DNA of 64,000 nt from Terriglobia bacterium. GTDB lineage: Bacteria > Acidobacteriota > Terriglobia > Terriglobales > Acidobacteriaceae. The stretch is from contig CAWHVH010000014.1 in assembly GCA_963832635.1 (NCBI GenBank), positions 51,397-115,396 on the forward strand, in the 5' to 3' direction. Position numbers and translations under genes: made by a program. Positions 1 to 64,000 of the stretch are shown here, in pieces (the first letter of the stretch is position 1; the number at the start of each line of letters is the position of its first letter). The notes under the pieces are model-generated. The model was not told the DNA's origin and ran no database searches. It was given only the letters and a program-made list of their open reading frames with translations.

Positions 1-484
1 TTTGATGGCGTTGTCGAACAAATTTGGAGCTATCGTCCTCAGCACCGGAAACAAAAGCGAACTGGGCGTCGGCTACTGCACGCTCTACGGAGACATGGCG
101 GGCGGTCTGGCGGTGATTTCGGATGTTCCCAAGACGCTCGTCTACCGGCTCAGCCATTACGTGAATTCGCGAGGGCCGGTGATTCCGCAAGCCAGTCTGG
201 AGAAGCCTCCCTCGGCGGAACTGCGTCCCGGCCAGCAGGACAGCGATACTTTGCCGCCGTACGATGTGCTGGATGCGATCCTTGAGGATTATGTCGAGGA
301 CTCTCATCCCGCCGAACAGATCGCAGCCGACCGCGGCTTCGACCTCGAGCTGGTGAGGAGAGTGATTCGCATGGTGGAACGAAGCGAATACAAGCGCCAG
401 CAAGCTGCGCCAGGATTGAAAATTACCGCCAAGGCCTTCGGTTATGGGCGGCGGTTTCCAATCGCAGCGAAGGCAGATATTTAG
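1..484 (+). CDS. nadE: NAD+ synthetase, C-terminal part (5' end lies outside the window)
   Basis: The ORF is open to the window edge. Motifs [32 protein letters not shown] and [15 protein letters not shown] are typical of the NadE synthetase domain. Confidence 0.85.
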
Positions 485-519
485 GAACGGTTCGGATCAT
501 CATCCCCTGAAAGGAACGC

Positions 520-1419
520 ATGCATCGTCTACTCACTGGAATTATGCTCGTTGGACTGCTGGCGACACTGGCATCCGCTCGACAAAAATCTTCTGTTCGG
601 GAACACGCGGCAACGAAACCGGCAACGACCTCTGCCGCAAACCTGCCCTCGGAAGACACCGTAAACGGCTTCATGCAGCAAACTTTCGGCTATGAGCCGG
701 AGGTGAGCTGGAAAATTCTGAGCATTAAGCCGTCTTCGGCGGAAGGACTTGCGGAGGTCGACCTGATCATCACCGGTCCCCAGGGGCCGCAGAGCACGCG
801 CTTCTACGTGACGCCCGACGGCAAGCACGCGGTGGCAGGTGAGTTGATGCCATTCGGCGCCCGTCCGTTCGCTGCCACTGCCCGGGAACTCGAGAAGACT
901 GCGACCGGGCCCGTGCGCGGTCCGGCCGACGCTGCGGTGACGATTGTCGAATTCAGCGACTTGCAGTGTCCGCATTGCAAGGAGGCTCAGCCCATCCTGG
1001 AGAAGCTTCTCGACAACGACAAGAACGTGCGCTTGGTCTTTCAGAACTTCCCGCTGCCTAGCCATGACTGGTCGTCAAAAGCGGCAGCTTACGCTGACTG
1101 CGTAAGCCGGACTTCGCACGAGGCATTCTTCAAACTGGTAGATGGCATCTTCGCCGTGCAATCGGAGATTACCGCCGGCAACGCCGACGAGAAATTGTCG
1201 GGCTTGGCCGATCAGGCGGGAGTGAAGGGAGCGGATATGGCGGCCTGCGCCGCCAAGCCGGAAACCACAGCGCGGGTCGAGCAGTCGGTTGCGCTAGGGA
1301 AAATCATGGACGTCACCGCGACCCCGACCATGTTCATCAATGGACGGAAAATTCCCGGCGGCGCGGACTACGACAGCCTCAAGAAGCTCGTTGATTTCGC
1401 TGCAAAGCAGCCAAAGTAG
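520..1419 (+). CDS. DsbA-family thiol:disulfide oxidoreductase, secreted
   Basis: N-terminal hydrophobic signal-like segment. Thioredoxin-fold active site CPHC (FSDLQCPHCKEAQP). DsbA-like C-terminus (TPTMFINGRK). Confidence 0.8.
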   Translation: MHRLLTGIMLVGLLATLASARQKSSVREHAATKPATTSAANLPSEDTVNGFMQQTFGYEPEVSWKILSIKPSSAEGLAEVDLIITGPQGPQSTRFYVTPDGKHAVAGELMPFGARPFAATARELEKTATGPVRGPADAAVTIVEFSDLQCPHCKEAQPILEKLLDNDKNVRLVFQNFPLPSHDWSSKAAAYADCVSRTSHEAFFKLVDGIFAVQSEITAGNADEKLSGLADQAGVKGADMAACAAKPETTARVEQSVALGKIMDVTATPTMFINGRKIPGGADYDSLKKLVDFAAKQPK

Positions 1420-1437
1420 ATGTGACGGAGACGGGAA

Positions 1438-3360
1438 CTACTGTTCCATCCAGATTTCCGCACTCTGAGGGTGTTTCGCAGCCGCAATCACGTGCGGCGT
1501 GATGACCACCAGTAGTTCGTCGTCGCTTTCTTGATTGTTATTGGTGGCCATGATCTGGTTGAAACCGGGAACCTGCCCCAATCCCGGAATTCCGTTGAGG
1601 CTTCGCTGCTCACTGCTCGAGACCGCGCCGGCGATTACCGCTGGCTGGCTATTCATCAGGGTAATGCCGCCCTTGTACTCGCGGTTCGAGATCACGGGTA
1701 CACCGTTCAGGCTCCTCGTCCCCAGGGCGCGCACCTGCATGTCGAGTTGCAGACTGACATCGTTGCTGGAACTGATGAAGGGCTTAGCCTTGATGGTCAG
1801 ACCGATGTCCTCGTAGCTGAACGAGGGGAACGCCGATTGAAAGGTGTTGTTCTGGATGTTTTGCGCAATGGCCGCCGTGTTGTAGATAGGCGCAAAACTT
1901 GCATTCAGGATCGGGTATCGCGAGCCGAGCTTGAATGAAGCCTCGTTTCCCTGCGCCACCCGCAGGGTCGCGTGTTGCAGGGAACGGATGGAACTCTCGT
2001 TCAAGCCAAGCTGCGCTGCCGCCGTGTCGAGGCTCAAGCCGAAAAGGGTCAGCCCGCCGCCGAAGGTTGCCAGAGGATTACTGAAGATCGAGTTCTGCTG
2101 TCCCTGCAACTGGGCCAGCAGCGCGGAAAGCGACGTCGACCCCGCCTGATTGATGCCCCCACCGGCGATCAATTGATTGATCAGTTGTTGAATGTTCTGG
2201 CCGCCCAGCGCGCCCAGCGCCGCCGCGGGAATATTAAACAAATTGAACTGGCTCGGGACGTGCAACCCGATGTTCCGCATCAACGTGTGACTGACTTCGT
2301 AGATATTCACATCGAGCAGGACCTGCGGACGCGAGTCGCCCAGGCCCTCCACGAATCGCGTGGCGGCGTTGATCGTATTCTGCGGTGCTCGCACCGTGAT
2401 GGTGCTCGCCTGCGGATGCTGATTGATGAAGCGAATGTCGAACACGGTACGCAGCGCGTTGACGACGTCGGTCAAATCTGACGGCGCCGTGGCTCCGGAA
2501 ATGTAGAAGGTTCGCAGCGCCATGCGGTCAAACTGGCGGTGGTTCTCGGGAGAATCCTGGGCCACGATGATCTGCTTTTCTCCCAATGGTGACCAAAAAG
2601 TCTTGGTGACAATGCCCGCCGCCCGCATGGCACTGTAGAAATCGACGTTGCTGATGTAAAAGCGGACGGGACGGGAGGTCACGGAATCGTCGATGCTGGC
2701 GACAATCCCGAACGTGTTCGCCACTTGGGTCAGCAGTGCTTTGGAATCCCCGGTGTAATGAAAGTCGGCGCGCAGCCGTTCGGGAACTACTTCGATTTCT
2801 CCTGCTGAGGCCACGACCGTGGGCCTCTTGGGTGCTTCGGGCGCCCATTCCGCCAACGCCTGTTGCAATTGCTGCTGGGCGAATTGATTGCTCGGATCGA
2901 GTTGCAGCGCCGAACGGAATTCGGCCAGGGCTTCAACCTGACGTTTCTCCAACAAGTCCTTGTTCCCGCTTTGCAGATGCTGCGAGACCAGTTCCTGGCG
3001 CTCCATCTCCCGCGCCGTCAGATAGTCAACATTCTTGGGTACCAGTTGAGACGCAGTTTCGAACTCGGCCAGAGCTTCGTTCCCCTGTCGCCGCTTGGCC
3101 AGATTGATTCCGCGCTCGTAGGCCTCTTTGGCTTGCTTTAACTGCTTCTTTGACGGGTTGCAGTTTTCGCCGCCAGGCGCTCCCTGGCCGCAAGGCAGAA
3201 GCGGAATACCCGCCTGAGGCGGATCGTCGGCGCCCATCGCACCAACCGCGAGCGCGATGACCATCAGAATGGGAGCAGCCCAGCGCATGCCTCCCGATTG
3301 TAACCGGGAAGCAAGGCCGGGCCGAGCGCTTTCCAGAAGCCCATGTACCTTTAGGTTCAT
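1438..3360 (-). CDS. Secretin (GspD/PilQ family) with N-terminal TPR-like region
   Basis: C-terminal secretin-domain signatures (NGVPVISNREYKGGITL, SLNGIPGLGQVPGFNQIM, ELLVVITPHVI). TPR-like helical repeats follow the signal segment. The ORF track runs to 3627, but that extension overlaps the gltA start, so I placed the start at Met 3360; Met 3288 is an alternative. Confidence 0.72.
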   Translation of the reverse strand: MNLKVHGLLESARPGLASRLQSGGMRWAAPILMVIALAVGAMGADDPPQAGIPLLPCGQGAPGGENCNPSKKQLKQAKEAYERGINLAKRRQGNEALAEFETASQLVPKNVDYLTAREMERQELVSQHLQSGNKDLLEKRQVEALAEFRSALQLDPSNQFAQQQLQQALAEWAPEAPKRPTVVASAGEIEVVPERLRADFHYTGDSKALLTQVANTFGIVASIDDSVTSRPVRFYISNVDFYSAMRAAGIVTKTFWSPLGEKQIIVAQDSPENHRQFDRMALRTFYISGATAPSDLTDVVNALRTVFDIRFINQHPQASTITVRAPQNTINAATRFVEGLGDSRPQVLLDVNIYEVSHTLMRNIGLHVPSQFNLFNIPAAALGALGGQNIQQLINQLIAGGGINQAGSTSLSALLAQLQGQQNSIFSNPLATFGGGLTLFGLSLDTAAAQLGLNESSIRSLQHATLRVAQGNEASFKLGSRYPILNASFAPIYNTAAIAQNIQNNTFQSAFPSFSYEDIGLTIKAKPFISSSNDVSLQLDMQVRALGTRSLNGVPVISNREYKGGITLMNSQPAVIAGAVSSSEQRSLNGIPGLGQVPGFNQIMATNNNQESDDELLVVITPHVIAAAKHPQSAEIWMEQ

Positions 3361-3450
3361 CCCATCGGGAGAACGAGATTTGGGTCGGCACTTGCGCAAA
3401 AAGCCCGCCACTCGCCACAAGTAACGGTGACGGCCGTCACACCAGGCAGG

Positions 3451-3479
3451 TTGGAAAGTTGAAGGATTTGGCGTATAAA
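3451..3479 (+). promoter_or_regulatory. Candidate sigma70-type promoter for gltA (TTGGAA-17 nt-TATAAA)
   Basis: Hexamers read directly at 3451-3456 and 3474-3479 with a 17-nt spacer, about 80 nt upstream of the gltA ATG. Confidence 0.3.
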
Positions 3480-3559
3480 AGTTAGTTGCGACAGCACGAC
3501 GCTTTTCCTCCCGTGCAGCCACAACGCAAAAATCATCCAGGAAGCGCGAGCGAGGTACC

Positions 3560-4702
3560 ATGTCCAGCCTCACCACCACGCATGCCCCCAAGGGTCTCGA
3601 GGGAGTGGTCGCTACCACTTCCAGCATCTGCTATATCGACGGCGAACAGGGCATTTTGGCATACCGCGGCATTGATATTCATGAACTCGCCGACAACTCT
3701 ACTTTCGAAGAAACCTGCTACCTGCTGTGGTATGGCAAGCTGCCGACGCGCGATCAGTTGCGCGATCTTCATGAGCGGCTGGCGGAAGAACGCAAGATCG
3801 ATGCCTCGATCATCTACCGTCTGCAGCTGGCGCCCAAGCATGCGCTGCCCATGGACGTGCTGCGAACGATCGTTTCGGCGCTGTCGTTCTACGATCCCGA
3901 AGAGAAGAACAACGACCGCGACGCCAATTTCCATAAGGCCATCCGCCTGACTTCGCAGATCGCCATGGTGGTCGCGGCCTACGACCGGATTCGCAAGGGC
4001 AAGCCGGTGGTCGAGCCGGACCGCTCGCTCTCGCACGCGGCTAATTTTCTATTGATGCTTAATGGGACACATCCCAATAAGACTGCCGAGCGAGCGCTGG
4101 ATATCGCCCTCATCCTGCACGCCGACCACGAACTGAACGCTTCGACCTTTGCGGCGCGCGTCACGGCCGCGACCCTTTCGGATATGCACTCCGCCATTAC
4201 CTCGGCAATTGGAGCCTTGAAAGGACCTCTGCACGGCGGCGCCAACGAAGCCGTGTTCCACATTCTGGAGGCAATCGACGCTTCCGGCGCTGATCCGGTC
4301 GAGTACGTCAAGGGTCTGCTGGCACAGAAAAAGAAGATTCCTGGCTTTGGGCACCGTGTGTATCACACCGAGGACCCGCGGGCGACCCACCTCCGGACCA
4401 TGTCGCGCGACCTTGGCACCGCGAGCGGACAGCCCAAGTGGTTCCAGATTTCCCACGCCATCGAAGAATTCGTGAAGAACGACAAGAAGCTCAACGCCAA
4501 CGTAGACTTCTATTCGGCTTCCACCTACCACACGCTGGGTATCGATGTGGACCTGTTCACGCCCGTGTTTGCTGTGTCCCGTGTAAGCGGCTGGACAGCC
4601 CACGTAATGGAGCAACTCGACGATAACCGCCTGATCCGGCCGCGCGCCGATTACATCGGCCCGTCCTACCCGCAGCATTATGTGGAGTTGGATCGGCGGT
4701 AG
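3560..4702 (+). CDS. gltA: Citrate synthase (small, about 380 aa type)
   Basis: Full-length match to citrate synthase motifs (GLEGVVA, LILHADHELNAST, GPLHGGANE, GFGHRVY, DPR). Confidence 0.9.
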   Translation: MSSLTTTHAPKGLEGVVATTSSICYIDGEQGILAYRGIDIHELADNSTFEETCYLLWYGKLPTRDQLRDLHERLAEERKIDASIIYRLQLAPKHALPMDVLRTIVSALSFYDPEEKNNDRDANFHKAIRLTSQIAMVVAAYDRIRKGKPVVEPDRSLSHAANFLLMLNGTHPNKTAERALDIALILHADHELNASTFAARVTAATLSDMHSAITSAIGALKGPLHGGANEAVFHILEAIDASGADPVEYVKGLLAQKKKIPGFGHRVYHTEDPRATHLRTMSRDLGTASGQPKWFQISHAIEEFVKNDKKLNANVDFYSASTYHTLGIDVDLFTPVFAVSRVSGWTAHVMEQLDDNRLIRPRADYIGPSYPQHYVELDRR

Positions 4703-4724
4703 GGAAGAAGGGAACGATTTCGCA

Positions 4725-4758
4725 AGCCCCGCGCTTTATCGCGCGGGGCTATGTTTTT
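4725..4758. terminator. Hairpin terminator shared by convergent gltA and the AraC-family gene
   Basis: Perfect 10-bp stem AGCCCCGCGC / GCGCGGGGCT with a 6-nt loop, followed by ATGTTTTT on the + strand. Confidence 0.6.
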
Positions 4759-5609
4759 GAGGTGAAGGGGAAAGCAACGCCCTGGCCCCTCTCAGCGATT
4801 AACATCCGAAATGCCCCCGGACTCATGCCAGTCACGCGGCGGAATACGCGGGTGAAGTGACTCTGGTCGGCGAAGCCCTTCTCCAGAGCTACCTCCGTCA
4901 GGCTGGTATCGGGCTTCAGCATCTGCTCGCAGGCGGCGCGAATCCGCAGTCGATGGACGTACTCTCCGATCCCTTCCCGGGTGCAGCGGCGAAACACGCG
5001 CGACAAGTGAACCGGGTGCACTCCCGCCTCAAGGCTGAGTTCTTCCAGCGTGATTCGTTCGCAAAATTCGCTTTTGAGTTTATCGATCACTCTTCCCAGC
5101 CACCGCGGAGCGCTCTTGATATTCTCGCGTGAGGGGCAGGCGACCGCTCCCAGCAACTCCGCCAGCAGGCTCTCAAGGCCAAGGTCGTCGGCTTCGAGAC
5201 TACGGGTTTCGCGGAACACTTTCATGGCCAGCCAAAGCACCTCGCCTCCGGCGCAGTCCTCGCACGCGGCGTTCAGGTTTCCGGAGCATTGCTGCAGACG
5301 CTTTTGCCAGATCGGAAGAACTTCGATCTCAAAGAATTTGACGCCGCGTGGGCCAATCTCGTCGCGATGGGGAACACCCGCCGGCCGGAACATGATCGTG
5401 AAAGGTCCGAAGTCGCGTTCCCGGTGGATATAGTTCTCCCGATAGCTGCCGTCGAGCAACATGCCGAAGAACGGTAACTGGTGCGAGTGCTCCGGAAGTT
5501 TACGAGGCTGTTGGTGACATAGGTCGGTAAAGATCGCCCCACACTGCTGGTGCTTTTTCTGCACCGCGCCGTAAAAACTTCCGCCCGCCAGCGCTTCATG
5601 TCGCGCCAT
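4749..5609 (-). CDS. AraC-family transcriptional regulator
   Basis: C-terminal AraC HTH (GFADQSHFTRVFRRVTGMSPGAFR). Start placed at Met 5609 (MARHEALAGG) rather than the ORF-track start at 5705. Confidence 0.8.
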   Translation of the reverse strand: MARHEALAGGSFYGAVQKKHQQCGAIFTDLCHQQPRKLPEHSHQLPFFGMLLDGSYRENYIHRERDFGPFTIMFRPAGVPHRDEIGPRGVKFFEIEVLPIWQKRLQQCSGNLNAACEDCAGGEVLWLAMKVFRETRSLEADDLGLESLLAELLGAVACPSRENIKSAPRWLGRVIDKLKSEFCERITLEELSLEAGVHPVHLSRVFRRCTREGIGEYVHRLRIRAACEQMLKPDTSLTEVALEKGFADQSHFTRVFRRVTGMSPGAFRMLIAERGQGVAFPFTSKT

Positions 5610-5710
5610 AAACCTCGCATCTCCGAGGTTGCCTTTGTTCAAGACAACCTCTGGTACGTCGGTTAGACTCCCGTTGCTGAATTTCGATAGCCCTGGAGGT
5701 CCCACAACTC

Positions 5711-6322
5711 ATGCGCATATGGATGCTGCTTTGCGTTTCATTTCTCCTGCAATACGGCGTTGCCCCTGCCAGTGCCCAGGAGAGTGGCGTGTCAAGCCAC
5801 ACACCCACCTATACGGCGGATGGAAAGCTGGTGTTCCCGGCAAATTACCGCGAATGGATTTATCTGACTTCGGGCGTCGACATGAGCTACTCCCCGATGC
5901 AGATGGATCATTCCATGTTCGACAACGTCTTCGTGAATCCGGAGTCCTATCAGGCGTTCCTCAAGACCGGTACCTGGCCCGATAAAACCATGCTGGTGCT
6001 CGAGGCTCGGATGGCGGGTAGCAAGGCTTCCATCAACAAGAGCGGCCACTACCAGACTGCGGAACTGATGGGACGCGAGGTTCACCTCAAAGACAGCGCC
6101 CACGGCGGATGGGCTTTCTATGGCTTCGACGGAGATGCTCCGGCCAAAATGATTTCCAAGGAAGCCGCCTGCTATTCCTGTCATGAGGCCCATGGAGCCG
6201 TGGATACGACGTTTGTGCAGTTCTATCCCACGTTGATCGAATTAGCCAAAAGCAAGGGAACCCTCAGCCAGAACTATGTGAAGGAAGAGGCTGCGACCAA
6301 GGCGGCGCCGAAAGGGAAGTGA
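5711..6322 (+). CDS. Cytochrome P460-family haem protein (secreted)
   Basis: Signal peptide, a single CxxCH haem motif (CYSCHEAHGAVDTTFVQFYPTL) near the C-terminus, and a length of about 200 aa resemble the P460 family. Confidence 0.55.
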   Translation: MRIWMLLCVSFLLQYGVAPASAQESGVSSHTPTYTADGKLVFPANYREWIYLTSGVDMSYSPMQMDHSMFDNVFVNPESYQAFLKTGTWPDKTMLVLEARMAGSKASINKSGHYQTAELMGREVHLKDSAHGGWAFYGFDGDAPAKMISKEAACYSCHEAHGAVDTTFVQFYPTLIELAKSKGTLSQNYVKEEAATKAAPKGK

Positions 6323-6374
6323 GCCCATACTGTCGCGCGCGGGGTCCCTGGCCCACAAGGCGTAAAATAAGCGG

Positions 6375-7544
6375 ATGCGGCGAGTTTACTTCGACAACAA
6401 CGCCACGACCCCGGTGCTGCCCGAAGTCTTCGAGGCCATGAAGCCTTACTTCGGCGAGCAGTTCGGGAACGCCTCGTCCATTCACCATCATGGACAGGAA
6501 ACTCGCGCCGCCGTCGAACGCGCGCGCGAATCGGTGGCGGCGTTGCTCGGTTGCCGCTCCTCAGAGGTTGTTTTCACCAGCGGTGGCACGGAGGGTGACA
6601 ACCTTGCCATCTTCGGTCTGGCCCATCCCGGCGATCACCTGATCACTTCGACCATCGAGCATCATGCAGTTCTCAATTCCTGCAAGCGCCTGGAAGAAAT
6701 GGGATGCGAGGTCACGTACGTCCCTGTCGACGGCAAGGGCTTAGTCGATCCTGACGATGTGCGCCGCGCGCTGCGGCCGAACACCAAGTTGATCACCGTC
6801 ATGTTCGCCAATAACGAGACCGGAGTGCTGCAGCCGGTCGAGGAGATCGGAAAGATCGCCGCCGAAGCGGACGTCTACTTTCACACCGACGGCGTTCAGG
6901 CAGCAGGAAAAGTCCCAATCGACGTGAGCCGGATCGGTTGCGATCTGCTCTCGATTTCGGGACACAAGATGCACGCTCCGCAGGGAATCGGCGCACTCTA
7001 TGTGCGCAAGGGAACTATCTTGCAGCCGATGCTTTATGGCGGCAGCCACGAGCGCTCGCGCCGCGCAGGCACGGAAAATGTTCCCGGAATTGTGGCGTTG
7101 GGAAAGGCTGCCGAACTGGCGAAGAAAGGTTTCGAGGATGGCAGCCTGGCCAGGATTGCCACCCTGCGCGACCGTATCGAGCAGACAATTCTGGAATCCG
7201 TCGAAGCCACGGGTGTCAATGGCCAAGGCGCGGCGCGGGTGCCGAATACCACGAATCTCTATTTTGATTTCATCGAAGGCGAGCCGCTGGTCATTGCCCT
7301 CGACCTGAAAGGGCTGGCGGTCTCAACGGGGGCGGCATGCTCTTCAGGAGCGATCGAGCCGTCGCACGTCCTCACAGCCATGGGCCTTCCCCACGACCGC
7401 GCACGCGCCAGCCTGCGCTTTAGCCTGGGCAAACAGAACACCGTCGAGGACGTGGACTTCGCCCTGGGCCTGATTCCCGCCACCGTGGCCCGCCTGCGGG
7501 AACTGAGCCCGGTTTACAATAGAAAAACGGCAGTTAGCAGTTAG
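6375..7544 (+). CDS. Cysteine desulfurase (NifS/IscS/YrvO-like, class V aminotransferase)
   Basis: PLP-lysine motif SISGHKMHAPQG and catalytic Cys loop STGAACSSG. Confidence 0.9.
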   Translation: MRRVYFDNNATTPVLPEVFEAMKPYFGEQFGNASSIHHHGQETRAAVERARESVAALLGCRSSEVVFTSGGTEGDNLAIFGLAHPGDHLITSTIEHHAVLNSCKRLEEMGCEVTYVPVDGKGLVDPDDVRRALRPNTKLITVMFANNETGVLQPVEEIGKIAAEADVYFHTDGVQAAGKVPIDVSRIGCDLLSISGHKMHAPQGIGALYVRKGTILQPMLYGGSHERSRRAGTENVPGIVALGKAAELAKKGFEDGSLARIATLRDRIEQTILESVEATGVNGQGAARVPNTTNLYFDFIEGEPLVIALDLKGLAVSTGAACSSGAIEPSHVLTAMGLPHDRARASLRFSLGKQNTVEDVDFALGLIPATVARLRELSPVYNRKTAVSS

Positions 7545-7642
7545 CACTTGGCGCTTAGTCCCCCAAAAGACTCGGAAAGCTTGATAGTCTGAGAGGGTTC
7601 TTGCGCTGTGGCTGAATGCTGATTGCTGAGTGCTGAATGCTG
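7530..7642. repeat. Inverted heptamer-repeat element (copy B) between the desulfurase gene and mnmA
   Basis: Left arm is CAGTTAG-type heptamers x4 (7531-7558). A GAGAGGG core lies at 7591-7597. Right arm is GCTGAAT GCTGATT GCTGAGT GCTGAAT GCTG (7611-7642). The arms can pair if G-U wobbles are allowed. Confidence 0.55.
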
Positions 7643-8746
7643 TCCAAAACCATCGCCGTCGCCATGTCGGGAGGAGTGGACTCCTCGACCGTTGCGGCCA
7701 TGCTGCGCGCCGAAGGACACGAAGTGATCGGCCTCACCATGCAGCTCTGGAACCAACGCCGTCTAGCTGGGCACGCGGGAATGCCGGAAGCTGTACAAGG
7801 CCGGTGTTGCTCGATCGACGATGTCTACGACGCGCGGCGCGTGGCCGAAACCCTCGGCATCCCCTACTACGTCGTGAATCACGAAGACCGTTTCGAGCAG
7901 GAAGTGGTGCGCCCCTTCGTGAATGAGTACCTGTCAGGGCGGACCCCCATCCCCTGCAGTCTCTGCAACAATCACTTGAAGTTTGATCAGTTACTGATTG
8001 TAGCCAAGCAAATTGGTGCCGACATGCTGGCTACCGGGCACTACGCGCGAGTGGCTTTCGATGGCGAGCGCGGGCGGTGGCTGCTCAAGCGGCCAGCCGA
8101 CCGGTCGAAGGACCAGACCTACTTCCTATTCGGGTTGACCCAGGAGCAGTTGAGCCGCACACTTTTCCCTTTGGGCGAGATGACCAAACCGGAAGTCCGC
8201 GAGCGGGCGCGCCAGCATGGACTTGCGCTAGCGGAAAAGCCCGACTCGCAGGAGATTTGTTTCGTTCCCGGCGGCGACTACAAGACTTTTCTCGATGCTT
8301 ATCTGGCAGAACAGGGTGACGCACTACCCGACACTGCCGGTGAATTGGTGACGAGCAGCGGGGAAGTGATTGGCGAGCACAACGGCATTCACAACTTCAC
8401 CGTGGGCCAGCGCAAGGGACTCGGCGTGGCGACGGGTTCACCGCTATACGTGATCCAGATCAAGGGCGATGCCCGCCAGGTCATCGTAGGCAACCAGGAA
8501 GAGCTCTATTCGAAGACCTTGCGCGTGCATCGGACGAATTTGATCTCGGTTGACGAACTGCGGGAACCCCTGCGGGTTACGGTCAAGATCCGTCACCGCC
8601 ACGAAGCGGCCGCGGCGGTGATCGAGAAGTCTGGCGTGGATGAAATCACCGTTACTTTCGATGAACCACAACGAGCCATTACTCCCGGACAAGCTGCAGT
8701 GTTTTATGACGGGGACACCGTGGTGGGCGGCGGGTGGATCTGCTAG
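7637..8746 (+). CDS. mnmA: tRNA 2-thiouridine(34) synthase
   Basis: PP-loop SGGVDSS, catalytic Cys region ([10 protein letters not shown]), full-length colinearity with MnmA. Confidence 0.92.
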
Positions 8747-8761
8747 CAGTTCCTCACACCC

Positions 8762-8797
8762 CAAAAAAGAAAGCAGCGCGCAGGCGCTGCCTCTTTC
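8762..8797. terminator. Bidirectional hairpin terminator between convergent genes
   Basis: Stem GCAGCGC / GCGCTGC with a 4-nt loop, flanked by an A-rich run upstream and CTCTTTC downstream. Confidence 0.5.
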
Positions 8798-8814
8798 ACA
8801 TCATCAATTCGCTG

Positions 8815-9330
8815 CTAGATGAACATCTCGTCCTGGGGTACGCTGACGTTATTGCGACGGCGGCTCCGTTTCGCGCCCAGAAAATATTCCAGGCCGACGC
8901 TCAACCCCTGAACCACCCCAGCGAGCTGCCGGATTGGGGAAACCACCGTGCGATGGACCATTTCCGTGGTTTCTTCCACTTTGTCCATCGTACTGCTGAG
9001 CAGTTCGTCCGCCCGGATTACCTGCAGCCGCGTGCGATCAAGGACGTCGTTCACAGTGGCGTCCACGCGGCCAAGTTGGGCCTTTACCAAGGTGGTTGAC
9101 TCGCTGACGTTGCCGACCATAGTTTCGATCTTCGGCCTTAGGTCAATCATCATGGACTGAGCCAGATCCGCCGTTGGCAACACCTTGGTTTTGACCTCAG
9201 CCGCCAGCGCTTCCACTTTTGCGCCCGTCTTGCGCACCGCCAGGTACATCCCCACCAACATGCCTGCCTGGATGACCACGGCAGCCGCCGTGACGGCGGT
9301 AAAAGCGATCAGAATGTTGAGATTGTCCAT
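8815..9330 (-). CDS. Hypothetical membrane-anchored coiled-coil protein (DUF948-like)
   Basis: One N-terminal TM helix followed by a helical region. It lies next to a YtxH-like gene. I recognised no catalytic motif. Confidence 0.45.
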   Translation of the reverse strand: MDNLNILIAFTAVTAAAVVIQAGMLVGMYLAVRKTGAKVEALAAEVKTKVLPTADLAQSMMIDLRPKIETMVGNVSESTTLVKAQLGRVDATVNDVLDRTRLQVIRADELLSSTMDKVEETTEMVHRTVVSPIRQLAGVVQGLSVGLEYFLGAKRSRRRNNVSVPQDEMFI

Positions 9331-9381
9331 AACTTTTCCCCCGCTTGAGAGCTTCGCGCCCGCGCCGCGGAGAATGCCTGA

Positions 9382-9702
9382 TTACAGATTCTTGGCGTTA
9401 TCCTCGCCGGTGGTGGTCTCCTGATACGCTTGCCGGCCGGCTTCGTACGCGGAGCGGAACTGCTCTTTCTGCTGATTCAGAACGTCGCGGCCGCGGTCAA
9501 CCCATTCGTTTGCCTGCTCGCGCGCCTTGCGCGCACGATGCCGCACGTATTCCCGTCCCTCGTCCGCGCGCGCGCGGATCACTTCGCGAGTCTCGTCCCC
9601 AGAGCGCGGCGCGTAGAGAACGCCGGCCAGCGCTCCGATGCCTAAACCCGCAAGAAACCAAAGGAAACTGTTGCTATCTCTATCCGACATACCAACCTCC
9701 AA
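9382..9702 (-). CDS. YtxH domain-containing protein
   Basis: N-terminal motif FLAGLGIGALAGVLYAPRSGDETRE followed by a charged helical tail, typical of the YtxH family. Confidence 0.7.
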   Translation of the reverse strand: MEVGMSDRDSNSFLWFLAGLGIGALAGVLYAPRSGDETREVIRARADEGREYVRHRARKAREQANEWVDRGRDVLNQQKEQFRSAYEAGRQAYQETTTGEDNAKNL

Positions 9703-9841
9703 CCATCAATGCATCTCATTCGGATGGTAGCACCCGCATTGGCGAAATACAATTCCGCGGCCGAACGATCGGCGGATATTGAAGGCTGAAAATGTCCGTT
9801 TGCAGGAACAACCCTTGTGGTGAGCAGCGTCCGGAGAGACA

Positions 9842-10297
9842 ATGTCGCAAACGACGGAGGGGCGTGTGTCAGACAGAAAATATCGCCAACGCGGATATCA
9901 GGACAGCGGCGACGACAAACAGAAGGCCCAAAGGCCTTCCGGTGATCGTCCCGCTAAGAAAGACACCTTTGGGCCGCGCGCTATCCAGATGCCGGGCACG
10001 CGCAGCATCTCGCGCTGTTCGCAATGCGGCACGGTGCTGCAGAACCTGACCGAGCCACTGGGTGCGTGTCCCAAGTGCGGCTTCGAACTGCACTCCTGCA
10101 AGCAGTGCTCTTATTTCGATCCCGCGAGCCGTTTCGAATGCATGCAACCAGTGAAAGAGCGTATTCCGCGCAAGGACGAGGGCAACGAGTGCTCGTTTTA
10201 TGCCATTCGCGTGATGGTGGAAAAGGAAACCTCAACCCCGGCGGCTTTGAAGCCACAGGATGCGCGGGCGGCGTTCGACAATTTGTTCAAGAAATAG
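9842..10297 (+). CDS. Hypothetical zinc-ribbon protein
   Basis: Basic N-terminus followed by CxxC pairs (CSQCG, CPKCG, CKQCS). Confidence 0.5.
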   Translation: MSQTTEGRVSDRKYRQRGYQDSGDDKQKAQRPSGDRPAKKDTFGPRAIQMPGTRSISRCSQCGTVLQNLTEPLGACPKCGFELHSCKQCSYFDPASRFECMQPVKERIPRKDEGNECSFYAIRVMVEKETSTPAALKPQDARAAFDNLFKK

Positions 10298-10317
10298 CTG
10301 ACGAGTGCTCGCGAAGG
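10297..10317. repeat. Partial copy of the heptamer-repeat element terminus
   Basis: GCTGACGAGTGCTCGCGAAGG closely matches the reverse complement of the copy-A left end (GCTGACGGCTGAGTGCTCGCGAAAAGG at 40277-40303). Confidence 0.35.
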
Positions 10318-10361
10318 CCGGGGACCGACAAACTTCGAGTTCCCAAGACTGGATCTGAAGC

Positions 10362-11084
10362 TCAAGGTTTTTGCGTTGGCCGCAGTAACACTTCACTGAC
10401 AAACGACTGAGGCGCCTGCGTGACCAGCATGGCCACCACGTGGGCAACATCGGCCGGCCGCAGCATCTTCCCCGGATCTTTGCCGGTATGTGGACTCAAT
10501 TCCGTGTCCACGGAGCCGGGGCACACAATCGAGGCACGGATGTTGTAGGCGCGTAGTTCCTCCGCGACCGAGTAGGTCAGACCGTTGAGTCCCCACTTGG
10601 AGGCCGCGTATGCGGCGCCGTTGGGCAAAGCGTTCTTTCCGGCCAGGGATGAGATGTTGACGATATGCCCAGAACCAGCGCGAATCATCATCGGTGCAAA
10701 CGCGCGGATCGTGTAATAAACACCGCGCAGATTGGTATTCAGGATCTGGTCCCAGGATTCGGGCGGTAACTGGTGCAGGGGACGGTTGAAGCCTCCAATG
10801 CCAGCATTGTTGACGAGCACATCGGTGTGACCGAAGGTTTTTTCGACGAAGGCCGCGGCCGCTTCCACGGAACCAAGTTCGGTAACGTCACATTCGATCA
10901 CTTGAGCGCGGCCGCCGCCTTGGGAGATAGCCTGCGCGGTTGCATCGAGGAGTGCACGCCCGCGTCCGCACAGTACGGTAGAGGCGCCAAGTTCCGCCAG
11001 TTTGCGGGCTATGGCCGCGCCGATGCCCCGGCCCGCCCCGGTAATCACAGCCACTTGTCCGTCGAGAGAGATGATTTGTCCCAT
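10362..11084 (-). CDS. SDR-family oxidoreductase
   Basis: TGAGRGIG cofactor motif, NNAG, YAASK catalytic motif. Start placed at Met 11084. Confidence 0.85.
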   Translation of the reverse strand: MGQIISLDGQVAVITGAGRGIGAAIARKLAELGASTVLCGRGRALLDATAQAISQGGGRAQVIECDVTELGSVEAAAAFVEKTFGHTDVLVNNAGIGGFNRPLHQLPPESWDQILNTNLRGVYYTIRAFAPMMIRAGSGHIVNISSLAGKNALPNGAAYAASKWGLNGLTYSVAEELRAYNIRASIVCPGSVDTELSPHTGKDPGKMLRPADVAHVVAMLVTQAPQSFVSEVLLRPTQKP

Positions 11085-11211
11085 ATTGAACTCTAGCTCC
11101 CTGTCACCTCGTGTGCTTGCATTGGATGTCCAGGCAGGGCTTCCGAACCATCCCACGCGACAAATTTTGCATCATATTTCGGAAGGATGAGTGTGCTCAA
11201 CAACGGGAAGC

Positions 11212-11240
11212 TTGCCTTCGCTCAAGTACATACTTATAAT
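11212..11240 (+). promoter_or_regulatory. Candidate sigma70 promoter (TTGCCT-17 nt-TATAAT) about 175 nt upstream of the 11416 gene
   Basis: Hexamers read at 11212-11217 and 11235-11240 with an exact 17-nt spacer. Confidence 0.4.
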
Positions 11241-11415
11241 CCGGCTCACCGGAATGCTACTCTGGCTGCCTTGATTTTCCGAAGGCGCTGGGTTTCCCGG
11301 ACCCAACGCATGAGTCGGAAGGCTCATGGTCTGATCTACCTGGGTGGGTTGGCGTTGTGCCCAGGTGGAAGTGGTCATCGTCGTTTTTCCTGAACAAGTG
11401 CTAAGGAGCTTTTGA

Positions 11416-12738
11416 ATGAAGAAGACCCTGTTATCCATTGTGCTGGCGTTTGCTGGAGTCTCCTCCGGTTTGCCCTCTGCCGTGGCACAAACGCCTGCCC
11501 AACCTGCGCCCACTGCGCAACCTGCCGCGGCCGCTCCGCAGCAACAGAAGAAGGAAATCAAGGACCCCGCTGAGTACAACGCCTACGTCGGCGCCGTGCA
11601 GCAAACGGATCCTGCTGCCAAGATCAGCGGTCTGGAAGCATTCCTTGTGCAGTATCCCAACAGCGTCATGAAAGAGGACGCAATCGAGTTGCTGATGGGC
11701 TCGTACCAGCAGACGGGGAACGCGGCCAAGATGGCAGACGCGGCTAAGCGCCTGCTGCAGGCGAACCCGAATAATGTCCGCGCGCTGGCGTTATTGGCCT
11801 ACACCGCGCGAACCTCGGCGCAGGCCGGCCAGAACGCCCAGCAGAATCTGGCGGATGCGAAGCAATACGGCGAAAGGGGTATACAAGCCCTGCCCGGCTT
11901 CACAAAGTCCGCCGGTATGTCGGACGCTGAATTTGAGAAGCTCAAGGGCCAAATGTCGGTCATCTTCAACGGCGCAGTGGGAATCGCAGCCTTGCAGGAC
12001 AAGGACTACGCCACGGCGACCAAGGATCTGAAGATCGCCGCCGATGGGAGTCCCACCGATTTCAGCCTGGTTTACCCCTTGGCGCTGGCTTATCTGACGT
12101 CCACACCTCCCGACTACATCAACGGCATCTGGTATGCCGCCCGTGCCTCGGTGGTGGCTCCGACGCCGCAATATCAGCAGCAGATCGAGAAGTATGCCAA
12201 GTCACAATACGTCAAGTACCACGCCGGAGAAGATGGCTGGACGGATGTGCTGACCCAGGCCAAGGCGAGCCCGACCCCGCCGGCAGGTTTCACCATCAAG
12301 CCGGCTCCAACTCCTGCGGAGCAGGCGGCGGCTCTGGTTAAGGACAAGACCCCAGACCAGATCAAGGCCCTCAGTTTCGCCGAATGGCAACTGGTTCTCT
12401 CGAAGGGAACGCCCGACGACGCAGCCAAGGTTTGGGATGCAATCAAAGGCGTCCCCTTGCAGATGGAGGGAGTGGTCATCAGCGCCACCAGCGATCAGAT
12501 CCTGATTGCGGAAAGCTCGGATGATATTGAGCAAAAGAAAGCGGACATCACCCTGACCATGAACGGGCCCATCCCGGCGAAACTTATGCCCAAGGAAGGC
12601 GCGACGCTGGATTTTGAAGGCACGCCCGCTTCCTACGTCGCCAGTCCTTTCATGGTGACCATGGAAAAAGGTGAATTGCTCACGAAGGCCACTCCGGCCC
12701 CGAAGAAGCCTCCGGTGCATCGGCGGCCTTCCCGCTAG
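11416..12738 (+). CDS. Secreted TPR-like repeat protein (hypothetical)
   Basis: Signal peptide, low-complexity PAQ linker, TPR-like helical repeats. An SD (AAGGAG) precedes the ATG. Confidence 0.6.
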   Translation: MKKTLLSIVLAFAGVSSGLPSAVAQTPAQPAPTAQPAAAAPQQQKKEIKDPAEYNAYVGAVQQTDPAAKISGLEAFLVQYPNSVMKEDAIELLMGSYQQTGNAAKMADAAKRLLQANPNNVRALALLAYTARTSAQAGQNAQQNLADAKQYGERGIQALPGFTKSAGMSDAEFEKLKGQMSVIFNGAVGIAALQDKDYATATKDLKIAADGSPTDFSLVYPLALAYLTSTPPDYINGIWYAARASVVAPTPQYQQQIEKYAKSQYVKYHAGEDGWTDVLTQAKASPTPPAGFTIKPAPTPAEQAAALVKDKTPDQIKALSFAEWQLVLSKGTPDDAAKVWDAIKGVPLQMEGVVISATSDQILIAESSDDIEQKKADITLTMNGPIPAKLMPKEGATLDFEGTPASYVASPFMVTMEKGELLTKATPAPKKPPVHRRPSR

Positions 12739-12763
12739 AACGCAAGTGAGTTTCAGCAAAGCT

Positions 12764-12794
12764 CAAGGCAGCCTTCGGGCTGCCTTGCTTTTTG
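12764..12794 (+). terminator. Rho-independent terminator
   Basis: 10-bp stem CAAGGCAGCC / GGCTGCCTTG, TTCG loop, then CTTTTTGG. Confidence 0.75.
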
Positions 12795-12817
12795 GAAGTG
12801 ATTTGGGTGCGCGGTTC

Positions 12818-13096
12818 TTAGCGCGCCGCTTTTTTCTCGAAAGTGGCCGGACGGGCGCTGCGGGGAGGGCGTTTGACTCCATCGCGGAGTTGACGGACGT
12901 CGATCTTGAGCTCGGAGATGGTTCGGCTCAGAGTGTTGCGATGCATGCCGAGTTCGCGTGCGGCCCGGCACTGGTTGCCCTTATTCTCCTGCAGTACGGT
13001 CAAGATGAACCTCTTCTTGAACTCGCGTACCGCTTCTGAATAGAGGATGTTGCTTTTGTACATTTGCATGATGAGGGCTTCGAGCTGATCTCTCAC
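12818..13096 (-). CDS. Fis-family helix-turn-helix DNA-binding protein
   Basis: C-terminal HTH_8-type motif (GNQCRAARELGMHRNTLSRTISEL). Confidence 0.7.
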   Translation of the reverse strand: MRDQLEALIMQMYKSNILYSEAVREFKKRFILTVLQENKGNQCRAARELGMHRNTLSRTISELKIDVRQLRDGVKRPPRSARPATFEKKAAR

Positions 13097-13180
13097 GGCA
13101 TCTCTCTTTCTAGGTGCAACGCGGCCTCACCAGCAAGCCGCCGTTATGAAAACTATCCGCTGTTTATGAAACCTTCTGCC

Positions 13181-13729
13181 TTACCTGGCAGGCGCGCCGG
13201 ATGTCGTGCTCGACGGCTGCCGCTGTTGGCGCAGCATATCCAATCCCTGATAGAACCGGCCGCGTAATTCCGAGGGCGCAACCCAAATCGCAGCCCTGCC
13301 GACCACCAGGAAATACGGAGCGAATTCCGAGCCTTCCAGCCACTTCGAAGTGGGCGTGAATGCGGTCATTCCCATCAGCACCACGGCCACGATCAAACCA
13401 CCCCGAAGCAAACCCAGCGCCGCGCCTAACACACGGTCGACGATGTTGAGCCCGGCTTCCTTAACCGCCCAGCGTGCGATCTTTCCCGCAATGCCCGCCA
13501 GAACCAGCACCGACAAAAAAATGATAAGAAACCCGGCAATATCCCCCAACCAAGGTGATTTGAGGTTGGGTCCAAACCAAGCCGATAATCGATGGTACTG
13601 CCAAGCGGCCAGCAGATAGGCCAGCACCAGCCCAGCCATGCTGAAAGCTGCATGGAAAAAGCCCTCGGCGGCAGCCTGCGCCGCCGAAACCAGAATCACC
13701 GCTAAAATCATCCAATCCGCACCGCTCAT
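13181..13729 (-). CDS. cvpA: CvpA-family membrane protein
   Basis: Four hydrophobic helices and a CvpA-like N-terminus (DWMILAVILVSAAQAAAEGF). Confidence 0.7.
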   Translation of the reverse strand: MSGADWMILAVILVSAAQAAAEGFFHAAFSMAGLVLAYLLAAWQYHRLSAWFGPNLKSPWLGDIAGFLIIFLSVLVLAGIAGKIARWAVKEAGLNIVDRVLGAALGLLRGGLIVAVVLMGMTAFTPTSKWLEGSEFAPYFLVVGRAAIWVAPSELRGRFYQGLDMLRQQRQPSSTTSGAPAR

Positions 13730-13756
13730 GAGAATCTCCCACGCGCGGCTTGACGC

Positions 13757-14668
13757 CTAAACATCCAACTCACGACCGGTGAGCCGGTGGTACGCCTCGA
13801 CGTACTTTTCGCCGGTCTTGCGCGCCACTTCGGGGGGAAGCGCGGGGGCGGGCGGTTGCTTGTTCCAGTGAATTTCTTCGAGGTAATCCCTGACGTATTG
13901 CTTATCGAAAGAGTCTTGCGCCTTTCCCGGCTTATAGCTGTCCGCCGGCCAGAAACGGGAGGAATCGGGCGTGAGCACTTCGTCGGCCAGCGTGATTCCG
14001 GCCGGAGTGCGGCCAAACTCGAACTTGGTGTCCGCAATGATAATGCCCTTGGTGCGGGCATAATCGGAGGCAGTCTTATAGAGCTTCAGGCTGATGTCCC
14101 GCAGTTGACGGCTCTCCTCAGGATCGACCAGCTTGCACATCTCCTCGAAGGAAATGTTGATGTCGTGACCGCTGGTGGCCTTGGTCGCGGGCGTAAAAAT
14201 CGGCTCGGGAAGCTGATCCGATTCTTTCAGTCCGGCGGGCAGGGAAATGCCGCACACCTTACCGCTTGCGTTGTATTCCTTCCATCCCGATCCTGACAGG
14301 TATCCGCGCACCACGCATTCGACGGGAAACATCTCCCCCCGCATAACCAGCATGGAACGCCCGCGAAGCTGGTCAGCGTACTTGCGCACGGCTGCGGGAT
14401 AACGCTCGACATCGGCGGTGATGAAGTGGTTGGGAACAATGTCCTTGAGGAAATCGAACCAGAACAGCGAAATCTGGGTCAGCACCCGGCCCTTGTGAGG
14501 AATCCCGGTGGCGAGAACATAGTCGAATGCCGAGATGCGATCGGTGGCCACGAACAGGAGACGTTCGTTGTCCAGACGGTAAACGTCACGCACCTTTCCG
14601 CTGGCGTGCAGTTCGAGATCCGGAAAATCAGTTTGCAGGAGAACGGAGTCGAGAAGTTGAGAAGTCAT
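13757..14668 (-). CDS. purC: Phosphoribosylaminoimidazole-succinocarboxamide (SAICAR) synthase
   Basis: Full-length PurC similarity ([26 protein letters not shown]). Confidence 0.92.
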
Positions 14669-14699
14669 ATAAGAATTTTACAGGCAGAAAACGACGCGT

Positions 14700-14727
14700 A
14701 TTCTAGCGTGCCAGAAATTTTTGTCAA
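14700..14727 (-). promoter_or_regulatory. Candidate sigma70 promoter for purC (TTGACA-17 nt-TAGAAT on the minus strand)
   Basis: The reverse complement of 14700-14727 reads TTGACA AAAATTTCTGGCACGC TAGAAT. It lies about 30 nt upstream of the purC start. Confidence 0.5.
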
Positions 14728-14895
14728 CGACTTCCGTCACCCACACGCAGCCGGGAAGAGATCGCATTCACAGAAAAAAGGTTGACAGCCGCGAGAGTCG
14801 GTGGATTCGCTTGTCCGGCAAGGGTTTCGGGGGAATGCCTTTGTGGAAATTCTGAGGATGGCGGAGGATAAAAGAGGCGCAGATGAACTGCACCT

Positions 14896-17800
14896 CTACG
14901 CACTAGCCCCAAAACGCACAGACACCAGCTTCGACACGCCCGGTTCCTGCATGGTCACTCCGTAGAGAACCGGAGCGATGCTCATGGTTTTCTTGCTGTG
15001 CGTGATCAACACGAACTGGGTCTGGATACTCATCTCTTTCACCAATTCGGTGAAGCGGCCGATGTTGGCTTCGTCGAGAGGCGCGTCGACTTCGTCAAGA
15101 ATGCAGAACGGGCTCGGCTGATATTGGAAAATCCCCACCAGCAGCGATAGCGCCGTCAAAGCCTTTTCCCCACCGGAAAGAAGCAGGACGTTCTGCAGTT
15201 TCTTTCCCGGAGGCGACGCCACTACATCAATGCCGCTCTCGGCGCTGTTCTCTTCGTCCGTGAGGCGCATGAAGGCGTGACCTCCGCCAAACAGCTTCTT
15301 GAAGGTGCTCTGGAAGTTGTCGTTGATCTTGTGGAAGGCCTCTTCGAATTTCTGGCGCGAGAAGACGTCGATTTCCCTGATGGTAGCCTGAGTGTTCTCA
15401 ATCGAGTCGAGCAGGTCTTTGCGCTGGGTATCGAGGAAAGCGTGGCGTTCCGCCGTCTCTTTGTACTCTTCGAGCGCCATCATGTTGACCGGGCCCATGG
15501 CATCGAGACGGGTTCGCATCTCGCGGTAAACCTGGTCCTCGGCCACAAGTTCCTCTCCGGTGGCGATGGGAATCGTAATGTCGGCCATCAGTTCGTGGCG
15601 CTGGACCCCCAGATCGTTCAGACAGGTTTCCGCCATGTATTGCGTATCCGATTGCAGTTTGGCCATGGCGGCTGACAGTTCTCCGCGGCGGTCGCGGGCT
15701 TGGTCGAGCAACAGCCGAGTCTGGCGCAGGGCTTCGTCGATTTCGCCCAGCCGGGTCCGGACCTGCTCCGATTCAGTTTGGAGTGCAGCGTCGCGCGAGT
15801 CGCCGGCGTTCCGCTCGCTTTCCAGTTCGACAAGTTGACTCGCGAGCGTCTCGTTCTCCGCTTCCCGTTGAAGCTTCTCGGCTGCCGAGCCGTCGATCTG
15901 GGAGCGTAATGCGGTCACCCGCTCGCTCATCTCGGCGACCAGAGCCTCGATTCGCTGCAGTACGCTGGCAGCGGCGCGATGACGTTCTTCGAGGGTCGCC
16001 ACCCGGGCCAGGTGCTGAGACGCATTCTCGGCGGCAACGTCACGTGCCACGCGCTGGCCGGCAAGTTGCTCCTGAGCGCTGGCGGTAGTCCGCTCCAGTT
16101 CCAGGCGCTGCGCATCGAGGGCGTCGATCTCCGCATGGCGGGCAGTGATCAGACTCTCCTGTTCAGAGCGCTCCAACGCCAGACGTTGCAGTTCATGGCG
16201 GCAGGTATTCACGCGTTCGCCGACCCGGTTCATTTCGGATTCGAGTTGCTGCAACAGGTGGCCCGATGTCATGGCCTGCTTTTCCGCCTCCCGCTTTTCC
16301 TCTTCCAGACGTTCAAGCAGGGAAGTGAGTTCCTTGATTTCCCGGCCCAAGGTGAGGACGCGCATCTCCTCGTTGCGCAGCGCGCCTTCCAGATCGGTCA
16401 TCAGGCGCAAAACATCGCGTAATTCGCGCTTCATCGAAAGCGGGCCTTCCGCTCGCTGTTTGCCTCCCGTAACCGTTACGTTGTGGAAGCACTCTCCCGA
16501 CTGCGACAGGAAGAAGGCGTCGGGATTCGATAGCGCTAGTTCGCGCGCAAAACCCGGATCGGGAACGATGTAGCCGTCACGCAGTTTCGGCAGGATCACT
16601 TCCAGCGACTTGCCGAAGCCATCAAGCACGCGGATGGTGTTCTTCAGAGGAACGATCGAGTGGCTGGGCGGCGCATGATGTGCGTTCTCATCCACCACAA
16701 AAGAAAACTTCGCTTGTGAATCTTCTGGATGAACCAGGAAAGTGGCCCTGCCATCGACATCCGTACGCAGCAAGCGCAGTCCTTCATCGGCGGCATCCCA
16801 CGACTTGACCACGATGTAGTTGAGTTCATCGCGCAGGAAATCTTCGACCACGCCTTCGTAACGCCCTTCGACTTCGAGGAAATCTGCCAGGACGCCGACT
16901 GGCGCCAGACCGCCATTCATCACACCCGATTGGAAGAGACGCCGGACGGATTCCGTAGAATAGCCGTGCTCGGCGATGACGGCTTCCAACGAGCCTTTCT
17001 TGCCGATAGCCGTGGCGAACTCGGCGCGCAGCCCGTCCAGGTGTTGCTTCGCCTGCGACTCCTCGCGGCGGTTTAGTTCTAGCACTTGGCGAGTCTGTCC
17101 GATTTCTTCGCTGAGACCCCGCACGCGTTGGGAAACGGTTTCAAATTCCAGAGCCAGTTGGCCACGCTGTCCACCGAAGGCCTCAACCTGGGAGTTTCCA
17201 GTCGCGAGCTCGGATTGCAGGCGCTGCGCCTCACGATCGACGGCGGCCAGACGCTCCTCAGCCTGGGTCAATTGGTTCCGCAAGTTGGCCGTGGATGCGA
17301 CCGCCTGCATGATGGCGATACGCGAGGATTCCTGCTGCCGCTCAAGCTCGGCCAAACTGTTGGAAGCGATAGTCGCTTCCTGCTGGCAGCGGGCGAACTC
17401 TTGCTGCGCGGCTGCGACATCGGCAGCCGCCGATCGGAGAATCTGAACATTTGAGTCGCGCTCGGCTTCGAGGTTGGCAAGCCGGCTCTGCGCTTGCGCC
17501 AGTTCTGCCTCGGAAGCCGCGGCGCGGACAACTAGTTCCTCACAGCGCTCTTCGTTATGGCGGCGCTGGGCGATGGCGCGATCCGTTTCGAGCTTGATCT
17601 GGTTCAGGCGCTCGCGGTTTTCGCGCAGCTCGTTCTCGATAGTGTATCCGCGCTGGGTGCGGTCGCTGTTTTCGGCTTCGAGTTGCTGCACGGATTCGGT
17701 CTGCAGGCGCATCTCTTCCGACAGGGAAGCGATGCCAGCTTCGAGTTCCGCATTCTCCCGCTCGAGCTGGGCAAACTTGCTGGCCAGCACCACCCTCAGC

Positions 17801-18718
17801 TTGGCGCGCATTTCGTCCCGCAGGCGGGCGTAGCGTTCGGCCTTTGAGGCCTGACGCTTAAGCGAGTTCATCTGCCGCGTGACTTCTTCGAAGATGTCGT
17901 TCACGCGGTTCAGGTTCTGCTTGGCGTCTTCCAGGCGAGCTTCGGCGAGGCGCTTCTTGGTTTTGAACTTGGTGATGCCGGCAGCTTCTTCAATGATTGC
18001 CCGTCGGTCAGTGGGACGGCTGCTCAGAATCTGGCCAATGCGTCCCTGCTCGATGAGCGCGTAAGACTCTGGGCCGAGGCCGGTCCCCATGAACAGTTCC
18101 TGAATATCGCGCAGGCGGCAGAGCTTGCCATTCAATAGATATTCGCTGTCGCCGGAGCGGAACAGCCGGCGGGTAACGGCGATCTCACCCTTATGGAACT
18201 GCTGCTGATTGAATTTGCGCCGGCGGATCTTAAGCACTACTTGAGGTCCCGCGACTTCGGCTTGCGCGACTTCGGGTGCGGGTTCGCCCTCACACTTCTT
18301 CGGTTTTGCCAGGCTGCGCTTCTTCGGTGAGGCGCTCGGTTTCTTCGGCAGCCTGAGCACGGATGGAAGCTTCGTCCCAATCTCCGGTGGGCATGTCGTC
18401 TCGGACTTCGATCTCGGTCGGCAGGTTGGCGTCGGCACCGTCGTACTGCTCGGGATCGATGAGGGTCAGCGACACCTCGGCCATGCCGGTGGGCTTGCGG
18501 TCGCGGGTGCCGGCAAAGATGACGTCTTCCATGCGCGATCCGCGCAGGGTCTTGGCCGACTGCTCGCCCAGCACCCAGGAGATGGCATCGGCGATGTTCG
18601 ACTTGCCGCATCCGTTGGGACCGATGATGGCCGCGATACCGTCGCCGTGAAACTTGAGCTCGGTGCGGTCGCAAAAGGACTTGAACCCGAGAATCTGCAG
18701 CTTTTTCAGTTTGAGCAA
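14896..18718 (-). pseudogene. smc: Chromosome segregation protein SMC, frame broken by an apparent 1-nt insertion (possibly a sequencing artefact)
   Basis: The N-terminal head with Walker A GPNGCGKSN is in ORF 18290..18718 (TTG start, GAAGGAG SD). The coiled coil, hinge, signature LSGGEKALTALSLL and Walker B ILDEVDAPLD are in ORF 14896..18438. The two ORFs overlap in different frames. Confidence 0.85.
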
Positions 18719-19050
18719 CTTCTACTCCTTCGAGAACCGGGGGCCACGGTGTTTACCAGACGGATTCCTCATCCGACGAAAGCGATGCCTGCCGCGCACG
18801 ATTCCGTCCCCAGGCTGGATAGGGCGGGCACAGATTGAAGCTACTGTACCGACGAAATCCTGCCGGGGTCAAGCATGAAAACACTATATATAGGGTGCCC
18901 TTTTGCACAAACCACCTATATTGCACACGTTATGCAGCAAGTGCGCGGGATAAGCGGAGAGGGAAGGAGGTCGGAGGGATGAATCGCGAGAGCGGAAGTA
19001 GGGTAGCGCGGCGAATCGGTCAGCGCAAGAGCGATCGTCGGCGAAATCTC

Positions 19051-19090
19051 ATTGCCACATCCTTGGCAATATGACATCTTATAGGATGTC
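19051..19090 (+). promoter_or_regulatory. Two adjacent palindromes immediately upstream of the PIN toxin gene (operator or RBS-occluding hairpin candidates)
   Basis: ATTGCCA-6 nt-TGGCAAT (19051-19070) and GACATC-6 nt-GATGTC (19073-19090). The second covers the AGGA Shine-Dalgarno at 19083-19086. Confidence 0.35.
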
Positions 19091-19092
19091 TA

Positions 19093-19521
19093 ATGATAGG
19101 CAGAATCGTACTGGACACATCGGTCATCGTTTCTGCGCTCAGGAGCCGGAGCGGCGCGGGGAATGCGGTGCTCCAATTGGTTGCGACCCGTCAATTGCTC
19201 CTCTTGATGTCGCCTCCACTCTTTCTTGAGTACGAGGACGCATTGAAACGCCCCGAGCATCGCTTGGTACATGGGCTGACTCTGGACGAAGTCGACGAAT
19301 TCTTGCGAGAGCTGGCGGCTCTTGTGGAACCGGTTGATCTCCATTTTCAGTGGCGGCCGCAGTCGCGAGATCCGAGTGACGAGATGGTTCTAGAAACAGC
19401 GATCAACGGGCGGGCAGAAGCTCTGGTCACTTACAATGTGGTTGATTTTGCCGCGGCAGGAAAGCGCTTCGGAATTCCGATTCTCAGGCCGGGCGATCTT
19501 TTGAAAAAGGCGAAACGATGA
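19093..19521 (+). CDS. PIN-domain toxin (toxin-antitoxin system)
   Basis: The N-terminal VLDTSVIV acidic motif and overall PIN_3-like layout. It overlaps the downstream small gene by 4 nt. Confidence 0.72.
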   Translation: MIGRIVLDTSVIVSALRSRSGAGNAVLQLVATRQLLLLMSPPLFLEYEDALKRPEHRLVHGLTLDEVDEFLRELAALVEPVDLHFQWRPQSRDPSDEMVLETAINGRAEALVTYNVVDFAAAGKRFGIPILRPGDLLKKAKR

Positions 19522-19766
19522 GCAAGGCAACCTATCCTTTGAAACTGCCACTTTCGATCAAGAAGGCAGCCCAACGGCTGGCCAAGGAAGATGGTGTGTC
19601 GTTGAACCAGTGGATCGCGGCTGCGGTCGCTGAGAAAGTCGGGGTAGTGGAAACCGCGGCTGAGTTTTTCGCGAAGCGGAAAGGGAAGGCAACTGGAGAT
19701 GGGCTGATGAAATTTCTTCGCAAGGCGCCGAATACGGAGCCGGACGCCGAGGATCGGACGCGGTGA
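19518..19766 (+). CDS. Putative antitoxin (ribbon-helix-helix / HicB-like DNA-binding protein)
   Basis: 82-aa protein with an N-terminal beta-strand plus helices (LKLPLSIKKAAQRLAKEDGVSLNQWIAAAV). Translationally coupled to the PIN gene via ATGA. Confidence 0.6.
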   Translation: MSKATYPLKLPLSIKKAAQRLAKEDGVSLNQWIAAAVAEKVGVVETAAEFFAKRKGKATGDGLMKFLRKAPNTEPDAEDRTR

Positions 19767-19818
19767 TCCCTTCGCTCGCGCGACAACCGAGCCGGCTGTC
19801 GCCACGTGAGCATCGCCG

Positions 19819-20728
19819 CTACTGTTCTCGCGGCAAGGCACTGGCCAGCAGGAGAACGGTCCCTCCGAACATAAGCGTATCGAAAAAATAATTCAGGCCT
19901 TCGAGGGTGGAGCGTTCCACGACCGCGATTGGCACATAAACGACCAAGATCCCGAGAAGCACGATCAGTCCCGTCCACGTCGCCGCCGTACGGGTCTTCT
20001 TGCCGATCAGCAGTAGCATCCCGTGACTGCGTAAACTGCGGCCGTCAGGTAGGTCCAGAGGAGTGCCCGAGGACATACCCAGGAGTCACCAGTTCCAGCG
20101 GAATGCCGGGGACATGGTCCGCGTGCAGGAATTGCTCGAAGCTGTAGTAGAGCACCGCGATGGCAATGATGTATCGGGCAATCGTGGCAAAGATGTGCGC
20201 GCCGCGCTCGCGCCCCTTGTCACTGAGGCTTGCGGCTAGCGCCAGAGGACCGGCGCCGAAGGAGAGTTCCCGCAGCATGAGCGCGAGGGCGAAGCGATTT
20301 CCGGGATTTCGCGCCCAACCCGGGGCATCCATCAGTGAGACGAAAAGGAAAAACGTCAAGGCAAGCAGGCTCGCCGCGAGCCGCGTCTGAATCTTCGTCA
20401 CCAGGCTCAGCCCGGCTGCGATGAAGCAAGTTCCTATGAAATAGGCCCAAAACACATGCCAGGGAACTACTTTGGGCACCATGGAGGCGATGATCCGGTT
20501 GATGGTGAAGTGTTCGGTGCCGAAGGCCGCGATGGGCGCCGCGTACAACAGCGGGCCGAACAGAATCAGCTTGTCGAATCCTTGTGCCTTTTGCCAATCT
20601 CCGCGAAGGAATATCGTGACCAGGCCGATGGCAAAAACCGTTCCACCGACAAAATACGACCAGCCTACCTCGCTGGGGATGGTAAAGAGAGCCATGACTG
20701 CCGAGGAATTCACCAAGCTGACGCTCAT
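19819..20728 (-). pseudogene. DoxX-like polytopic membrane protein, interrupted by one or two frameshifts
   Basis: ORF 20045..20728 (multiple TM helices) and ORF 19819..20076 (further TM helices, LLLIGKKTRTAATWTGLIVLL) overlap in different frames. The third frame encodes a TM-like ALLWTYLTAAVYAVTG across the junction. Confidence 0.45.
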
Positions 20729-20874
20729 GCTGATTCCTTTCCGCCACGGTGCTAACGTCAGGTCGGTTAGACGTAGTCGAAAGCCAAAAAGGTATCAGCG
20801 CGAACCCCTCCCTTTTCGTTAACCAGCAATCACTGAGGATATAAGCGGAGGTGCGTGGAGCACTTGCGCCCAGA

Positions 20875-20905
20875 TAAAAAGGGGACAGCCGAGGCGGCTG
20901 TCCCT
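20875..20905 (-). terminator. Rho-independent terminator of the M20 peptidase gene
   Basis: Stem GGGACAGCC / GGCTGTCCC. On the minus strand it is followed by a T5 run (plus-strand A-run at 20876-20880). Confidence 0.7.
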
Positions 20906-20946
20906 ACATGTTGTGTCTCTGCGACCGGCGACCGGCCGCCCGCGAC

Positions 20947-22320
20947 CTACTTCCCCAGCTTCTCGAAAAACAGGCAGATGCTTTCGATCCCCCGGTGGAA
21001 GTTCGGGATGTGGAACTTCTCGTTGGGAGCGTGCAGGTTGTCGTCGGGGAGGCCGAAACCCATCATGACGCTGGGAATCTTCAGCACGTCCTGAAAATCC
21101 GTGACGATCGGAATCGAGCCGCCGGAGCGGATGAAGACCGTGTCTTTCTTGAAGATCTCGTGCATGGCTTCGGTCGAGGCCTTGACGTATTTGTTGTCGG
21201 TGCCCACGACGCAGGCCGGGCCTTTGCTCCAGACTTTGATTTTGGTATCGATTCCCTTGGGCGTTAGCTTCTTCACGAAGGCGGTGTAGCGCTTGAGGAT
21301 GTCGTCGGGGTCTTGATTGGGGACCAGACGCATGGAGACCTTCGCGGCGGCTTTTGCCGGGATCACGGTCTTAGCGCCGGGAGCGGTGAAGCCTCCGGGC
21401 ATGCCGTGGACTTCGAGCGTGGGCCGTGCCCAGGTGCGATAGAGAACGCTGAAGCCGGGCTCTCCGGTGAGGACTTTCGATCCGACTTCTGCCTTGCGAT
21501 ATTTCTCTTCGTTGAAGGGAAGCTTCTTCCAGGCTTTGAGTTCGTCTTTGCTGGGAGCTTTTACTTTGGAATAGAAGCCGGGGATCAGCACTTTGCCCTT
21601 CGAATCTTTCAGCTTGCTGATGATCTCGATCAGCGCGAAGAACGGGTTCGGAGCGGCGCCTCCGTACATACCCGAGTGCAGATCGGACTTCGCGCCATAA
21701 GCTTCGATCTCGGTGTAGACGAGGCCCCGCAGACCGACGCACAGTGTGGGAAGATCGGGCGCGAAGAGTTCGGTATCGCAGACCAGAGCGAAATCGGCTT
21801 TCAGCTTCTGCTTTTGCTTGCGGACGTATTCCGCGATCGACTCGCCTCCGACTTCCTCTTCACCTTCGAAGATGATCTTCACGTTGAGCGGCAGCTTGCC
21901 ATCGTGCGCTTTCATCAGTGATTCGAGGGCCTTCACTTCCATCCAGAGTTGACCCTTATCGTCGACGGCGCCGCGCGCATAGATATTGCTGTTCCGTTCG
22001 GTAGGCTCAAAAGGCGGCGACTTCCACTCGTCGAGCGGATCGGGCGGCTGCACGTCGAAGTGCGCGTACATGAGAACGGTCGGCTTGCCGGGAGCATTGA
22101 GCCAGTCGGCATAGAGCAGCGGATGCCCTTTGGTAGGAATGAGTTCGACATTTTCCATGCCGATGCGGCGCAACTCGCTGGCCACGAATTCGGCAGCCTT
22201 TTGCACGTCGGACTTGTGTTCTTCGAGAGTACTGATGCTAGGAATGCGGAGCAGATCTTTCAGTTCGTTGAGGAAGCGTTGCTGGTTATCGCGGGCGTAG
22301 CTGACTGCAGGGGAAGCCAT
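20947..22320 (-). CDS. M20-family dipeptidase / metallohydrolase
   Basis: M20 motifs (YAHFDVQP, RGAVDDKG, FEGEEEVGG). Start placed at Met 22320. Confidence 0.85.
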   Translation of the reverse strand: MASPAVSYARDNQQRFLNELKDLLRIPSISTLEEHKSDVQKAAEFVASELRRIGMENVELIPTKGHPLLYADWLNAPGKPTVLMYAHFDVQPPDPLDEWKSPPFEPTERNSNIYARGAVDDKGQLWMEVKALESLMKAHDGKLPLNVKIIFEGEEEVGGESIAEYVRKQKQKLKADFALVCDTELFAPDLPTLCVGLRGLVYTEIEAYGAKSDLHSGMYGGAAPNPFFALIEIISKLKDSKGKVLIPGFYSKVKAPSKDELKAWKKLPFNEEKYRKAEVGSKVLTGEPGFSVLYRTWARPTLEVHGMPGGFTAPGAKTVIPAKAAAKVSMRLVPNQDPDDILKRYTAFVKKLTPKGIDTKIKVWSKGPACVVGTDNKYVKASTEAMHEIFKKDTVFIRSGGSIPIVTDFQDVLKIPSVMMGFGLPDDNLHAPNEKFHIPNFHRGIESICLFFEKLGK

Positions 22321-22406
22321 AGGTGTATCCCTTTCTCGCGTGTGAAGCGGTCGCAATTCTCTTCAAGCGTGACCACAGAAACCCCTCAGTATACTCCGCG
22401 CGCGGG

Positions 22407-24008
22407 TCAGGCATACGCGAGTTTGCGCCGCCGACCGACGAAAGCGGCTGTCAAACAGAACAGAGTCAACAGCAGGTACCGGAGGGGCTGGCTGCTGAGG
22501 GGCGTGGTCCCCATAAAGTCCATTCCGGGCACGTGGTTGGCGGGCCCGATATACCACCACACCGTGTAAAGAGCCTCAAAGGGCTTGCTGCTGCCGCTCC
22601 AGACCCCGAGCGCAAGAGCCATGCTGGGGATGAACAGCGCTCCGGCAAACCAGGCCAGAAGGCCGTTTCGGTCTCCGGCGATGAGCAGTCGCAGCCCGAG
22701 TCCACCTCCGGTGATCATTGCTACCAGCACCCCCGCGCCCCAGACAGCCGGCAACTGGCGAAGCAGAGCGTGATCGGAGGAAAAGATCAGCGACTCCGTC
22801 GCCCACCGGGCTTCCCGGGCACCCATCTGCGACCAGAGAAGTACCGGCCACATCCAGGCTGCAATGATGATTCCCCCGCGCGATGCGTCCAAGGGCGAAG
22901 CCAGGCAAGCGATAAAAAGGCCCGCCGCCACCACGTACCACCACCATGGGTGTCCCTTAAGCATCAGGCGCAGTTCCGAGATCACCAGATGCAGGAACCT
23001 CGCCTCCGCTTTTCCTCGCACCAAGGGAGTGAGGCGGGCGGGATTGGTGGCTGGCGATGAAACGCGAACCACCGGTTCCACGGCCCCATTCGCCGAGGCC
23101 GGCAGACCGCTTCGCGCCTTGGGAAACAATTCGCGCGCCGGATCGAAGCGATGAAAGAGGAGTGACGCGAACAGAGCAGTCAATACGGCCCAAAGCAACC
23201 AGGTCAGCCTGGCAAGAATCTGGATCGAGTTCCATTTCACGCCATTCCACACGAAGCGTTTGGTAGGTGCATTCTCTCCGATGTTGAGCGCGGAGCCGCC
23301 TTTGTAATCGGGATCGGTACTGCGAAGGCTGGTCTGCATCTGGCTCATGACGGAGGCGACGCCCGTGAAGTCCCGGAAATACAGCGAGTCATGATGCGGC
23401 GTCCCCATTTCGAGCTCAGAGATGCCGCCGCCCGCGAGCAGCGCTACCCAGACGAAAAAATAGGCGACGTTTCCCACTCCGCCGCGCAACCCCGGCAAGG
23501 TCTCGAAGAGAACTGCCAAGGCAGCAGTGAAGGCCATCGCCGGCAACGCAAACAACAACAACGGTGAGAACAGCGCCCAGAGATTGAGGTGTGGATCCTC
23601 GGCGCGGAGCAATTGCATGCACAACGCAGCCGCGCCCATCACCAGCACCATGGCCGCGAGCACCGCAAAATTGCTGAGCGCCTTCGCCACCGTGTAGAAG
23701 CTCTTGCTCATGGGCGTGGTGGCAAGAATCTGTCCTACGCGCGTCTGCTGGTCCCGCTGGATTGCGTTCTTGACCACATAGAAGCCGATTAGACTGAGAA
23801 AACAACTGGCCACGATGCCCATCAGTCCGCCGAGCCATGCAGAGTTGTAGATGCCCCTATAATCGTCGAGCCGCAGCATGATCTTGCCGGTAAACGCCGC
23901 ATACCCGAGATAGACCGCGAACGCCAGGGTCAGCAGAAAACTGTAGCGCCGCACCCGCTCCAGAAAATCCGCGCGGACCAGGTGATAGAGAACGCGGCCG
24001 CGGTTCAT
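22407..24008 (-). CDS. ABC-2-type transporter permease (large, polytopic)
   Basis: About 12 hydrophobic segments. Its start overlaps the stop of the upstream ATPase gene. Confidence 0.6.
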   Translation of the reverse strand: MNRGRVLYHLVRADFLERVRRYSFLLTLAFAVYLGYAAFTGKIMLRLDDYRGIYNSAWLGGLMGIVASCFLSLIGFYVVKNAIQRDQQTRVGQILATTPMSKSFYTVAKALSNFAVLAAMVLVMGAAALCMQLLRAEDPHLNLWALFSPLLLFALPAMAFTAALAVLFETLPGLRGGVGNVAYFFVWVALLAGGGISELEMGTPHHDSLYFRDFTGVASVMSQMQTSLRSTDPDYKGGSALNIGENAPTKRFVWNGVKWNSIQILARLTWLLWAVLTALFASLLFHRFDPARELFPKARSGLPASANGAVEPVVRVSSPATNPARLTPLVRGKAEARFLHLVISELRLMLKGHPWWWYVVAAGLFIACLASPLDASRGGIIIAAWMWPVLLWSQMGAREARWATESLIFSSDHALLRQLPAVWGAGVLVAMITGGGLGLRLLIAGDRNGLLAWFAGALFIPSMALALGVWSGSSKPFEALYTVWWYIGPANHVPGMDFMGTTPLSSQPLRYLLLTLFCLTAAFVGRRRKLAYA

Positions 24009-24886
24009 GCCGCGACTCCGGCGCGGTGCGCCGACAACGAGAACAGATACGCGTCCTCGAGTGTGGGGGACGCCGGCTGGGCGCCCTTAGGCGGTTCGGG
24101 ACCGAGAACACGCACGTGCACGCCGTCGCTGCGCCGGATCGTGTTGCTGACCAGGTGCCTCTGCTTGACGGCGTTCAGCTCCGAGCTCGTCACCACCCAT
24201 TCCCAAACTTTTCCTTCGACCCGCCGCAGCAGTTCTTCGGGAGTGGCGTGCGCGACCAGCGCACCCTGGGAGATCAAAGCAATGTCAGTGGCCGTGGCTT
24301 CCACGTCAGAAACAATATGGGTGGAAAGAATCACGATGCGCTCGCCCGAAAGATCAGACAGCAGATTGCGGAAGCGGACACGCTCTTCCGGATCGAGGCC
24401 GGCGGTTGGTTCATCCACGATCAGCAGTTGGGGATCGTTCAACAGGGCCTGGGCAATGCCCACTCGCTGCTTCATCCCTCCGGAAAACCCGCCCAACGGA
24501 CGCTTTCGCACATCCGCCAGATTGACGAGGTTCAGCAACTCGTCAATCCGGCGGCGCGAGGTGACGGCATCCAGCCCCTTGACCGCTGCCAGGTATTCCA
24601 GAAACTCCACGGCGTTCAGGTTGGGATAGACCCCGAAATCCTGAGGGAGATATCCCAGGACCGCACGCAGCATGTCGGGATTCGAGGCGATATCGACACC
24701 GTTCCAGATGACGCGGCCTTCGGTGGCACGGGTGATGGTCGCCAGAATGCTCATCGAAGTGGTCTTGCCGGCGCCATTGGGGCCGAGCAGGCCAAGCACA
24801 CCCGGGGCGAGTTCAAGACTAAAGCCACGCAGCGCCCAGACACTTCCGCGGTAGCGTTTGCCGACATTGTCGATCACCAGTTTCAA
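24005..24886 (-). CDS. ABC transporter ATP-binding protein
   Basis: Walker A GPNGAGKTT, signature FSGGMKQRVG, Walker B LLIVDEPTAGLD. Start placed at TTG 24886, preceded by GGAGG; the longer ORF-track N-terminus has no homology-like sequence. Confidence 0.85.
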   Translation of the reverse strand: MKLVIDNVGKRYRGSVWALRGFSLELAPGVLGLLGPNGAGKTTSMSILATITRATEGRVIWNGVDIASNPDMLRAVLGYLPQDFGVYPNLNAVEFLEYLAAVKGLDAVTSRRRIDELLNLVNLADVRKRPLGGFSGGMKQRVGIAQALLNDPQLLIVDEPTAGLDPEERVRFRNLLSDLSGERIVILSTHIVSDVEATATDIALISQGALVAHATPEELLRRVEGKVWEWVVTSSELNAVKQRHLVSNTIRRSDGVHVRVLGPEPPKGAQPASPTLEDAYLFSLSAHRAGVAA

Positions 24887-24956
24887 GCGTCCTCCCCGAT
24901 GCGGTAGGCTAAAAGACGAATAACACCAGACAAAAGTTCCATGAATCGGTGGCGAA

Positions 24957-26045
24957 TCACCGCCTGCGATTGGCAGGCACAAACCTGGAAGGAGAAAAGG
25001 CGGAGAGGTCGTGGTCCGGCGTCACGCCGGTGACCATCTGGGCCATCACCTGCGCGGTAATCGGCGCGAGCAGAATGCCGTCGCGGAAGTGTCCCGCAGC
25101 GACGAAATATCCCGGCGTTTCGGTGGCGCCCAGAATCGGCAAATCGTCGGGAGTCCCAGGCCGCAGTCCCGCCCAGTCCTCCAACACGCGAGCATTGGCC
25201 AACGCTGGAAACATCTGAATGGCTGCGCGATGCATGCGTTGAATGGTGTCGGGCACAGTGCGCTTGTCGAATCCGGCTTCTTCGACAGTCGCGCCAATCA
25301 GAATTCGCCCGTCGCTGCGCGGAACCAGATACACCTCGGGCGAGCGAACCACGTGGCGCAGCTTTGCGGCCTCTCCCACCACCGAAAGCATCTGCCCTTT
25401 CACCGGGCGGGTAGGGAAGTCTTGAGGAGGCACCTGCCCCGCCCACGCACCGGCACAATTGACGACGACGGGCGCATGGTAGGTGGTTTTCTCCGTACTT
25501 ACACCCGAGACGCGTCCGTTTGCGACCAGCACTCCCGTCACTGCGGTGCCCGAGGAAATATCAACGTCGCGATGCTTGGCAGACTTGAGAGCGGCTTTGA
25601 CCAGGGCACGCGGATCCACGCTGCGCTCTTTCAGGTAGAACGCCGCTCGCTTGGAATCGGCCAGTCCCGGTTCCAATTCAGCCAGAGGCGCCGGTAGCAG
25701 GCTCTCTGTCGTGAAGCCCGGTCGTTCAAAGACATGCTCGGGAGGCGGGAACACCAACGTTCCCTGATCGCGCAGATCGACCTCGATCCCCGACTCATCC
25801 TGTAATTCGTGCACGAACTCGGGATACATGCGTGCGCTCGCGGTCGCAAGGGGTTGTAGGGCTGCGGGTGTTTCAATTGTGCAGTCGGCGAGCATTCCGG
25901 CAGCGGCATAGGAGGCTTCGCGCCCGGGTTCTCCGCGTTCGACCACCAGAACCCGAGCACCGCGTTTCCGTAGCGCGATAGCCAGCGAGAGACCGATGAC
26001 CCCACCACCGACGATGATGACATCCCAGGTCTTCATTTTCGCCAT
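24957..26045 (-). CDS. FAD-dependent oxidoreductase, glycine oxidase (ThiO)/D-amino-acid oxidase family
   Basis: N-terminal dinucleotide fold DVIIVGGGVIGLSLA and a DAO-family C-terminus (GHFRDGILLAP). There is no thiamine gene context, so I did not assign thiO. Confidence 0.72.
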   Translation of the reverse strand: MAKMKTWDVIIVGGGVIGLSLAIALRKRGARVLVVERGEPGREASYAAAGMLADCTIETPAALQPLATASARMYPEFVHELQDESGIEVDLRDQGTLVFPPPEHVFERPGFTTESLLPAPLAELEPGLADSKRAAFYLKERSVDPRALVKAALKSAKHRDVDISSGTAVTGVLVANGRVSGVSTEKTTYHAPVVVNCAGAWAGQVPPQDFPTRPVKGQMLSVVGEAAKLRHVVRSPEVYLVPRSDGRILIGATVEEAGFDKRTVPDTIQRMHRAAIQMFPALANARVLEDWAGLRPGTPDDLPILGATETPGYFVAAGHFRDGILLAPITAQVMAQMVTGVTPDHDLSAFSPSRFVPANRRR

Positions 26046-26204
26046 TGTAAAAGAGTGACGGTGCTAACGCGCGGGAGGCGAGTGTGCATATGCCCGAAAG
26101 CCCTCCACGCCAGGTTACTTTCGAACGAACCCTTTTGGGTACGCTGAGTCTACTGTTTACCCACTTATAATCCCCCAAGGCGCGGGCCCTCCCCAAAATC
26201 CTTC

Positions 26205-28394
26205 ATGACAACTTCGCAGGAAACGCCGGCTTCCACGACAGCTCAGTCTCCCTGGGTCTACAACCCGTGGCTGGATTTGATTGTGGGATGCGGGGCGTGG
26301 TCGGCCCCCTTGCTGCTGCTGACCTACGCGGCGGCGAGTTCAAGCACGCTGGCTTGGTCCGTGGCTTTTTACGGACTGGCGCTGTTCTTCAACTATCCGC
26401 ACTACATGGCGACGATCTACCGCGCCTACCATACGCGGGCGGATTTCAACCGTTACCGTATTTTCACCGTCCACATCACCGGACTGGTTTTGCTGACGCT
26501 CATTCTGTCGCACTTCTGGTTCCGCGCGCTGCCCTGGATCTTCACTCTCTACCTGACGCTCAGTCCCTGGCACTACAGTGGACAGAACTACGGCTTGTTC
26601 ATGATGTTCGCGCGGCGCGCCGGGGCGCAGCCCTCCAGGAATGAACGCCACGCGCTGTACTCGGCATTCCTGCTGTCCTACTTCATCCTGTTCTTGAGCT
26701 TTCACACCGGACCGTCGAACGATCCGCTCTTCATTTCAATCGGAATCCCCAGCCATGTCAGTGCGATTCTCGTACTGCCGTTGACCATTGCGTTCATCGC
26801 AGCTTCGGCTTTCGGCTTGTCCGGATTGGCCGAGCAAGTGGGATGGCGTCCGCTGCTGCCCTCGCTCACGCTGTTCTCGACCCAGTTCATCTGGTTCCTT
26901 CTGCCCACGGCCTTATCCCTTGGGGAACGCCTGCGGATTCCGCAGAGCCGCTACAGCACCGGGGTGCTGGCCGTCATGCACTCGGCGCAATATCTCTGGA
27001 TCACCAGCTACTACGCACGCCGCGAAGCCAAAGCCGGCGGCGAGGCCCGTTGGCGGCCCTTCGCGTACTTTGGTGTGCTGATTGCCGGTGGCATCGCTCT
27101 CTTCATCCCTGGGCCGTGGCTTGCCAGCAAGCTGTTTCATTATGACTTCACCGCCAGCTTCCTGATCTTCACTGCGCTGGTCAACCTGCACCATTTCATT
27201 CTGGATGGCGCCATCTGGAAGCTGCGGGATGGACGGATCGCCGCCGTCCTGCTCAACTCCAAGGAGCGCTTCGCCAATGTAACCGACGAGGCCGGCACCC
27301 GGGCGGTTTCGGGATTGCGGTGGCTGGTAAGCAGTTCACCAGGCGCGCGCCGTTTGCGCGTGGGCGCCGCTTTGGCTCTCCTGGCCTTGGGCACGGTCGA
27401 TCAGTTTCGCTATTACCTCGTATTACACGGCGAGAATCTTGCCGACCTGCAACGGGCCGCGGCGATGAATTCTTTCGACAGTTCGCTCGAAACACGTCTT
27501 GGCCACAAGGAACTGGAGATGGGGGACACGCAGGACGCGGTCGTGGCGCTGCAAGAGGCCCTCCGCGTAAATCCCGCGGCGCCCGTACCGCGAAACACGC
27601 TCCTGAAATATCTGACGGACACTCAGCGCTATCGACAAGCCTACGAGCTGACCAAGAGGTCCATCCGGTACTCACCCAACGATGTCGACCTGCTGGTGGA
27701 TCACGGCATTCTGGCTGACCGCTTGGGACATCCCCAGGAAGCCGTGAACAGTTGGCAGCAGGCCTTGGGCGTTGACCCGTCGCAACTCCGCGCGCATCTC
27801 TATCTGGCGAATGAGTTCGACAAGCAGGGAAACGCGACAGCAGCCATCCCACATTACGTTATGTACCTCGATCAGTTGACAGGTGAGATCACGCCGCCTC
27901 CGGCCCGCGAAACGATTGCGGTCGTGCTTCGGCTGGCGCAGTGTCAGATCAAGGCCAATCGCCCCGGGCAGGCGGAGATTTCTTACGCATTGGCGCAAAG
28001 GATTGCCGCCGAAACGAAAGACCACAAGCTGGAAAGTTTCGCCGCCGTCAGCCGTGCCTCCCTTGAAGCGGGCCAGGGCCAAAAAGGGAAGGCTTTGCAT
28101 TTTTATCAGTACGCTCTGAAGATCGACGACAGCCTCGACGACCCTCGAAGCGAGGCCGCCGATTGGTATGGCTATGCCCTTTTCTTGCGTGACGCAGGAT
28201 TTGATCCCCGGCTGGCATATGCCTCGCTGCTGAAAGCGGAATCGCTGATGCGCTCCTCAGAGGATACGGAGGACGCGAAGCCCATTACGCAAGCTCGCCT
28301 CGACTTGGAGAAAAAACTGTCGGGGAAGGCGACTGCCATCCAACACAACCTTCAACCGGTTCTCCATGAGGCGTTAACCGTCTCCGCTGATTAG
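26205..28394 (+). CDS. Hypothetical protein: N-terminal polytopic membrane domain plus C-terminal TPR domain
   Basis: About 9 TM helices over the first 350 aa or so, with His/Tyr-rich motifs (NYPHYMATIYRAYH, SPWHYSGQNYG, MHSAQYLW, NLHHFILDGAIWKLRDG), followed by TPR repeats. Confidence 0.55.
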   Translation: MTTSQETPASTTAQSPWVYNPWLDLIVGCGAWSAPLLLLTYAAASSSTLAWSVAFYGLALFFNYPHYMATIYRAYHTRADFNRYRIFTVHITGLVLLTLILSHFWFRALPWIFTLYLTLSPWHYSGQNYGLFMMFARRAGAQPSRNERHALYSAFLLSYFILFLSFHTGPSNDPLFISIGIPSHVSAILVLPLTIAFIAASAFGLSGLAEQVGWRPLLPSLTLFSTQFIWFLLPTALSLGERLRIPQSRYSTGVLAVMHSAQYLWITSYYARREAKAGGEARWRPFAYFGVLIAGGIALFIPGPWLASKLFHYDFTASFLIFTALVNLHHFILDGAIWKLRDGRIAAVLLNSKERFANVTDEAGTRAVSGLRWLVSSSPGARRLRVGAALALLALGTVDQFRYYLVLHGENLADLQRAAAMNSFDSSLETRLGHKELEMGDTQDAVVALQEALRVNPAAPVPRNTLLKYLTDTQRYRQAYELTKRSIRYSPNDVDLLVDHGILADRLGHPQEAVNSWQQALGVDPSQLRAHLYLANEFDKQGNATAAIPHYVMYLDQLTGEITPPPARETIAVVLRLAQCQIKANRPGQAEISYALAQRIAAETKDHKLESFAAVSRASLEAGQGQKGKALHFYQYALKIDDSLDDPRSEAADWYGYALFLRDAGFDPRLAYASLLKAESLMRSSEDTEDAKPITQARLDLEKKLSGKATAIQHNLQPVLHEALTVSAD

Positions 28395-28401
28395 CGAAGG
28401 C

Positions 28402-28890
28402 TCAGAGCCGGCTGAGAAAATCCACCACTTCCGGATCACTCCAATCCACCGATCCAATAAACTTGCGCTGCAGAATGCCCTTGCGGTCGATGATGTAGGT
28501 CTCCGGGTACTTGAACGTACCATAGAGATCGCTGCTCTTCATATCCGGGTCGCGGACGGTGAGCAGGTTCACGTCGTGATCTTTCAGGAACTTGTGGTAG
28601 GCGTCACCGTCTGCGTCCAAACTGACGGCGAGCACGACGATACCCTTATCCTTCAGGCGGCGCTGCATTTCTATCAGCGACGGCATCTCCTCAACGCAGG
28701 GCGGGCACCAGGTCGCCCAGAAATTCAGCACCACCACCTTGCCGCGATAGTCGCTGAGCGTGAGTTTGCGGTCCGCGTCCTGAACCGTGAAATTGGGGGC
28801 AGCGGTACCGATTCGCGGTGGACGGGTGCCGCTATAACATCCGGCCAACATGAGGGTTGCAACAGCAATCAGAAGAGCGCGGGGTCGCAC
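28402..28890 (-). CDS. TlpA-family thiol-disulfide oxidoreductase (lipoprotein redoxin)
   Basis: Lipobox-like LAGC and the redox motif WATWCPPC. Confidence 0.85.
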
Positions 28891-28915
28891 CTAGATATAA
28901 TACCTAATTCAGCCT

Positions 28916-29998
28916 ATGGTGGCGCCAGAACCAGTCTCGAACCGGCCGGTAGTCTCCGTGATCATTCCGGCACGCAACGAAGAAGCCTCGCTCGGCGCGT
29001 GCCTGCAGTCGCTGGTCGAGCAGACCGGACTGTTGTTCGAAATCATCGTGGTCGACGACGAATCGACCGACCGCACCCGCGAAATGGCCGCGTCGTTTCC
29101 CACGGTAAAGGTAATTCCGGCCCCCGCGATTCCCCCTGGGTGGAGCGGGAAAAATAACGCGGTCACCGCCGGAGCGAAACCAGCGAAAGGTCGGTGGCTC
29201 TTGTTCACGGACGCCGACACCGTGCATCGTCCCGGATCGCTCGCCCGCAGCGTGACCGAAGCCGAACAGCAGAAAGCAGCTTTGCTTTCTTATTCTCCGG
29301 AACAGGAAGTTCATGGAGTATTGGAGAAAGCAGTCATGCCCGTAATCTTCGCCGAACTGGCCGCGACCTACCGCCCATCCCAGGTCAGCGACCCTCGATC
29401 TTCCACGGCAGCCGCCAACGGCCAGTATCTGCTGATATCGCGCGAGGCATACGAGGCGGTGGGCGGCCATGCCGCTGTCGCCACCAGCCTGCTCGAAGAC
29501 CTGGAACTGGCCCGGAGAGTCAAGAAGTCCGGCCGCAAAATCTTCTTCCGCTATGGAAGCGATGCGGTCCGCACCCGCATGTATCGCAGTTTCGCGCAAC
29601 TGCGAGAAGGTTGGACGAAGAATCTGGCGCTGCTGTTCTCCTCGCCGGTGCGTCTCGCCGTCTTGCGTTCGCTGGAGTTTGTTCTGATCGCCGGCAGTGG
29701 AGCTCTGGCCATCACGGCGCTTGCCGGTCGCCGCTGGTTGGCGGCTGGTATGCTTGCCGCGCTGGCCGTCCTTCTCTACGCATTTCTTCTCCAGCGAATC
29801 CGTAAAGCGCATTTTTCGTGGGACGCCAACGCCCTCTCGCTTTTCGGGCTCCCGCTGTTTGCCTATCTCCTGCTTCGCTCTGTACGCTCGTATAAGAACG
29901 GTCGCGTCAACTGGAAGGGAAGACAGTACACCACGGAAGAGAACGTGACGTGCGCTCCGCACGAAAGCCGGCAAATTGCCGGCACAGTTTCGAACTAA
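28916..29998 (+). CDS. Family 2 glycosyltransferase with C-terminal membrane segments
   Basis: GT2 motifs VSVIIPARNEE, IVVDDESTD and FTDADT, with TM helices in the C-terminal third. Confidence 0.75.
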   Translation: MVAPEPVSNRPVVSVIIPARNEEASLGACLQSLVEQTGLLFEIIVVDDESTDRTREMAASFPTVKVIPAPAIPPGWSGKNNAVTAGAKPAKGRWLLFTDADTVHRPGSLARSVTEAEQQKAALLSYSPEQEVHGVLEKAVMPVIFAELAATYRPSQVSDPRSSTAAANGQYLLISREAYEAVGGHAAVATSLLEDLELARRVKKSGRKIFFRYGSDAVRTRMYRSFAQLREGWTKNLALLFSSPVRLAVLRSLEFVLIAGSGALAITALAGRRWLAAGMLAALAVLLYAFLLQRIRKAHFSWDANALSLFGLPLFAYLLLRSVRSYKNGRVNWKGRQYTTEENVTCAPHESRQIAGTVSN

Positions 29999-30006
29999 AG
30001 GAGATC

Positions 30007-30417
30007 ATGGTCTATCTGACACGCAAAGCCGAATTTTCGGCATCGCACTACTACAACAATCCGGAATTCACCCCCGACGAGAACCGGCGGATCTTCGGCA
30101 AATGCAATAACCCCAACGGCCACGGTCACAACTACACGCTGGAAGTCACGGTTAAGGGGAAGGTGGATCCGCGCTCGGGCTTCGTCGTCGATCTGAAGCA
30201 CCTCAAGGAGATCCTCAATCGGGAAGTGCTCGACGCCATGGACCATCGCTTCCTGAACAAGGAGGTGCCCGAGTTCTTCACTCGTATTCCGACCACCGAG
30301 AATCTCGCCATCGCGGTCTGGCAGCGTCTTGCGCCCAAATTAGAGTCGGCACAATTACACCGCGTGCGCGTTTATGAGACGCCCGATCTTTTCGTCGATT
30401 TCTACGGGGAAGCATGA
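30007..30417 (+). CDS. 6-pyruvoyl-tetrahydropterin synthase / QueD-family enzyme, copy 1
   Basis: SASH zinc ligand, GKCNNPNGHGHNY, MDHRFLN (Asp-His pair) and PTTENLA. Start placed at Met 30007, preceded by GGAG. Confidence 0.85.
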   Translation: MVYLTRKAEFSASHYYNNPEFTPDENRRIFGKCNNPNGHGHNYTLEVTVKGKVDPRSGFVVDLKHLKEILNREVLDAMDHRFLNKEVPEFFTRIPTTENLAIAVWQRLAPKLESAQLHRVRVYETPDLFVDFYGEA

Positions 30418-30833
30418 AAGCGCACCTGACGCGGCGGTACCGGTTTTCGGCCTCGCATCGCTTGCATAGCGACGCGATGTCCGCGGAGGAAAATGCCTCT
30501 ACCTACGGCAAGTGCAACAACCCGCACGGCCACGGGCACAATTACATGCTCGAGGTCACGGTCAGCGGACCGGTCGACGAAAGCACGGGGATGGTTTGCA
30601 ACCTGGTCGATCTCGATGGCGTGGTTCAAAACCAGGTGCTGGAGCGCTTCGATCTGCAGAATTTGAACCTAATGAACGAATTCGCGGAGAACGTGCCCAC
30701 CACGGAAAACCTGTGCCAGGTCATCTACGATATTTTGCAGCGAACCTTTGATAACGCACATCTTGAGAAGGTACGGATCGAAGAGACTATGCTGAATTCG
30801 TTCGAATACGCCGGGAAGGGAAGTGATTTGTAA
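30414..30833 (+). CDS. 6-pyruvoyl-tetrahydropterin synthase-family paralogue, copy 2 (Asp-Leu in place of the catalytic Asp-His)
   Basis: SASHRLHS and GKCNNPHGHGHNY are retained, but the equivalent of LDHKNL reads FDLQNL. Overlaps the copy 1 stop (ATGA). Confidence 0.8.
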   Translation: MKAHLTRRYRFSASHRLHSDAMSAEENASTYGKCNNPHGHGHNYMLEVTVSGPVDESTGMVCNLVDLDGVVQNQVLERFDLQNLNLMNEFAENVPTTENLCQVIYDILQRTFDNAHLEKVRIEETMLNSFEYAGKGSDL

Positions 30834-30923
30834 TTTGGTAATCGGATAATTTTGTAATTTGAGACCCCGTTTTTCGCTTGCTAAATTACCCGATGACAAA
30901 ATTACTGAATTTGAGCAGGTCCT

Positions 30924-31523
30924 ATGACACAGTCCGTTGCATCCACAACCTTGACCAGCGCGACCTTCGAAGAGTTGGTGCGCGAGATGATCGTGCGTTT
31001 GGGCGAAGATCCCGCCCGCGAAGGCTTGACCCGCACCCCGGAACGAGTGCACCGAGCCTATGAACACCTCACCCGGGGATATCACGAAGACCCGCAAGCG
31101 ATGCTGAAGAATGCGCTTTTCACCGTGACCTACGACGAAATGGTCATCGTTAAAGATGTCGAGATGTTCAGCCTCTGCGAACATCACATGCTGCCGTTCT
31201 TCGGCAAGGTTCACGTCGCCTACATTCCCAACGGCAAAGTCATCGGTCTGAGCAAGATTCCGCGCTTGATCGAGATCTTCGCGCGCCGCCTCCAGATCCA
31301 GGAGCGTCTCACCACGCAGATCGCCGAAACCATTCAGAAGGCCATCGAACCCCAGGGTGTTGGAGTGGTCATTGAAGCGCGCCATCTCTGCATGATGATG
31401 CGCGGCGTAGAGAAACAACATTCGGCGGCTGTCACCTCGTCAATGCTGGGATGCTTCCGCGAGGAGCAGGAGACTCGCTCCGAATTTCTGTCCCTGATCC
31501 GCGCCCGCGCCAACGGCGTGTAA
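30924..31523 (+). CDS. folE: GTP cyclohydrolase I
   Basis: FolE motifs ([36 protein letters not shown]). Confidence 0.92.
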
Positions 31524-31538
31524 CGCGCAACCAAAAGC

Positions 31539-32270
31539 TTGGCGAGAATCCTCACATCCCGTTTGAAAGGGAAAGTAGCCCTCGTCACCGGAGCCAATCG
31601 CGGCATCGGTTGGGCGATTGCGCGCGCACTAGCGGCTGAAGGCTGCAACCTTGTCATCACCGCACGGGACCAGAAAAAACTCGACGCGACCAGCAGGGAA
31701 CTGCGGCGCCTGAAAATTGCTGTCCTCTCCCAGGCTTGTGACGTTCGCGATCCCGACGATGTCCGCGAACTCCTCTCGGCGGTGAAGAAGCGATTCCGCC
31801 GCGTCGATATTCTGGTCAACAACGCAGGCGTCGGACACCGCAATCAAGGCGTGGCGGAACTGTCTTACGAAACCTGGCGAGAAGTGATCGAAACCAACCT
31901 GAATGGCATGTTCCTGGTCACCCACTTCGCGCTGCCGCTCATGAGACGCGGCGGAGCCATTGTGAATAATCTTTCCATCGCTGCAAGGCGCGTGTTTCCG
32001 GGTTCCTCCGCTTACAACGCATCCAAGCATGGCGCGCTCGGACTCACCAACACCTTGCGCGAGGAACTCCGCCCCAAGGGGATCCGGGTCATCGCCCTCC
32101 TGCCCGGCGCTACCAATACCGCGATCTGGAAGACCCTGTGGCCTGAAGCTCCCCGGAAAAAAATGATCGCCCCCCGGACCGTAGCGACAGCTCTGGTTGA
32201 TGCACTGGCGCTTCCCGCTAAGAGCACAATGGAAGAGTTGGTGCTGCTACCGGCAGCGGGAACGCTTTAG
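31539..32270 (+). CDS. SDR-family oxidoreductase (sepiapterin-reductase-like role is possible from context)
   Basis: TGANRGIG, NNAG, YNASK. The start is uncertain: TTG 31539 or TTG 31563. Confidence 0.8.
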   Translation: MARILTSRLKGKVALVTGANRGIGWAIARALAAEGCNLVITARDQKKLDATSRELRRLKIAVLSQACDVRDPDDVRELLSAVKKRFRRVDILVNNAGVGHRNQGVAELSYETWREVIETNLNGMFLVTHFALPLMRRGGAIVNNLSIAARRVFPGSSAYNASKHGALGLTNTLREELRPKGIRVIALLPGATNTAIWKTLWPEAPRKKMIAPRTVATALVDALALPAKSTMEELVLLPAAGTL

Positions 32271-32279
32271 CCGCGAGTC

Positions 32280-32996
32280 TTAGTAAGCCCCATAACGCGA
32301 GCGGTACGGGCGCTGCGGCAGGAGTTTGATCAGAACAATCCCTGAGACAAAGCCTCCCACGTGCGCCCAGAAGGCGATCCCGCCTCCACTCTGGCTGGTG
32401 ACGGCAATCGAAGTCGCGGCCCCGCTTAGAAACTGCACCAGGAACCAGTAACCGAGCACGATCCACGCCGGAAGCCACCAGAAGGTGAAGATGATGATCA
32501 GGGGCACAATCGTCAGCACGCGCGCCTTGGGATAGAGCACAAAGTAGGCGCCCATGACTCCTGCGATCGCTCCACTGGCGCCAACGCTTGGGATGGGAGA
32601 AGCCGGGTTCAGCAGAATGTGCGCGACAGAAGCCGCAATTCCAGTGACCAGGTAGAACATCAGATAGCGGAAGTGTCCCAGATAGTCCTCGATGTTGTCG
32701 CCGAAGATCCACAGTACCCACATGTTCCCGATGATGTGCAGCCATGAAGCGTGTAGAAACATGGAAGTGAGAATGGGGATAAAGGCCCCCACAACGTTGA
32801 CATGCCCGGAACCGCCCAAAAGTGCGGTAACGTGTCGCGGCACTACGCCGAACTCATAGATCAGGGCGTTGAGCTCGCCCTGGCTCTGCCTCCCCATCGT
32901 CCATTCGAAAAGGAAGATCACGGTATTGAGGGCGATGAGAAAATAGGTGACATACGGCGTGCTGAAGCGGGGCGTATCGTCGCGGATGGGGATCAT
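32280..32996 (-). CDS. Rhomboid-family intramembrane serine protease
   Basis: HASWLHIIGNM and the GASGAIAGVMGAY catalytic Ser motif. Start placed at Met 32996. Confidence 0.85.
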   Translation of the reverse strand: MIPIRDDTPRFSTPYVTYFLIALNTVIFLFEWTMGRQSQGELNALIYEFGVVPRHVTALLGGSGHVNVVGAFIPILTSMFLHASWLHIIGNMWVLWIFGDNIEDYLGHFRYLMFYLVTGIAASVAHILLNPASPIPSVGASGAIAGVMGAYFVLYPKARVLTIVPLIIIFTFWWLPAWIVLGYWFLVQFLSGAATSIAVTSQSGGGIAFWAHVGGFVSGIVLIKLLPQRPYRSRYGAY

Positions 32997-33110
32997 GGAG
33001 GATTTGCGTGCGTAGGCGATCTGGACTTTTGATAGTCTAGAGCCGGGCGACGCCTGCTGCGAACCAGCGTCTAAATTACCAAATCGATTGCCCAACTACG
33101 AAACCACAGT

Positions 33111-34031
33111 ATGAACGGTGTTCTGGTCATCGACAAACCTGCCGGGATGACTTCTCACGATGTCGTTAACCGCGTGCGCCGCAGCCTGCAGCAGCGCGCG
33201 GTGGGACATCTGGGGACGCTCGATCCCCTGGCTACCGGCGTATTGCCGCTGGTCACCGGCACCCTGACACGCTTGGCGCAGTTCTATACCTCGTCGGAAA
33301 AGATCTACGAGGGAACCATTCGCTTCGGTTTTGCCACCGATACCTACGACGCTGAAGGAACGCCGGCCGGCACGCCTCAAATAGTTCAAGTGTCACTTGA
33401 AGACATACGCGAGCTCGCCCTGGCTTTCCGCGGAACCATTGAGCAGATGCCGCCCCCTTTTTCGGCGAAGAAAATCCAGGGAGTCCCGGCTTATAAGCTG
33501 GCTCGCAAACAGAAAGAGGTCCCTCTGAAGGCGGTACCGGTAGAGATCAAGGAGTTCGAGATTCTTAGCGCTGAGGGCGATCGGGTAACCTTCCGGGCGC
33601 GCGTTGCCTCCGGAACTTACATGCGGTCGGTGGCTCACGATATGGGTCAAAAGCTGGGCTGCGGCGCTCATCTGGAGGCGCTCCGCCGCACCCGCGTTGC
33701 AGAGTTTGATCTCTCCAGCGCTCATACTCTCGAAGAAGTGGATGCCGCGTCGAAAGACGGTGCCGTGGAGGAACTGTTCCTTCATCCCCGAAAGCTGCTC
33801 CCGGAATTCCCGTCGGTCACGGCCACCGAAGAGGCGGCTGCGAGAATTCGCAACGGCCGCACGGTAAACCTGCCGGAACTCTCCCGCAGCCGCCAGGTCA
33901 AGGTGTTCTACGGACAGGGCGAGTTGATCGCAATCGCCACTCGTGTAGCAGGGAGTCTGTTTCATCCCAAGATCGTTCTGGTTGCCGAGCGCACGCCGCA
34001 GCCCGCAGGAGCTTCGACCGACAGGGAATAG
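33111..34031 (+). CDS. truB: tRNA pseudouridine(55) synthase
   Basis: The GTLDPLATGVL catalytic Asp motif and full-length TruB colinearity. Confidence 0.92.
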   Translation: MNGVLVIDKPAGMTSHDVVNRVRRSLQQRAVGHLGTLDPLATGVLPLVTGTLTRLAQFYTSSEKIYEGTIRFGFATDTYDAEGTPAGTPQIVQVSLEDIRELALAFRGTIEQMPPPFSAKKIQGVPAYKLARKQKEVPLKAVPVEIKEFEILSAEGDRVTFRARVASGTYMRSVAHDMGQKLGCGAHLEALRRTRVAEFDLSSAHTLEEVDAASKDGAVEELFLHPRKLLPEFPSVTATEEAAARIRNGRTVNLPELSRSRQVKVFYGQGELIAIATRVAGSLFHPKIVLVAERTPQPAGASTDRE

Positions 34032-34054
34032 ACGTTGCGAGGAATTCTCCTGGC

Positions 34055-34606
34055 ATGGATTATCATCAGGGTATGCCGACCTTAGCGATCTCCGCGCAGC
34101 GCCCCCAACCTGACGAACACAATCCTTATTACTCCCGCTACATCGCCCTGGTGCCGGAGGCTGATATCGTGGCCACTCTTCGAACCCAAGTAAAGGAAAC
34201 CGAGACGATCTTCCGGCGGCTCACCGAAGAACAAGGGAATTACCGCTACGCACCGGACAAATGGAGCGTCAAGGAATTGCTGGGGCATCTCAGCGACACT
34301 GAGCGCGTCTTTGCCTATCGCGCCTTGCGCATCGCGCGCAACGACCAGACCCCGCTGGCAGGCTTCGAGCAGGACGACTATGTGCGCTTCGGACCCTTCG
34401 CTCAGCGTTCCTTGGTAGAAGTGATCGAGGAATTCGTTGCGGTCCGTCAGTCCAGCTTGTGCCTGTTTGGGCAACTCGACGAGGCCGCATGGAAGAGACG
34501 AGGAACCGCCAACAACTCCGCCGTTTCCGTCCGGGCCGTCGCCTTCATCCTGGCAGGTCACGAACTCCATCACCGGAGAATCCTCCGGGAAAAATACGGA
34601 CTCTAG
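34055..34606 (+). CDS. DinB-family protein
   Basis: Four-helix DinB-like pattern with conserved His residues (LLGHLSDTE, GHELHHRRIL). Confidence 0.72.
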   Translation: MDYHQGMPTLAISAQRPQPDEHNPYYSRYIALVPEADIVATLRTQVKETETIFRRLTEEQGNYRYAPDKWSVKELLGHLSDTERVFAYRALRIARNDQTPLAGFEQDDYVRFGPFAQRSLVEVIEEFVAVRQSSLCLFGQLDEAAWKRRGTANNSAVSVRAVAFILAGHELHHRRILREKYGL

Positions 34607-34805
34607 TACCCCTCCTGCGCCTATCCGAAGAGATAGTCGAACTATCCGACTGTGCTTTAAATCCCTATCTTCGTTGACCTCTGGTTCCGGCCGGCATGTG
34701 CTCGAATCTCGCATCTCTTGGGGATTTGCCTTCATTTCGTATAACTGAGACCTGTCGACGGAAAGTGGCAGAAGGCTTGCTTTCACTGAGGTGTGGGAGG
34801 CAACT

Positions 34806-35051
34806 GTGTCCATCACCGAGCAATGGGAGGGTTTCGTGAGTACCGGCACTTCTGGATGGGTTCCAGCCAAGCGTTTGCCAAAGAAGGCCCTGCGAGGAGA
34901 CTTACACACCCTCGTCAGCGGCCGGTTCGAGGACGGTTCAGCGACCATTCAGATTTACTGGTGCGAGCGAGCGGGCGACGGAACTCCGGGGAACCATGCC
35001 TCCTGGACACCTTTTCAGCTTGGCGCCAATCAACCACAGCAGCGGGAGTAA
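34806..35051 (+). CDS. Possible small hypothetical protein (81 aa)
   Basis: GTG start 5 nt after GGGAGG. This is the only plausible ORF in a roughly 640-bp gap between convergent genes. I recognised no family. Confidence 0.25.
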   Translation: MSITEQWEGFVSTGTSGWVPAKRLPKKALRGDLHTLVSGRFEDGSATIQIYWCERAGDGTPGNHASWTPFQLGANQPQQRE

Positions 35052-35250
35052 AACTGTCGGCGGCGGCGCCACGATTCCGGGAGGCTCACGGCGGGGAATG
35101 GACTGCCAATCGTGAGAGTCCCAGGTCGAGCACCGAGGCGTTGGGAGACGCAGGTGCGTCGCCGGTAGTTTATTTATGTCCGATAACAGGTATTATGTAA
35201 AGTCAGACAGAAGACTGGGTAGCGACTCTCACTTCCGACCGTTTGCTTCC

Positions 35251-35754
35251 TTACATCTTGTATCGTCCCGTATCTTCGTCGCTCAGGCCTTCGAGCCACT
35301 TGCGCAGTTCTTCGCTGGTGACACGGTCAGAAACATTGGCAGCTTGTTTGGAGTTCTTCAGAACCTCATCTTCTACGTAGATTGGGCAATCCACGCGTAA
35401 AGCCAAGGCCAGCGCGTCCGATGGGCGCGAATCAATACTGATCACTCGGCCCTCCCGCTCCAGCCAGATCACCGCGAAAAAGGTGTCTTCCCGCAATTCG
35501 GTCACGACCACCTTGTGAACATTCGCGGCCAGTCCTACGAGCACATTCTTGATCAGGTCGTGAGTCATGGGGCGCGGGGTGGTGACTTTCTCGATCTCGA
35601 GGGCGATCGCGTTGGCCTCGTAGATTCCCACCCAGATCGGCAGTACGGTGTCCGTGCCCACGTCCTTCAGGATCACGATGGGCATATTGGTCACCGGATC
35701 CATCATCAGCCCCCGAATTTTCATCTCCACTTCCATCACAACCCCCGCCAACAT
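35251..35754 (-). CDS. Bifunctional nuclease family protein (DUF151/BFN domain)
   Basis: PIVILKD...LPIWVGIYEANAI...RPMTHDL motif series typical of BFN-domain proteins. The start may lie a few codons downstream. Confidence 0.72.
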   Translation of the reverse strand: MLAGVVMEVEMKIRGLMMDPVTNMPIVILKDVGTDTVLPIWVGIYEANAIALEIEKVTTPRPMTHDLIKNVLVGLAANVHKVVVTELREDTFFAVIWLEREGRVISIDSRPSDALALALRVDCPIYVEDEVLKNSKQAANVSDRVTSEELRKWLEGLSDEDTGRYKM

Positions 35755-35814
35755 TGACGAAGCGCGATTTACCGCGGTCGGATTCCTACCCGTAAACCAA
35801 GCTTCCTTCGCCCC

Positions 35815-37143
35815 TTATATCACCATTTGCCCCAAAAGGCTGTTTGGAAAACACTCGGTGGTAACCACCGGAACATAGCTGCCGGCAGCAGGAGCGACAC
35901 TCTCCGGTGCGGTGAAATTCAGCACTTTGTTCTGCGAAGTGCGCCCGGCCCACTGCTTCCGGGCTTCGTTCCTGCCTTCAACCATCACTTCAACCACCTG
36001 TCCCAGATGCCGCTGGTTGCACCGCTTCTGAATCTCCCGCTGTTTCTCCAGCAAAACCGCCAATCGGCGCGCCTTTTCTTCGTCGGGAATCGCGTCTTCC
36101 AGTTTCAGCGAGGGCGTGTTGGGCCGGGGAGAATACTTGAAGCCAAAGACAGCATCGCATTCGACTTCTCGGAGCAAAGAAAGCGTTTCCTCGAAATCCG
36201 ACTCGGTCTCTCCCGGAAAGCCCACGATAATGTCGGTGGTCAAGCTGATCTCTCGCTTCGCAGCCCTGATCCATCCGACGCGCTCTAGATACTGCTCGCG
36301 CGTGTAAAGCCGCTGCATGGCATCCAAGATTCGGGTAGAACCGCTCTGCACCGGCAAGTGCACGTGATCGCACAATGTCGGCACGGCATCGATGGCGTGC
36401 ACGATGTCCGCTCCGAAGTCTCGCGGATGCGAAGTCGTGAAACGTACCCGCCGGATGCCCGCTACCTCTCCCACCGCTGCCAGCAGTTCGGCAAAGGTCT
36501 TCCTGCCCGACGGATCCTTGTAAGAATTCACGTTCTGGCCCAGCAATTGGATTTCGCTGTAGCCCAAATCTGCCATCTGACGGGCTTCGGCCAGCACCGA
36601 CTCGGAAGTCCGGCTCCGCTCCTTGCCTCGCGTAAACGGAACCACGCAGTAGGCGCAAAACTTGTCACAGCCTTCAATGATGGTGATGTATCCGCGATGC
36701 GGATTGGTCCGCGAAGTGAATTCCGTCTCGAAGCACTCGTCGGTCTGGCGGTCATCGAGGCCTGTGACACGCCAGTTCCCTGCCTCGATCTGCACCAGCA
36801 TCTCCGGCAGATTCCGATACGAGGCCGAACCACACACCAGCGATACGTGCGGCGCGCGCTCGAAGATCTTTTCGCCTTCCTGCTGCGCCACGCATCCCAG
36901 CACCCCGAAGCGCTTGCCCTCTTTCAGCAGCTTCTTGTAGTCCGCCAGCCGATGGAACACCTTCTGCTCCGCCTTGTCGCGGATCGAACAGGTGTTGTAA
37001 AGAATCAACCCGGCTTCTTCCACCGTCGGAACTTGGCGGTAGCCCTCGGAGACCAGCGTGCCAATGACCTTTTCCGAGTCGTGGACGTTCATCTGGCAGC
37101 CGAAAGTCTCAAGGTAAAACGTTTTGGAAGTGTTTTCCGCCAT
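35815..37143 (-). CDS. miaB: tRNA-i6A37 methylthiotransferase
   Basis: UPF0004 N-domain cysteines (TFGCQMN), radical-SAM CDKFCAYC, TRAM C-terminus. Confidence 0.92.
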   Translation of the reverse strand: MAENTSKTFYLETFGCQMNVHDSEKVIGTLVSEGYRQVPTVEEAGLILYNTCSIRDKAEQKVFHRLADYKKLLKEGKRFGVLGCVAQQEGEKIFERAPHVSLVCGSASYRNLPEMLVQIEAGNWRVTGLDDRQTDECFETEFTSRTNPHRGYITIIEGCDKFCAYCVVPFTRGKERSRTSESVLAEARQMADLGYSEIQLLGQNVNSYKDPSGRKTFAELLAAVGEVAGIRRVRFTTSHPRDFGADIVHAIDAVPTLCDHVHLPVQSGSTRILDAMQRLYTREQYLERVGWIRAAKREISLTTDIIVGFPGETESDFEETLSLLREVECDAVFGFKYSPRPNTPSLKLEDAIPDEEKARRLAVLLEKQREIQKRCNQRHLGQVVEVMVEGRNEARKQWAGRTSQNKVLNFTAPESVAPAAGSYVPVVTTECFPNSLLGQMVI

Positions 37144-37276
37144 CCGCTTTTCAGTATAACGCAGCTCGAACCGCCTCCATCTTCCCCGGACCTCGCGCGC
37201 ACACCCATTCTTTTTGCTAGCCGAAGTCCCTTTTCTCCCGTCTATCTGTTTGCCGTTTCAACCAGAGGAGAACCCT

Positions 37277-37825
37277 ATGTCCGTGAGATCGATCGCCGTC
37301 ATGATTCTGCTGCTGTCTCTGCCGGTTCTGTCACCGGCGCAGGAAAAAGCCACTAAAACGCCACCTACTCTGAAGAGCATTCTGCTCGAACAATTGCGCA
37401 CCACCCATAACGAAAAGGACTGGTTCGTGGATGGCAATACCGCCGTCGCCGGACTGAGCGCCGAACAGGCGAACTGGACACCCAAGCCCGGAATGCACTC
37501 CGTCGGCCAACTTGCCTATCATCTGGTCTTCTGGAACCAGCAAGTGCTGGCCAAGCTCCGGGGAGAGACTCCAGCGAAGTTCGACGGGAATAACGACGAA
37601 ACCTTCAACAACTTCGACAGCAAGAAGTGGTCCGAGGTTGTCCAACAACTGGATCAGGTGATGAAAGACCTGGAACACGAAGTCGAAACCGCCGACGATG
37701 CGAAGCTGCAAAAGGCGGCTTCAACCATCGCTCACGTGGGCACCCACAACGCCTATCACATTGGCCAGATAGTCTACGTACGCAAGCTGCAGGGCTCCTG
37801 GAATCCCGAAAAAGGAGTGAAGTAA
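37277..37825 (+). CDS. DinB-family protein (secreted)
   Basis: Signal peptide plus DinB-like His motifs (LAYHLVFWN, HNAYHIGQIV). Start placed at Met 37277, preceded by GAGGAG. Confidence 0.7.
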   Translation: MSVRSIAVMILLLSLPVLSPAQEKATKTPPTLKSILLEQLRTTHNEKDWFVDGNTAVAGLSAEQANWTPKPGMHSVGQLAYHLVFWNQQVLAKLRGETPAKFDGNNDETFNNFDSKKWSEVVQQLDQVMKDLEHEVETADDAKLQKAASTIAHVGTHNAYHIGQIVYVRKLQGSWNPEKGVK

Positions 37826-37891
37826 GAAACATCCGCCCAAACCCAAGAAGGTTGCTGGCGCGGCGCCGCGACAGGGCCGCGCCTTCCTTCC

Positions 37892-38410
37892 CTACCGCGT
37901 ATCGACCGTTTTCCCTTCTTCGACGTACGCCTGCATCCAGGCGAGCACGCGAGTCCATCCTTTCGAGTGATCCACCGCGTCTTGGGGAGCATCGGCAAAA
38001 CCTTCATGGCGCACTTTCACCAGCGTGCCGGTTCCTGCCTTCTGCGGACCGCGATGTTGCAGGCCGTGAACTTCACGCGGCTCCAGCTCCCAGCGCACTA
38101 CCGTCTTCAGTGAGCTGCTCCAGCTGGCGATCCAGGTGTGAACCAGCAGGCGCGGCGGATCGACTTCCAGATACTCCCCATCCACGCGGAAGGCTTTGCC
38201 ATCTACCCCCGCACCCACGCTGGACCACGTGCCGCCCTTACGTAGATCGTTCTTCCACTCGGTGATGCGGTACATATCCTTTTGCCCCCACCACTGCGGC
38301 ATCTGACGGGGATCCGAAATCGCTTGAAATACGCGTTCCGGCGGTGCGGCGACGAAAACCTCCGCGACAATCGCATCTTGGTCTGGGGTAACGGCTACCG
38401 TGGCCATCAA
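37892..38410 (-). CDS. SRPBCC-domain protein (AHSA1/START-like)
   Basis: AHSA1-type motif pattern (PERVFQAISDP, WWG). Typical partner of ArsR-family regulators. Confidence 0.72.
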   Translation of the reverse strand: MMATVAVTPDQDAIVAEVFVAAPPERVFQAISDPRQMPQWWGQKDMYRITEWKNDLRKGGTWSSVGAGVDGKAFRVDGEYLEVDPPRLLVHTWIASWSSSLKTVVRWELEPREVHGLQHRGPQKAGTGTLVKVRHEGFADAPQDAVDHSKGWTRVLAWMQAYVEEGKTVDTR

Positions 38411-38466
38411 GCATCTCCTTTCTGTTGCCGTGCGTAACGCTGCTTATTCCTGACTGCGCTTCACCG

Positions 38467-38952
38467 TTAGCTCTTGCGGTGCAAATCGAAGTGCGCGGTC
38501 TTGCTTTGACCGTCCTTGGTCCAAGTCCATTCTTCGCTGTAGTGATCGGCATCGGCAAAGGTAAATACGGCGTGATGCATATGGCCGGCCTGCGGACTCG
38601 CGAGATTCGTGGCGTCAAGGAAGTTAAACGTCATGGTCTTCCCATCGGGCGAAAGGCTCGCGATCATGCGTGGCTGGTTCCCGGTTGCGCAGTAGTGCGT
38701 CATGAGCAGCTTGTCTCCGTCCACGGTGTACATCGTTACCATCGATTCGTGCGTGGCGTCGGCCATGACCGCCGTGCCGCTTGAGACCACGCTATATGTC
38801 GTAGTAACGACTTCGCCGTCCGCCATCTTCCCTTCCCAGGTTCCCGCCATCGATTTCAGTTTGTCGAAGGACTTCTGCGCGTCGGACTGCGCGACTGCCG
38901 CAGCGGTTGCGAACACCAGCATCAGGCACATAGCGTAGCGAATAGCTTTCAT
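38467..38952 (-). CDS. Secreted hypothetical protein (DUF1579-like)
   Basis: Signal peptide (MKAIRYAMCLMLVFATAAAVAQ) followed by a beta-rich domain. Start placed at Met 38952. Confidence 0.5.
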   Translation of the reverse strand: MKAIRYAMCLMLVFATAAAVAQSDAQKSFDKLKSMAGTWEGKMADGEVVTTTYSVVSSGTAVMADATHESMVTMYTVDGDKLLMTHYCATGNQPRMIASLSPDGKTMTFNFLDATNLASPQAGHMHHAVFTFADADHYSEEWTWTKDGQSKTAHFDLHRKS

Positions 38953-39004
38953 GTTGTTCTCCTTGTGGTTGAAGTTGCCGGACCCGCCGGCGTCTGCAGT
39001 TCTA

Positions 39005-39386
39005 CTACTCGTCTTCCCGAAATCGTTTTCGGTGCTTCTGTTGACTCTCTTTGGCATACTCCGCTTCCACGAACGCCTTCAGGTTAGTCAGACTGTGCGT
39101 CCAGAAGACGCGGTATTGCTCCAGCCACGAATCCACCGCCTTCAGGGGCGCGGGATTGAGACTATACAAGCGGTTTCTCCCCTCGCGCCGCTCTTCCACC
39201 AGGTGAGCCCGCCGCAGCAACCGCAAATGCTTCGAGATGGCCGGCCGCGAGACGGTGAACGACGACGCAATCCGGCCCGCCGGCTGGCTGCCCGCGCGCA
39301 ACAGGTCCAGCACCGCCCGCCGGGTAGGATCGGAAAGCGCGTGGAAAGGTGGCCGCCGATGAATATGTAACCGATCGGTTCCGCAT
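39005..39386 (-). pseudogene. ArsR/SmtB-family transcriptional regulator, N-terminus displaced by an apparent 1-nt insertion
   Basis: ORF 39005..39313 starts at a GTG inside the conserved FHALSDPTRRAVLDLL motif. The in-frame upstream sequence has no start codon. ATG 39386 opens a different frame that joins at the A3 (minus-strand T3) run at 39345-39347. Confidence 0.65.
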
Positions 39387-39504
39387 AATGCGTAACTCTA
39401 CGGTTACATGATGCGCCTGTCAACAGGATTTTTTCGATTTCTCGCCAAGCCCGGTTTCGCACAGCAAAGCGTGCTAAACTCCGCCGCTATCAGGAGGGAA
39501 TGTC

Positions 39505-39687
39505 ATGGCAAAGGAAATGCGTTGTGGCGATGTGGTGCCCGGATGCGATTTCGTCGCGCGCGGCGATTCTGAACAGGAAATCCTCGAGCAAGCGGCCGCT
39601 CACGCCAGTGCAGCCCACGGCGTAAACGAGATCACCCCGGAACTCGCGGAGAAAGTGCGGGGCGCAATCCGCGACGAGGCGGCCTGA
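39505..39687 (+). CDS. DUF1059-family small protein
   Basis: 60 aa. MRCGDVVPGCDF...HAS.AHG pattern typical of DUF1059. Confidence 0.65.
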   Translation: MAKEMRCGDVVPGCDFVARGDSEQEILEQAAAHASAAHGVNEITPELAEKVRGAIRDEAA

Positions 39688-39706
39688 GAACCTCAACGCA
39701 TAGAGG

Positions 39707-40270
39707 TTACTGGCGCCCGTTCCGGACTAACTCCAGAAACGCCCGATGTACTCGTGTGTCTTCCGACAACTCGGGATGGAATGTCGCCGCCATGGTCCTT
39801 CCCTGCCGCACCGCTACGGGATCACTTCCCTCGGTGGCAATCACTTCCACCGCGGGACCGACGCGCTCAATCTTCGGAGCGCGAATGAACACCATCTCGA
39901 TCGGAGAATTGCCCAGCATCCCTTCACGGATAGAACTGTCGATCTGGCGGCCGTAGGCGTTGCGCCGGATGCCGATATCGAGCGCTCCCAGGCCAGCCTG
40001 CTTCGGATTTTCGACTTCGTTCGCCAGCAGGATTGCGCCGGCGCAGGTTCCAAACGTGGGCTTTGCGCGCACGAATTGCTTCAGCTTTTCGAATCCCTCT
40101 TCGCCCAGCAGCTTCAGAAACGTGCCAGACTCCCCGCCGGGGATGACGAGGCCGTCGATCTCATCGAGTTGTTCCGGCTTCTTGACGAGCACCACATCGG
40201 CCCCGAGCTCTTCCAGCCGGCGGCGGTGCGCGTCAAAATCACCTTGCAGAGCCAGGACCCCTATGGTCAT
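39707..40270 (-). CDS. pdxT: Pyridoxal 5'-phosphate synthase, glutaminase subunit
   Basis: LALQGDF, the GTCAG catalytic Cys, and a FHPE C-terminus. Confidence 0.92.
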   Translation of the reverse strand: MTIGVLALQGDFDAHRRRLEELGADVVLVKKPEQLDEIDGLVIPGGESGTFLKLLGEEGFEKLKQFVRAKPTFGTCAGAILLANEVENPKQAGLGALDIGIRRNAYGRQIDSSIREGMLGNSPIEMVFIRAPKIERVGPAVEVIATEGSDPVAVRQGRTMAATFHPELSEDTRVHRAFLELVRNGRQ

Positions 40271-40285
40271 TGCGTCCTTTTCGCG

Positions 40286-40370
40286 AGCACTCAGCCGTCA
40301 GCGTTCAGCCAACGAGAGGGCCAAGTACTTGGCTGAGTGCTGACGGCTGAGTGCTGAGTGCTGAGTGCTG
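40286..40370. repeat. Inverted heptamer-repeat element (copy A): long hairpin between pdxS and pdxT
   Basis: A perfect 17-bp outer stem (40286-40302 with 40339-40355) plus a perfect 8-bp inner stem (40305-40312 with 40329-40336) around a 16-nt loop containing GAGAGGG. The right arm continues as (GCTGAGT) repeats to 40370. Confidence 0.7.
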
Positions 40371-40374
40371 TCTC

Positions 40375-41295
40375 CTACCATCCCCTGGTTTGCAGCATGT
40401 GCGCTTCATCCAGCCCCGAGATCGCCAGGCCTTTCATCGCGCCCTGCAGGTCTTCGCTGACTTCAAGCAACACTTTAGGATCGTTGAAGTGCGTCGCCGC
40501 CTTCACAATCGCCTTCGCGCGCTTCTCTGCCTCGGCGGGATCGGCGAACTCGGTCGAGTTCTTCATGAAGATGCCCGAACCGACGAACACCGCTTCGGCA
40601 CCAAGCTGCATCACCAGCGACGCATCCGCCGGGGTGGCGATCCCGCCCGCGGAGAAGTTCGGCACCGGCAGCTTCCCTGCCTTGGCGACCATGCGAATCA
40701 GTTCATACGGCGCTCCATGTTCCTTCGCCTTGGCGTAGAGTTCCTGTTCGCTCAGCACCGTCAGAATTTTCATCTCCTGCACGATCTGGCGAATGTGCTT
40801 CACCGCGTGCACCACGTCTCCCGTGCCCGCCTCGCCCTTGGTGCGGATCATGGCCGCGCCCTCAGCGATGCGCCGCAGCGCTTCGCCCAGGTTGCGTGCG
40901 CCACATACGAATGGCACCTTGAAGGCATGTTTGTCGACGTGATGGGCCTCGTCGGCGGGCGTGAGCACCTCTGACTCGTCGATGTAATCGACCCCCAGCT
41001 CTTCCAGAATCTGCGCCTCGGCGAAATGTCCGATGCGGCACTTGGCCATGACCGGAATCGAAACCGCGGCCATGATTTCCCGTATCTTCTTCGGCGAAGC
41101 CATGCGCGCCACCCCGCCTTCGGCGCGAATCTGCGAGGGCACCCGTTCGAGCGCCATCACCGCCACCGCACCGGCCTTCTCGGCGATTTCCGCCTGCTTG
41201 TAGTCGGTGACGTCCATGATCACGCCGCCCTTCAGCATCTCGGCCAGGCCGGTTTTCAGCCGCAAACTCGTGGAATTTCCGTTGTTTTCTGACAT
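40375..41295 (-). CDS. pdxS: Pyridoxal 5'-phosphate synthase, lyase subunit
   Basis: Highly conserved PdxS sequence ([29 protein letters not shown]). Start placed at Met 41295. Confidence 0.95.
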
Positions 41296-41326
41296 AAGTC
41301 CTCTCTTCGATAACGACCGTGCCCAT

Positions 41327-41360
41327 GATATCCGCAGAATGGATAGCATGAAATATCCAT
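41327..41360. promoter_or_regulatory. Candidate MocR/PdxR operator in the pdxS-pdxR divergent spacer
   Basis: GATATCC (41327-41333), then a perfect inverted repeat ATGGATA-8 nt-TATCCAT (41339-41360). This gives two direct copies and one inverted copy of a TATCC(A) core. Confidence 0.35.
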
Positions 41361-41388
41361 TTAGGCTATTCTAACCATACCACTTCCA

Positions 41389-42861
41389 ATGCCGAAGCAA
41401 TCCAGCACGCTGCCGCTGAACCTGCAGGCGCCGCCCCCGGGCACGCCGCTCTATCGCTGGTTCTACGACGAATTGCGTGCCGCCATTCTCGCCGGACGCC
41501 TACCCTCGGGCGCGCGTCTTCCGGCCACGCGCGATCTCGCCCGGCAATACGGGTTGTCGCGCCCCACCATCGTCACCGCTTTCGAGCAGCTTCGGTCGGA
41601 GGGATATGTGGAAGGCCGTGTCGGATCCGGCACCTACGTCAGCCAGACGCTGCCAGATGCGCTGTTGCATGCGCCGCGTGCAAAGTCCACCGCCCGGGCA
41701 CCCTCGCTTCATGTCCGATTTTCCGCCTACGCCCGGCGTCTGCCTCGCTTCACACGCGCTGAGTTTCGTCCCGTGCGCGCCTTTCGCGCCAACTATCCTG
41801 CCCTCGATGCCTTCCCTACCAGCCTGTGGGCCCAAGTCGCTGCCCGCCGCCTGCGCCGTGCTTCGGTGCAGTTGCTGGGCGGAGGCGAGGCGCTCGGCTA
41901 TCGTCCCTTGCGCGAAGCCGTGGCCGAATATCTGAACACGTCGCGCGGGGTGAAATGCTCGGCCGACCAAGTGCTGATTATTTCCGGCGTGCAGCAGGCG
42001 CTGGACCGCGCCGCCCACCTGTTGCTGAACCCGGGCGATCCGGTATGGATCGAAGAGCCCGGTTACCCCGGCGCCGCGCAGGCCTTCCAGGCGATTGGAG
42101 CGAAGGTCTGCCGGGTCCCGGTCGACCCCGAAGGTTTAAATCTGGAAGACGGCCGCCGTCGCTGGGACTCGCCGCGCCTGGTGTATGTAACACCGGCCCA
42201 TCAGTTTCCCCTGGGCATGACCATGAGTCTGGCGCGCCGCCTCTCGTTGCTCGCCTGGGCGCGGCGCGCGGGAACCGTCATCTTCGAAGATGACTACGAT
42301 TCCGAGTATCGTTACTCGGGACGTCCCATCCCGGCGTTGCAGGGACTCGATCCCGCGGGTGTCGTAATTTTTGCCGGCAGCTTCAGCGATGCGCTCTTTC
42401 CCGGCCTCCGCCTCGGCTACATGGTGGTTCCGCTCACCATGGTTGACCTCTTTGCCGCCGCCGAATCAGTCAGCACCCATCATCCGCCCCTGATTGATCA
42501 AGCCGTTCTTTGTGACTTCATCACGGAAGGGCACTTCGCCCGCCACGTGCGCCGCATGCGTGAACTCTACGCCGAGAGGTTGGGCGTCTTGCTGGAATCC
42601 GCGCGGCAACACCTGGCAGGCTTGCTGGAGATTCCTCCCATTGAAGCCGGATTGCGCACGGTGGCATGGCTGAAGGGCCGCACGAACGCTGAGCGGGCGG
42701 CACGCCTGGCAGCTGAGTATGACGTTGACGTAACTCCCCTGAGCCGCTATGCCTATGGACGTTCCAAGCCAAATGGATTGGTGCTGGGTTTTGCAGCGGT
42801 GGACGCGCAGGAGATTCGCCGCGGCGTAGAACGCCTGGCGGAGGCGCTCCGAAAGCACTGA
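41389..42861 (+). CDS. MocR-family regulator (GntR HTH plus aminotransferase-like domain), PdxR-like by context
   Basis: N-terminal GntR wHTH (LPATRDLARQYGLSRPTIVTAFEQL) and a fold-type-I aminotransferase domain. Divergent from pdxST. Confidence 0.8.
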   Translation: MPKQSSTLPLNLQAPPPGTPLYRWFYDELRAAILAGRLPSGARLPATRDLARQYGLSRPTIVTAFEQLRSEGYVEGRVGSGTYVSQTLPDALLHAPRAKSTARAPSLHVRFSAYARRLPRFTRAEFRPVRAFRANYPALDAFPTSLWAQVAARRLRRASVQLLGGGEALGYRPLREAVAEYLNTSRGVKCSADQVLIISGVQQALDRAAHLLLNPGDPVWIEEPGYPGAAQAFQAIGAKVCRVPVDPEGLNLEDGRRRWDSPRLVYVTPAHQFPLGMTMSLARRLSLLAWARRAGTVIFEDDYDSEYRYSGRPIPALQGLDPAGVVIFAGSFSDALFPGLRLGYMVVPLTMVDLFAAAESVSTHHPPLIDQAVLCDFITEGHFARHVRRMRELYAERLGVLLESARQHLAGLLEIPPIEAGLRTVAWLKGRTNAERAARLAAEYDVDVTPLSRYAYGRSKPNGLVLGFAAVDAQEIRRGVERLAEALRKH

Positions 42862-42895
42862 CCCTGTCGGAACGCGAACTCCTTACGTCAGCACT

Positions 42896-43369
42896 CTATT
42901 TGTCCACGAACTTCGCAAACATCTTTCTCGGATCAATCGCGATAAACAGTCCTTTGCTGCGCGCCAGTACTTCGCCCTTCTGATTGAGGATCTCCGCCAT
43001 GTTGATATGACGGCGTCCGGCAACCTTCACTTCGCGCGATTCGACACGCAGTGGTTTGTTGAGCGGCACCGGCTTCAGGTAGTCCACCGTGATCTGCGAA
43101 GTCAGCGCCACCACGTGGCGCAGCTTGTTCACCTTCCCCATGGCTTCATCGAGCAGGGTGGCGATGATGCCGCCGTGGCAGTGACCCGGGGGACCCGTAT
43201 AGCGTTTGCCGAGCCGGAAGCGGCAGACGAAGCAGTCACGCTCTTCGTCGTAAGCAAACTTCAGGCGCATGCCTTCAGGATTATTCTTGCCGCAAGCGAA
43301 ACAGAAATTCTTTTGCAGGCGAATGTAGCGGGTGTTATGGCCGTGGCTGGTCGTTCTCTTCTTGGGCAT
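42896..43369 (-). CDS. PaaI-family (hotdog-fold) thioesterase
   Basis: The HGGIIATLLDEAMG motif, plus an N-terminal CFACG zinc-ribbon-like cysteine pair. Confidence 0.72.
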   Translation of the reverse strand: MPKKRTTSHGHNTRYIRLQKNFCFACGKNNPEGMRLKFAYDEERDCFVCRFRLGKRYTGPPGHCHGGIIATLLDEAMGKVNKLRHVVALTSQITVDYLKPVPLNKPLRVESREVKVAGRRHINMAEILNQKGEVLARSKGLFIAIDPRKMFAKFVDK

Positions 43370-43551
43370 CGGCTAAGATTCTACCCCGCCCGAATTGAAA
43401 CCTGCCTGAGGCAAATCCTTCTTTCTGTGAGCCAAATGCTGTATAAACAACGGTTCCGCACGAAGTCACTTACCGATTGCGTTTCTTTTCGTCAAACCTC
43501 GTGCGTCGCCAGCATTTCCGTAAGACCATTTTCGAGAGAGGGAGTTCCACC

Positions 43552-46500
43552 TTGATCTCATTCCGCCGCCTCACTTTCGTCATCGCCCTATTGCTCAGCA
43601 TTTCGCTGCCAGTCTTTTCCCAAACGTCGCCCGCCTCCGGCAAAGAAAACAAAAAGCAGGAACCGCCGGTGGCCAAGGCCGCCAAGAAGAAAGAGAAGCC
43701 GGCGCAGGAAGCCGCCAAGCCCGCAGAGGAGGAGAAGAAAGGCGGCATGACCGCCGACACCTTCAGCGGCCTGCAGTTCCGCAACATCGGGCCCGCCGTG
43801 GCCTCCGGACGTGTCATGGCCTTAGCCGTCAATCCTAGGAACAAGTTCGAATACTACGTCGGCGTGGCCTCGGGCGGCGTATGGAAGACGGTCAACGACG
43901 GCACCACCTGGACGCCCGTCTTCGACAACGAGGGCTCGTATTCCATCGGTTGGGTCACCCTTGACCCGAACGATCCCTCCGTTATCTGGGTCGGCACGGG
44001 CGAGAGCAACAGCCAGCGCAGTGTCGGCTACGGCGATGGCGTCTATCGCTCCGACGACGGCGGCAAAAGCTGGAAGAACATGGGACTGAAAAAGTCCGAG
44101 CACATCGGACGTATCGTGGTCGACCCCAAGGACAGCAAAGTTGTCTACGTGGCAGCCGAGGGTCCGCTCTGGGGACCCGGCGGCGACCGGGGTCTCTATA
44201 AGACCACCGATGGCGGCAAGACCTGGAAAGACGTTCTAACTATCAGCGAGAACACCGGCGTGGTTGACGTGGCGCTCGATCCTTCCGACCCTGACACCGT
44301 CTACGCCGCAGCCTACCAGCGCCGTCGCCACGTTTACACGCTTGATCGACGGCGGCCCGGAAAGCGCCATCTACAAATCCACCGACGCCGGCGCCACCTG
44401 GAACAAAGTCAAAGCCGGCTTGCCCTCCGAGGATATGGGACGCATCGGCCTCAGTGTATCTCCGGTCGATCCCAACGTCGTCTATGCCACGGTCGAAGCG
44501 GCTAATCACAAGGGAGGCATCTTCCGCTCCACCGACAAAGGTGCGACCTGGGAGAAGCGCAACGACTTCGACGTGGGCGCCATGTACTACGGGCAAGTCA
44601 TCGCCGACCCTAAGAGTGTCGACCGCATCTACGTGATGAACGTTTCGCTGCGCGTTTCCGATGACGGCGGCAAAACGCTGCACAAGATCAACGAAGTCAA
44701 CCACCACGGCGATAATCACGCCATCTGGGTCGATCCTGACAACACCAGGCATCTCTTGCTGGGCAGCGACGGCGGCGTCTACGAGAGCTTCGACGGATTC
44801 GCCAGCTGGCAGTTCAAGGCAAACCTGCCCACTGTGCAGTTCTACGATGTGGCCGTCGACAACGCCCTTCCCTTCTACAACGTTTGCGGAGGCACCCAGG
44901 ACAACTTCTCCTGGTGCGGCCCCTCGCGATCGAAAAATATCAACGGCATCATGAACTCCGACTGGTTTGTCATCACCGGCGGAGACGGTTTTCACGCCGC
45001 CGTCGATCCCGACGATCCCAACACCGTCTACGGAGAGTCGCAATACGGCGTGCTGGTGCGCTTCGACAAAAGTACCGGCGAGCAACTGCTGATTCAGCCG
45101 GCCGAGGGCAAAGGCGAGCCGCCGCTCCGCTGGAACTGGGATTCGCCGGTGCTGGTCAGTTCCCACTCCCACACCCGCCTTTACTTCGCAGCCAACAAGC
45201 TCTTCCGCAGCGACGATCGCGGCGATACCTGGAAAGCCATCAGCCCCGACCTGACTCGCCAGATCGACCGCAACCAACTCCCGGTCATGGGCAAGGTCTG
45301 GGGACCCGATGCAGTCGCCAAGAACCAGTCGACCTCGTTCTACGGAAACATCGTGGCGTTGGCCGAGTCCCCGAAGGACGAGAACCTGCTCTACGTCGGC
45401 ACCGACGACGGCTTGATTCAGGTCACCACCGACGCCGGCGCTTCATGGACGAAGTATGAGAAATTCCCCGGCGTGCCCGACAAGACTTACGTCAGCCGCC
45501 TGGCCGCTTCTCATTTCGACGCGAATACCGTCTATGCAGCTTTCGAAAATCACAAGAATTCCGACTTCAAGCCCTACCTGCTGAAGTCGACCGACAAAGG
45601 CAAGACCTGGACCTCGATTGCTTCGAACCTGCCGGAGAACGGTCCAGTGCTGGCCTTCGCCGAGGATCCAGTCAACTCCAATCTGCTTTTCGCGGGAACC
45701 GAGTTCGGCGCTTTCTTCAGCATCGATGATGGCCAGAAGTGGATTCAGTTCAAGGGCGGGCTGCCGACCATCGCCATTCGCGACATCGTCGTTCAGCCGC
45801 AGAAGAACGACTTGGTGATGGCCAGCTTTGGCCGCGGCTTCTATATTCTCGACGACCTCACACCGCTCCGGCAGGTGAAGCCGGCGTTGCTGGAGCAAAA
45901 GGCCACCCTGTTTCCCGTGAGAGATCCGCTGATGTACATCGAGCGGCTCCCTCTGGGTATTCCGAAGAAGGGATTCGAAGGCGACGCTTTCTTTACCGCT
46001 GAGAACCCGCCCTTCGGCGCCACCTTCACCTATTACCTGAAGGAGAAACTCAAGACCCGCAAAGAACAGCGCCAGGAAGCGGAAAAAGAGGCGGCCAAGA
46101 AAGGTCAGACGCTTCCCTACCCGACGCCCGACCAGTTGCGTGCCGAAGCGGAAGCTCCAGCACCGCAGGTCTACGCAGTGGTCTACGATCCCTCGGGCGC
46201 TCCCATCCGGCGGGTGGAAGGCAACGTTGCCGAGGGCTTTCACAGGATCAACTGGGACCTCCGCTACTTCGCGCCTTCGCTTCCCGAGTCCCCCGGTGGA
46301 GAAGAAGACGAAGACTTCCCCAGTGCCGGAACTCTGGGGCCGCTGGTTCTCCCGGGGAAATATTCCGTGCGATTGTTCCAGAAAGTGGAAGGCACTATCA
46401 CCGAGTTAGGTTCGGCTGAACCCTTCAACGTGGTGGCGGACGGGACCTCGGGCATTAGCCCGGCGGACCGCGCCGCGCAGGAAGAGTTCAACCGCAAAGT

Positions 46501-46939
46501 GGCAAACCTTTACCGCGCGGTCTCGGGTGCAATCAATTCCGCGAATGAACTGCAGGAGCATCTGAAGGTGATGCGCAAGGCCATGCAGGATACGCCGAAC
46601 CCCGATGCCCTGTTGTCGCAGGCGGATTCGATCGAGCGGCAGAACAACGACATTCTGCGCGCATTGCGCGGAGACATCATCCTCGCCGCCCGCAGCGAGA
46701 ATGTGCCTACCTCGATCAACGATCGCTTGCAGAACATCATGGAAGGCGAGCGCTTCTCGATTGCCCGTCCGACGCAAACCCACATCGATGGCTACAACAT
46801 TGCCGCCGATGAATTCACCCAGCAACTCTCCAAGCTGCATTCGCTGCTTCAGGTGGACGTAACGAATCTGGAGAAGGCGATGGAGGCGGCAGGAGCACCC
46901 TGGACTCCGGGACGCATTCCGGAGTGGCAACAGAAGTAA
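43552..46939 (+). pseudogene. Sortilin/VPS10-like BNR (Asp-box) repeat protein, secreted, frame broken by an apparent 1-nt insertion
   Basis: Repeated Asp-box motifs (SxDxGxTW: SDDGGKSW, TTDGGKTW, STDAGATW, STDKGATW, TTDAGASW, STDKGKTW). ORFs 43477..44505 and 44264..46939 join at ..YQRRRHVYTL / IDGGPES.. near 44342-44344. Start placed at TTG 43552 before the signal peptide. Confidence 0.7.
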
Positions 46940-46948
46940 AAAACCTGG

Positions 46949-46990
46949 ACCACCAAGGACACGGGGAATTTCCTTCGTGTCCTTGGTGGT
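46949..46990. terminator. Bidirectional hairpin terminator between convergent genes
   Basis: 14-bp stem ACCACCAAGGACAC / GTGTCCTTGGTGGT, with an A-run upstream and a T-rich tract downstream. Confidence 0.75.
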
Positions 46991-46995
46991 TATTC

Positions 46996-47565
46996 TTATT
47001 TTCTTCCCACAAACTCTCCCACGCCGCGGTCGCGCACAGTCTCGTGATAATGGAGCACAGTCAACGCGCTGAACGCGTGTAAGAGTTCATTCTCCTCCAG
47101 CAAGTGCATGGGATGGCTCGGGCCGCGTCCGAACTTGGGTGCGAGGTGAGAGTAGGTCTTATAGAGCAGAAGGCCTCCAGGACGAAGCGCCTTCACCAAT
47201 TCCGGGAAAATGCTTCGCTCCAAGTAGAAGAAGACCAGAATAAGATCGTATTGTTCCGCACTCGCCACCAACTTCGAGAAATCACGGACCTGGAAGTCGA
47301 TTCGGTTCGCGACCGCGCCGGCGTTCTCACGAGCCTGGGCGATGCCAACTTCAGAGATATCCGCCAGAGTCACACGCCAACCACGCTGCGCCAGCCAGAT
47401 CGCATGCCGTCCCACGCCGCCGGCTACGTCGAGCGCGTTTCCCCCTTGGGGAAACAACGGCTCGATGAATTCCGAATACGACTCCACCAGAAACGGATCG
47501 GGCTCAAGCGATCCGTGCGAGCCTTCTCGGTAACGCCGGTCCCACTGTGTACGCTCATCTATCAT
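46996..47565 (-). CDS. Class I SAM-dependent methyltransferase
   Basis: Motif I LDVAGGVGRHAIWLA, followed by an acidic residue at the end of the beta-2 strand. Confidence 0.8.
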   Translation of the reverse strand: MIDERTQWDRRYREGSHGSLEPDPFLVESYSEFIEPLFPQGGNALDVAGGVGRHAIWLAQRGWRVTLADISEVGIAQARENAGAVANRIDFQVRDFSKLVASAEQYDLILVFFYLERSIFPELVKALRPGGLLLYKTYSHLAPKFGRGPSHPMHLLEENELLHAFSALTVLHYHETVRDRGVGEFVGRK

Positions 47566-47735
47566 TCTGGAGAAGGAGTAGCCTGATGATCTTTCCCGAC
47601 CGCTCGCCGCGAAAACACGCGATCATCTTGCCAAGCACGCGCCTATCTTACGACGAGCCGTCCTCGCGTCCTCACCCCTTGTTGCATTTCTCAACGCAGG
47701 CGACGAATTCGAAATCACAACAAGTGCTTGCACCG

Positions 47736-47753
47736 ATCACACAGAGCTGTGAT
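47736..47753. promoter_or_regulatory. Palindrome ATCACA-6 nt-TGTGAT upstream of the cytochrome oxidase operon
   Basis: A perfect 6-bp inverted repeat read directly, about 95 nt upstream of the coxB start. Confidence 0.25.
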
Positions 47754-47847
47754 AGACTTCCGGGCCATCCGCAGTCTCTTCGATTTGTTCGCCACGAGCT
47801 GCGGCCTTGTGGGGGAAGAACACCGACGAGCCTGGGAGGGTTCGTAC

Positions 47848-48657
47848 ATGGGCCTCGCTCTTCTGGCGATCATTTGGCTGATTACCTTCGTTAGCACTTA
47901 CTTTTTCATCGCAAAAACCTGGTGGTTGCCGACTGGCATGGCCGCAGGCGCGGCCGGAATCGACCATCAGTTCACCGTGACTTTCATTGCGATGGGCATT
48001 GTCTTCGTGCTCGCCCAGTGTTCCCTTGGATACCTGGCGTGGCGCTACCGCGATCGCGGTTCCGCCTCCGAAAAGGTGGAATACTCCCACGGAAATACCA
48101 AGCTCGAGGTGATTTGGACCGCATTGACCGCGGTCCTGTTCATCGGCTTGAACCTGATGGGCGCCAACACCTGGGCCGCGCAGCGCTTCGACCCCGCCGG
48201 ACCCGGCGCGTTTCCGGTAGAAGTGACCGGCATGCAGTTTGCCTGGTACTTCCGCTATCCGGGGGCGGACGGAAAATATGGCGCGACCAGCCCTAAACTG
48301 ATCGACCCTTCTTCCGGCAACGAAGCCGCCATCGGACTCGATACTGCCGATCCCGCCTCGAAGGACGACGTCGTCACCGGAACCATGTATCTGCCGGTGA
48401 ACCGGCAGGTGGACCTGACGCTGCGTGCCATCGACGTCATCCACAGCTTTTTCGTTCCCAGCTTCCGTTTCAAGCAGGACGCGGTTCCCGGTCTTGCGAT
48501 CCACATGCACTTCACGCCCACCCAAGTCGGCGACTACGAACTGGCCTGCGCCGAACTCTGCGGTCTCGGTCACTACAAGATGCACGGCATCGTCAAAGTA
48601 GTCAGCCAGGAAGATTTCGACAAATGGTTGGCGACGCGGGAGGCGGAGAAACAGTAA
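47848..48657 (+). CDS. coxB: Cytochrome c oxidase subunit II (CuA type, no fused cytochrome c)
   Basis: Two N-terminal TM helices and CuA ligands (HSFFVP ... CAELCGLGHYKMH). Start placed at Met 47848, preceded by GGGAGGG. Confidence 0.88.
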   Translation: MGLALLAIIWLITFVSTYFFIAKTWWLPTGMAAGAAGIDHQFTVTFIAMGIVFVLAQCSLGYLAWRYRDRGSASEKVEYSHGNTKLEVIWTALTAVLFIGLNLMGANTWAAQRFDPAGPGAFPVEVTGMQFAWYFRYPGADGKYGATSPKLIDPSSGNEAAIGLDTADPASKDDVVTGTMYLPVNRQVDLTLRAIDVIHSFFVPSFRFKQDAVPGLAIHMHFTPTQVGDYELACAELCGLGHYKMHGIVKVVSQEDFDKWLATREAEKQ

Positions 48658-50391
48658 ATGGCAACCACGGCACCCGTTCATTCGCACGCGGCTCCTCAGG
48701 GCTTCATCCGGAAATACATTTTCAGCCTCGATCACAAAGTCATCGGACTCCAGTATTACTTTCTCGCGCTCACGGCAGTGTTCGTCGGCATGTTCCTGTC
48801 GCTGCTGATGCGCATCCACCTGATCTGGCCAACGGCGTCGTTGCCCTTCATGGGCGAGATCAAGCCTGAAACCTATCTCAGCCTGCTCACCATGCACGGC
48901 ACCATCATGGTGTTCTTTGTTCTGACTACGGCGCCTCAAGGCGGCTTTGGAAACTATTTTCTGCCCATCCAGATCGGCGCGCCCGACATGGCGTTCCCCG
49001 TCCTGAACATGCTCTCGTTCTGGACGACCTTCGTCGGTTTCGTGGTCATCATCGCCGCCTTCTTCGTAACCGGTGGCGCTCCCCTGCACGGCTGGACCGG
49101 CTACGCCCCGCTCAGTGCCCTGACCAACTCAGGTCCGGGAGAACAACTCGGCGCCGACCTTTGGATCACCAGCATCGCCATCTTCTGCATCGCTTCGTTG
49201 ATGGGCGCTCTGAATTTCATCACCACCGTCCTCGACATGCGCTGCAAGGGTATGTCGATGATGCGCATGCCCCTGACCGTCTGGTCCTGGTTCATCACTG
49301 CGATTCTCGGCCTGCTGGCCTTCGGCGTATTGCTCTCGGCTGGAATCCTGCTGTTGATGGATCGTAACCTCGGCACCAGCTTCTATGTGCCATTGGTCGT
49401 CGTGAACGGCCAGGTGATGGGACACAAGGGCGGCTCGCCGCTGCTCTGGCAGCACCTGTTCTGGTTCTTCGGACATCCCGAGGTCTACATCGCCATTCTG
49501 CCCGGCATGGGTGTGGCTTCGCAGGTTCTGTCCACCTTCTCGCGCAAACCCATCTTCGGCTACAAGGCGATGGTGTATGCCATCATGGCCATCGGCTTCA
49601 TGGGATTCATGGTCTGGGGCCATCACATGTTTATGAGCGGCATGAGCCCCTACTCGGCTTTTGCCTTCTCGCTGATGACCATGGCCATCGGCGTTCCCTC
49701 CGCGATCAAAACCTTCAACTGGCTGGGAACGCTCTACAAGGGCCGAGTTCGCTTCCAGACGCCCATGTTGTTCGCCATCGGCTTTGTCTCTCTCTTCGTC
49801 TCTGGCGGATTGAGCGGACCCTTCCTCGCCCAGCCGATTCTGGATATCCCGCTTCATGACACGTATTTTGTCGTCGGTCATTTCCACCTCATCATGGGCG
49901 TGGCCGCGATCTTCGGCATTTTCGCCGCGACCTATTACTGGTTCCCTAAGATGTTCGGCCGCATGATGAGCGAAAGCCTGGGCCGCATCCACTTCTGGAT
50001 AACCCTCGTCGGCACCTACGCCATCTTCATGCCCATGCACTACCTCGGTCTGGCCGGCCACCCGCGGCGCTACTCACAGCTGACCGAAGTCGCCTATCTC
50101 CACAAGCTTCTCCCGCTTCAGACTTTCATGACCTATGCCGCGTTTATCACCATCGCGGTACAGTTCATCTTCCTCTTTAACTTGTTCTGGAGCATGTTCA
50201 AGGGACCCAAGGCGAGCGACAATCCCTGGGAGGCGACCACGCTCGAGTGGACCACCGCCACCCCGCCGCCCCACGACAACTTTGGAGGTCAAACCCCCGT
50301 GGTCTATCACGGCGCCTACGAGTACAGCGTGCCCGGCGCGCCGACTGACTTCACCATGCAAACCGATCCGACTCAGGTTCCGACGCATTAG
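48658..50391 (+). CDS. ctaD: Cytochrome c oxidase subunit I
   Basis: Haem-copper oxidase motifs (WFFGHPEVYI, MVWGHHMF, HDTYFVVGHFH). Confidence 0.95.
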   Translation: MATTAPVHSHAAPQGFIRKYIFSLDHKVIGLQYYFLALTAVFVGMFLSLLMRIHLIWPTASLPFMGEIKPETYLSLLTMHGTIMVFFVLTTAPQGGFGNYFLPIQIGAPDMAFPVLNMLSFWTTFVGFVVIIAAFFVTGGAPLHGWTGYAPLSALTNSGPGEQLGADLWITSIAIFCIASLMGALNFITTVLDMRCKGMSMMRMPLTVWSWFITAILGLLAFGVLLSAGILLLMDRNLGTSFYVPLVVVNGQVMGHKGGSPLLWQHLFWFFGHPEVYIAILPGMGVASQVLSTFSRKPIFGYKAMVYAIMAIGFMGFMVWGHHMFMSGMSPYSAFAFSLMTMAIGVPSAIKTFNWLGTLYKGRVRFQTPMLFAIGFVSLFVSGGLSGPFLAQPILDIPLHDTYFVVGHFHLIMGVAAIFGIFAATYYWFPKMFGRMMSESLGRIHFWITLVGTYAIFMPMHYLGLAGHPRRYSQLTEVAYLHKLLPLQTFMTYAAFITIAVQFIFLFNLFWSMFKGPKASDNPWEATTLEWTTATPPPHDNFGGQTPVVYHGAYEYSVPGAPTDFTMQTDPTQVPTH

Positions 50392-50399
50392 AAGAGAGT

Positions 50400-51152
50400 A
50401 TGGCGACCTTATCCCCGACAGTTTCGATCAAGGATTTGAAGACCGGCCAGGGTGGCCGCGGCGTCGAGCCGCCCGTCCCTGGCGGTGGCGGCGGCGACCC
50501 CTCTGGAAGTAACGGCTCTCCCAACTACGGAGAACGCCTGCGCCGGGTCCGGCTGGGCATGATCATCGGACTTACTTCCATCACCATGGTCTTCGTCTCG
50601 CTGACCAGCGCCCTGGTGGTGCGCCGCGGACTTCCCACCTTTGACGATCAGACCAGCAGCTACGTGCGCGACTGGCTGCAGGTAAGCCTTCCCTTCACGC
50701 TGTTGCTGATCAACACCATTGTTCTCTTAGTCAGCAGCGTAACCATGGAACTCGCGCGGCGGCAGATTACACGGCAAGCGGCACTCGCGCCGGTTCGTTC
50801 GATCCCTGGCGTTTCGATCGGCGAGGAGCGCACCTTCCCCTGGCTTGCGATCACGGCGGTTCTCGGGACCGGATTCCTGGTGGGGCAGTGGATGGCGTGG
50901 CGCGAACTGGCCGACCGCGGATTCTACCTTTCAACCAGTGCCAGTAGTTCGTTCGTTTATTTGCTGACCGGAGTGCATGCGGTTCACCTCATCGGCGGCG
51001 TGTTGGCCTTGCTCTACGCCGCGGCCGCGACCATGTTGTTCCATAAGCCGGTCGAGGCGCGCCGCATTGTGGTCGATGCCACCGCGTGGTATTGGCACTT
51101 CCTCGCGTTCTTGTGGATTTACATTTTTGCCCTGCTTGAGATTGCACGCTAG
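50400..51152 (+). CDS. ctaE: Cytochrome c oxidase subunit III family protein
   Basis: TM pattern and the C-terminal WYWHFLAFLWIYIF motif. Confidence 0.78.
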   Translation: MATLSPTVSIKDLKTGQGGRGVEPPVPGGGGGDPSGSNGSPNYGERLRRVRLGMIIGLTSITMVFVSLTSALVVRRGLPTFDDQTSSYVRDWLQVSLPFTLLLINTIVLLVSSVTMELARRQITRQAALAPVRSIPGVSIGEERTFPWLAITAVLGTGFLVGQWMAWRELADRGFYLSTSASSSFVYLLTGVHAVHLIGGVLALLYAAAATMLFHKPVEARRIVVDATAWYWHFLAFLWIYIFALLEIAR

Positions 51153-51173
51153 CTTAACGAGGAGACCGAACTC

Positions 51174-51932
51174 ATGTCCGATGTCGCGGTGCAACACGGG
51201 TTGGCGGATGTCTACGAGCCATCGCTGTTCGGCACCTACTCAAAAAAGATCGGGATGTGGCTCTTTCTGCTCTCCGATACCCTGACCTTCGGGGCGCTGC
51301 TATTCGCCTACAGTTACGGCCGCATTTCCAATCCCGACTGGCCGACTCCCTTCGGGAAAGAAAGCATCATCAATGCCACGGTGATGACCGGGTGCCTGCT
51401 CTCGAGTTCTCTGACCATGGTGCTCGCCGTACTCGCAGCCCGGCGCGGAGATCGCCCCTGGACGCGCAATTGGATTCTGTTCACCATGCTCTTCGGCTCG
51501 GCTTTCATCGTGTTGCACGGCATGGAATGGACCAAGCTGATCGGCGAGGGCATGACTCCCTTCAAGAACCCCTGGGCCGCCACCGTCCCGCAATTCGGCG
51601 GCACCTTCTTCACCCTCACGGGCATGCACATGCTGCACGTCACCATCGGGGTGATTTACCTGGGCGTCGTTGCACTGCGCAAGTGGTTCCTGCCGATCCT
51701 GCTCGCTCTGTGGCTGATCATCTGGCTGGCAACTCCCGCTGATAATGTCTTCCACTTCGGAGTGCATGCCCTGCTGATCGGCGCGATTATCGCGGCCGTA
51801 ATCCTGTTTCTCAAACCAAAAGACTACGACGCCCACGACGTCGAGATTGCCGGCTTGTACTGGCACTTCGTGGACCTGGTCTGGATGTTCATCTTCCCGC
51901 TGGTGTATCTGATGTCTACCAAAGTTGTGTAG
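51174..51932 (+). CDS. Second cytochrome c oxidase subunit III family protein
   Basis: FFTLTGMHMLHV and LYWHFVDLVWMFIF motifs. Confidence 0.7.
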   Translation: MSDVAVQHGLADVYEPSLFGTYSKKIGMWLFLLSDTLTFGALLFAYSYGRISNPDWPTPFGKESIINATVMTGCLLSSSLTMVLAVLAARRGDRPWTRNWILFTMLFGSAFIVLHGMEWTKLIGEGMTPFKNPWAATVPQFGGTFFTLTGMHMLHVTIGVIYLGVVALRKWFLPILLALWLIIWLATPADNVFHFGVHALLIGAIIAAVILFLKPKDYDAHDVEIAGLYWHFVDLVWMFIFPLVYLMSTKVV

Positions 51933-51959
51933 CTGGGATCTTGCGTCACGGGAGACGAT

Positions 51960-52271
51960 ATGCACGACGTTGCGATTACGCACGATGAAGGCAAAGGCCA
52001 GTATCTGTGGGTCTGGGGCGCGCTGCTCCTGTTGACTGCGCTGGAAGTCGGCCTGGCTTATAACCAGGTGTTTGAGCCGCTTCACATGTTGGAAGCGCTC
52101 ATGATCCTTTCCATCATCAAGTCGGCGCTGATCATCGGTTGGTTCATGCACTTGAAGTATGAGATCGCGGTCATGAAATGGGTTATGATGGTCGCCGTTT
52201 GCCTTTGCCTCTGTCTCATGTGTGTCTTCTTCGCCGACGCAGATCGCATTCTCCACTTGGGAGTGAAATGA
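51960..52271 (+). CDS. Prokaryotic cytochrome c oxidase subunit IV family protein
   Basis: 103 aa, three TM helices, IIKSALIIGWFMHLKYE motif. Confidence 0.6.
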   Translation: MHDVAITHDEGKGQYLWVWGALLLLTALEVGLAYNQVFEPLHMLEALMILSIIKSALIIGWFMHLKYEIAVMKWVMMVAVCLCLCLMCVFFADADRILHLGVK

Positions 52272-52501
52272 AGCTTCGCCTGGCCATCCTCGTCGCCTTT
52301 CTCGCGCTCTGGGCGGCTCCTGCCTTCGCGCAGGGCTGCGCCATGTGCTACAGCACCGTGGGCGCCGCGCCGAAGGAAGGACAACGCGCCATCGGTCGCG
52401 GAGTTCTCGTACTCCTGCTCCCTCCTGTGGGGTTCATGACCATCGGCGTCGCCATGGCCTTCCGCTACGGCAAACGCCGCGATCAGGAACAAGGCTTCTA
52501 G
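52268..52501 (+). CDS. Small hypothetical membrane protein with CxxC (77 aa), coupled to the oxidase operon
   Basis: The ATG overlaps the subunit IV stop (ATGA). Signal peptide, GCAMCY motif, and a C-terminal TM helix with a basic tail. Confidence 0.45.
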
Positions 52502-52617
52502 CTCCCGCCCCCCGACCCAAAGCATCCCCTCCGTTTGTTTTATAATAGAAAGATTCTGTAGCCCCTCGCGGGCCTCTCTGGGGGACCGGCCATGGGACTG
52601 CAGGGGTCCCTTTACTG

Positions 52618-55587
52618 ATGTCGACGGAAACCATAGTTGTTCGCGGCGCGCGGGTCCACAACCTCAAAAACATTGATTTTGAAATCCCGCATAATTCGCT
52701 GACGGTTGTCACCGGGGTCTCCGGATCCGGCAAGTCGTCCCTCGCCTTCGATACCATCTACGCCGAAGGCCAGCGCCGCTACGTAGAGTCCCTCTCCGCC
52801 TACGCCCGGCAGTTCCTGGAGCGCATCGAAAAGCCGGATGCCGATGTCATCGATGGCATCGCCCCGGCAGTTGCGATCCGCCAGAAGAATACGACCCGGA
52901 ATCCCCGCTCGACGGTCGCGACGGCCACCGAGATTTACGACTACCTGCGGCTGCTCTTTGCTCGCGTGGGACGAACCTATTGTCTGCGGTGTGGAAACGA
53001 AGTCAAGAAGGACACCGTGGATGAAGTCACCGAGCGCATGCTGGCATTGGGTGAAGGCACGCGCTTGAACGTTTTTTTCCCCCTGCAAGGCTCGACGCCG
53101 CCTGCGGCTACGGCCAAAAAAAAGAAGGCAAGGAAAACCGGCGCCAGTGCCGCGGCGGCAACCGCACGGGCCATGCGTGCGCGCCCCACTGGAATCGATA
53201 CCGCCGACGACTTGCTCAAGACGCGTCTGTTTGACTTGCGCACCCGCGGCTTCAACCGGCTGTATCAAGACGGGCGCATCTTCGAGTTTTCGACACCCGA
53301 ATCCCTGCTGGATGTGAACTTTGCCGAGCCGGTGTCCGTCCTTGTGGATCGTCTCGTGATCTCGCCCGACGTGCGCCCGCGCGTCGTCGATGCCATCGAG
53401 ATCGGCTATCGCGAGGCCGGAGAGGTGATCTTCGAAACGGTTCCCCGGGACGACGCCCCTGCGCAGCGCCTCCGCTTCTCGCAACGCTTTGAGTGCAAGA
53501 ACTGCGGCATCCGTTACGAAGAACCTGAACCTCATCTGTTCTCGTTCAACAATCCCTATGGCGCGTGCCCGCGTTGCCAGGGGTTTGGGAACACCATCGA
53601 CTTCGATCTCGATCTGGTGATTCCTGACAAATCGAAGACGTTGAACGAAGGGGCAATCGAGCCATGGACGAAGCCCAAATACCGCCCTCTATTCACCGAA
53701 CTCAAACGCTTTGCCCGGCAGGCGGAGATTCCGCTGGATGTTCCCTGGGCGGAACTGGAGTCCGAGCACCGGCAACTAATCATTGAGGGCGAAGGGCGAT
53801 TCGGCGGAGTTCGAGGCTTCTTTAAGCATCTGGAGCGCAAGAAATACAAGCTGCACGTGCGCGTCTTTCTCAGCCGCTACCGCGGATACTCTCTCTGTTC
53901 CACCTGTGGCGGCGCCCGCTTGCGGCCGGAGGCACAACAGGTGAAGATCGATGGCAAAAACATCTGTGAAATTACCGGCATGACGGTCGAGGAGGCCTCC
54001 CGGTTCTTTGCCCAGGTGAAGCTCACCGAACAGCAGGCGGCCATCGCCGAGAAACTACTGGTCGAAATTCAGGAGCGCCTGCGTTTTCTGAACGAAGTCG
54101 GCCTGGAGTACCTCACCCTCGACCGCCTTTCCTCCACACTCTCCGGAGGAGAAGCGCAGCGCATCCAGCTGGCAACGTCTCTGGGATCGCGTCTGGTGGG
54201 GACGCTGTATGTCCTCGACGAGCCCTCAATTGGCCTGCACGCCCGCGATACCCATCGCCTGATCAAGATCCTCCACAACTTGCGTGATCTGGGAAACACG
54301 ATCCTCGTCGTCGAACACGATCCCGACGTGATGCGCGCATCCGACCGCATCCTCGATCTCGGACCTGGAGCTGGTGAGAACGGTGGGAAGGTGATTGCCA
54401 CCGGCACCTACGAAGGCATCAAGCATAACCCAGCTTCGCTGACCGGCCGCTATCTCTCCCAGGAGCTGCGGATCCAACTCCCGAATGCCCGGCGTCCGCG
54501 CGGCTCGCAGGAGATCAAAATCTTCGGCGCACGCGCCCACAACCTCAAGCATCTGGACTTATCGATTCCCCTCGGAATGATCGTGGCCATCACCGGCGTA
54601 TCCGGCTCGGGCAAATCGTCTCTGGTCCACGATGTGATTTATCAGGCATTGAGCGCCGCGAAACGTCAGAGCAACGGCACCGCGCCCCCTGCTCCCCACT
54701 GGGACCGCATCGAAGGAGCGGACTACATCGACGACGTGGTGCTGGTCGACCAGTCCCCGATCGGCCGAACGCCCCGTTCGAACCCCGTCACCTACATCAA
54801 AGCCTTCGATGGGATCCGCGACCTCTTCGCTTCCCTGCCCGAATCGCACAAACGCGGCTTCTCCGCCGGACATTTCTCCTTCAATATTCCCGGCGGCCGC
54901 TGCGAAACCTGCCAGGGCGACGGCACGGTCACGGTCGAAATGCAGTTCCTGGCCGATGTGGAACTGATTTGCGAGGAGTGCAAAGGCACCCGCTACAAGC
55001 CGCAGGTGCTGGAGGTCCGGTTCCACGGCAAGAACATTCACGAAGTGTTGAATCTTACCGTCAAAGAGGCGCTGCACTTCTTCGCCGGAGTGCCCAAGAT
55101 CGTCGACAAGCTGAGAGTGTTGGAGGAAGTCGGCCTGGGCTACCTGCGGCTGGGGCAATCCGCGACCACGCTCTCGGGCGGTGAAGCTCAGCGCATGAAA
55201 CTCGCTGCCCATCTCCAGCCGGCCTCCCGCGATATCGGTCGGCCCTCGCATTCCCCGGGAGAGGCACGCCGCCGGATTCGTACCCTTTACATCTTCGATG
55301 AGCCCACCACCGGACTGCATTTCGACGACGTCAGCAAACTGCTCTACGCCTTCCGTCGCCTCATCGATGCCGGTGGCTCCATCCTCGTCATCGAGCATAA
55401 TCTGGAAGTGATCAAGACCGCCGACTGGGTCATTGACTTGGGCCCCGAAGGCGGGGACAAGGGCGGCTACATGGTCGGCCAGGGCACTCCGGAAGCCATC
55501 GCGAAGCTGCCCAATTCCTACACTGGAAAATTTCTGGGGCATCTTCTGAACGGAAACGGGTCGTCGCGCAGCAATGGCCGCAAATAA
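52618..55587 (+). CDS. uvrA: Excinuclease ABC subunit A
   Basis: Two ABC ATPase modules (GVSGSGKSS twice, LSGGEAQR twice) and zinc-finger cysteines ([16 protein letters not shown]). Confidence 0.95.
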
Positions 55588-56891
55588 GCATCTCGTGGGC
55601 ATCGTGATTCTTGGCCTCGGCGTGGCCGCAGCCCAGGCGCAATACTCCGGCCAGACCGTCCGCCACCACAAGATCGCCACAGTCGACTCGTCGCAACCTC
55701 CTGAACTGACCGCAGCCGAAGCTTCCATCGAAAAAAAAGATTACCCCGCGGCGGAACCGCTGTTAAAGAAAGTCGTAGCTGCGGATCCCACGAACTACGC
55801 CGCCTGGTTCGATCTCGGATTCATCTACAACGCGCTCGGCCACTCCGACGAATCGATTGCGGCTTATCGCAAGTCCGTCGCGGCTAAGCCCGATGTCTTC
55901 GAGTCCAACCTGAACCTGGGATTGATGCTGGCCCGCGCTAACCAGCCCGACGCCGAGCAGTTTCTGCGAGCGGCCACCAAGCTGACGCCTACCGCCAATG
56001 TAAATGATGGGCAAGCCCGCGCATGGGTGTCGCTGGCCCACGTGCTCGCTCCCTCGAAACCGGATGAAGCCATCCAGGCCTATCGTCAAGCCGCCGTGCT
56101 TCAGCCCAAAGATCCCGAGCCGCACCTGGCATGCGGTCTTCTGTTCGAAAAACAGAATCAGTTCGCGGACGCCACCGAAGAATACAAAGCAGGCCCTCGC
56201 GCTCGATCCCGATTCCAGCGATGCTCTCACCGGCTTGGCCAATATCTACACCCGCGGGCAACGCTTCTCCGACGCCGAGGGAGTCCTGCGCCAGCTCGTG
56301 GCTCTGCATCCGGAGGATGCCGGGGCCCACATGCAGTTGGGACGCATGCTGGCAGCCGCGGGCAACAACGATGCCGCTATCGCCGAACTGCAAACCGCGG
56401 TCAAGTTGGCTCCGAGCGACGCCGGCGCGCAGCGCGACCTTGCCGACCTCTACGCCAACACTAAGAAGTTTGACCTGGCGGTAGGCCGGTATCGAGCCCT
56501 CCTCACCGCCAACCCCAAGGACGCGGAGTTGCATCAGAGGCTCGGCAATGCCTTCCTGGAACTGAGGAAGTTCCCCGAGGCGCAACAGGAATTCTGGATT
56601 GCGGTGCATCTCAAGCCGGATTTCGGCTTGGCCTGGGGCCAGTTGGCGGTGGCCGCCGATGAAAATAAGAACTACCCCCTGGCCATCCTGGCCCTCGATA
56701 CCCGGGCTAAGTACTTGCCGGAAATGCCGGTTGGCTATTTTCTTCGCGCTACGGCGTATGACCACTTGCGCGATTACCAGAAAGCGTCAGAGAATTACCA
56801 TCGGTTTCTTGAGGTCGCGAATGGGCAGTTTCCCGACCAGGAGTGGCAGGCACGCCATCGCCTGATCGCGATTGAGCCCAAGAAAAAGTGA
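55574..56891 (+). pseudogene. Secreted TPR-repeat protein, frame broken by an apparent 1-nt insertion
   Basis: ORFs 55574..56464 and 56004..56891 both encode TPR repeats. They join at ..ATEEYK / QALALDPDSS.. at the A3 run at 56186-56188. Confidence 0.62.
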
Positions 56892-56898
56892 AGCCACG

Positions 56899-57339
56899 AT
56901 GCGCCGGACGGCCATCATCTTCGTGCCTGTGATTCTGACACTGCTCGCAGCGTCCGCAGCGAAAGACGAGTCTGTGCCCGAGTTGGTCGCCCGCGCCGAA
57001 ACCGCCCGCCTGCAGGACCGCCCAAAGCTCTACACCGAAATCGCCGAGCGCGAACTCGAGGCCGCCGACCAGTTCTATAACCAAGGCAAAGTCAATCAGG
57101 CGCAAGCGGCTGTGAGTGATGTCGTGAGCTATTCCGATAAGGCTTCCGACGCCGCGTCGAAGACAGGGAAGAAACTCAAGAACACTGAAATCGCCGTGCG
57201 CAAGATGGCGGAGAAGCTTCGCGATATCAAGCGCAGCCTCGCTTTCGAGGATCAGGCTCCGGTACAAACCGCCATTGAGCACATGGAAAACCTGCGCACC
57301 AAACTGCTAAACCGGATGTTTGGCATAGGTGCCAGATGA
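56899..57339 (+). CDS. Hypothetical secreted helical protein
   Basis: Signal peptide (MRRTAIIFVPVILTLLAASAA). No family recognised. Confidence 0.45.
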   Translation: MRRTAIIFVPVILTLLAASAAKDESVPELVARAETARLQDRPKLYTEIAERELEAADQFYNQGKVNQAQAAVSDVVSYSDKASDAASKTGKKLKNTEIAVRKMAEKLRDIKRSLAFEDQAPVQTAIEHMENLRTKLLNRMFGIGAR

Positions 57340-57875
57340 CCGCTTCGTGGAAGGGCGCTCTTGCCTGCGTGTTCTTCTTGGTGTCCCTTTGGCCGTCAAC
57401 TGCGCAAGCACGCCACGACCCCTTGACCCCCATCGAAATCGATCAACTGCGTGACGCCGCGCAAGATCCGGGACAAAGGTTAAAGTTGCTCATTACCTTC
57501 GCCCGGGCTCGCCTGGACGCCGTTGAGAAAGCGCACGCCGACCCCAAGGCAACCGCTCGCGGCCAGCAGACCCACGACCGGCTGCAGGATTTCCTCGATG
57601 TCTACGACGAACTGGACGACAACATCGACATGTTCACCGATCGCAGCGCCGATCTCCGCAAGCCTCTCAAAAATATTCTCGAAGCCGACACCGAGTTTCA
57701 GGCCAAGCTTCGTGCGCTCAAGCAGTCGGCTACTGCAACCCCCGAGGAATTCACTCAGTACGAACTCCTGCTGGCTAACGTGCTCGACACTCTCGACGAC
57801 AGCAGCCAGGACCACCGCCAGTTACTGACCGAACAGGAAGAAGCTGCCAAGCATAAGAAGCCGTCCAAACCTTGA
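57336..57875 (+). CDS. Hypothetical secreted helical protein
   Basis: Signal peptide. Overlaps the upstream stop (ATGA). No family recognised. Confidence 0.45.
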   Translation: MTASWKGALACVFFLVSLWPSTAQARHDPLTPIEIDQLRDAAQDPGQRLKLLITFARARLDAVEKAHADPKATARGQQTHDRLQDFLDVYDELDDNIDMFTDRSADLRKPLKNILEADTEFQAKLRALKQSATATPEEFTQYELLLANVLDTLDDSSQDHRQLLTEQEEAAKHKKPSKP

Positions 57876-57921
57876 TCCCCTTTGCGGCAAGCGATGAGTC
57901 TCGTGCTAATCTAGCCCCAAG

Positions 57922-58608
57922 GTGAGCGACAGGCTTCTTCAATTCTTCCACGAAAGCTATCGTGAACTGCGCCCGCACGCGCCCATCCCTGAGTTGACCG
58001 TGGAATTCTTCGCCTTCGCCAACCTGAACAACACCATTCGCCTGCGCGAGGGCAAACTGCTGGTGCGCCTTTCCGATCTACTGGAAGGCGCTCCGGAACC
58101 GGTGCTGCGCTCCATCGCCCACATCCTCCTGGCCAAGATGTATCGCAAACCGGTCGAGCGCAGCCACTCCACGCGCTATCGCCGCTATGTCTCTGGCCAC
58201 GATATCGTGGCGAAGGCGCATTTGGTCCGGCAGCTGCGCGGGCGCAAACGGATCGCCTCCGCCCGCGGCAGGACTTACGACCTGGAACAAGTTTTTGAAG
58301 AATTAAACCGGCGTTTTTTCCACGGCCTGCTCGCCCGCCCGCAGATGAGCTGGAGCCGCGACCATGCACGCAACAGTCTCGGGCACTACGATCCCGCGCA
58401 CAACGCCATTGTGGTCAGCCGGGTATTCGACCATCCCCGGGTTCCCCGCTGCGCCGTCGAGTACATCGTCTACCACGAGATGCTGCACCTGAAGCATCCG
58501 GTGAAATTGCGCGGCAGCCGCCGCTGCGTGCACTCCGCCGAGTTCCAGGCAGAGGAGAAAATGTTTCCCGAGCTCGAGCCCGCCAAGCGCTTCCTGCGGC
58601 AACTCTAA
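57922..58608 (+). CDS. Zinc metallopeptidase-like protein (YgjP/DUF45 or SprT-like, HExxH)
   Basis: HEMLH motif (YIVYHEMLHLKHP) followed by HSAEF. GTG start. Confidence 0.55.
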   Translation: MSDRLLQFFHESYRELRPHAPIPELTVEFFAFANLNNTIRLREGKLLVRLSDLLEGAPEPVLRSIAHILLAKMYRKPVERSHSTRYRRYVSGHDIVAKAHLVRQLRGRKRIASARGRTYDLEQVFEELNRRFFHGLLARPQMSWSRDHARNSLGHYDPAHNAIVVSRVFDHPRVPRCAVEYIVYHEMLHLKHPVKLRGSRRCVHSAEFQAEEKMFPELEPAKRFLRQL

Positions 58609-58717
58609 CCGCCGCAACTCGCGGTTCAACCCCTCCAGAACCCCGTGTGATGCAAATCACGTTCAGTTGTGACGCTGTGCGTTGACGCTGGCGGCGCGGG
58701 AAGACTATCCTATATAG

Positions 58718-58746
58718 TTGAAATTGAAATTCATTTTCAAAATCAT
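58718..58746. promoter_or_regulatory. AT-rich Fur-box-like hexamer array / palindrome upstream of the FTR1 operon
   Basis: TTGAAA TTGAAA TTCAT TTTCAA AATCAT. TTGAAA-5 nt-TTTCAA is a perfect inverted repeat. Read as GAAATT GAAATT CATTTT C, it matches about 14 of 19 positions of the classic Fur box GATAATGATAATCATTATC. It lies 18 nt upstream of the ATG. Confidence 0.45.
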
Positions 58747-58763
58747 AGAGGGCCGTTCCTGAC

Positions 58764-60011
58764 ATGCTGGAAGCATTCATTATCACCTTGCGCGAGGGAG
58801 TCGAGGCCGCCCTCATCGTAGGTATCACCCTGGCTTACCTGGCCAAGATCAACCGCCCCGACCTTAGAAAGTCGGTCTACTCCGCCCTGGTCGCCGCCTT
58901 TCTCGGTAGCATCGGCGTTGCCATCCTGCTCTCCCGCACCCAGTGGAATCAGGACATTTTCGAGGGTTGGGTCATGCTGGCGGCCGCCTTCTTCGTGGTC
59001 ACCATGATCATCTTCATGATGAAGACCGGCCGCAGGCTCAAGGGCCAGATTGAGGGAAAAATTGGCCTCCTGGCGGGCGAGGACGCCTGGTTCGGCCTCT
59101 TCCTTTTCGTCTTCCTCATGGTCCTGCGCGAAGGCGTCGAAACCGTCCTGATCCTGGGAGCGGTCTCCCTGAACTCCACCGAACTGCTCAGCTTCATGGG
59201 CACCCTGCTGGGCGTTCTGGTTGCGATTCTGTTCGGGGTGATGTTCGTCAAGGGCAGCGTCCGTATCAATCTCCAAAAGTTCTTCCGGGTGACCACGGTG
59301 ATTCTGTTCTTTGTCGCGGCCCAGTTGGTCATTTCCGGCCTGCACGAACTTTCGGAAAATGGAGTGCTTCCCTCCTCCAAGCGCGAAATGGCCCTCATCG
59401 GACCCATTGTGCGCAACGAATCGTTTTTCCTGGTGACGATCCTGGCCCTCGCCGCCCTGATGGTTCTGTTTGAAGTGAAACGCCGCCAGCCCACGGCCCT
59501 GCCCGAGTCTCCTGCGGAGCGCCGCAAAGCCTTGTGGAGCGCCCGCCGCGAACGTTTCTGGATGGCCTCGGTTTACGCCTCCTCGTTCCTGTTCATCGTA
59601 ATGGTCACGGCGGAGTTCATTTACGCCAAAAGCGTCAGCGCCCTCTCGCCCGCGACCGAAGTCAGCTTCGTCAATGGCGTGGTCACCATTCCCCTCAGCA
59701 AGGTTTCCGATGGCGACCTGCACCGCTACCAGGCCAATGAGAACGGAACGGAAGTCCGCTTCTGGCTCTACCGAAAGCCCGACGGTAAGGTCGCAACCGT
59801 CTTCGACGCCTGCGAGATCTGCGGCGCCGTGGGTTTCTACAAGGGACCGGAAGGAATTGTCTGCAAGAACTGTGCTGCACCCATCAACGGGCAGTCCGTC
59901 GGCATGCCCGGAGGCTGTAACCCCATCCCCCTTGCATCGCAAGCGACCTCGGATGCGGTGATCATCAAGGAGGCGGACATCGCGGCTCGCGCCAAAATGT
60001 TCCAGCAATAA
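58764..60011 (+). CDS. FTR1-family iron permease fused to a DUF2318-like Cys-rich domain
   Basis: Two REGxE motifs (TLREGVEAAL, VLREGVETVL) lie in the membrane domain. The C-terminal roughly 130 aa carry CEICGAVGFY...CKNCAAPING, typical of DUF2318-type proteins. Confidence 0.72.
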   Translation: MLEAFIITLREGVEAALIVGITLAYLAKINRPDLRKSVYSALVAAFLGSIGVAILLSRTQWNQDIFEGWVMLAAAFFVVTMIIFMMKTGRRLKGQIEGKIGLLAGEDAWFGLFLFVFLMVLREGVETVLILGAVSLNSTELLSFMGTLLGVLVAILFGVMFVKGSVRINLQKFFRVTTVILFFVAAQLVISGLHELSENGVLPSSKREMALIGPIVRNESFFLVTILALAALMVLFEVKRRQPTALPESPAERRKALWSARRERFWMASVYASSFLFIVMVTAEFIYAKSVSALSPATEVSFVNGVVTIPLSKVSDGDLHRYQANENGTEVRFWLYRKPDGKVATVFDACEICGAVGFYKGPEGIVCKNCAAPINGQSVGMPGGCNPIPLASQATSDAVIIKEADIAARAKMFQQ

Positions 60012-60014
60012 TCC

Positions 60015-61271
60015 ATGTTTGTTCGCCTCGTCTATGAATCCTTCCGGCGGCAAAAACGTCGCAAATTACTAGCCGGCATCGCCATTACCCTGGGCGTTGG
60101 TGTGGCCACGGCCATGATTGCGGTGGCTACCGACATCGGCGACAAGATCAACCGCGAACTCCGCAGCTACGGGGCGAACCTCGTCGTCACTCCGCAGGAA
60201 GACACGCTCGACTTGCAAATCGGCGGGGTGGACCTCAAGCCGCCCAGCGACGGCGCATACCTGAACGAAGCCGACCTGCCCAAGATTCGCGGTACATTCT
60301 GGCGGCACAACATCATCGGCTTTTCCCCGATGCTGCCCGTGAATGTAACCCTCGCCCCCGGTCAGCAGGTCACCCTGCTCGGAACCTACTTCTCCAAGCA
60401 ACTCAAATTCGGCACCGATGAATTCACCACTGGCGTGCGGATCACTCACCCCTGGTGGAAGGTGCAGGGTGCGTGGCCGCTCGATAGCTCACAAGATGTT
60501 CTTCTGGGTGAGCGGCTGGCCGCGAAACTGGACGAAAAGCCGGGAGACTCGATTGAGATTTCCGGGCAGGCGCACAACATCGCCGGCATTCTTTCCACGG
60601 GTGGAGCTGAAGACGATCAGGTAGTAGCTCCACTGTCCTTGGCGCAGCAGATTCTTGGCAAGCCCGGCGCGGTGCGGCGGATTTACGTCAGCGCGCTCAC
60701 CAAGCCCGAAGACGCCCTGGCAAAGCGCGATCCCAAGTCGATGAACCCCGAGCTCTTCGACCGCTGGTACTGCTCTCCTTACGTGCAATCCATCGCCTAC
60801 CAGTTGCAGGAAGCGATCCCGCATTCCCACGCCGAGCAGATTCGTCAGGTGGCGCAAAACGAAGGCACGGTTCTGTCGCGCATCAAAGGCCTGATGCTGC
60901 TGGTCACGCTGGCCGCGCTCCTTGCCTCGGCCCTCGCGGTCTCGGCGGCCATGGCCACCGCTATTTTCGAGCGCCGGAGCGAGGTAGGGCTCATGAAAGC
61001 CTTGGGCGCCGGCAATGCTTCGGTAGCCGCTCTTTTCTTCACCGAGGCTGTACTCCTGGCTTTAATTGGCGGCACCGCAGGATTCGCCGGCGGAGCCTAT
61101 CTGGCGCGGCAAATTGGACGCTCCATCTTCAACTCGCAGATCACCATCGATCCCGTGCTCTTCCCCATCATTCTCGCGATTGCCGTGATCGTAACCTTTG
61201 CCGGAAGCGCTGCTGCTATCCGCCGCGCGGTGAATTTCGATCCCGTGCATGCGCTCAAGGGGGAGGCATGA
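60015..61271 (+). CDS. ABC transporter permease, FtsX/MacB type
   Basis: N-terminal TM helix, large periplasmic domain, C-terminal FtsX 4-TM module (ERRSEVGLMKALGA). Confidence 0.8.
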   Translation: MFVRLVYESFRRQKRRKLLAGIAITLGVGVATAMIAVATDIGDKINRELRSYGANLVVTPQEDTLDLQIGGVDLKPPSDGAYLNEADLPKIRGTFWRHNIIGFSPMLPVNVTLAPGQQVTLLGTYFSKQLKFGTDEFTTGVRITHPWWKVQGAWPLDSSQDVLLGERLAAKLDEKPGDSIEISGQAHNIAGILSTGGAEDDQVVAPLSLAQQILGKPGAVRRIYVSALTKPEDALAKRDPKSMNPELFDRWYCSPYVQSIAYQLQEAIPHSHAEQIRQVAQNEGTVLSRIKGLMLLVTLAALLASALAVSAAMATAIFERRSEVGLMKALGAGNASVAALFFTEAVLLALIGGTAGFAGGAYLARQIGRSIFNSQITIDPVLFPIILAIAVIVTFAGSAAAIRRAVNFDPVHALKGEA

Positions 61272-62426
61272 GTTCGCACCCCTCGCAACTCGCGCAGGAA
61301 GTTGCGGCCCGCCGCGCCCAGGCTCCGCACACCTCAATGTTCCTTCGCATGCTGATGCGGGCCGCGGTTCTGCGCCGCGGGCGCGCCGCCTCTGCCCTGC
61401 TCGCCATGGTGGTGGCCGCAGCGGTAGCCACAGCGATGCTCAATCTCTACGTCGATGTGCAGGCCAAGTTGCGCAAGGAATTCCGCAATTACGGCGCGAA
61501 CGTCGTGGTCGTCGCAAAAGACGGGCAATCTCTGCCTGCCAATGCGCTTACGACGGTGGAATCGACACTCTGCCGGGCGCGGCCTTGCAGTACCCTTTGC
61601 CTACGTGGTCGCCCGCACCAGCGATGGCCAATCCGTCGTCGTCTCAGGAACCGACTTCGACCAGGTCAAGAAACTCGATAGCTGGTGGGCCGTCACCAAC
61701 TGGCCCGCCACATCGGAAGACGCGCTCGTCGGAGTTCGCGCCGCCGCCGTCGTCAGTCCGCAAGGCAAGCCCTTCGATCTCAGTTTCCAGGGACGTACCC
61801 TCCACCTCAATTCCGCCGGCGCCTTACGTACGGGTGCCGCCGAAGACAGTCGCGTCTATCTCCGCCTCGCCGATTTCGAAACCTGGACCGGAGTTCAGCC
61901 TTCGACCATTGAGATTGCCGCTTCCGGTTCACCGGACGAGATCGCTGCGATCATGAAGCAGCTGACCAGTGCTCTGCCGGAAACCGAGGTTCGCCCGGTG
62001 CGCCAGATCATGGAAGGCGAAGCTCGCGTGCTGGGCAAGACGCGCGCAACCTTACTGGCGGCCGCAATACTCATCATCCTGACTTCCGCTTTATGTGTCC
62101 TCTCCACCCTGATGGGATGGGTCTTTGACCGGCGCCGCGATTTTGCCATCATGAAGGCGTTGGGAGCCTCGGAACGCCTCATCAACGGCTTCTTTGCTGC
62201 CGAAGCGGCCGCCCTTGGCGTAGTAGGAGCCGTCGTGGGTTTCGCCATCGGAGTCGGGGTAGCGGCCTGGATCGGGCGGGTTAATTTCAACGCTCCCGTC
62301 GTGCCTCGCTTCAGTATCCTGCCCGCAATTGTGCTCGGGAGCATCGCCGTGGCTCTGCTGTCCTCGGTCTTGCCGATTTTCCTGCTGCGACGCGTCGAAC
62401 CAGCTATGATTTTGAGGGGAGAATGA
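61268..62426 (+). pseudogene. Second FtsX/MacB-type ABC permease, frame broken by an apparent 1-nt insertion
   Basis: ORFs 61268..61681 and 61455..62426 overlap in different frames and together give a MacB-like permease (DRRRDFAIMKALGA). A candidate insertion site is the G3 run at 61575-61577. The true start may be Met 61337 (MFLRML, parallel to MFVRLV of the first permease). Confidence 0.68.
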
Positions 62427-62445
62427 GGGTGTCCCAGACAACGCG

Positions 62446-63669
62446 ATGATCAAACTCAAGAATGTGAGCCGTCTCTATCCCGCACGGGCCGAACAAAACG
62501 GCGGCACCATTCGCGCCCTCGACAATTTCACTCTCACTGTCGATCCCGGCGAATGGGTCGCCATCATGGGCCCTTCTGGCTCCGGCAAATCGACCCTGGT
62601 GAATTTGATCGGTTGCCTTGATCGCCCCACCTCGGGCGAGATCTGGCTCGACAACCAGAACGTTGCCAACATTTCCCCCGCCGATCTCAACCGCGTGCGC
62701 GCCGAAAAAATCGGCTTCGTCTTCCAGCAGTTTCACCTCATCCCTTATCTCACCGCGCTCGAAAACGTCATGCTCGCCCAGTATTTTCACAGCATGACCG
62801 ACGAGCAGGAAGCGCTCGAAGCGCTCGAGCGCGTTGGCCTGAAAGAGCGCGCCCATCACGTTCCTTCGCAGCTTTCCGGTGGCGAGCAGCAAAGAGTCTG
62901 CATCGCCCGCGCCCTCATCAACGATCCCAAGATTGTTCTGGCCGACGAACCAACGGGCAATCTTGACGCGCAGAACGAAGAGATCGTACTGCGCCTGCTG
63001 CGCGAACTCCACCAGCAGGGACGCACCATCGTGATGGTCACTCACGACCCCGTCGTAGCCCGCCTCGCCGACCGCCGTATCGAGCTTCACCACGGCAAGA
63101 TCGCAGCCCAGGAACTTTTCTCCATGGCAGACGAAGAGCAGTTCGACGAGGTCCTCGAAGAGCTGTGGGCGCTGGCCGAGAACCACCAACCGGCTGAAAT
63201 CGGCCTAATGGAAGTGCATGGCGCACTTCCGGTGAGTATTGCTGTAGAAAAAATGGTGGAACTCGGACTGGTCGCGACTACGCCGCATCCACCCGAAAAC
63301 CACGAGCACAAGCCCTTTGTGAATCCCTGTCACGACGCGCTCAAGCCCACCGGCGTCTCTGTCGGCGATGGCAGCCTGATTGTCGAACTGACCCAGCGAG
63401 GCCGCCAGCGCGCCGCCGACATCATTCGCCGCCATCGCCTGGCCGAGCGCCTGTTCACCGACAGCCTTGCCCTCGACAGCGAGTCCGAGATCGAGCAGCA
63501 AGCCTGCAAGTTCGAACACATCCTTTCGCACGAAGCGACCGACAAAATCTGCACCTTCCTGGGACACCCTCGCACTTGTCCCCACGGCGCGCCGATTCCT
63601 CCGGGACCGTGTTGCGGGAGAGAATCGAAGAACGAACCGCTGGATGCGGTCGCGGCGCGAAGAGTCTAG
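62446..63669 (+). CDS. ABC transporter ATP-binding protein (MacB/LolD type) fused to a DtxR/IdeR-like metal-dependent regulator domain
   Basis: Residues 1-225: Walker [10 protein letters not shown], signature LSGGEQQRV, Walker [12 protein letters not shown]-loop VTHD. Residues 227-407: [18 protein letters not shown] and [14 protein letters not shown], colinear with the DtxR dimerisation/metal-binding domain. Confidence 0.8.
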
Positions 63670-63678
63670 ACCCGCCCG

Positions 63679-64000
63679 TCAAGCAAACGGATTCTGAATG
63701 CGCAGTCCTTCGACCTTGCGCCCGTGCTGCAGGTCTTCGCTGTATAGAATTTCGCATTGGCTGGCGCTGGCCGCCGCTACAATCAAGGCGTCATACCACG
63801 ACATGCCGTGTTTTCCCGACAACGTCAACGCTTCCAGATAGAGGGCCGGTGAAGAGTGAACCGCCAGCAACGGCCGGAACACCGTTGCCAGATACTGTTC
63901 CGCTTCCGCTACCGACATAGGCTGCACAAAACGCTTCAGCGCAACGTTGAAAAATTCCTGAACCACCTGATAGCTGATAAGGCCCCGGCGGGTCGCCAGG
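63679..64000 (-). CDS. PIN-domain (VapC-like) toxin, N-terminus outside the window
   Basis: The frame stays open to the window edge. The C-terminal PIN pattern (SWYDALIVAAA ... LYSEDLQHG) is present. Confidence 0.6.
   Translation of the reverse strand, partial: LATRRGLISYQVVQEFFNVALKRFVQPMSVAEAEQYLATVFRPLLAVHSSPALYLEALTLSGKHGMSWYDALIVAAASASQCEILYSEDLQHGRKVEGLRIQNPFA

What the first reader, a model, noticed from the sequence alone, without database searches (positions are those of the whole stretch)
58764..62426. Compact P19-less FTR1 operon: FTR1::DUF2318 fusion plus two FtsX-type permeases
The gene order is FTR1-DUF2318 fusion, FtsX permease, FtsX permease, ABC ATPase. Spacings are tight (4-nt gap, ATGA overlap, 19-nt gap). 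As far as I recall, this parallels the accessory genes of the Campylobacter Ftr1-P19 iron-uptake cluster: Ftr1, P19, a DUF2318 membrane protein, two FtsX-like permeases, an ABC ATPase and thioredoxins. Here the permease and the DUF2318 module are one polypeptide, and no P19/FetP-type periplasmic copper protein or thioredoxin is encoded in the operon. The role of a MacB-like tripartite-type ABC module next to an FTR1 channel is not understood in any system. This minimal fused version could help define the core machinery.
Basis: partly seen in the sequence, partly recalled or inferred. Interest (0 to 1): 0.65.

Follow-up and report, generated by a model that had tools for sequence, protein, structure and literature searches.

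The report
Compact Fet-type iron uptake operon
A four-gene operon of a soil acidobacterium is a stripped-down relative of the Campylobacter/E. coli FetMP-FetABCDEF iron-uptake system: one protein carries both the iron channel and the cysteine-rich outer domain, and the ATP motor carries its own metal-sensor domain, so it could help work out how this poorly understood system functions.

Summary
They are an FTR1 permease fused to an FtrD-like (formerly DUF2318) domain, two FtsX-type permeases and an ABC ATPase, tightly packed, with no P19 or thioredoxin gene.

Three corrections:
- The second FtsX gene is broken in this sequence by one extra base at 61571. This is probably a long-read assembly error.
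- The first gap is 3 nt, not 4.

The fused protein is not an artefact. The same four-gene operon occurs in 80 of 80 Terriglobia species genomes examined, and none has P19 or a thioredoxin within 7 kb. FtsX1, FtsX2 and the ATPase are specific orthologues of E. coli FetB, FetC and FetD.

New reading: FetA proteins of classical FetM-P19 clusters are full-length homologues of this protein that have lost the REXXE iron-channel motifs. So this is probably a FetA that still works as the permease, not a FetM-FetA fusion.

A 19-bp Fur-box-like palindrome lies upstream in 68 of 79 species. The periplasmic domain models as a Rieske-like, all-cysteine fold.

Verdict: a real, conserved new variant of a known system. 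It is named in databases but I found no description in the literature. Its function is inferred, not tested.

The parts
58646..58660 (+). CRP/FNR-like inverted repeat TGTGATGCAAATCAC upstream of the promoter-like site
   Evidence: Read directly. It is conserved in close relatives, including one with only 78% overall DNA identity. TGTGA-N6-TCAC is present upstream in 46 of 79 Terriglobia species. Its function was not tested.
58682..58711 (+). Sigma-70-like promoter candidate (TTGACG, 18 nt, TATCCT)
   Evidence: Consensus scan, 9 of 12 matches. It lies in a block that is identical in six related loci. This is a consensus match only.
58720..58738 (+). 19-bp AT-rich palindrome GAAATTGAAATTCATTTTC with Fur-box geometry (9-1-9); candidate operator
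   Evidence: It matches 14 of 19 positions of the E. coli Fur consensus. That is the best match in the 64-kb window, against 0.27 expected at this level in shuffles. It is present at 17 of 19 or better, 38-56 nt before the start codon, in 68 of 79 species, and is exact in 55. The best match in coding DNA is 13 or lower. It occurs nowhere else in the loci.
58764..60011 (+). FetA-type protein: FTR1 permease (7 TM, REGVE at aa 10-14 and 122-126), an eighth TM helix, and a periplasmic FtrD-like (DUF2318) domain with 5 Cys (C350, C353, C367, C370, C385)
   Evidence: Pfam hits. The REXXE residues and the Cys are invariant in 79-80 of 80 species. The AlphaFold model has pLDDT 84.5, with 8 long helices and a beta domain. 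The domain model has pLDDT 95.4, and about 47 of the top 50 fold matches are Rieske domains. A soil metatranscriptome contig is identical at 58950-59100.
60015..61271 (+). FtsX-type permease 1 (MacB_PCD + FtsX), orthologue of FetB/FlsA
   Evidence: Pfam hits. It is 40% identical over its full length to E. coli FetB (E 8e-101), against 28% to FetC.
61268..62426 (+). FtsX-type permease 2, orthologue of FetC/FlsB, interrupted in this sequence by a 1-nt insertion at about 61571
   Evidence: Two ORFs lie in different frames. The 385-aa gene is intact in L002, L003, L004 and L006. The alignment shows CTCTGCC in the window against CT-GGCC in relatives. Short-read contigs of 3 runs lack base 61571. 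The protein is 31% identical to E. coli FetC.
62446..63120 (+). ABC ATPase (nucleotide-binding domain), orthologue of FetD/FlsC
   Evidence: Pfam ABC_tran, E 2.9e-38. It is 60% identical to E. coli FetD. A metatranscriptome contig is identical at 62436-62647.
63121..63669 (+). C-terminal extension of the ATPase: DtxR/IdeR-type metal-binding and dimerisation domain, with a His/Cys-rich insert
   Evidence: Pfam Fe_dep_repr_C, E 4.8e-26. It aligns to residues 48-151 of solved DtxR/IdeR structures, E 7e-17. The ligand equivalents H79, E83, C102, E105 and H106 are invariant in 73 of 73 species, with Glu in place of H98. No DNA-binding domain is detected even at E up to 10.

Best explanation
This is an iron-regulated, four-gene, Fet-type iron-uptake operon (fetA*-fetB-fetC-fetD*) of a Terriglobia soil bacterium.

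Shown:
- The first protein is a FetA-family membrane protein. Its seven-helix N-terminal part is a bona fide FTR1 permease with both REXXE motifs.
- An eighth helix carries a Rieske-like, five-cysteine FtrD-like domain. By the published FTR1 topology, that domain faces the periplasm.
- The next three genes are orthologues of FetB, FetC and FetD, a heterodimeric FtsX-type (type VII) ABC system.
- The ATPase has a DtxR/IdeR-type metal-binding domain fused to its C-terminus.
- A conserved Fur-box-like palindrome overlaps the promoter region.

Inferred:
- Under low iron the operator is released and the operon is transcribed.
- Iron crosses the inner membrane through the REXXE channel of the fused protein.
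- The tethered cysteine centre does the periplasmic metal handling or redox step. In other FTR1 systems this falls to a separate partner (P19/FetP, EfeO/EfeB, Fet3).
- The FetBCD-type module does not carry iron itself. It uses cytoplasmic ATP to do conformational work on the periplasmic side, as MacB, LolCDE and FtsEX do.
- When cytoplasmic Fe2+ rises, it binds the DtxR-type domains and throttles the ATPase. This would be trans-inhibition, as methionine does in MetNI and molybdate in ModBC.
- The frameshift in fetC is most likely a sequencing error.
For: Domains:
- Pfam hits for all four proteins.
- The family Cys motif matches the published one.

Orthology:
- FetB 40%, FetC 31% and FetD 60% identity, each the reciprocal best match.

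Conservation:
- The operon order is the same in 80 of 80 species.
- The DtxR-type tail is present in all 74 loci where the DNA extends far enough.
- The REXXE residues, the five Cys and the DtxR ligands are invariant.

Complementary distribution:
- Three REXXE-less homologues (P0256, P0231, P0263) sit directly after P19. Two of them also follow a gene with a recorded FTR1 hit; in L090 the gene before P19 is cut by the contig end and has no Pfam record.
- REXXE-intact homologues head clusters without FetM or P19: the Terriglobia operon and P0203 in L089.

Homology of the N-terminal halves alone:
- REXXE-intact against REXXE-less group: 99.9% probability, E 7e-32.
- REXXE-intact group against the FetM FTR1 domain: 99.6%.
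- REXXE-less group against the FetM FTR1 domain: 93.9%.

Operator:
- The 19-bp box is present in 68 of 79 species and is the best Fur-consensus match in the window.

Genetics in relatives:
- fetA, fetB, fetC and fetD are each needed for growth of C. jejuni at low iron (PMC10783030).
- Deleting fetMP-flsDA lowers cellular iron about five-fold in Salmonella (PMC7285068).

Expression:
- Two metatranscriptome contigs are 100% identical to the window.

Sensor domain:
- The Cys at the position of DtxR C102 is typical of Fe-responsive rather than Mn-responsive family members. This rests on my own knowledge of DtxR and MntR.
Against: - No experiment exists for any member of this REXXE-intact subfamily.
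- The Fur assignment rests on a 14 of 19 match, and the binding protein is unknown.
- P19, a thioredoxin or an outer-membrane receptor could be encoded elsewhere in the genome. Only 7 kb on each side was checked.
- A periplasmic domain at the end of a Sec-inserted polytopic protein is an awkward place for an Fe-S cluster. The nature of the Cys centre (cluster, single metal ion or disulfides) is therefore open.
- The fold match to Rieske domains has weak E-values (0.06-0.3).
- The direction of regulation by the DtxR-type domain (inhibition or activation) is a guess.
- The complementary-distribution argument rests on few independent lineages.
- In this very sequence fetC is out of frame.
Confidence: 0.6

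Rival explanations
1. The operon is a decaying remnant in this strain. The 1-nt insertion at 61571 is real, FtsX2/FetC is a pseudogene, and the system is non-functional here. In C. jejuni both permeases are required.
For: - The same extra base is present in a second, independent assembly (L001, 98% DNA identity over 13 kb).
- It is not in a homopolymer run.
- C. jejuni needs both fetB and fetC (PMC10783030).
Against: - The three short-read loci compared at this site (L003, L004, L006), L002, and short-read contigs of three further runs lack the base and have an intact 385-aa gene.
- The window has another private frameshift, in a TPR gene. L001 has uncompensated indels that split UvrA.
- In the 80-species survey, interrupted operon genes occur only in 'contig_'-named MFD assemblies, which I take to be long-read: 9 of 168 gene copies, against 0 of 139 in other assemblies.
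- The rest of the gene is 97% identical in protein to L003 and has no further damage.
Confidence: 0.3
2. The FetBCD-type ABC module is a true exporter. It would send a reductant, thiol or chelator to the periplasm to feed the cysteine domain, as CydDC does. The 2023 C. jejuni model proposes something similar, with reducing power sourced from FetBCD. It would not be a mechanotransducer.
For: - This is the published working model for C. jejuni (PMC10783030, read).
- The periplasmic domain has two CxxC pairs that could cycle between dithiol and disulfide.
- In this operon the thioredoxins are missing, so another source of redox equivalents would be needed.
Against: - FtsX/MacB-type permeases characterised so far work by periplasmic mechanotransmission or by extraction from the membrane. 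They do not carry substrates across the inner membrane. This is established knowledge of the type VII ABC family (reviewed in PMC8277102) and was not tested here.
- No substrate is known.
Confidence: 0.2
3. The system handles a different metal (Mn, Zn, Cu or Pb), or works in efflux or detoxification rather than iron uptake. In that case the DtxR-type domain would switch the pump on when metal is in excess.
For: - The FTR1/ILT superfamily includes a lead-uptake branch (PbrT; my own knowledge).
- Other DtxR-family members sense Mn (ScaR and SloR appear among the hits).
- MacB-type systems are usually exporters.
- The authors of the Salmonella study leave transport of other metals open (PMC7285068).
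Against: - Both REXXE motifs typical of iron-transporting FTR1 proteins are invariant.
- The closest studied relatives affect iron, not Mn or Zn, content (PMC7285068).
- The operator has Fur-box geometry.
- The sensor domain keeps the Cys that marks Fe-responsive DtxR/IdeR proteins (selectivity rule from my own knowledge).
Confidence: 0.1
4. The FTR1::FtrD-like single polypeptide is an assembly or gene-calling artefact that joins two neighbouring genes.
For: The window has at least two frameshift-type errors.
Against: - The 415-aa protein recurs at 84-100% identity in over a hundred listed clusters from independent sources. These include short-read JGI and Logan contigs.
- Full-length homologues go down to 25-30% identity.
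- An eighth transmembrane helix links the two parts in a confident model.
Confidence: 0.01

Closest known systems
FetMP-FetABCDEF of Campylobacter jejuni (cj1658-1665; PMC6083913, PMC10783030). Equivalent to FetMP-Fls of Salmonella and E. coli plasmids (PMC7285068; locus L007) and Fet-Flp of Yersinia.
   Same: - FetA-type membrane protein with eight TM helices and the CxxC-x13-CxxC-x14-C domain.
- Two different FtsX-type permeases and one ATPase, in the same order. These are specific orthologues at 40%, 31% and 60% identity.
- An upstream Fur-type box.
   Different: - No separate FetM permease, no P19/FetP, and no thioredoxin or FMN protein.
- The FetA homologue keeps both REXXE motifs and lacks the C-terminal YHS domain.
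- The ATPase has an extra DtxR-type domain. E. coli FetD is 231 aa without it.
FTR1/EfeU-type permeases with periplasmic partners (yeast Ftr1-Fet3, EfeUOB, FtrABCD of Brucella and Bordetella)
   Same: - Seven-helix permease with two REXXE motifs.
- Best NCBIfam similarity is to EfeU (E 1.9e-46, below the family cut-off).
   Different: - No multicopper oxidase, EfeO/EfeB, cupredoxin or P19 partner gene is present.
- Instead a Cys-rich domain is tethered to the permease, and an ABC motor is co-encoded.
Type VII ABC systems (MacB, LolCDE, FtsEX)
   Same: - FtsX transmembrane domain plus a MacB-type periplasmic core domain.
- LolD/MacB/FtsE-like ATPase.
   Different: - No adaptor or outer-membrane partner gene.
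- The ATPase is a separate polypeptide, as in LolCDE, not fused as in MacB.
- The permease is a heterodimer.
- All scores are far below each named family's cut-off.
DtxR/IdeR iron-dependent repressors
   Same: - Metal-binding and dimerisation domain, with ligand positions 79, 83, 102, 105 and 106 conserved.
   Different: - No detectable DNA-binding domain and no SH3-like third domain.
- Attached to an ABC ATPase rather than free-standing.
- H98 is replaced by Glu.
ABC importers with regulatory C-terminal domains on the ATPase (MetNI, ModBC, MalK). This comparison comes from my own knowledge.
   Same: - A ligand-binding domain is fused to the C-terminus of the nucleotide-binding domain.
- It is positioned to dimerise under the motor.
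   Different: - A different fold and ligand: a DtxR-type metal site rather than ACT-like or TOBE domains.
- Regulation here is only inferred.

Membership tests
Fet system (FetMP-FetABCDEF / FetMP-Fls) | DUF2318/FtrD-like membrane protein with the motif CxxC-x13-CxxC-x14/15-C | tested here: met
   PF10080, E 3.9e-29. The sequence reads CEIC-x13-CKNC-x14-C. The Cys are invariant in 79-80 of 80 species. The motif is as published.
Fet system (FetMP-FetABCDEF / FetMP-Fls) | Two distinct FtsX-type permeases and an ABC ATPase orthologous to FetB, FetC and FetD, directly downstream | tested here: met
   Reciprocal best matches at 40%, 31% and 60% identity. The order is conserved in 80 of 80 species. 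FetC is frameshifted in this sequence.
Fet system (FetMP-FetABCDEF / FetMP-Fls) | Separate FetM permease and periplasmic P19/FetP protein | tested here: not met
   E. coli FetP finds no match in the window or within 7 kb in any of 80 species. The only FTR1 match is the fused protein itself. The rest of the genome could not be searched.
Fet system (FetMP-FetABCDEF / FetMP-Fls) | Thioredoxin-like or FMN-binding redox partner in the cluster | tested here: not met
   No TlpA match. The neighbours are a SprT-like gene and a PIN gene.
Fet system (FetMP-FetABCDEF / FetMP-Fls) | Iron-limited, Fur-dependent expression and a contribution to iron uptake | tested here: inconclusive
   A conserved Fur-box-like palindrome is present. 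Transcripts exist. Regulation and uptake themselves cannot be tested with these tools.
FTR1 / oxidase-dependent iron transporter family | Seven transmembrane helices with REXXE motifs in helices 1 and 4 | tested here: met
   PF03239, E 2.6e-38. REGVE occurs at aa 10-14 and 122-126 and is invariant. The helices appear in the model.
FTR1 / oxidase-dependent iron transporter family | Dedicated periplasmic or extracellular oxidase or metal-binding partner | tested here: not met
   No such gene is in the operon or its flanks. The tethered FtrD-like domain may take over this role, but that is an inference.
MacB-type tripartite efflux pump | Adaptor (membrane-fusion) protein and outer-membrane factor, with the ATPase fused to the permease | tested here: not met
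   The operon has four genes only and the ATPase is a separate polypeptide. Similarity to MacB is far below its family cut-off.
DtxR/IdeR metalloregulators | Metal-binding and dimerisation domain with conserved ligands | tested here: met
   PF02742, E 4.8e-26. Aligned to solved DtxR/IdeR structures. The ligands are invariant in 73 of 73 species.
DtxR/IdeR metalloregulators | N-terminal winged-helix DNA-binding domain | tested here: not met
   No Pfam match even at E up to 10. Only a by-eye resemblance remains ([14 protein letters not shown] against DtxR VSQTVARMERDGLV).
Rieske [2Fe-2S] domain | Rieske fold with CxH and CxxH cluster ligands | tested here: inconclusive
   About 47 of the top 50 fold matches are Rieske domains, with TM-score about 0.5 and probability up to 0.97, but E-values of only 0.06-0.3. 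The ligands are all Cys, not Cys2His2.

The most novel reading that the evidence does not exclude
The whole DUF2318/FetA/FlsD family descends from FTR1 permeases. In classical FetMP clusters FetA would be a dead 'pseudo-permease' working beside FetM-P19. The Terriglobia protein would be the living self-sufficient form: channel, periplasmic Rieske-like cysteine centre and type VII ABC motor make up the complete core machine. In addition, the DtxR-type domain on the ATPase would be a direct cytoplasmic iron sensor that switches the motor off. I know of no other metalloregulator domain controlling an ABC motor post-translationally.
Probability: 0.3. Interest if true: 0.75.

Novelty: new variant of a known kind. 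Interest (0 to 1): 0.55.

Why it matters
The Fet/Fls system contributes to low-iron growth in Campylobacter and Salmonella; homologous clusters occur in E. coli and Yersinia. Nobody knows yet what FetA or the FetBCD ABC module do (PMC10783030, PMC7285068).

A natural version without FetM, P19 and the thioredoxins, conserved across at least 80 soil species, says which parts can stand alone. That gives three concrete, testable ideas:
- FetA is built on a permease fold, and in this lineage still has the iron-channel motifs.
- The cysteine domain is Rieske-like and is tethered to the permease, in a position to take over the role of P19.
- The motor is tied to iron status through its own sensor domain.

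It also describes an abundant iron-uptake route of Terriglobia, a dominant group of soil bacteria.

Tried and rejected
- **Assembly artefact for the fused protein.** Rejected.
- **Programmed +1 frameshift in FtsX2.** Rejected. Relatives simply lack the base, and there is no slippery site or stop context.
- **Direct check of the frameshift in reads.** No public run holds the 141-nt stretch around it. Runs found for the gene are only about 92% identical strains.
- **Sequence search of the fused protein against solved structures.** Nothing significant.
- **Fold search of the full-length model.** No significant match.
- **Riboswitch or other known RNA in 56000-64000.** None; one weak chance hit only.
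- **Further copies of the 19-bp box, to define a regulon.** None in the window or the loci beyond the one site.
- **Tat-type export of the periplasmic domain.** Only one Arg (R254) before helix 8 is invariant, and a twin-arginine pair is not conserved. Weak, so dropped.
- **DNA binding by the ATPase tail.** No DNA-binding domain detectable. Kept only as speculation.
- **Plasmid database as a source of diverse FetA sequences.** Almost all hits are identical E. coli copies.
- **First genome scan with the 21-sequence alignment.** Repeated with 7 sequences.
- **Direct homology of enterobacterial FetA N-termini to canonical FTR1.** Not significant (3% probability). The link holds only through the REXXE-less intermediate group (69.5%, E 4e-5).

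Full report
**What is in the sequence.** Four ORFs lie head to tail on the + strand.
- 58764-60011 encodes 415 aa. It matches Pfam FTR1 at aa 1-200 (E 2.6e-38) and FtrD-like PF10080, the former DUF2318, at aa 314-413 (E 3.9e-29).
- 60015-61271 encodes 418 aa with MacB_PCD and FtsX domains.
- A second FtsX gene starts at 61268.
- 62446-63669 encodes a 407-aa ABC ATPase.

The flanking genes are a SprT-like gene upstream and a convergent PIN-domain gene downstream. tblastn with E. coli FetP and TlpA finds no P19 and no thioredoxin in the whole window.

First, 61268-62426 is 1159 nt, so the second FtsX gene is not one ORF. Its N-terminal 102 codons and the remaining 284 lie in different frames, because of one extra base at about 61571.
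- A 98%-identical assembly (L001) shares the extra base.
- Three short-read loci (L003, L004, L006), L002, and short-read contigs of three other runs lack it and have an intact 385-aa gene.
- The window has a second, private frameshift in a TPR gene. L001 has uncompensated indels that split UvrA.
- Across 80 related genomes, interrupted operon genes occur only in 'contig_'-named MFD assemblies, which I take to be long-read. There are 9 interruptions in 168 gene copies there, against 0 in 139 in other assemblies.
- I therefore rate the frameshift as probably an assembly error, at about 65-70%. I could not check reads, because no public run holds that stretch.

Second, the ATPase has about 180 extra C-terminal residues containing a Fe_dep_repr_C domain (E 4.8e-26).
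- This tail aligns to residues 48-151 of solved DtxR/IdeR repressors (E 7e-17).
- The equivalents of metal ligands H79, E83, C102, E105 and H106 are invariant in 73 of 73 orthologues. Glu replaces H98.
- Ten further His/Cys residues are also invariant or nearly so.
- No DNA-binding domain is detectable.

**The fused protein is real and old.** The protein search returned thousands of homologues. The 120 listed are 414-416 aa, 84-100% identical, and carry the same two Pfam domains. They come from independent sources and are named 'FTR1 family protein', 'high-affinity iron transporter' or 'Fe-S-containing protein'. An exhaustive search of 50%-identity representatives found 265 clusters at E of 1e-30 or better, many covering the full length at 25-55% identity.

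A scan of one genome per species found 472 genomes with a relative. The best 80 are all Terriglobia metagenome-assembled genomes. In all 80 the order is fused protein, FtsX1, FtsX2, ATPase. All 74 whose DNA extends far enough have the DtxR-type tail. None has a P19 or TlpA match within 7 kb. Both REGxE motifs and the five cysteines are invariant.

**Relation to the known system.** The literature describes fetMP-fetABCDEF in C. jejuni. It consists of FetM (FTR1), FetP (P19), FetA (eight TM helices, DUF2318 and YHS domains), FetB and FetC (permeases), FetD (ATPase) and FetE and FetF (thioredoxins). It lies behind a Fur box.
- fetA, fetB, fetC and fetD are each needed at low iron, and the substrate of the ABC part is unknown (PMC6083913, PMC10783030).
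- The Salmonella and E. coli plasmid version is FetMP-Fls (PMC7285068). I fetched an E. coli copy as L007.
- The window proteins are specific orthologues: FtsX1 to FetB at 40% (E 8e-101), FtsX2 to FetC at 31% (E 9e-49), and the ATPase to FetD at 60%.
- The C-terminal domain has the published motif exactly (CEIC-x13-CKNC-x14-C).

**A revised history of the 'fusion'.** E. coli FetA aligns with the window protein only from the last helix onward. Its N-terminal membrane part has no Pfam hit. The window's N-terminal part aligns with FetM.

Among the full-length homologues, however, is a subgroup without REXXE motifs: P0231, P0249, P0253, P0256, P0263 and P0266.
- Comparing N-terminal halves alone, this subgroup is clearly homologous to the REXXE-intact group (99.9% probability, E 7e-32). 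It is also homologous to the FTR1 domain of FetM (93.9%).
- The three I looked up all sit directly after P19 and before FtsX, FtsX and ABC genes. For P0256 and P0231 an FTR1 gene precedes P19. In L090, which holds P0263, the gene before P19 is cut by the contig end and has no Pfam record. So they are genuine FetA proteins.
- A profile of enterobacterial FetA N-termini matches this subgroup collinearly. The match has 69.5% probability, E 4e-5 and 191 columns, with a shared LNT[ED]LLL[KN] motif. It does not match canonical FTR1 directly.
- REXXE-intact members head clusters that lack FetM and P19. These are the Terriglobia operon and a distant one behind an ArsR-type regulator (L089). A third, L092, has no upstream DNA, and a fourth, L093, has a different context.

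The simplest reading is that FetA proteins are built on an FTR1 fold. Where a separate FetM-P19 pair is present, the motifs have decayed. Where it is absent, they are kept. The sample of independent lineages is small, so I hold this at about 0.7 for the homology and lower for the functional inference.

**Structure.**
- The AlphaFold model of the whole protein is confident (pLDDT 84.5, pTM 0.76). It has eight long helices, the last spanning aa 250-292, followed by a beta-rich domain.
- With the established N-out, C-in topology of FTR1 proteins, the eighth helix puts the Cys domain in the periplasm. The C. jejuni papers state the same for FetA. The linker before it is rich in Arg and Lys.
- The isolated domain models at pLDDT 95.4.
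- About 47 of its top 50 fold matches in the PDB are Rieske [2Fe-2S] domains of Rieske oxygenases. TM-scores are about 0.5 and probabilities reach 0.97, but E-values are only 0.06-0.3.
- The ligands would be four Cys rather than Cys2His2.
- Whether the site holds a cluster, a single metal ion or redox-active disulfides cannot be decided here. Cluster insertion into a Sec-translocated periplasmic domain would be unusual.

**Regulation and expression.**
- The 155-nt upstream region holds a block that is identical even in a relative with 78% overall DNA identity.
- Within it lies GAAATTGAAATTCATTTTC (58720-58738), a 9-1-9 palindrome that matches 14 of 19 positions of the Fur consensus. It is the best match in the window, against 0.27 expected by chance.
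- It is present at 17 of 19 or better in 68 of 79 species, 38-56 nt before the start codon. Coding controls reach at most 13.
- A sigma-70-like promoter candidate (58682-58711) lies just upstream of it.
- A TGTGA-N6-TCAC repeat (58646-58660) occurs in 46 of 79 species.
- Two soil metatranscriptome contigs are 100% identical to 58950-59100 and 62436-62647. These show transcripts of the first and last genes. They do not span a junction, so co-transcription is still inferred from the spacing.

**How it most likely works (inference).**
1. Low iron releases the repressor.
2. The FTR1 module conducts iron across the inner membrane.
3. The tethered Cys centre performs the periplasmic binding or redox step that other FTR1 systems give to a separate partner.
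4. The FetB/FetC/FetD-type module belongs to the FtsX/MacB (type VII) class. Like other members, it would convert cytoplasmic ATP hydrolysis into periplasmic conformational work rather than carry iron.
5. The DtxR-type domains under the ATPase dimer bind Fe2+ when the cell is replete and restrain the motor. This would be analogous to the regulatory domains of MetN, ModC and MalK (my own knowledge).

**Rivals.** These are a real pseudogene in this strain, an exporter of reductant (the published C. jejuni model), a different metal or efflux, and an artefactual fusion (excluded).

**Novelty and verdict.** The components and the parent system are known, and databases already name the protein. In the held literature I found no description of any of the following:
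- the REXXE-intact FetA subfamily;
- its complementary distribution with FetM-P19;
- the Rieske-like fold;
- the DtxR-type domain on FetD.

It is a new variant of a known kind. It is well conserved and useful as a minimal model of an unsolved iron-uptake machine. No function has been tested.

Noticed in passing
window 55574-56891: A TPR-repeat gene is split into two overlapping ORFs (55574-56464 and 56004-56891) by a 1-nt insertion near 56186. This insertion is private to the window. The gene is one 438-aa ORF in L003 and 427 aa in L002. It adds to the evidence that the window comes from an indel-prone assembly.
   Followed up: partly
window 63679-63966 (- strand, runs on towards the window end); L001 12917-13547: A PIN-domain (VapC-like) gene converges on the end of the ATPase gene, only 9 nt away. 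In relatives a 72-aa gene, a likely antitoxin, lies next to it. This neighbour is conserved in L001-L004.
   Followed up: no
window 57922-58608: A SprT-like metalloprotease gene lies directly upstream of the operon. It is found within 7 kb in 69 of 80 Terriglobia species. This linkage to the iron operon is stable but unexplained.
   Followed up: no
window 58743-60053 (- strand): A 436-aa antisense ORF covers the whole fused gene. It has no start context or homology support. It looks like a shadow ORF typical of 60% G+C DNA.
   Followed up: no
window 63250-63330 (ATPase aa about 270-295): A His/Cys-rich insert ([19 protein letters not shown]) lies in what corresponds to the wing of the DtxR fold. 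Its His and Cys are invariant or nearly so (70-74 of 74 species). It may be an additional metal site.
   Followed up: partly
L088 5987-12432; L091 3985-10388; L090 1310-6309: Metagenomic FetM-P19-FetA-FetB-FetC-FetD clusters carry a short FetM (406-417 aa, against 628 aa in E. coli) and no thioredoxin gene directly after the ATPase. The 'seventh gene' of the published cluster is therefore not universal.
   Followed up: no
L089 488-850: A distant REXXE-intact fused homologue (P0203, 33% identity) is preceded by an ArsR-type (HTH_5) regulator gene. Its ATPase lacks the DtxR-type tail. Different lineages seem to have solved metal sensing in different ways.
   Followed up: no
window 50400-52271 and 52618-55587: Cytochrome oxidase subunit III/IV genes and a 989-aa UvrA-type gene lie upstream. 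Their order is the same in L001-L003, so the whole 13-kb neighbourhood is syntenic among close relatives.
   Followed up: no

What the first reader, a model, noticed from the sequence alone, without database searches (positions are those of the whole stretch)
62446..63669. ABC-transporter ATPase fused in-frame to a DtxR/IdeR-like iron-sensor domain
The first 225 residues or so are a complete MacB/LolD-type nucleotide-binding domain. The frame then continues with no stop into about 180 residues that track the DtxR family. [12 protein letters not shown] is nearly identical to the DtxR helix carrying His79/Glu83. ACKFEH reproduces the Cys102-x-x-Glu105-His106 primary metal site, and a Cys at that position is characteristic of Fe-responsive DtxR/IdeR rather than Mn-type Mnt[15 protein letters not shown] closes the domain. 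The winged-helix part is atypical and is interrupted by a His-rich insert ([12 protein letters not shown]), so DNA binding is uncertain. Hypothesis (inference): the transporter motor senses cytosolic Fe2+ directly. This could be trans-inhibition, analogous to the C-terminal regulatory domains of MetN/ModC/MalK, or a released or moonlighting repressor. An internal ATG at 63124 with an AGGA about 12 nt upstream could also express the sensor domain separately. I do not know of a described ABC-NBD::DtxR fusion.
Basis: partly seen in the sequence, partly recalled or inferred. Interest (0 to 1): 0.82.

Follow-up and report, generated by a model that had tools for sequence, protein, structure and literature searches.

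The report
ABC motor with built-in DtxR-type metal sensor
The ATP-burning subunit of an iron-uptake transporter in soil Acidobacteria carries a permanently fused copy of a DtxR-type metal-sensing module that seems to have lost its DNA-binding features, so the transporter probably senses cytoplasmic iron itself and throttles its own motor.

Summary
ORF 62446..63669 encodes 407 aa: a complete MacB/LolD-type ABC ATPase (res 1-225) fused to DtxR domains 1+2 (Pfam Fe_dep_repr_C 4.8e-26; model matches IdeR/DtxR, TM 0.74-0.82).

It is not an artefact. The same in-frame fusion occurs in 81 of 82 related loci and about 240 protein clusters from two Terriglobia clades, always ending an FTR1::FtrD - permease - permease - ATPase operon resembling Campylobacter fetM/fetABCD.

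The putative metal ligands (H330, E334, C354, E357, H358) and a further Cys/His set are 80/80 conserved.

The winged-helix part is unlikely to bind DNA. Its net charge is -14, the DtxR DNA-contact residues are replaced, and a His/Cys-rich loop sits in the wing. The upstream palindrome proposed as its operator is a Fur box, also found in front of fur genes.

Best reading (about 0.5): a built-in cytoplasmic Fe2+ (possibly Mn2+) sensor that allosterically restrains the ATPase, as in MetN, ModC and ZnuC.

Precedents exist: the Chlamydia YtgC::YtgR permease-DtxR fusion and the ZnuC zinc-sensing domain. I therefore class it as a new variant of a known kind. I found no description of it in the searchable literature.

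The parts
58720..58738 (+). Fur-box-type operator GAAATTGAAATTCATTTTC, 44 nt upstream of the FTR1::FtrD start codon. The extended near-palindrome TTGAAATTGAAATTCATTTTCAA spans 58718-58740.
   Evidence: It occurs once in the window, against 0 expected by chance. It is present with at most 2 mismatches at the same position in 50 of 63 related loci. The same box lies directly upstream of FUR-family genes in metagenome contigs. By my own comparison it matches the classical Fur box GATAATGATAATCATTATC at 14 of 19 positions.
58764..60011 (+). FTR1/EfeU-type iron permease fused to an FtrD-like (DUF2318) Cys-rich domain; the equivalent of FetM plus FetA.
   Evidence: Pfam FTR1 2.6e-38 (res 1-200) and FtrD-like 3.9e-29 (res 314-413). 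NCBIfam EfeU 1.9e-46.
60015..61271 (+). ABC permease 1 (MacB periplasmic core domain plus FtsX), FetB-like.
   Evidence: Pfam MacB_PCD 3.8e-14 and FtsX 7.6e-17.
61268..62426 (+). ABC permease 2 (FtsX type, FetC-like). In this window it is split by a 1-bp insertion near 61570.
   Evidence: It reads in two frames, 61268..61681 and 61455..62426. The 92%-identical contig L001 has an intact 385-aa gene. The window differs by one extra base at about 61570.
62446..63669 (+). The fusion gene: ABC ATPase::DtxR-like module, 407 aa.
62446..63120 (+). Nucleotide-binding domain (res 1-225), MacB/LolD/FtsE type. Walker A (G42-K48), Q-loop (Q94/Q95), signature (S144-Q149), Walker B with catalytic Glu (D167-E168) and H-loop (H200) are all intact.
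   Evidence: These residues are invariant across 55 homologues from two clades.
63124..63393 (+). DtxR domain 1 remnant (res 227-316): helix 1 with the invariant motif D229 E230 F233 D234 L237 E238 W241, a recognition-helix equivalent (res 262-272), and a beta-wing. Net charge is -14.
   Evidence: AF2 model with pLDDT 87. Foldseek matches two-domain IdeR/DtxR over 157-175 aligned columns. No PF01325 hit. Charge. DNA-contact residues are replaced.
63283..63348 (+). His/Cys-rich insert [22 protein letters not shown] (res 280-301) at the tip of the beta-wing.
   Evidence: The insert is conserved in 78 of 80 fusion proteins: H286, C295 and H296 in 78/80, H281 in 77/80, H288 in 76/80. It is absent from the Acidoferrum clade. 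pLDDT is low there, consistent with a flexible loop.
63391..63600 (+). DtxR domain 2 (Fe_dep_repr_C, res 316-385): metal-binding and dimerisation domain with H330, E334, C354, E357, H358.
   Evidence: Pfam 4.8e-26. PDB sequence matches to IdeR/DtxR at 7e-17. Ligands are 80/80 conserved.
63550..63615 (+). Extra Cys/His set specific to this DtxR subfamily: C369, H374, C378, H380, C389, C390 (ICT.LGHP..CPHG.PIP.G.CC).
   Evidence: 80/80 conserved in the fusions. C369, H374, C378, C389 and C390 are invariant and H380 nearly invariant across 98 fused and stand-alone relatives. IdeR and DtxR lack this set (their sequence here is SPFGNPIPG).
63124..63126 (+). Internal ATG (M227), a candidate internal start.
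   Evidence: Met in 78/80 and Thr in the second clade. An SD-like motif lies upstream in 56/77. E223 uses GAA in 94% of sequences, the highest of 32 Glu columns. This is a weak hint only.

Best explanation
The gene encodes the ATPase subunit (FetD-like, MacB/LolD type) of a type VII ABC system. That system belongs to an FTR1-type iron-uptake operon.

The C-terminus of the ATPase is a DtxR-derived two-domain module. It begins with a degenerate, strongly acidic winged-helix domain. Helix 1 of that domain follows the last strand of the NBD after a few residues. The metal-binding dimerisation domain comes next.

Shown:
- The fusion is real and conserved.
- The module has the DtxR fold.
- The primary-site ligands and an extra Cys/His set are invariant.
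- The DNA-contact residues are not conserved.
- The operon promoter carries a Fur box.

Inferred:
- The two C-terminal modules of the ATPase dimer pair through domain 2.
- When cytoplasmic Fe2+ (possibly Mn2+) fills the site formed by helix 1 (E235, E238) and domain 2 (H330, C354, E357, H358), helix 1 is clamped onto domain 2. This is the motion that in DtxR re-spaces the two DNA-binding heads.
- Here that motion would act on the two NBDs and hold them in a non-productive arrangement. ATP hydrolysis, and with it FTR1-dependent uptake, would be throttled when the cell is iron-replete.

Control would then have two tiers: Fur at the promoter and the fused sensor on the protein.
For: - Architecture and significance.
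- Same-frame fusion in 81 of 82 loci, with a conserved operon order.
- All 120 listed clusters in each of two searches (about 240 clusters at 90% identity) have PF00005+PF02742. The second clade (57% identity) has the same operon.
- At least 592 matching stretches in the one-genome-per-species collection encode a relative of the C-half.
- H330, E334, C354, E357, H358, C369, H374, C378, H380, C389 and C390 are 80/80 conserved. Of these, E334, C354, E357, H358, C369, H374, C378, C389 and C390 are invariant, and H330 and H380 nearly invariant, across 98 fused and stand-alone relatives.
- E235 and E238 align with the MntR ligands D8 and E11.
- Fold: pLDDT 87.4; Foldseek top hits are two-domain IdeR/DtxR at TM 0.74-0.82.
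- The NBD catalytic motifs are invariant.
- Each clade has independently acquired a His/Cys-rich loop: a wing insert in one and an NBD-DtxR linker, HLHFD...HGP..PL.CPL..T.DCCT, in 118 of 120 sequences of the other.
- The closest stand-alone relatives (domain 2 plus FeoA, no PF01325) lie immediately downstream of feoB in 5 of 6 loci. This module type therefore keeps company with iron-transporter NTPases.
- Published analogues for C-terminal sensing domains on NBDs: MetN and ModC (PMC10710835) and the ZnuC zinc-sensing domain (PMC12236471).
- fetB, fetC and fetD are each needed for FTR1/P19-dependent growth under iron limitation (PMC10783030).
Against: - There is no biochemical evidence. Metal binding, metal identity and any effect on ATPase activity are all inferred.
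- The full-length model was poor (pLDDT 65), and no multimer model could be run. The geometry linking domain 2 dimerisation to NBD spacing is therefore untested.
- The substrate and role of FetBCD-type transporters are unknown (PMC10783030), so the sign of the regulation (inhibition or activation) is a guess.
- Classical trans-inhibition is described for importers, not for type VII (MacB-like) systems.
- The ligand set is a DtxR/MntR hybrid, so Fe is supported mainly by context.
- The window's own copy of permease 2 is frameshifted.
Confidence: 0.5

Rival explanations
1. Tethered or released transcription factor, as with Chlamydia YtgC::YtgR. The DtxR-like part would be cleaved off, or translated from the internal ATG at 63124, and would repress the operon or other genes when loaded with metal.
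For: - There is a precedent: a DtxR-family repressor fused to an ABC permease and released by cleavage (PMC5599777).
- The winged-helix fold is retained.
- M227 is Met in 78/80, an SD-like motif is upstream in 56/77, and E223 codon use is skewed.
- A SprT-like protease gene is syntenic upstream in most loci.
Against: - Domain 1 has net charge -14 with only 3 Lys/Arg in 90 residues.
- DtxR DNA contacts are replaced: Q43 to Ile, R50 to Glu, S37 to Gly, P39 to Leu.
- A 22-30 residue loop is inserted in the wing.
- PF01325 is not detected here and hits only 2 of 98 relatives.
- The promoter palindrome is a Fur box shared with fur genes.
- 13 loci carry a different operator, yet the recognition-helix equivalent is identical in 11 of the 12 of them that could be compared, the exception being the Acidoferrum-clade locus.
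- M227 is absent from the second clade.
Confidence: 0.12
2. Constitutive dimerisation or scaffold module. The DtxR-derived part would simply hold the two ATPase subunits together or dock them to the FTR1::FtrD protein. The metals would be structural, for example Zn at the Cys/His set, with no sensing role.
For: - Domain 2 is the DtxR dimerisation domain (Pfam description).
- The invariant Cys4/His2 set resembles a structural site.
- The sequence '[15 protein letters not shown]' is almost invariant, as expected for a protein-protein interface.
Against: - A pure scaffold would not need every primary-site ligand, including the helix-1 carboxylates, kept across clades only 57% identical and across the stand-alone relatives.
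- Two clades independently added further His/Cys-rich loops.
Confidence: 0.15
3. Cytoplasmic iron acceptor or redox element. The module would receive iron emerging from the FTR1 permease and pass it on, chaperone-like. Alternatively its Cys cluster would carry an Fe-S centre that reports oxygen or redox state, rather than free metal, to the motor.
For: - Many conserved Cys and His: C369, C378, C389, C390, H374, H380, plus clade-specific loops.
- The partner FtrD-like domain is Cys-rich, and Fet systems are proposed to depend on redox relays (PMC10783030).
- FeoC is a winged-helix protein with an oxygen-sensitive Fe-S cluster that controls FeoB (PMC10710835).
Against: - Nothing here demonstrates a cluster.
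- No coordinates were available to test whether the four Cys are close together.
- The DtxR primary site is a mononuclear or binuclear ion site in all solved relatives.
Confidence: 0.12
4. Artefact: a sequencing or assembly indel removed a stop codon between two separate genes.
For: The window does contain a 1-bp indel that frameshifts the neighbouring permease gene.
Against: The same in-frame fusion is seen in 81 of 82 independent loci, the exception being cut by a contig end. About 240 protein clusters from JGI, ENA, NCBI and Logan show it too. No stand-alone version appears in the same operon.
Confidence: 0.01

Closest known systems
Chlamydia trachomatis YtgC::YtgR (CT069), an ABC permease fused to a DtxR-like repressor
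   Same: A DtxR-family module is fused C-terminally to a subunit of the ABC transporter encoded in its own metal-uptake operon. The DtxR metal ligands are conserved (PMC5599777).
   Different: - The partner there is the TroC-like membrane permease of a type II importer, not the ATPase.
- YtgR has a working HTH, binds the ytg promoter with Fe2+, and is released by proteolysis.
- Here domain 1 is acidic and lacks DNA-contact residues.
- Here the promoter carries a Fur box.
ZnuC zinc-sensing domain of E. coli ZnuBC (bioRxiv 2025, PMC12236471)
   Same: The NBD of a metal-uptake ABC system carries a C-terminal Cys/His metal-sensing domain that locks the transporter when cytoplasmic metal is high. 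A Fur-family regulator (Zur) controls transcription, so the two-tier logic is the same.
   Different: - The ZSD is about 60 residues with a CxxxHxCC motif and is not a DtxR fold.
- ZnuBC is a type II importer that moves the sensed metal itself.
- Here the sensor is a two-domain DtxR derivative on a MacB/LolD-type ATPase, and that ATPase's own substrate is unknown.
Trans-inhibited ABC importers MetNI (C2 domain) and ModBC (PMC10710835)
   Same: A C-terminal regulatory domain directly follows the NBD and dimerises. Ligand bound at or near the dimer interface holds the NBDs apart.
   Different: The folds (ACT-like, TOBE-like) and ligands are different, and these are type I importers. For the present protein the effect on the NBDs is inferred only.
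Campylobacter jejuni FetMP-FetABCDEF and its ATPase FetD (PMC6083913, PMC10783030)
   Same: An FTR1 permease, a DUF2318/FtrD-like membrane protein, two FtsX-type permeases and an ATPase sit in one Fur-controlled iron-uptake cluster.
   Different: - The papers describe FetD only as an ATP-binding protein, with no extra domain mentioned. I did not examine its sequence.
- Here FTR1 and the DUF2318 domain are fused.
- No P19 or thioredoxin genes are in the operon.
- The ATPase carries the DtxR module.
DtxR / IdeR / MntR metalloregulators
   Same: The fold of domains 1 and 2 is shared. The H79, E83, C102, E105 and H106 equivalents are present, as are the MntR-like D8 and E11 equivalents.
   Different: - No SH3/FeoA domain 3.
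- Domain 1 is not recognised by PF01325, is acidic, and carries a His/Cys loop in the wing.
- There is an extra Cys4/His2 set.
- The module is covalently attached to an ATPase.

Membership tests
ABC transporter nucleotide-binding domain, MacB/LolD/FtsE (type VII) group | Walker A, Q-loop, LSGGQ signature, Walker B with catalytic Glu, and H-loop | tested here: met
   ABC_tran 2.9e-38. The motif residues are invariant in 55 homologues. Best NCBIfam and PDB matches are MacB, LolD, MJ0796 and FtsE.
ABC transporter nucleotide-binding domain, MacB/LolD/FtsE (type VII) group | Encoded alongside FtsX/MacB_PCD-type permeases | tested here: met
   Two such permease genes lie immediately upstream. The order is conserved in the related loci.
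DtxR-family metal-dependent transcriptional repressor | Metal-binding and dimerisation domain 2 with the conserved ligand set | tested here: met
   PF02742 4.8e-26. H330, E334, C354, E357 and H358 are 80/80 conserved.
DtxR-family metal-dependent transcriptional repressor | N-terminal winged-helix DNA-binding domain (PF01325) with conserved DNA-contact residues | tested here: not met
   The fold is retained. But there is no PF01325 hit at E up to 1, net charge is -14, and Q43, R50, S37 and P39 are replaced. A 22-30 residue loop is inserted in the wing.
DtxR-family metal-dependent transcriptional repressor | Metal-dependent binding to a cognate operator | not testable with these tools
   Indirect evidence only. 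The only conserved operator at the operon is a Fur box, and the helix does not co-vary with operator type.
FetMP-FetABCDEF-type iron uptake cluster | FTR1 permease, DUF2318 (FtrD-like) protein, two ABC permeases and an ABC ATPase in one cluster | tested here: met
   conserved.
FetMP-FetABCDEF-type iron uptake cluster | Periplasmic P19 (FetP) and thioredoxins FetE/FetF in the cluster | tested here: not met
   No such Pfam families occur among the called genes flanking the operon in L001 or L083. The neighbours are SprT-like, PIN and unrelated genes.
FetMP-FetABCDEF-type iron uptake cluster | Fur box upstream of the first gene | tested here: met
   The box at 58720-58738 is shared with fur promoters.
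ABC transporters with a C-terminal ligand-sensing regulatory domain on the NBD (MetN, ModC, ZnuC) | Extra folded domain directly C-terminal to the NBD with conserved ligand-binding residues | tested here: met
ABC transporters with a C-terminal ligand-sensing regulatory domain on the NBD (MetN, ModC, ZnuC) | Ligand binding inhibits ATPase activity and transport | not testable with these tools
   Needs biochemistry.
YtgC::YtgR-type ABC-component::DtxR fusions | DtxR module fused to the membrane permease and released by cleavage as an active repressor | tested here: not met
   The fusion partner is the ATPase, not the permease. The DNA-binding features are degenerate. Cleavage itself is not testable here.

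The most novel reading that the evidence does not exclude
A whole branch of the DtxR family may have been converted from DNA-binding repressors into post-translational metal sensors. This branch is marked by the LE.LW helix 1, C..EH, and the ICT.LGHP..CPHG.PIP.G.CC signature. It has an acidic domain 1 that Pfam's DNA-binding model does not recognise.

On this reading the sensors act directly on the NTPase engines of iron transporters. In Chloroflexi, Planctomycetes and other lineages the link would be non-covalent, through the FeoA domain, to FeoB; the gene sits immediately downstream of feoB in 5 of 6 loci, with a separate Fur gene next door in 2. In Terriglobia the link would be covalent, with the FeoA domain replaced by a direct fusion to the FetD-like ABC ATPase.

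The DtxR 'caliper' motion would then be re-used as a mechanical brake on a motor.
Probability: 0.25. Interest if true: 0.8.

Novelty: new variant of a known kind. Interest (0 to 1): 0.6.

Why it matters
How bacteria stop iron uptake quickly, once transporters are already in the membrane, is poorly understood. The ZnuC preprint (PMC12236471) explicitly leaves open whether built-in metal sensing exists for metals other than zinc. This fusion is a candidate iron counterpart built from a different, well-characterised sensor fold.

It also gives a handle on the unexplained FetBCD-type ABC transporters that accompany FTR1/P19 iron permeases, including those in pathogens (PMC10783030). If the ATPase is gated by cytoplasmic metal, its activity must be rate-limiting for uptake.

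It would be a clear case of a transcription-factor module exapted into an allosteric domain.

Finally, it is widespread in Terriglobia, a dominant soil group. At least 592 matching stretches turned up in the one-genome-per-species collection, so it is relevant to iron economy in acidic soils and peat.

Tried and rejected
- Sequencing artefact: rejected.
- Full-length AF2 model from a two-clade alignment: too poor to use for domain packing (pLDDT 65, pTM 0.48). No multimer prediction and no coordinates were available, so Cys-Cys distances and the dimer geometry could not be checked.
- PDB profile search with alignment A4: dominated by NBD columns and uninformative for the C-half. I repeated it with the NBD-free alignment A5.
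- Fixed-window comparison of N-domain charge across relatives: confounded by the wing insert and by fragments. I report only the direct count for the window protein.
- Synonymous-site test for an internal ribosome-binding site: low codon entropy around res 222-235 is largely explained by two-fold-degenerate residues. Only E223 GAA usage stands out, ranking 1 of 32. Inconclusive.
- Search for a Fur or DtxR gene in the 64-kb window: none among the 20 further ORFs I scanned (10 of the larger ones and 10 of 142-196 aa).
- The primary YtgR paper (Thompson et al. 2012, PMC3387080) is not held. It is cited through the review PMC5599777.
- Nine literature searches found no description of an ABC ATPase::DtxR fusion. 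The library lacks most subscription journals, so absence is not proof.
- Whether the architecture occurs outside Acidobacteriota could not be settled. Only the best 150 of 3188 representative hits and the best 80 of at least 592 genome loci were visible.
Full report
**1. The observation**

ORF 62446..63669 (+) is a 407-aa open frame without internal stops.
- Pfam places ABC_tran at residues 25-170 (2.9e-38).
- Pfam places Fe_dep_repr_C, the DtxR metal-binding and dimerisation domain, at residues 316-385 (4.8e-26, full profile length).
- NCBIfam's best matches for residues 2-224 are MacB (2.6e-68), LolD and FtsE.
- A sequence search of the PDB with residues 226-407 finds IdeR and DtxR (7e-17 to 1e-11). 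The alignments put RRHRLAERL on the H79/E83 helix and ACKFEH on C102-x-x-E105-H106.

One expected hit is missing: Pfam's N-terminal DNA-binding model (PF01325) does not match, even at E = 1.

**2. Not an artefact, and widespread**

- A search with the full protein returned 120 of 120 listed clusters (86-99% identity, 399-415 aa) with the same PF00005+PF02742 architecture. They come from Terriglobales and Acidobacteriia MAGs and carry only generic names.
- A second clade, 57% identical and about 401 aa, named Candidatus Acidoferrum or Acidobacteria, shows the same architecture in another 120 of 120 clusters.
The best 80 are nearly all Terriglobia MAGs.
- In 81 of 82 loci the NBD and the DtxR part lie in one ORF and frame. 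The exception is cut by a contig end.

The window does carry a 1-bp insertion near 61570 that frameshifts the neighbouring permease gene relative to a 92%-identical contig.

**3. Context**

The gene closes a four-gene operon:
- 58764..60011 encodes an FTR1/EfeU iron permease fused to an FtrD-like (DUF2318) Cys-rich domain.
- 60015..61271 and 61268..62426 encode two FtsX/MacB-type permeases.
- 62446..63669 encodes the ATPase.

The order is conserved in both clades. This is a compact relative of the Campylobacter fetMP-fetABCDEF cluster. There, FetM is the FTR1 permease, FetA carries DUF2318, and FetBCD is an ABC transporter of unknown substrate. Each of fetB, fetC and fetD is needed for growth under iron limitation (PMC6083913, PMC10783030). 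P19 and the thioredoxins are not in the operon here.

**4. What the C-terminal half is**

- Modelled with 98 relatives, residues 226-407 fold confidently (pLDDT 87.4, pTM 0.79).
- The model matches two-domain IdeR/DtxR structures over 157-175 aligned columns (E about 2e-8, target-normalised TM 0.74-0.82).
- The module therefore comprises DtxR domain 1 (winged-helix-like) and domain 2, without the SH3/FeoA domain 3.
- Helix 1 starts at about residue 227-230, a few residues after the last NBD strand.
- The '[12 protein letters not shown]...CH' stretch is an insertion between the two wing strands, with low pLDDT as expected for a flexible loop.

**5. Conservation of ligands**

- In 80 fusion proteins H330, E334, C354, E357 and H358 (DtxR H79, E83, C102, E105, H106) are 80/80 conserved. 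So are C369, H374, C378, H380, C389 and C390.
- The residue at the DtxR H98 position is Glu in 78 of 80.
- Profile alignment to B. subtilis MntR puts E235 on D8 (equivalent to DtxR M10) and E238 on E11.
- The inferred site is thus E235/E238/H330/C354/E357/H358. This combines MntR-like carboxylates with a DtxR-like Cys. It follows from established work on DtxR/MntR selectivity that such a set does not by itself decide between Fe2+ and Mn2+. Iron is favoured by the FTR1 context and the Fur box.
- The extra Cys/His set is absent from IdeR and DtxR, which read SPFGNPIPG there. Within this subfamily C369, H374, C378, C389 and C390 are invariant and H380 is nearly invariant.
- The wing insert is conserved in 78 of 80 (H286, C295, H296 in 78; H281 in 77; H288 in 76) but is missing from the Acidoferrum clade.
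- That clade instead has a conserved His/Cys-rich NBD-DtxR linker, HLHFD...HGP..PL.CPL..T.DCCT, in 118 of 120 sequences.
- Two independent acquisitions of His/Cys loops argue for selection on metal handling.

**6. DNA binding is unlikely**

- Residues 226-315 have net charge -14 with 3 Lys/Arg.
- Aligned to DtxR, the base-reading Q43 is Ile265, R50 is Glu272, S37 is Gly and P39 is Leu.
- The wing tip carries the insert.
- PF01325 hits only 2 of 98 relatives.

However, a metagenome scan found the same box directly upstream of FUR-family genes, often divergent from a penicillin-amidase gene, as well as upstream of FTR1::FtrD (37 of 120 stretches). It has the three-hexamer layout of a Fur box.

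Thirteen loci carry a different palindrome (TTGCAACTCAGTTGCAA). The recognition-helix equivalent '[15 protein letters not shown]' is nevertheless identical in 11 of the 12 of them that could be compared, as in the other class. The exception is the Acidoferrum-clade locus. The operator is therefore most simply Fur's, not the fused module's.

**7. Origin of the module**

Its nearest relatives are a broad subfamily of 210-260-aa proteins with domain 2 plus FeoA, and without a PF01325 hit in 120 of 120 listed clusters. They occur in Chloroflexi, Kuenenia, Blastocatellia and several archaeal lineages. They share the LE.LW helix 1 and the Cys/His signature. In 5 of 6 loci examined the gene lies immediately downstream of feoB, and in 2 of these a separate Fur gene is adjacent. 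The Terriglobia fusion looks like this module with the FeoA domain exchanged for a covalent link to an ABC ATPase.

**8. Mechanism**

Shown:
- a catalytically intact NBD;
- a DtxR-fold module with invariant ligands, placed directly after the NBD;
- a Fur-controlled operon.

Inferred: the two modules of the ATPase dimer pair through domain 2. Metal binding between helix 1 and domain 2 produces the DtxR-type domain closure. Because helix 1 continues from the NBD, that closure changes the NBD arrangement and restrains ATP hydrolysis when the cell is metal-replete.

This is the logic of MetN and ModC (PMC10710835) and of the newly described ZnuC zinc-sensing domain (PMC12236471). I give it about 0.5.

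Rivals, which are not all mutually exclusive:
- a YtgR-like released repressor (0.12);
- a purely structural dimeriser (0.15);
- an iron-acceptor or Fe-S/redox element (0.12);
- an artefact (0.01).

**9. Novelty**

Nine literature searches found no description of an ABC ATPase::DtxR fusion. Databases name it only as an ATP-binding protein.

Both ingredients have precedents, however. DtxR fused to an ABC subunit is known from YtgC::YtgR (PMC5599777). Metal- or substrate-sensing C-terminal domains on NBDs are known from ZnuC, MetN and ModC.

I therefore rate it a new variant of a known kind, with interest 0.6. It is surprising enough for specialists in metal homeostasis and ABC transporters, and it makes the role of FetBCD-type systems experimentally approachable. 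It is not categorically new, and its mechanism is unproven.

Noticed in passing
window 61560-61580 (within 61268..62426): The second permease gene (FetC-like) is frameshifted by a 1-bp insertion (TCGACACTCTGCCGGGC versus TCGACGCTGGCCGGGC in L001). Related contigs have an intact 385-aa gene. This is either a sequencing error or a real pseudogene, which would disable the transporter in this genome.
   Followed up: partly
window 58718-58740; L029, L079, L028, L034, L006, L068, L063, L078, L057, L033, L053, L083 at the equivalent position: Two alternative operators occupy the same promoter position in different species. One is the Fur-type box TTGAAATTGAAATTCATTTTCAA (50 of 63 loci). The other is an unrelated perfect palindrome, TTGCAAC-TCA-GTTGCAA (about 13 loci, including the Acidoferrum clade). 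The regulator of the second type is unknown.
   Followed up: partly
L096, L105, L107, L169, L194, L195, L203, L099 (metagenome contigs): The same Fur-type box lies in the divergent intergenic region between a roughly 165-aa FUR-family gene and an 820-870-aa penicillin-amidase-family gene (Ntn-hydrolase acylase). This suggests fur autoregulation and an iron-regulated acylase in Acidobacteria.
   Followed up: partly
L087 6001-6723, L208 5001-5657, L209 5001-5675, L210 5001-5690, L211 5001-5696: Stand-alone relatives of the fused module (Fe_dep_repr_C + FeoA, no detectable DNA-binding domain, same Cys/His signature) lie immediately downstream of feoB. In L208 and L209 they overlap the end of the preceding gene. 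No separate feoA gene is called. A Fur gene is adjacent in L087 and L209. Databases annotate them as DtxR-family transcriptional regulators.
   Followed up: partly
P0148 and P0271-P0389 (second clade), residues about 222-257; L083 8001-9206: The Acidoferrum-clade fusions lack the wing insert. Instead they have a conserved His/Cys-rich linker, HLHFDxxxHGPxxPLxCPLxxTxDCCT, between the NBD and the DtxR module (118 of 120 sequences).
   Followed up: yes
window 57922-58608, 56872-57339, 57336-57875: A SprT-like metalloprotease-domain gene lies directly upstream of the operon in most Terriglobales loci but not in L083. In the window and L001 it is preceded by two small ORFs with signal-peptide-like N-termini and no Pfam match. 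Whether these are functionally linked to the iron operon is unknown.
   Followed up: no
P0214, P0390, P0405, P0420 (about 434-439 aa); P0217 (428 aa): Other fusions of the same DtxR-like subfamily exist. One is [domain 2 + FeoA] followed by an FMN_bind domain. Another is a transketolase-like N-terminus joined to a partial domain 1 + domain 2 + FeoA; the latter may be a gene-call artefact.
   Followed up: no
L065 (labelled Dormiibacterota) and L080 (labelled Gemmatimonadaceae): Two short contigs (5.1 and 2.2 kb) carry fusion genes about 78% identical to the window's C-half but are binned into non-acidobacterial MAGs. This is most likely binning contamination rather than horizontal transfer.
   Followed up: no
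window 63679-63966 (-) and 19093-19521 (+): PIN-domain genes that look like toxins. The one downstream of the fusion gene is paired with a 72-aa ORF in L001, suggesting a toxin-antitoxin pair.
   Followed up: no
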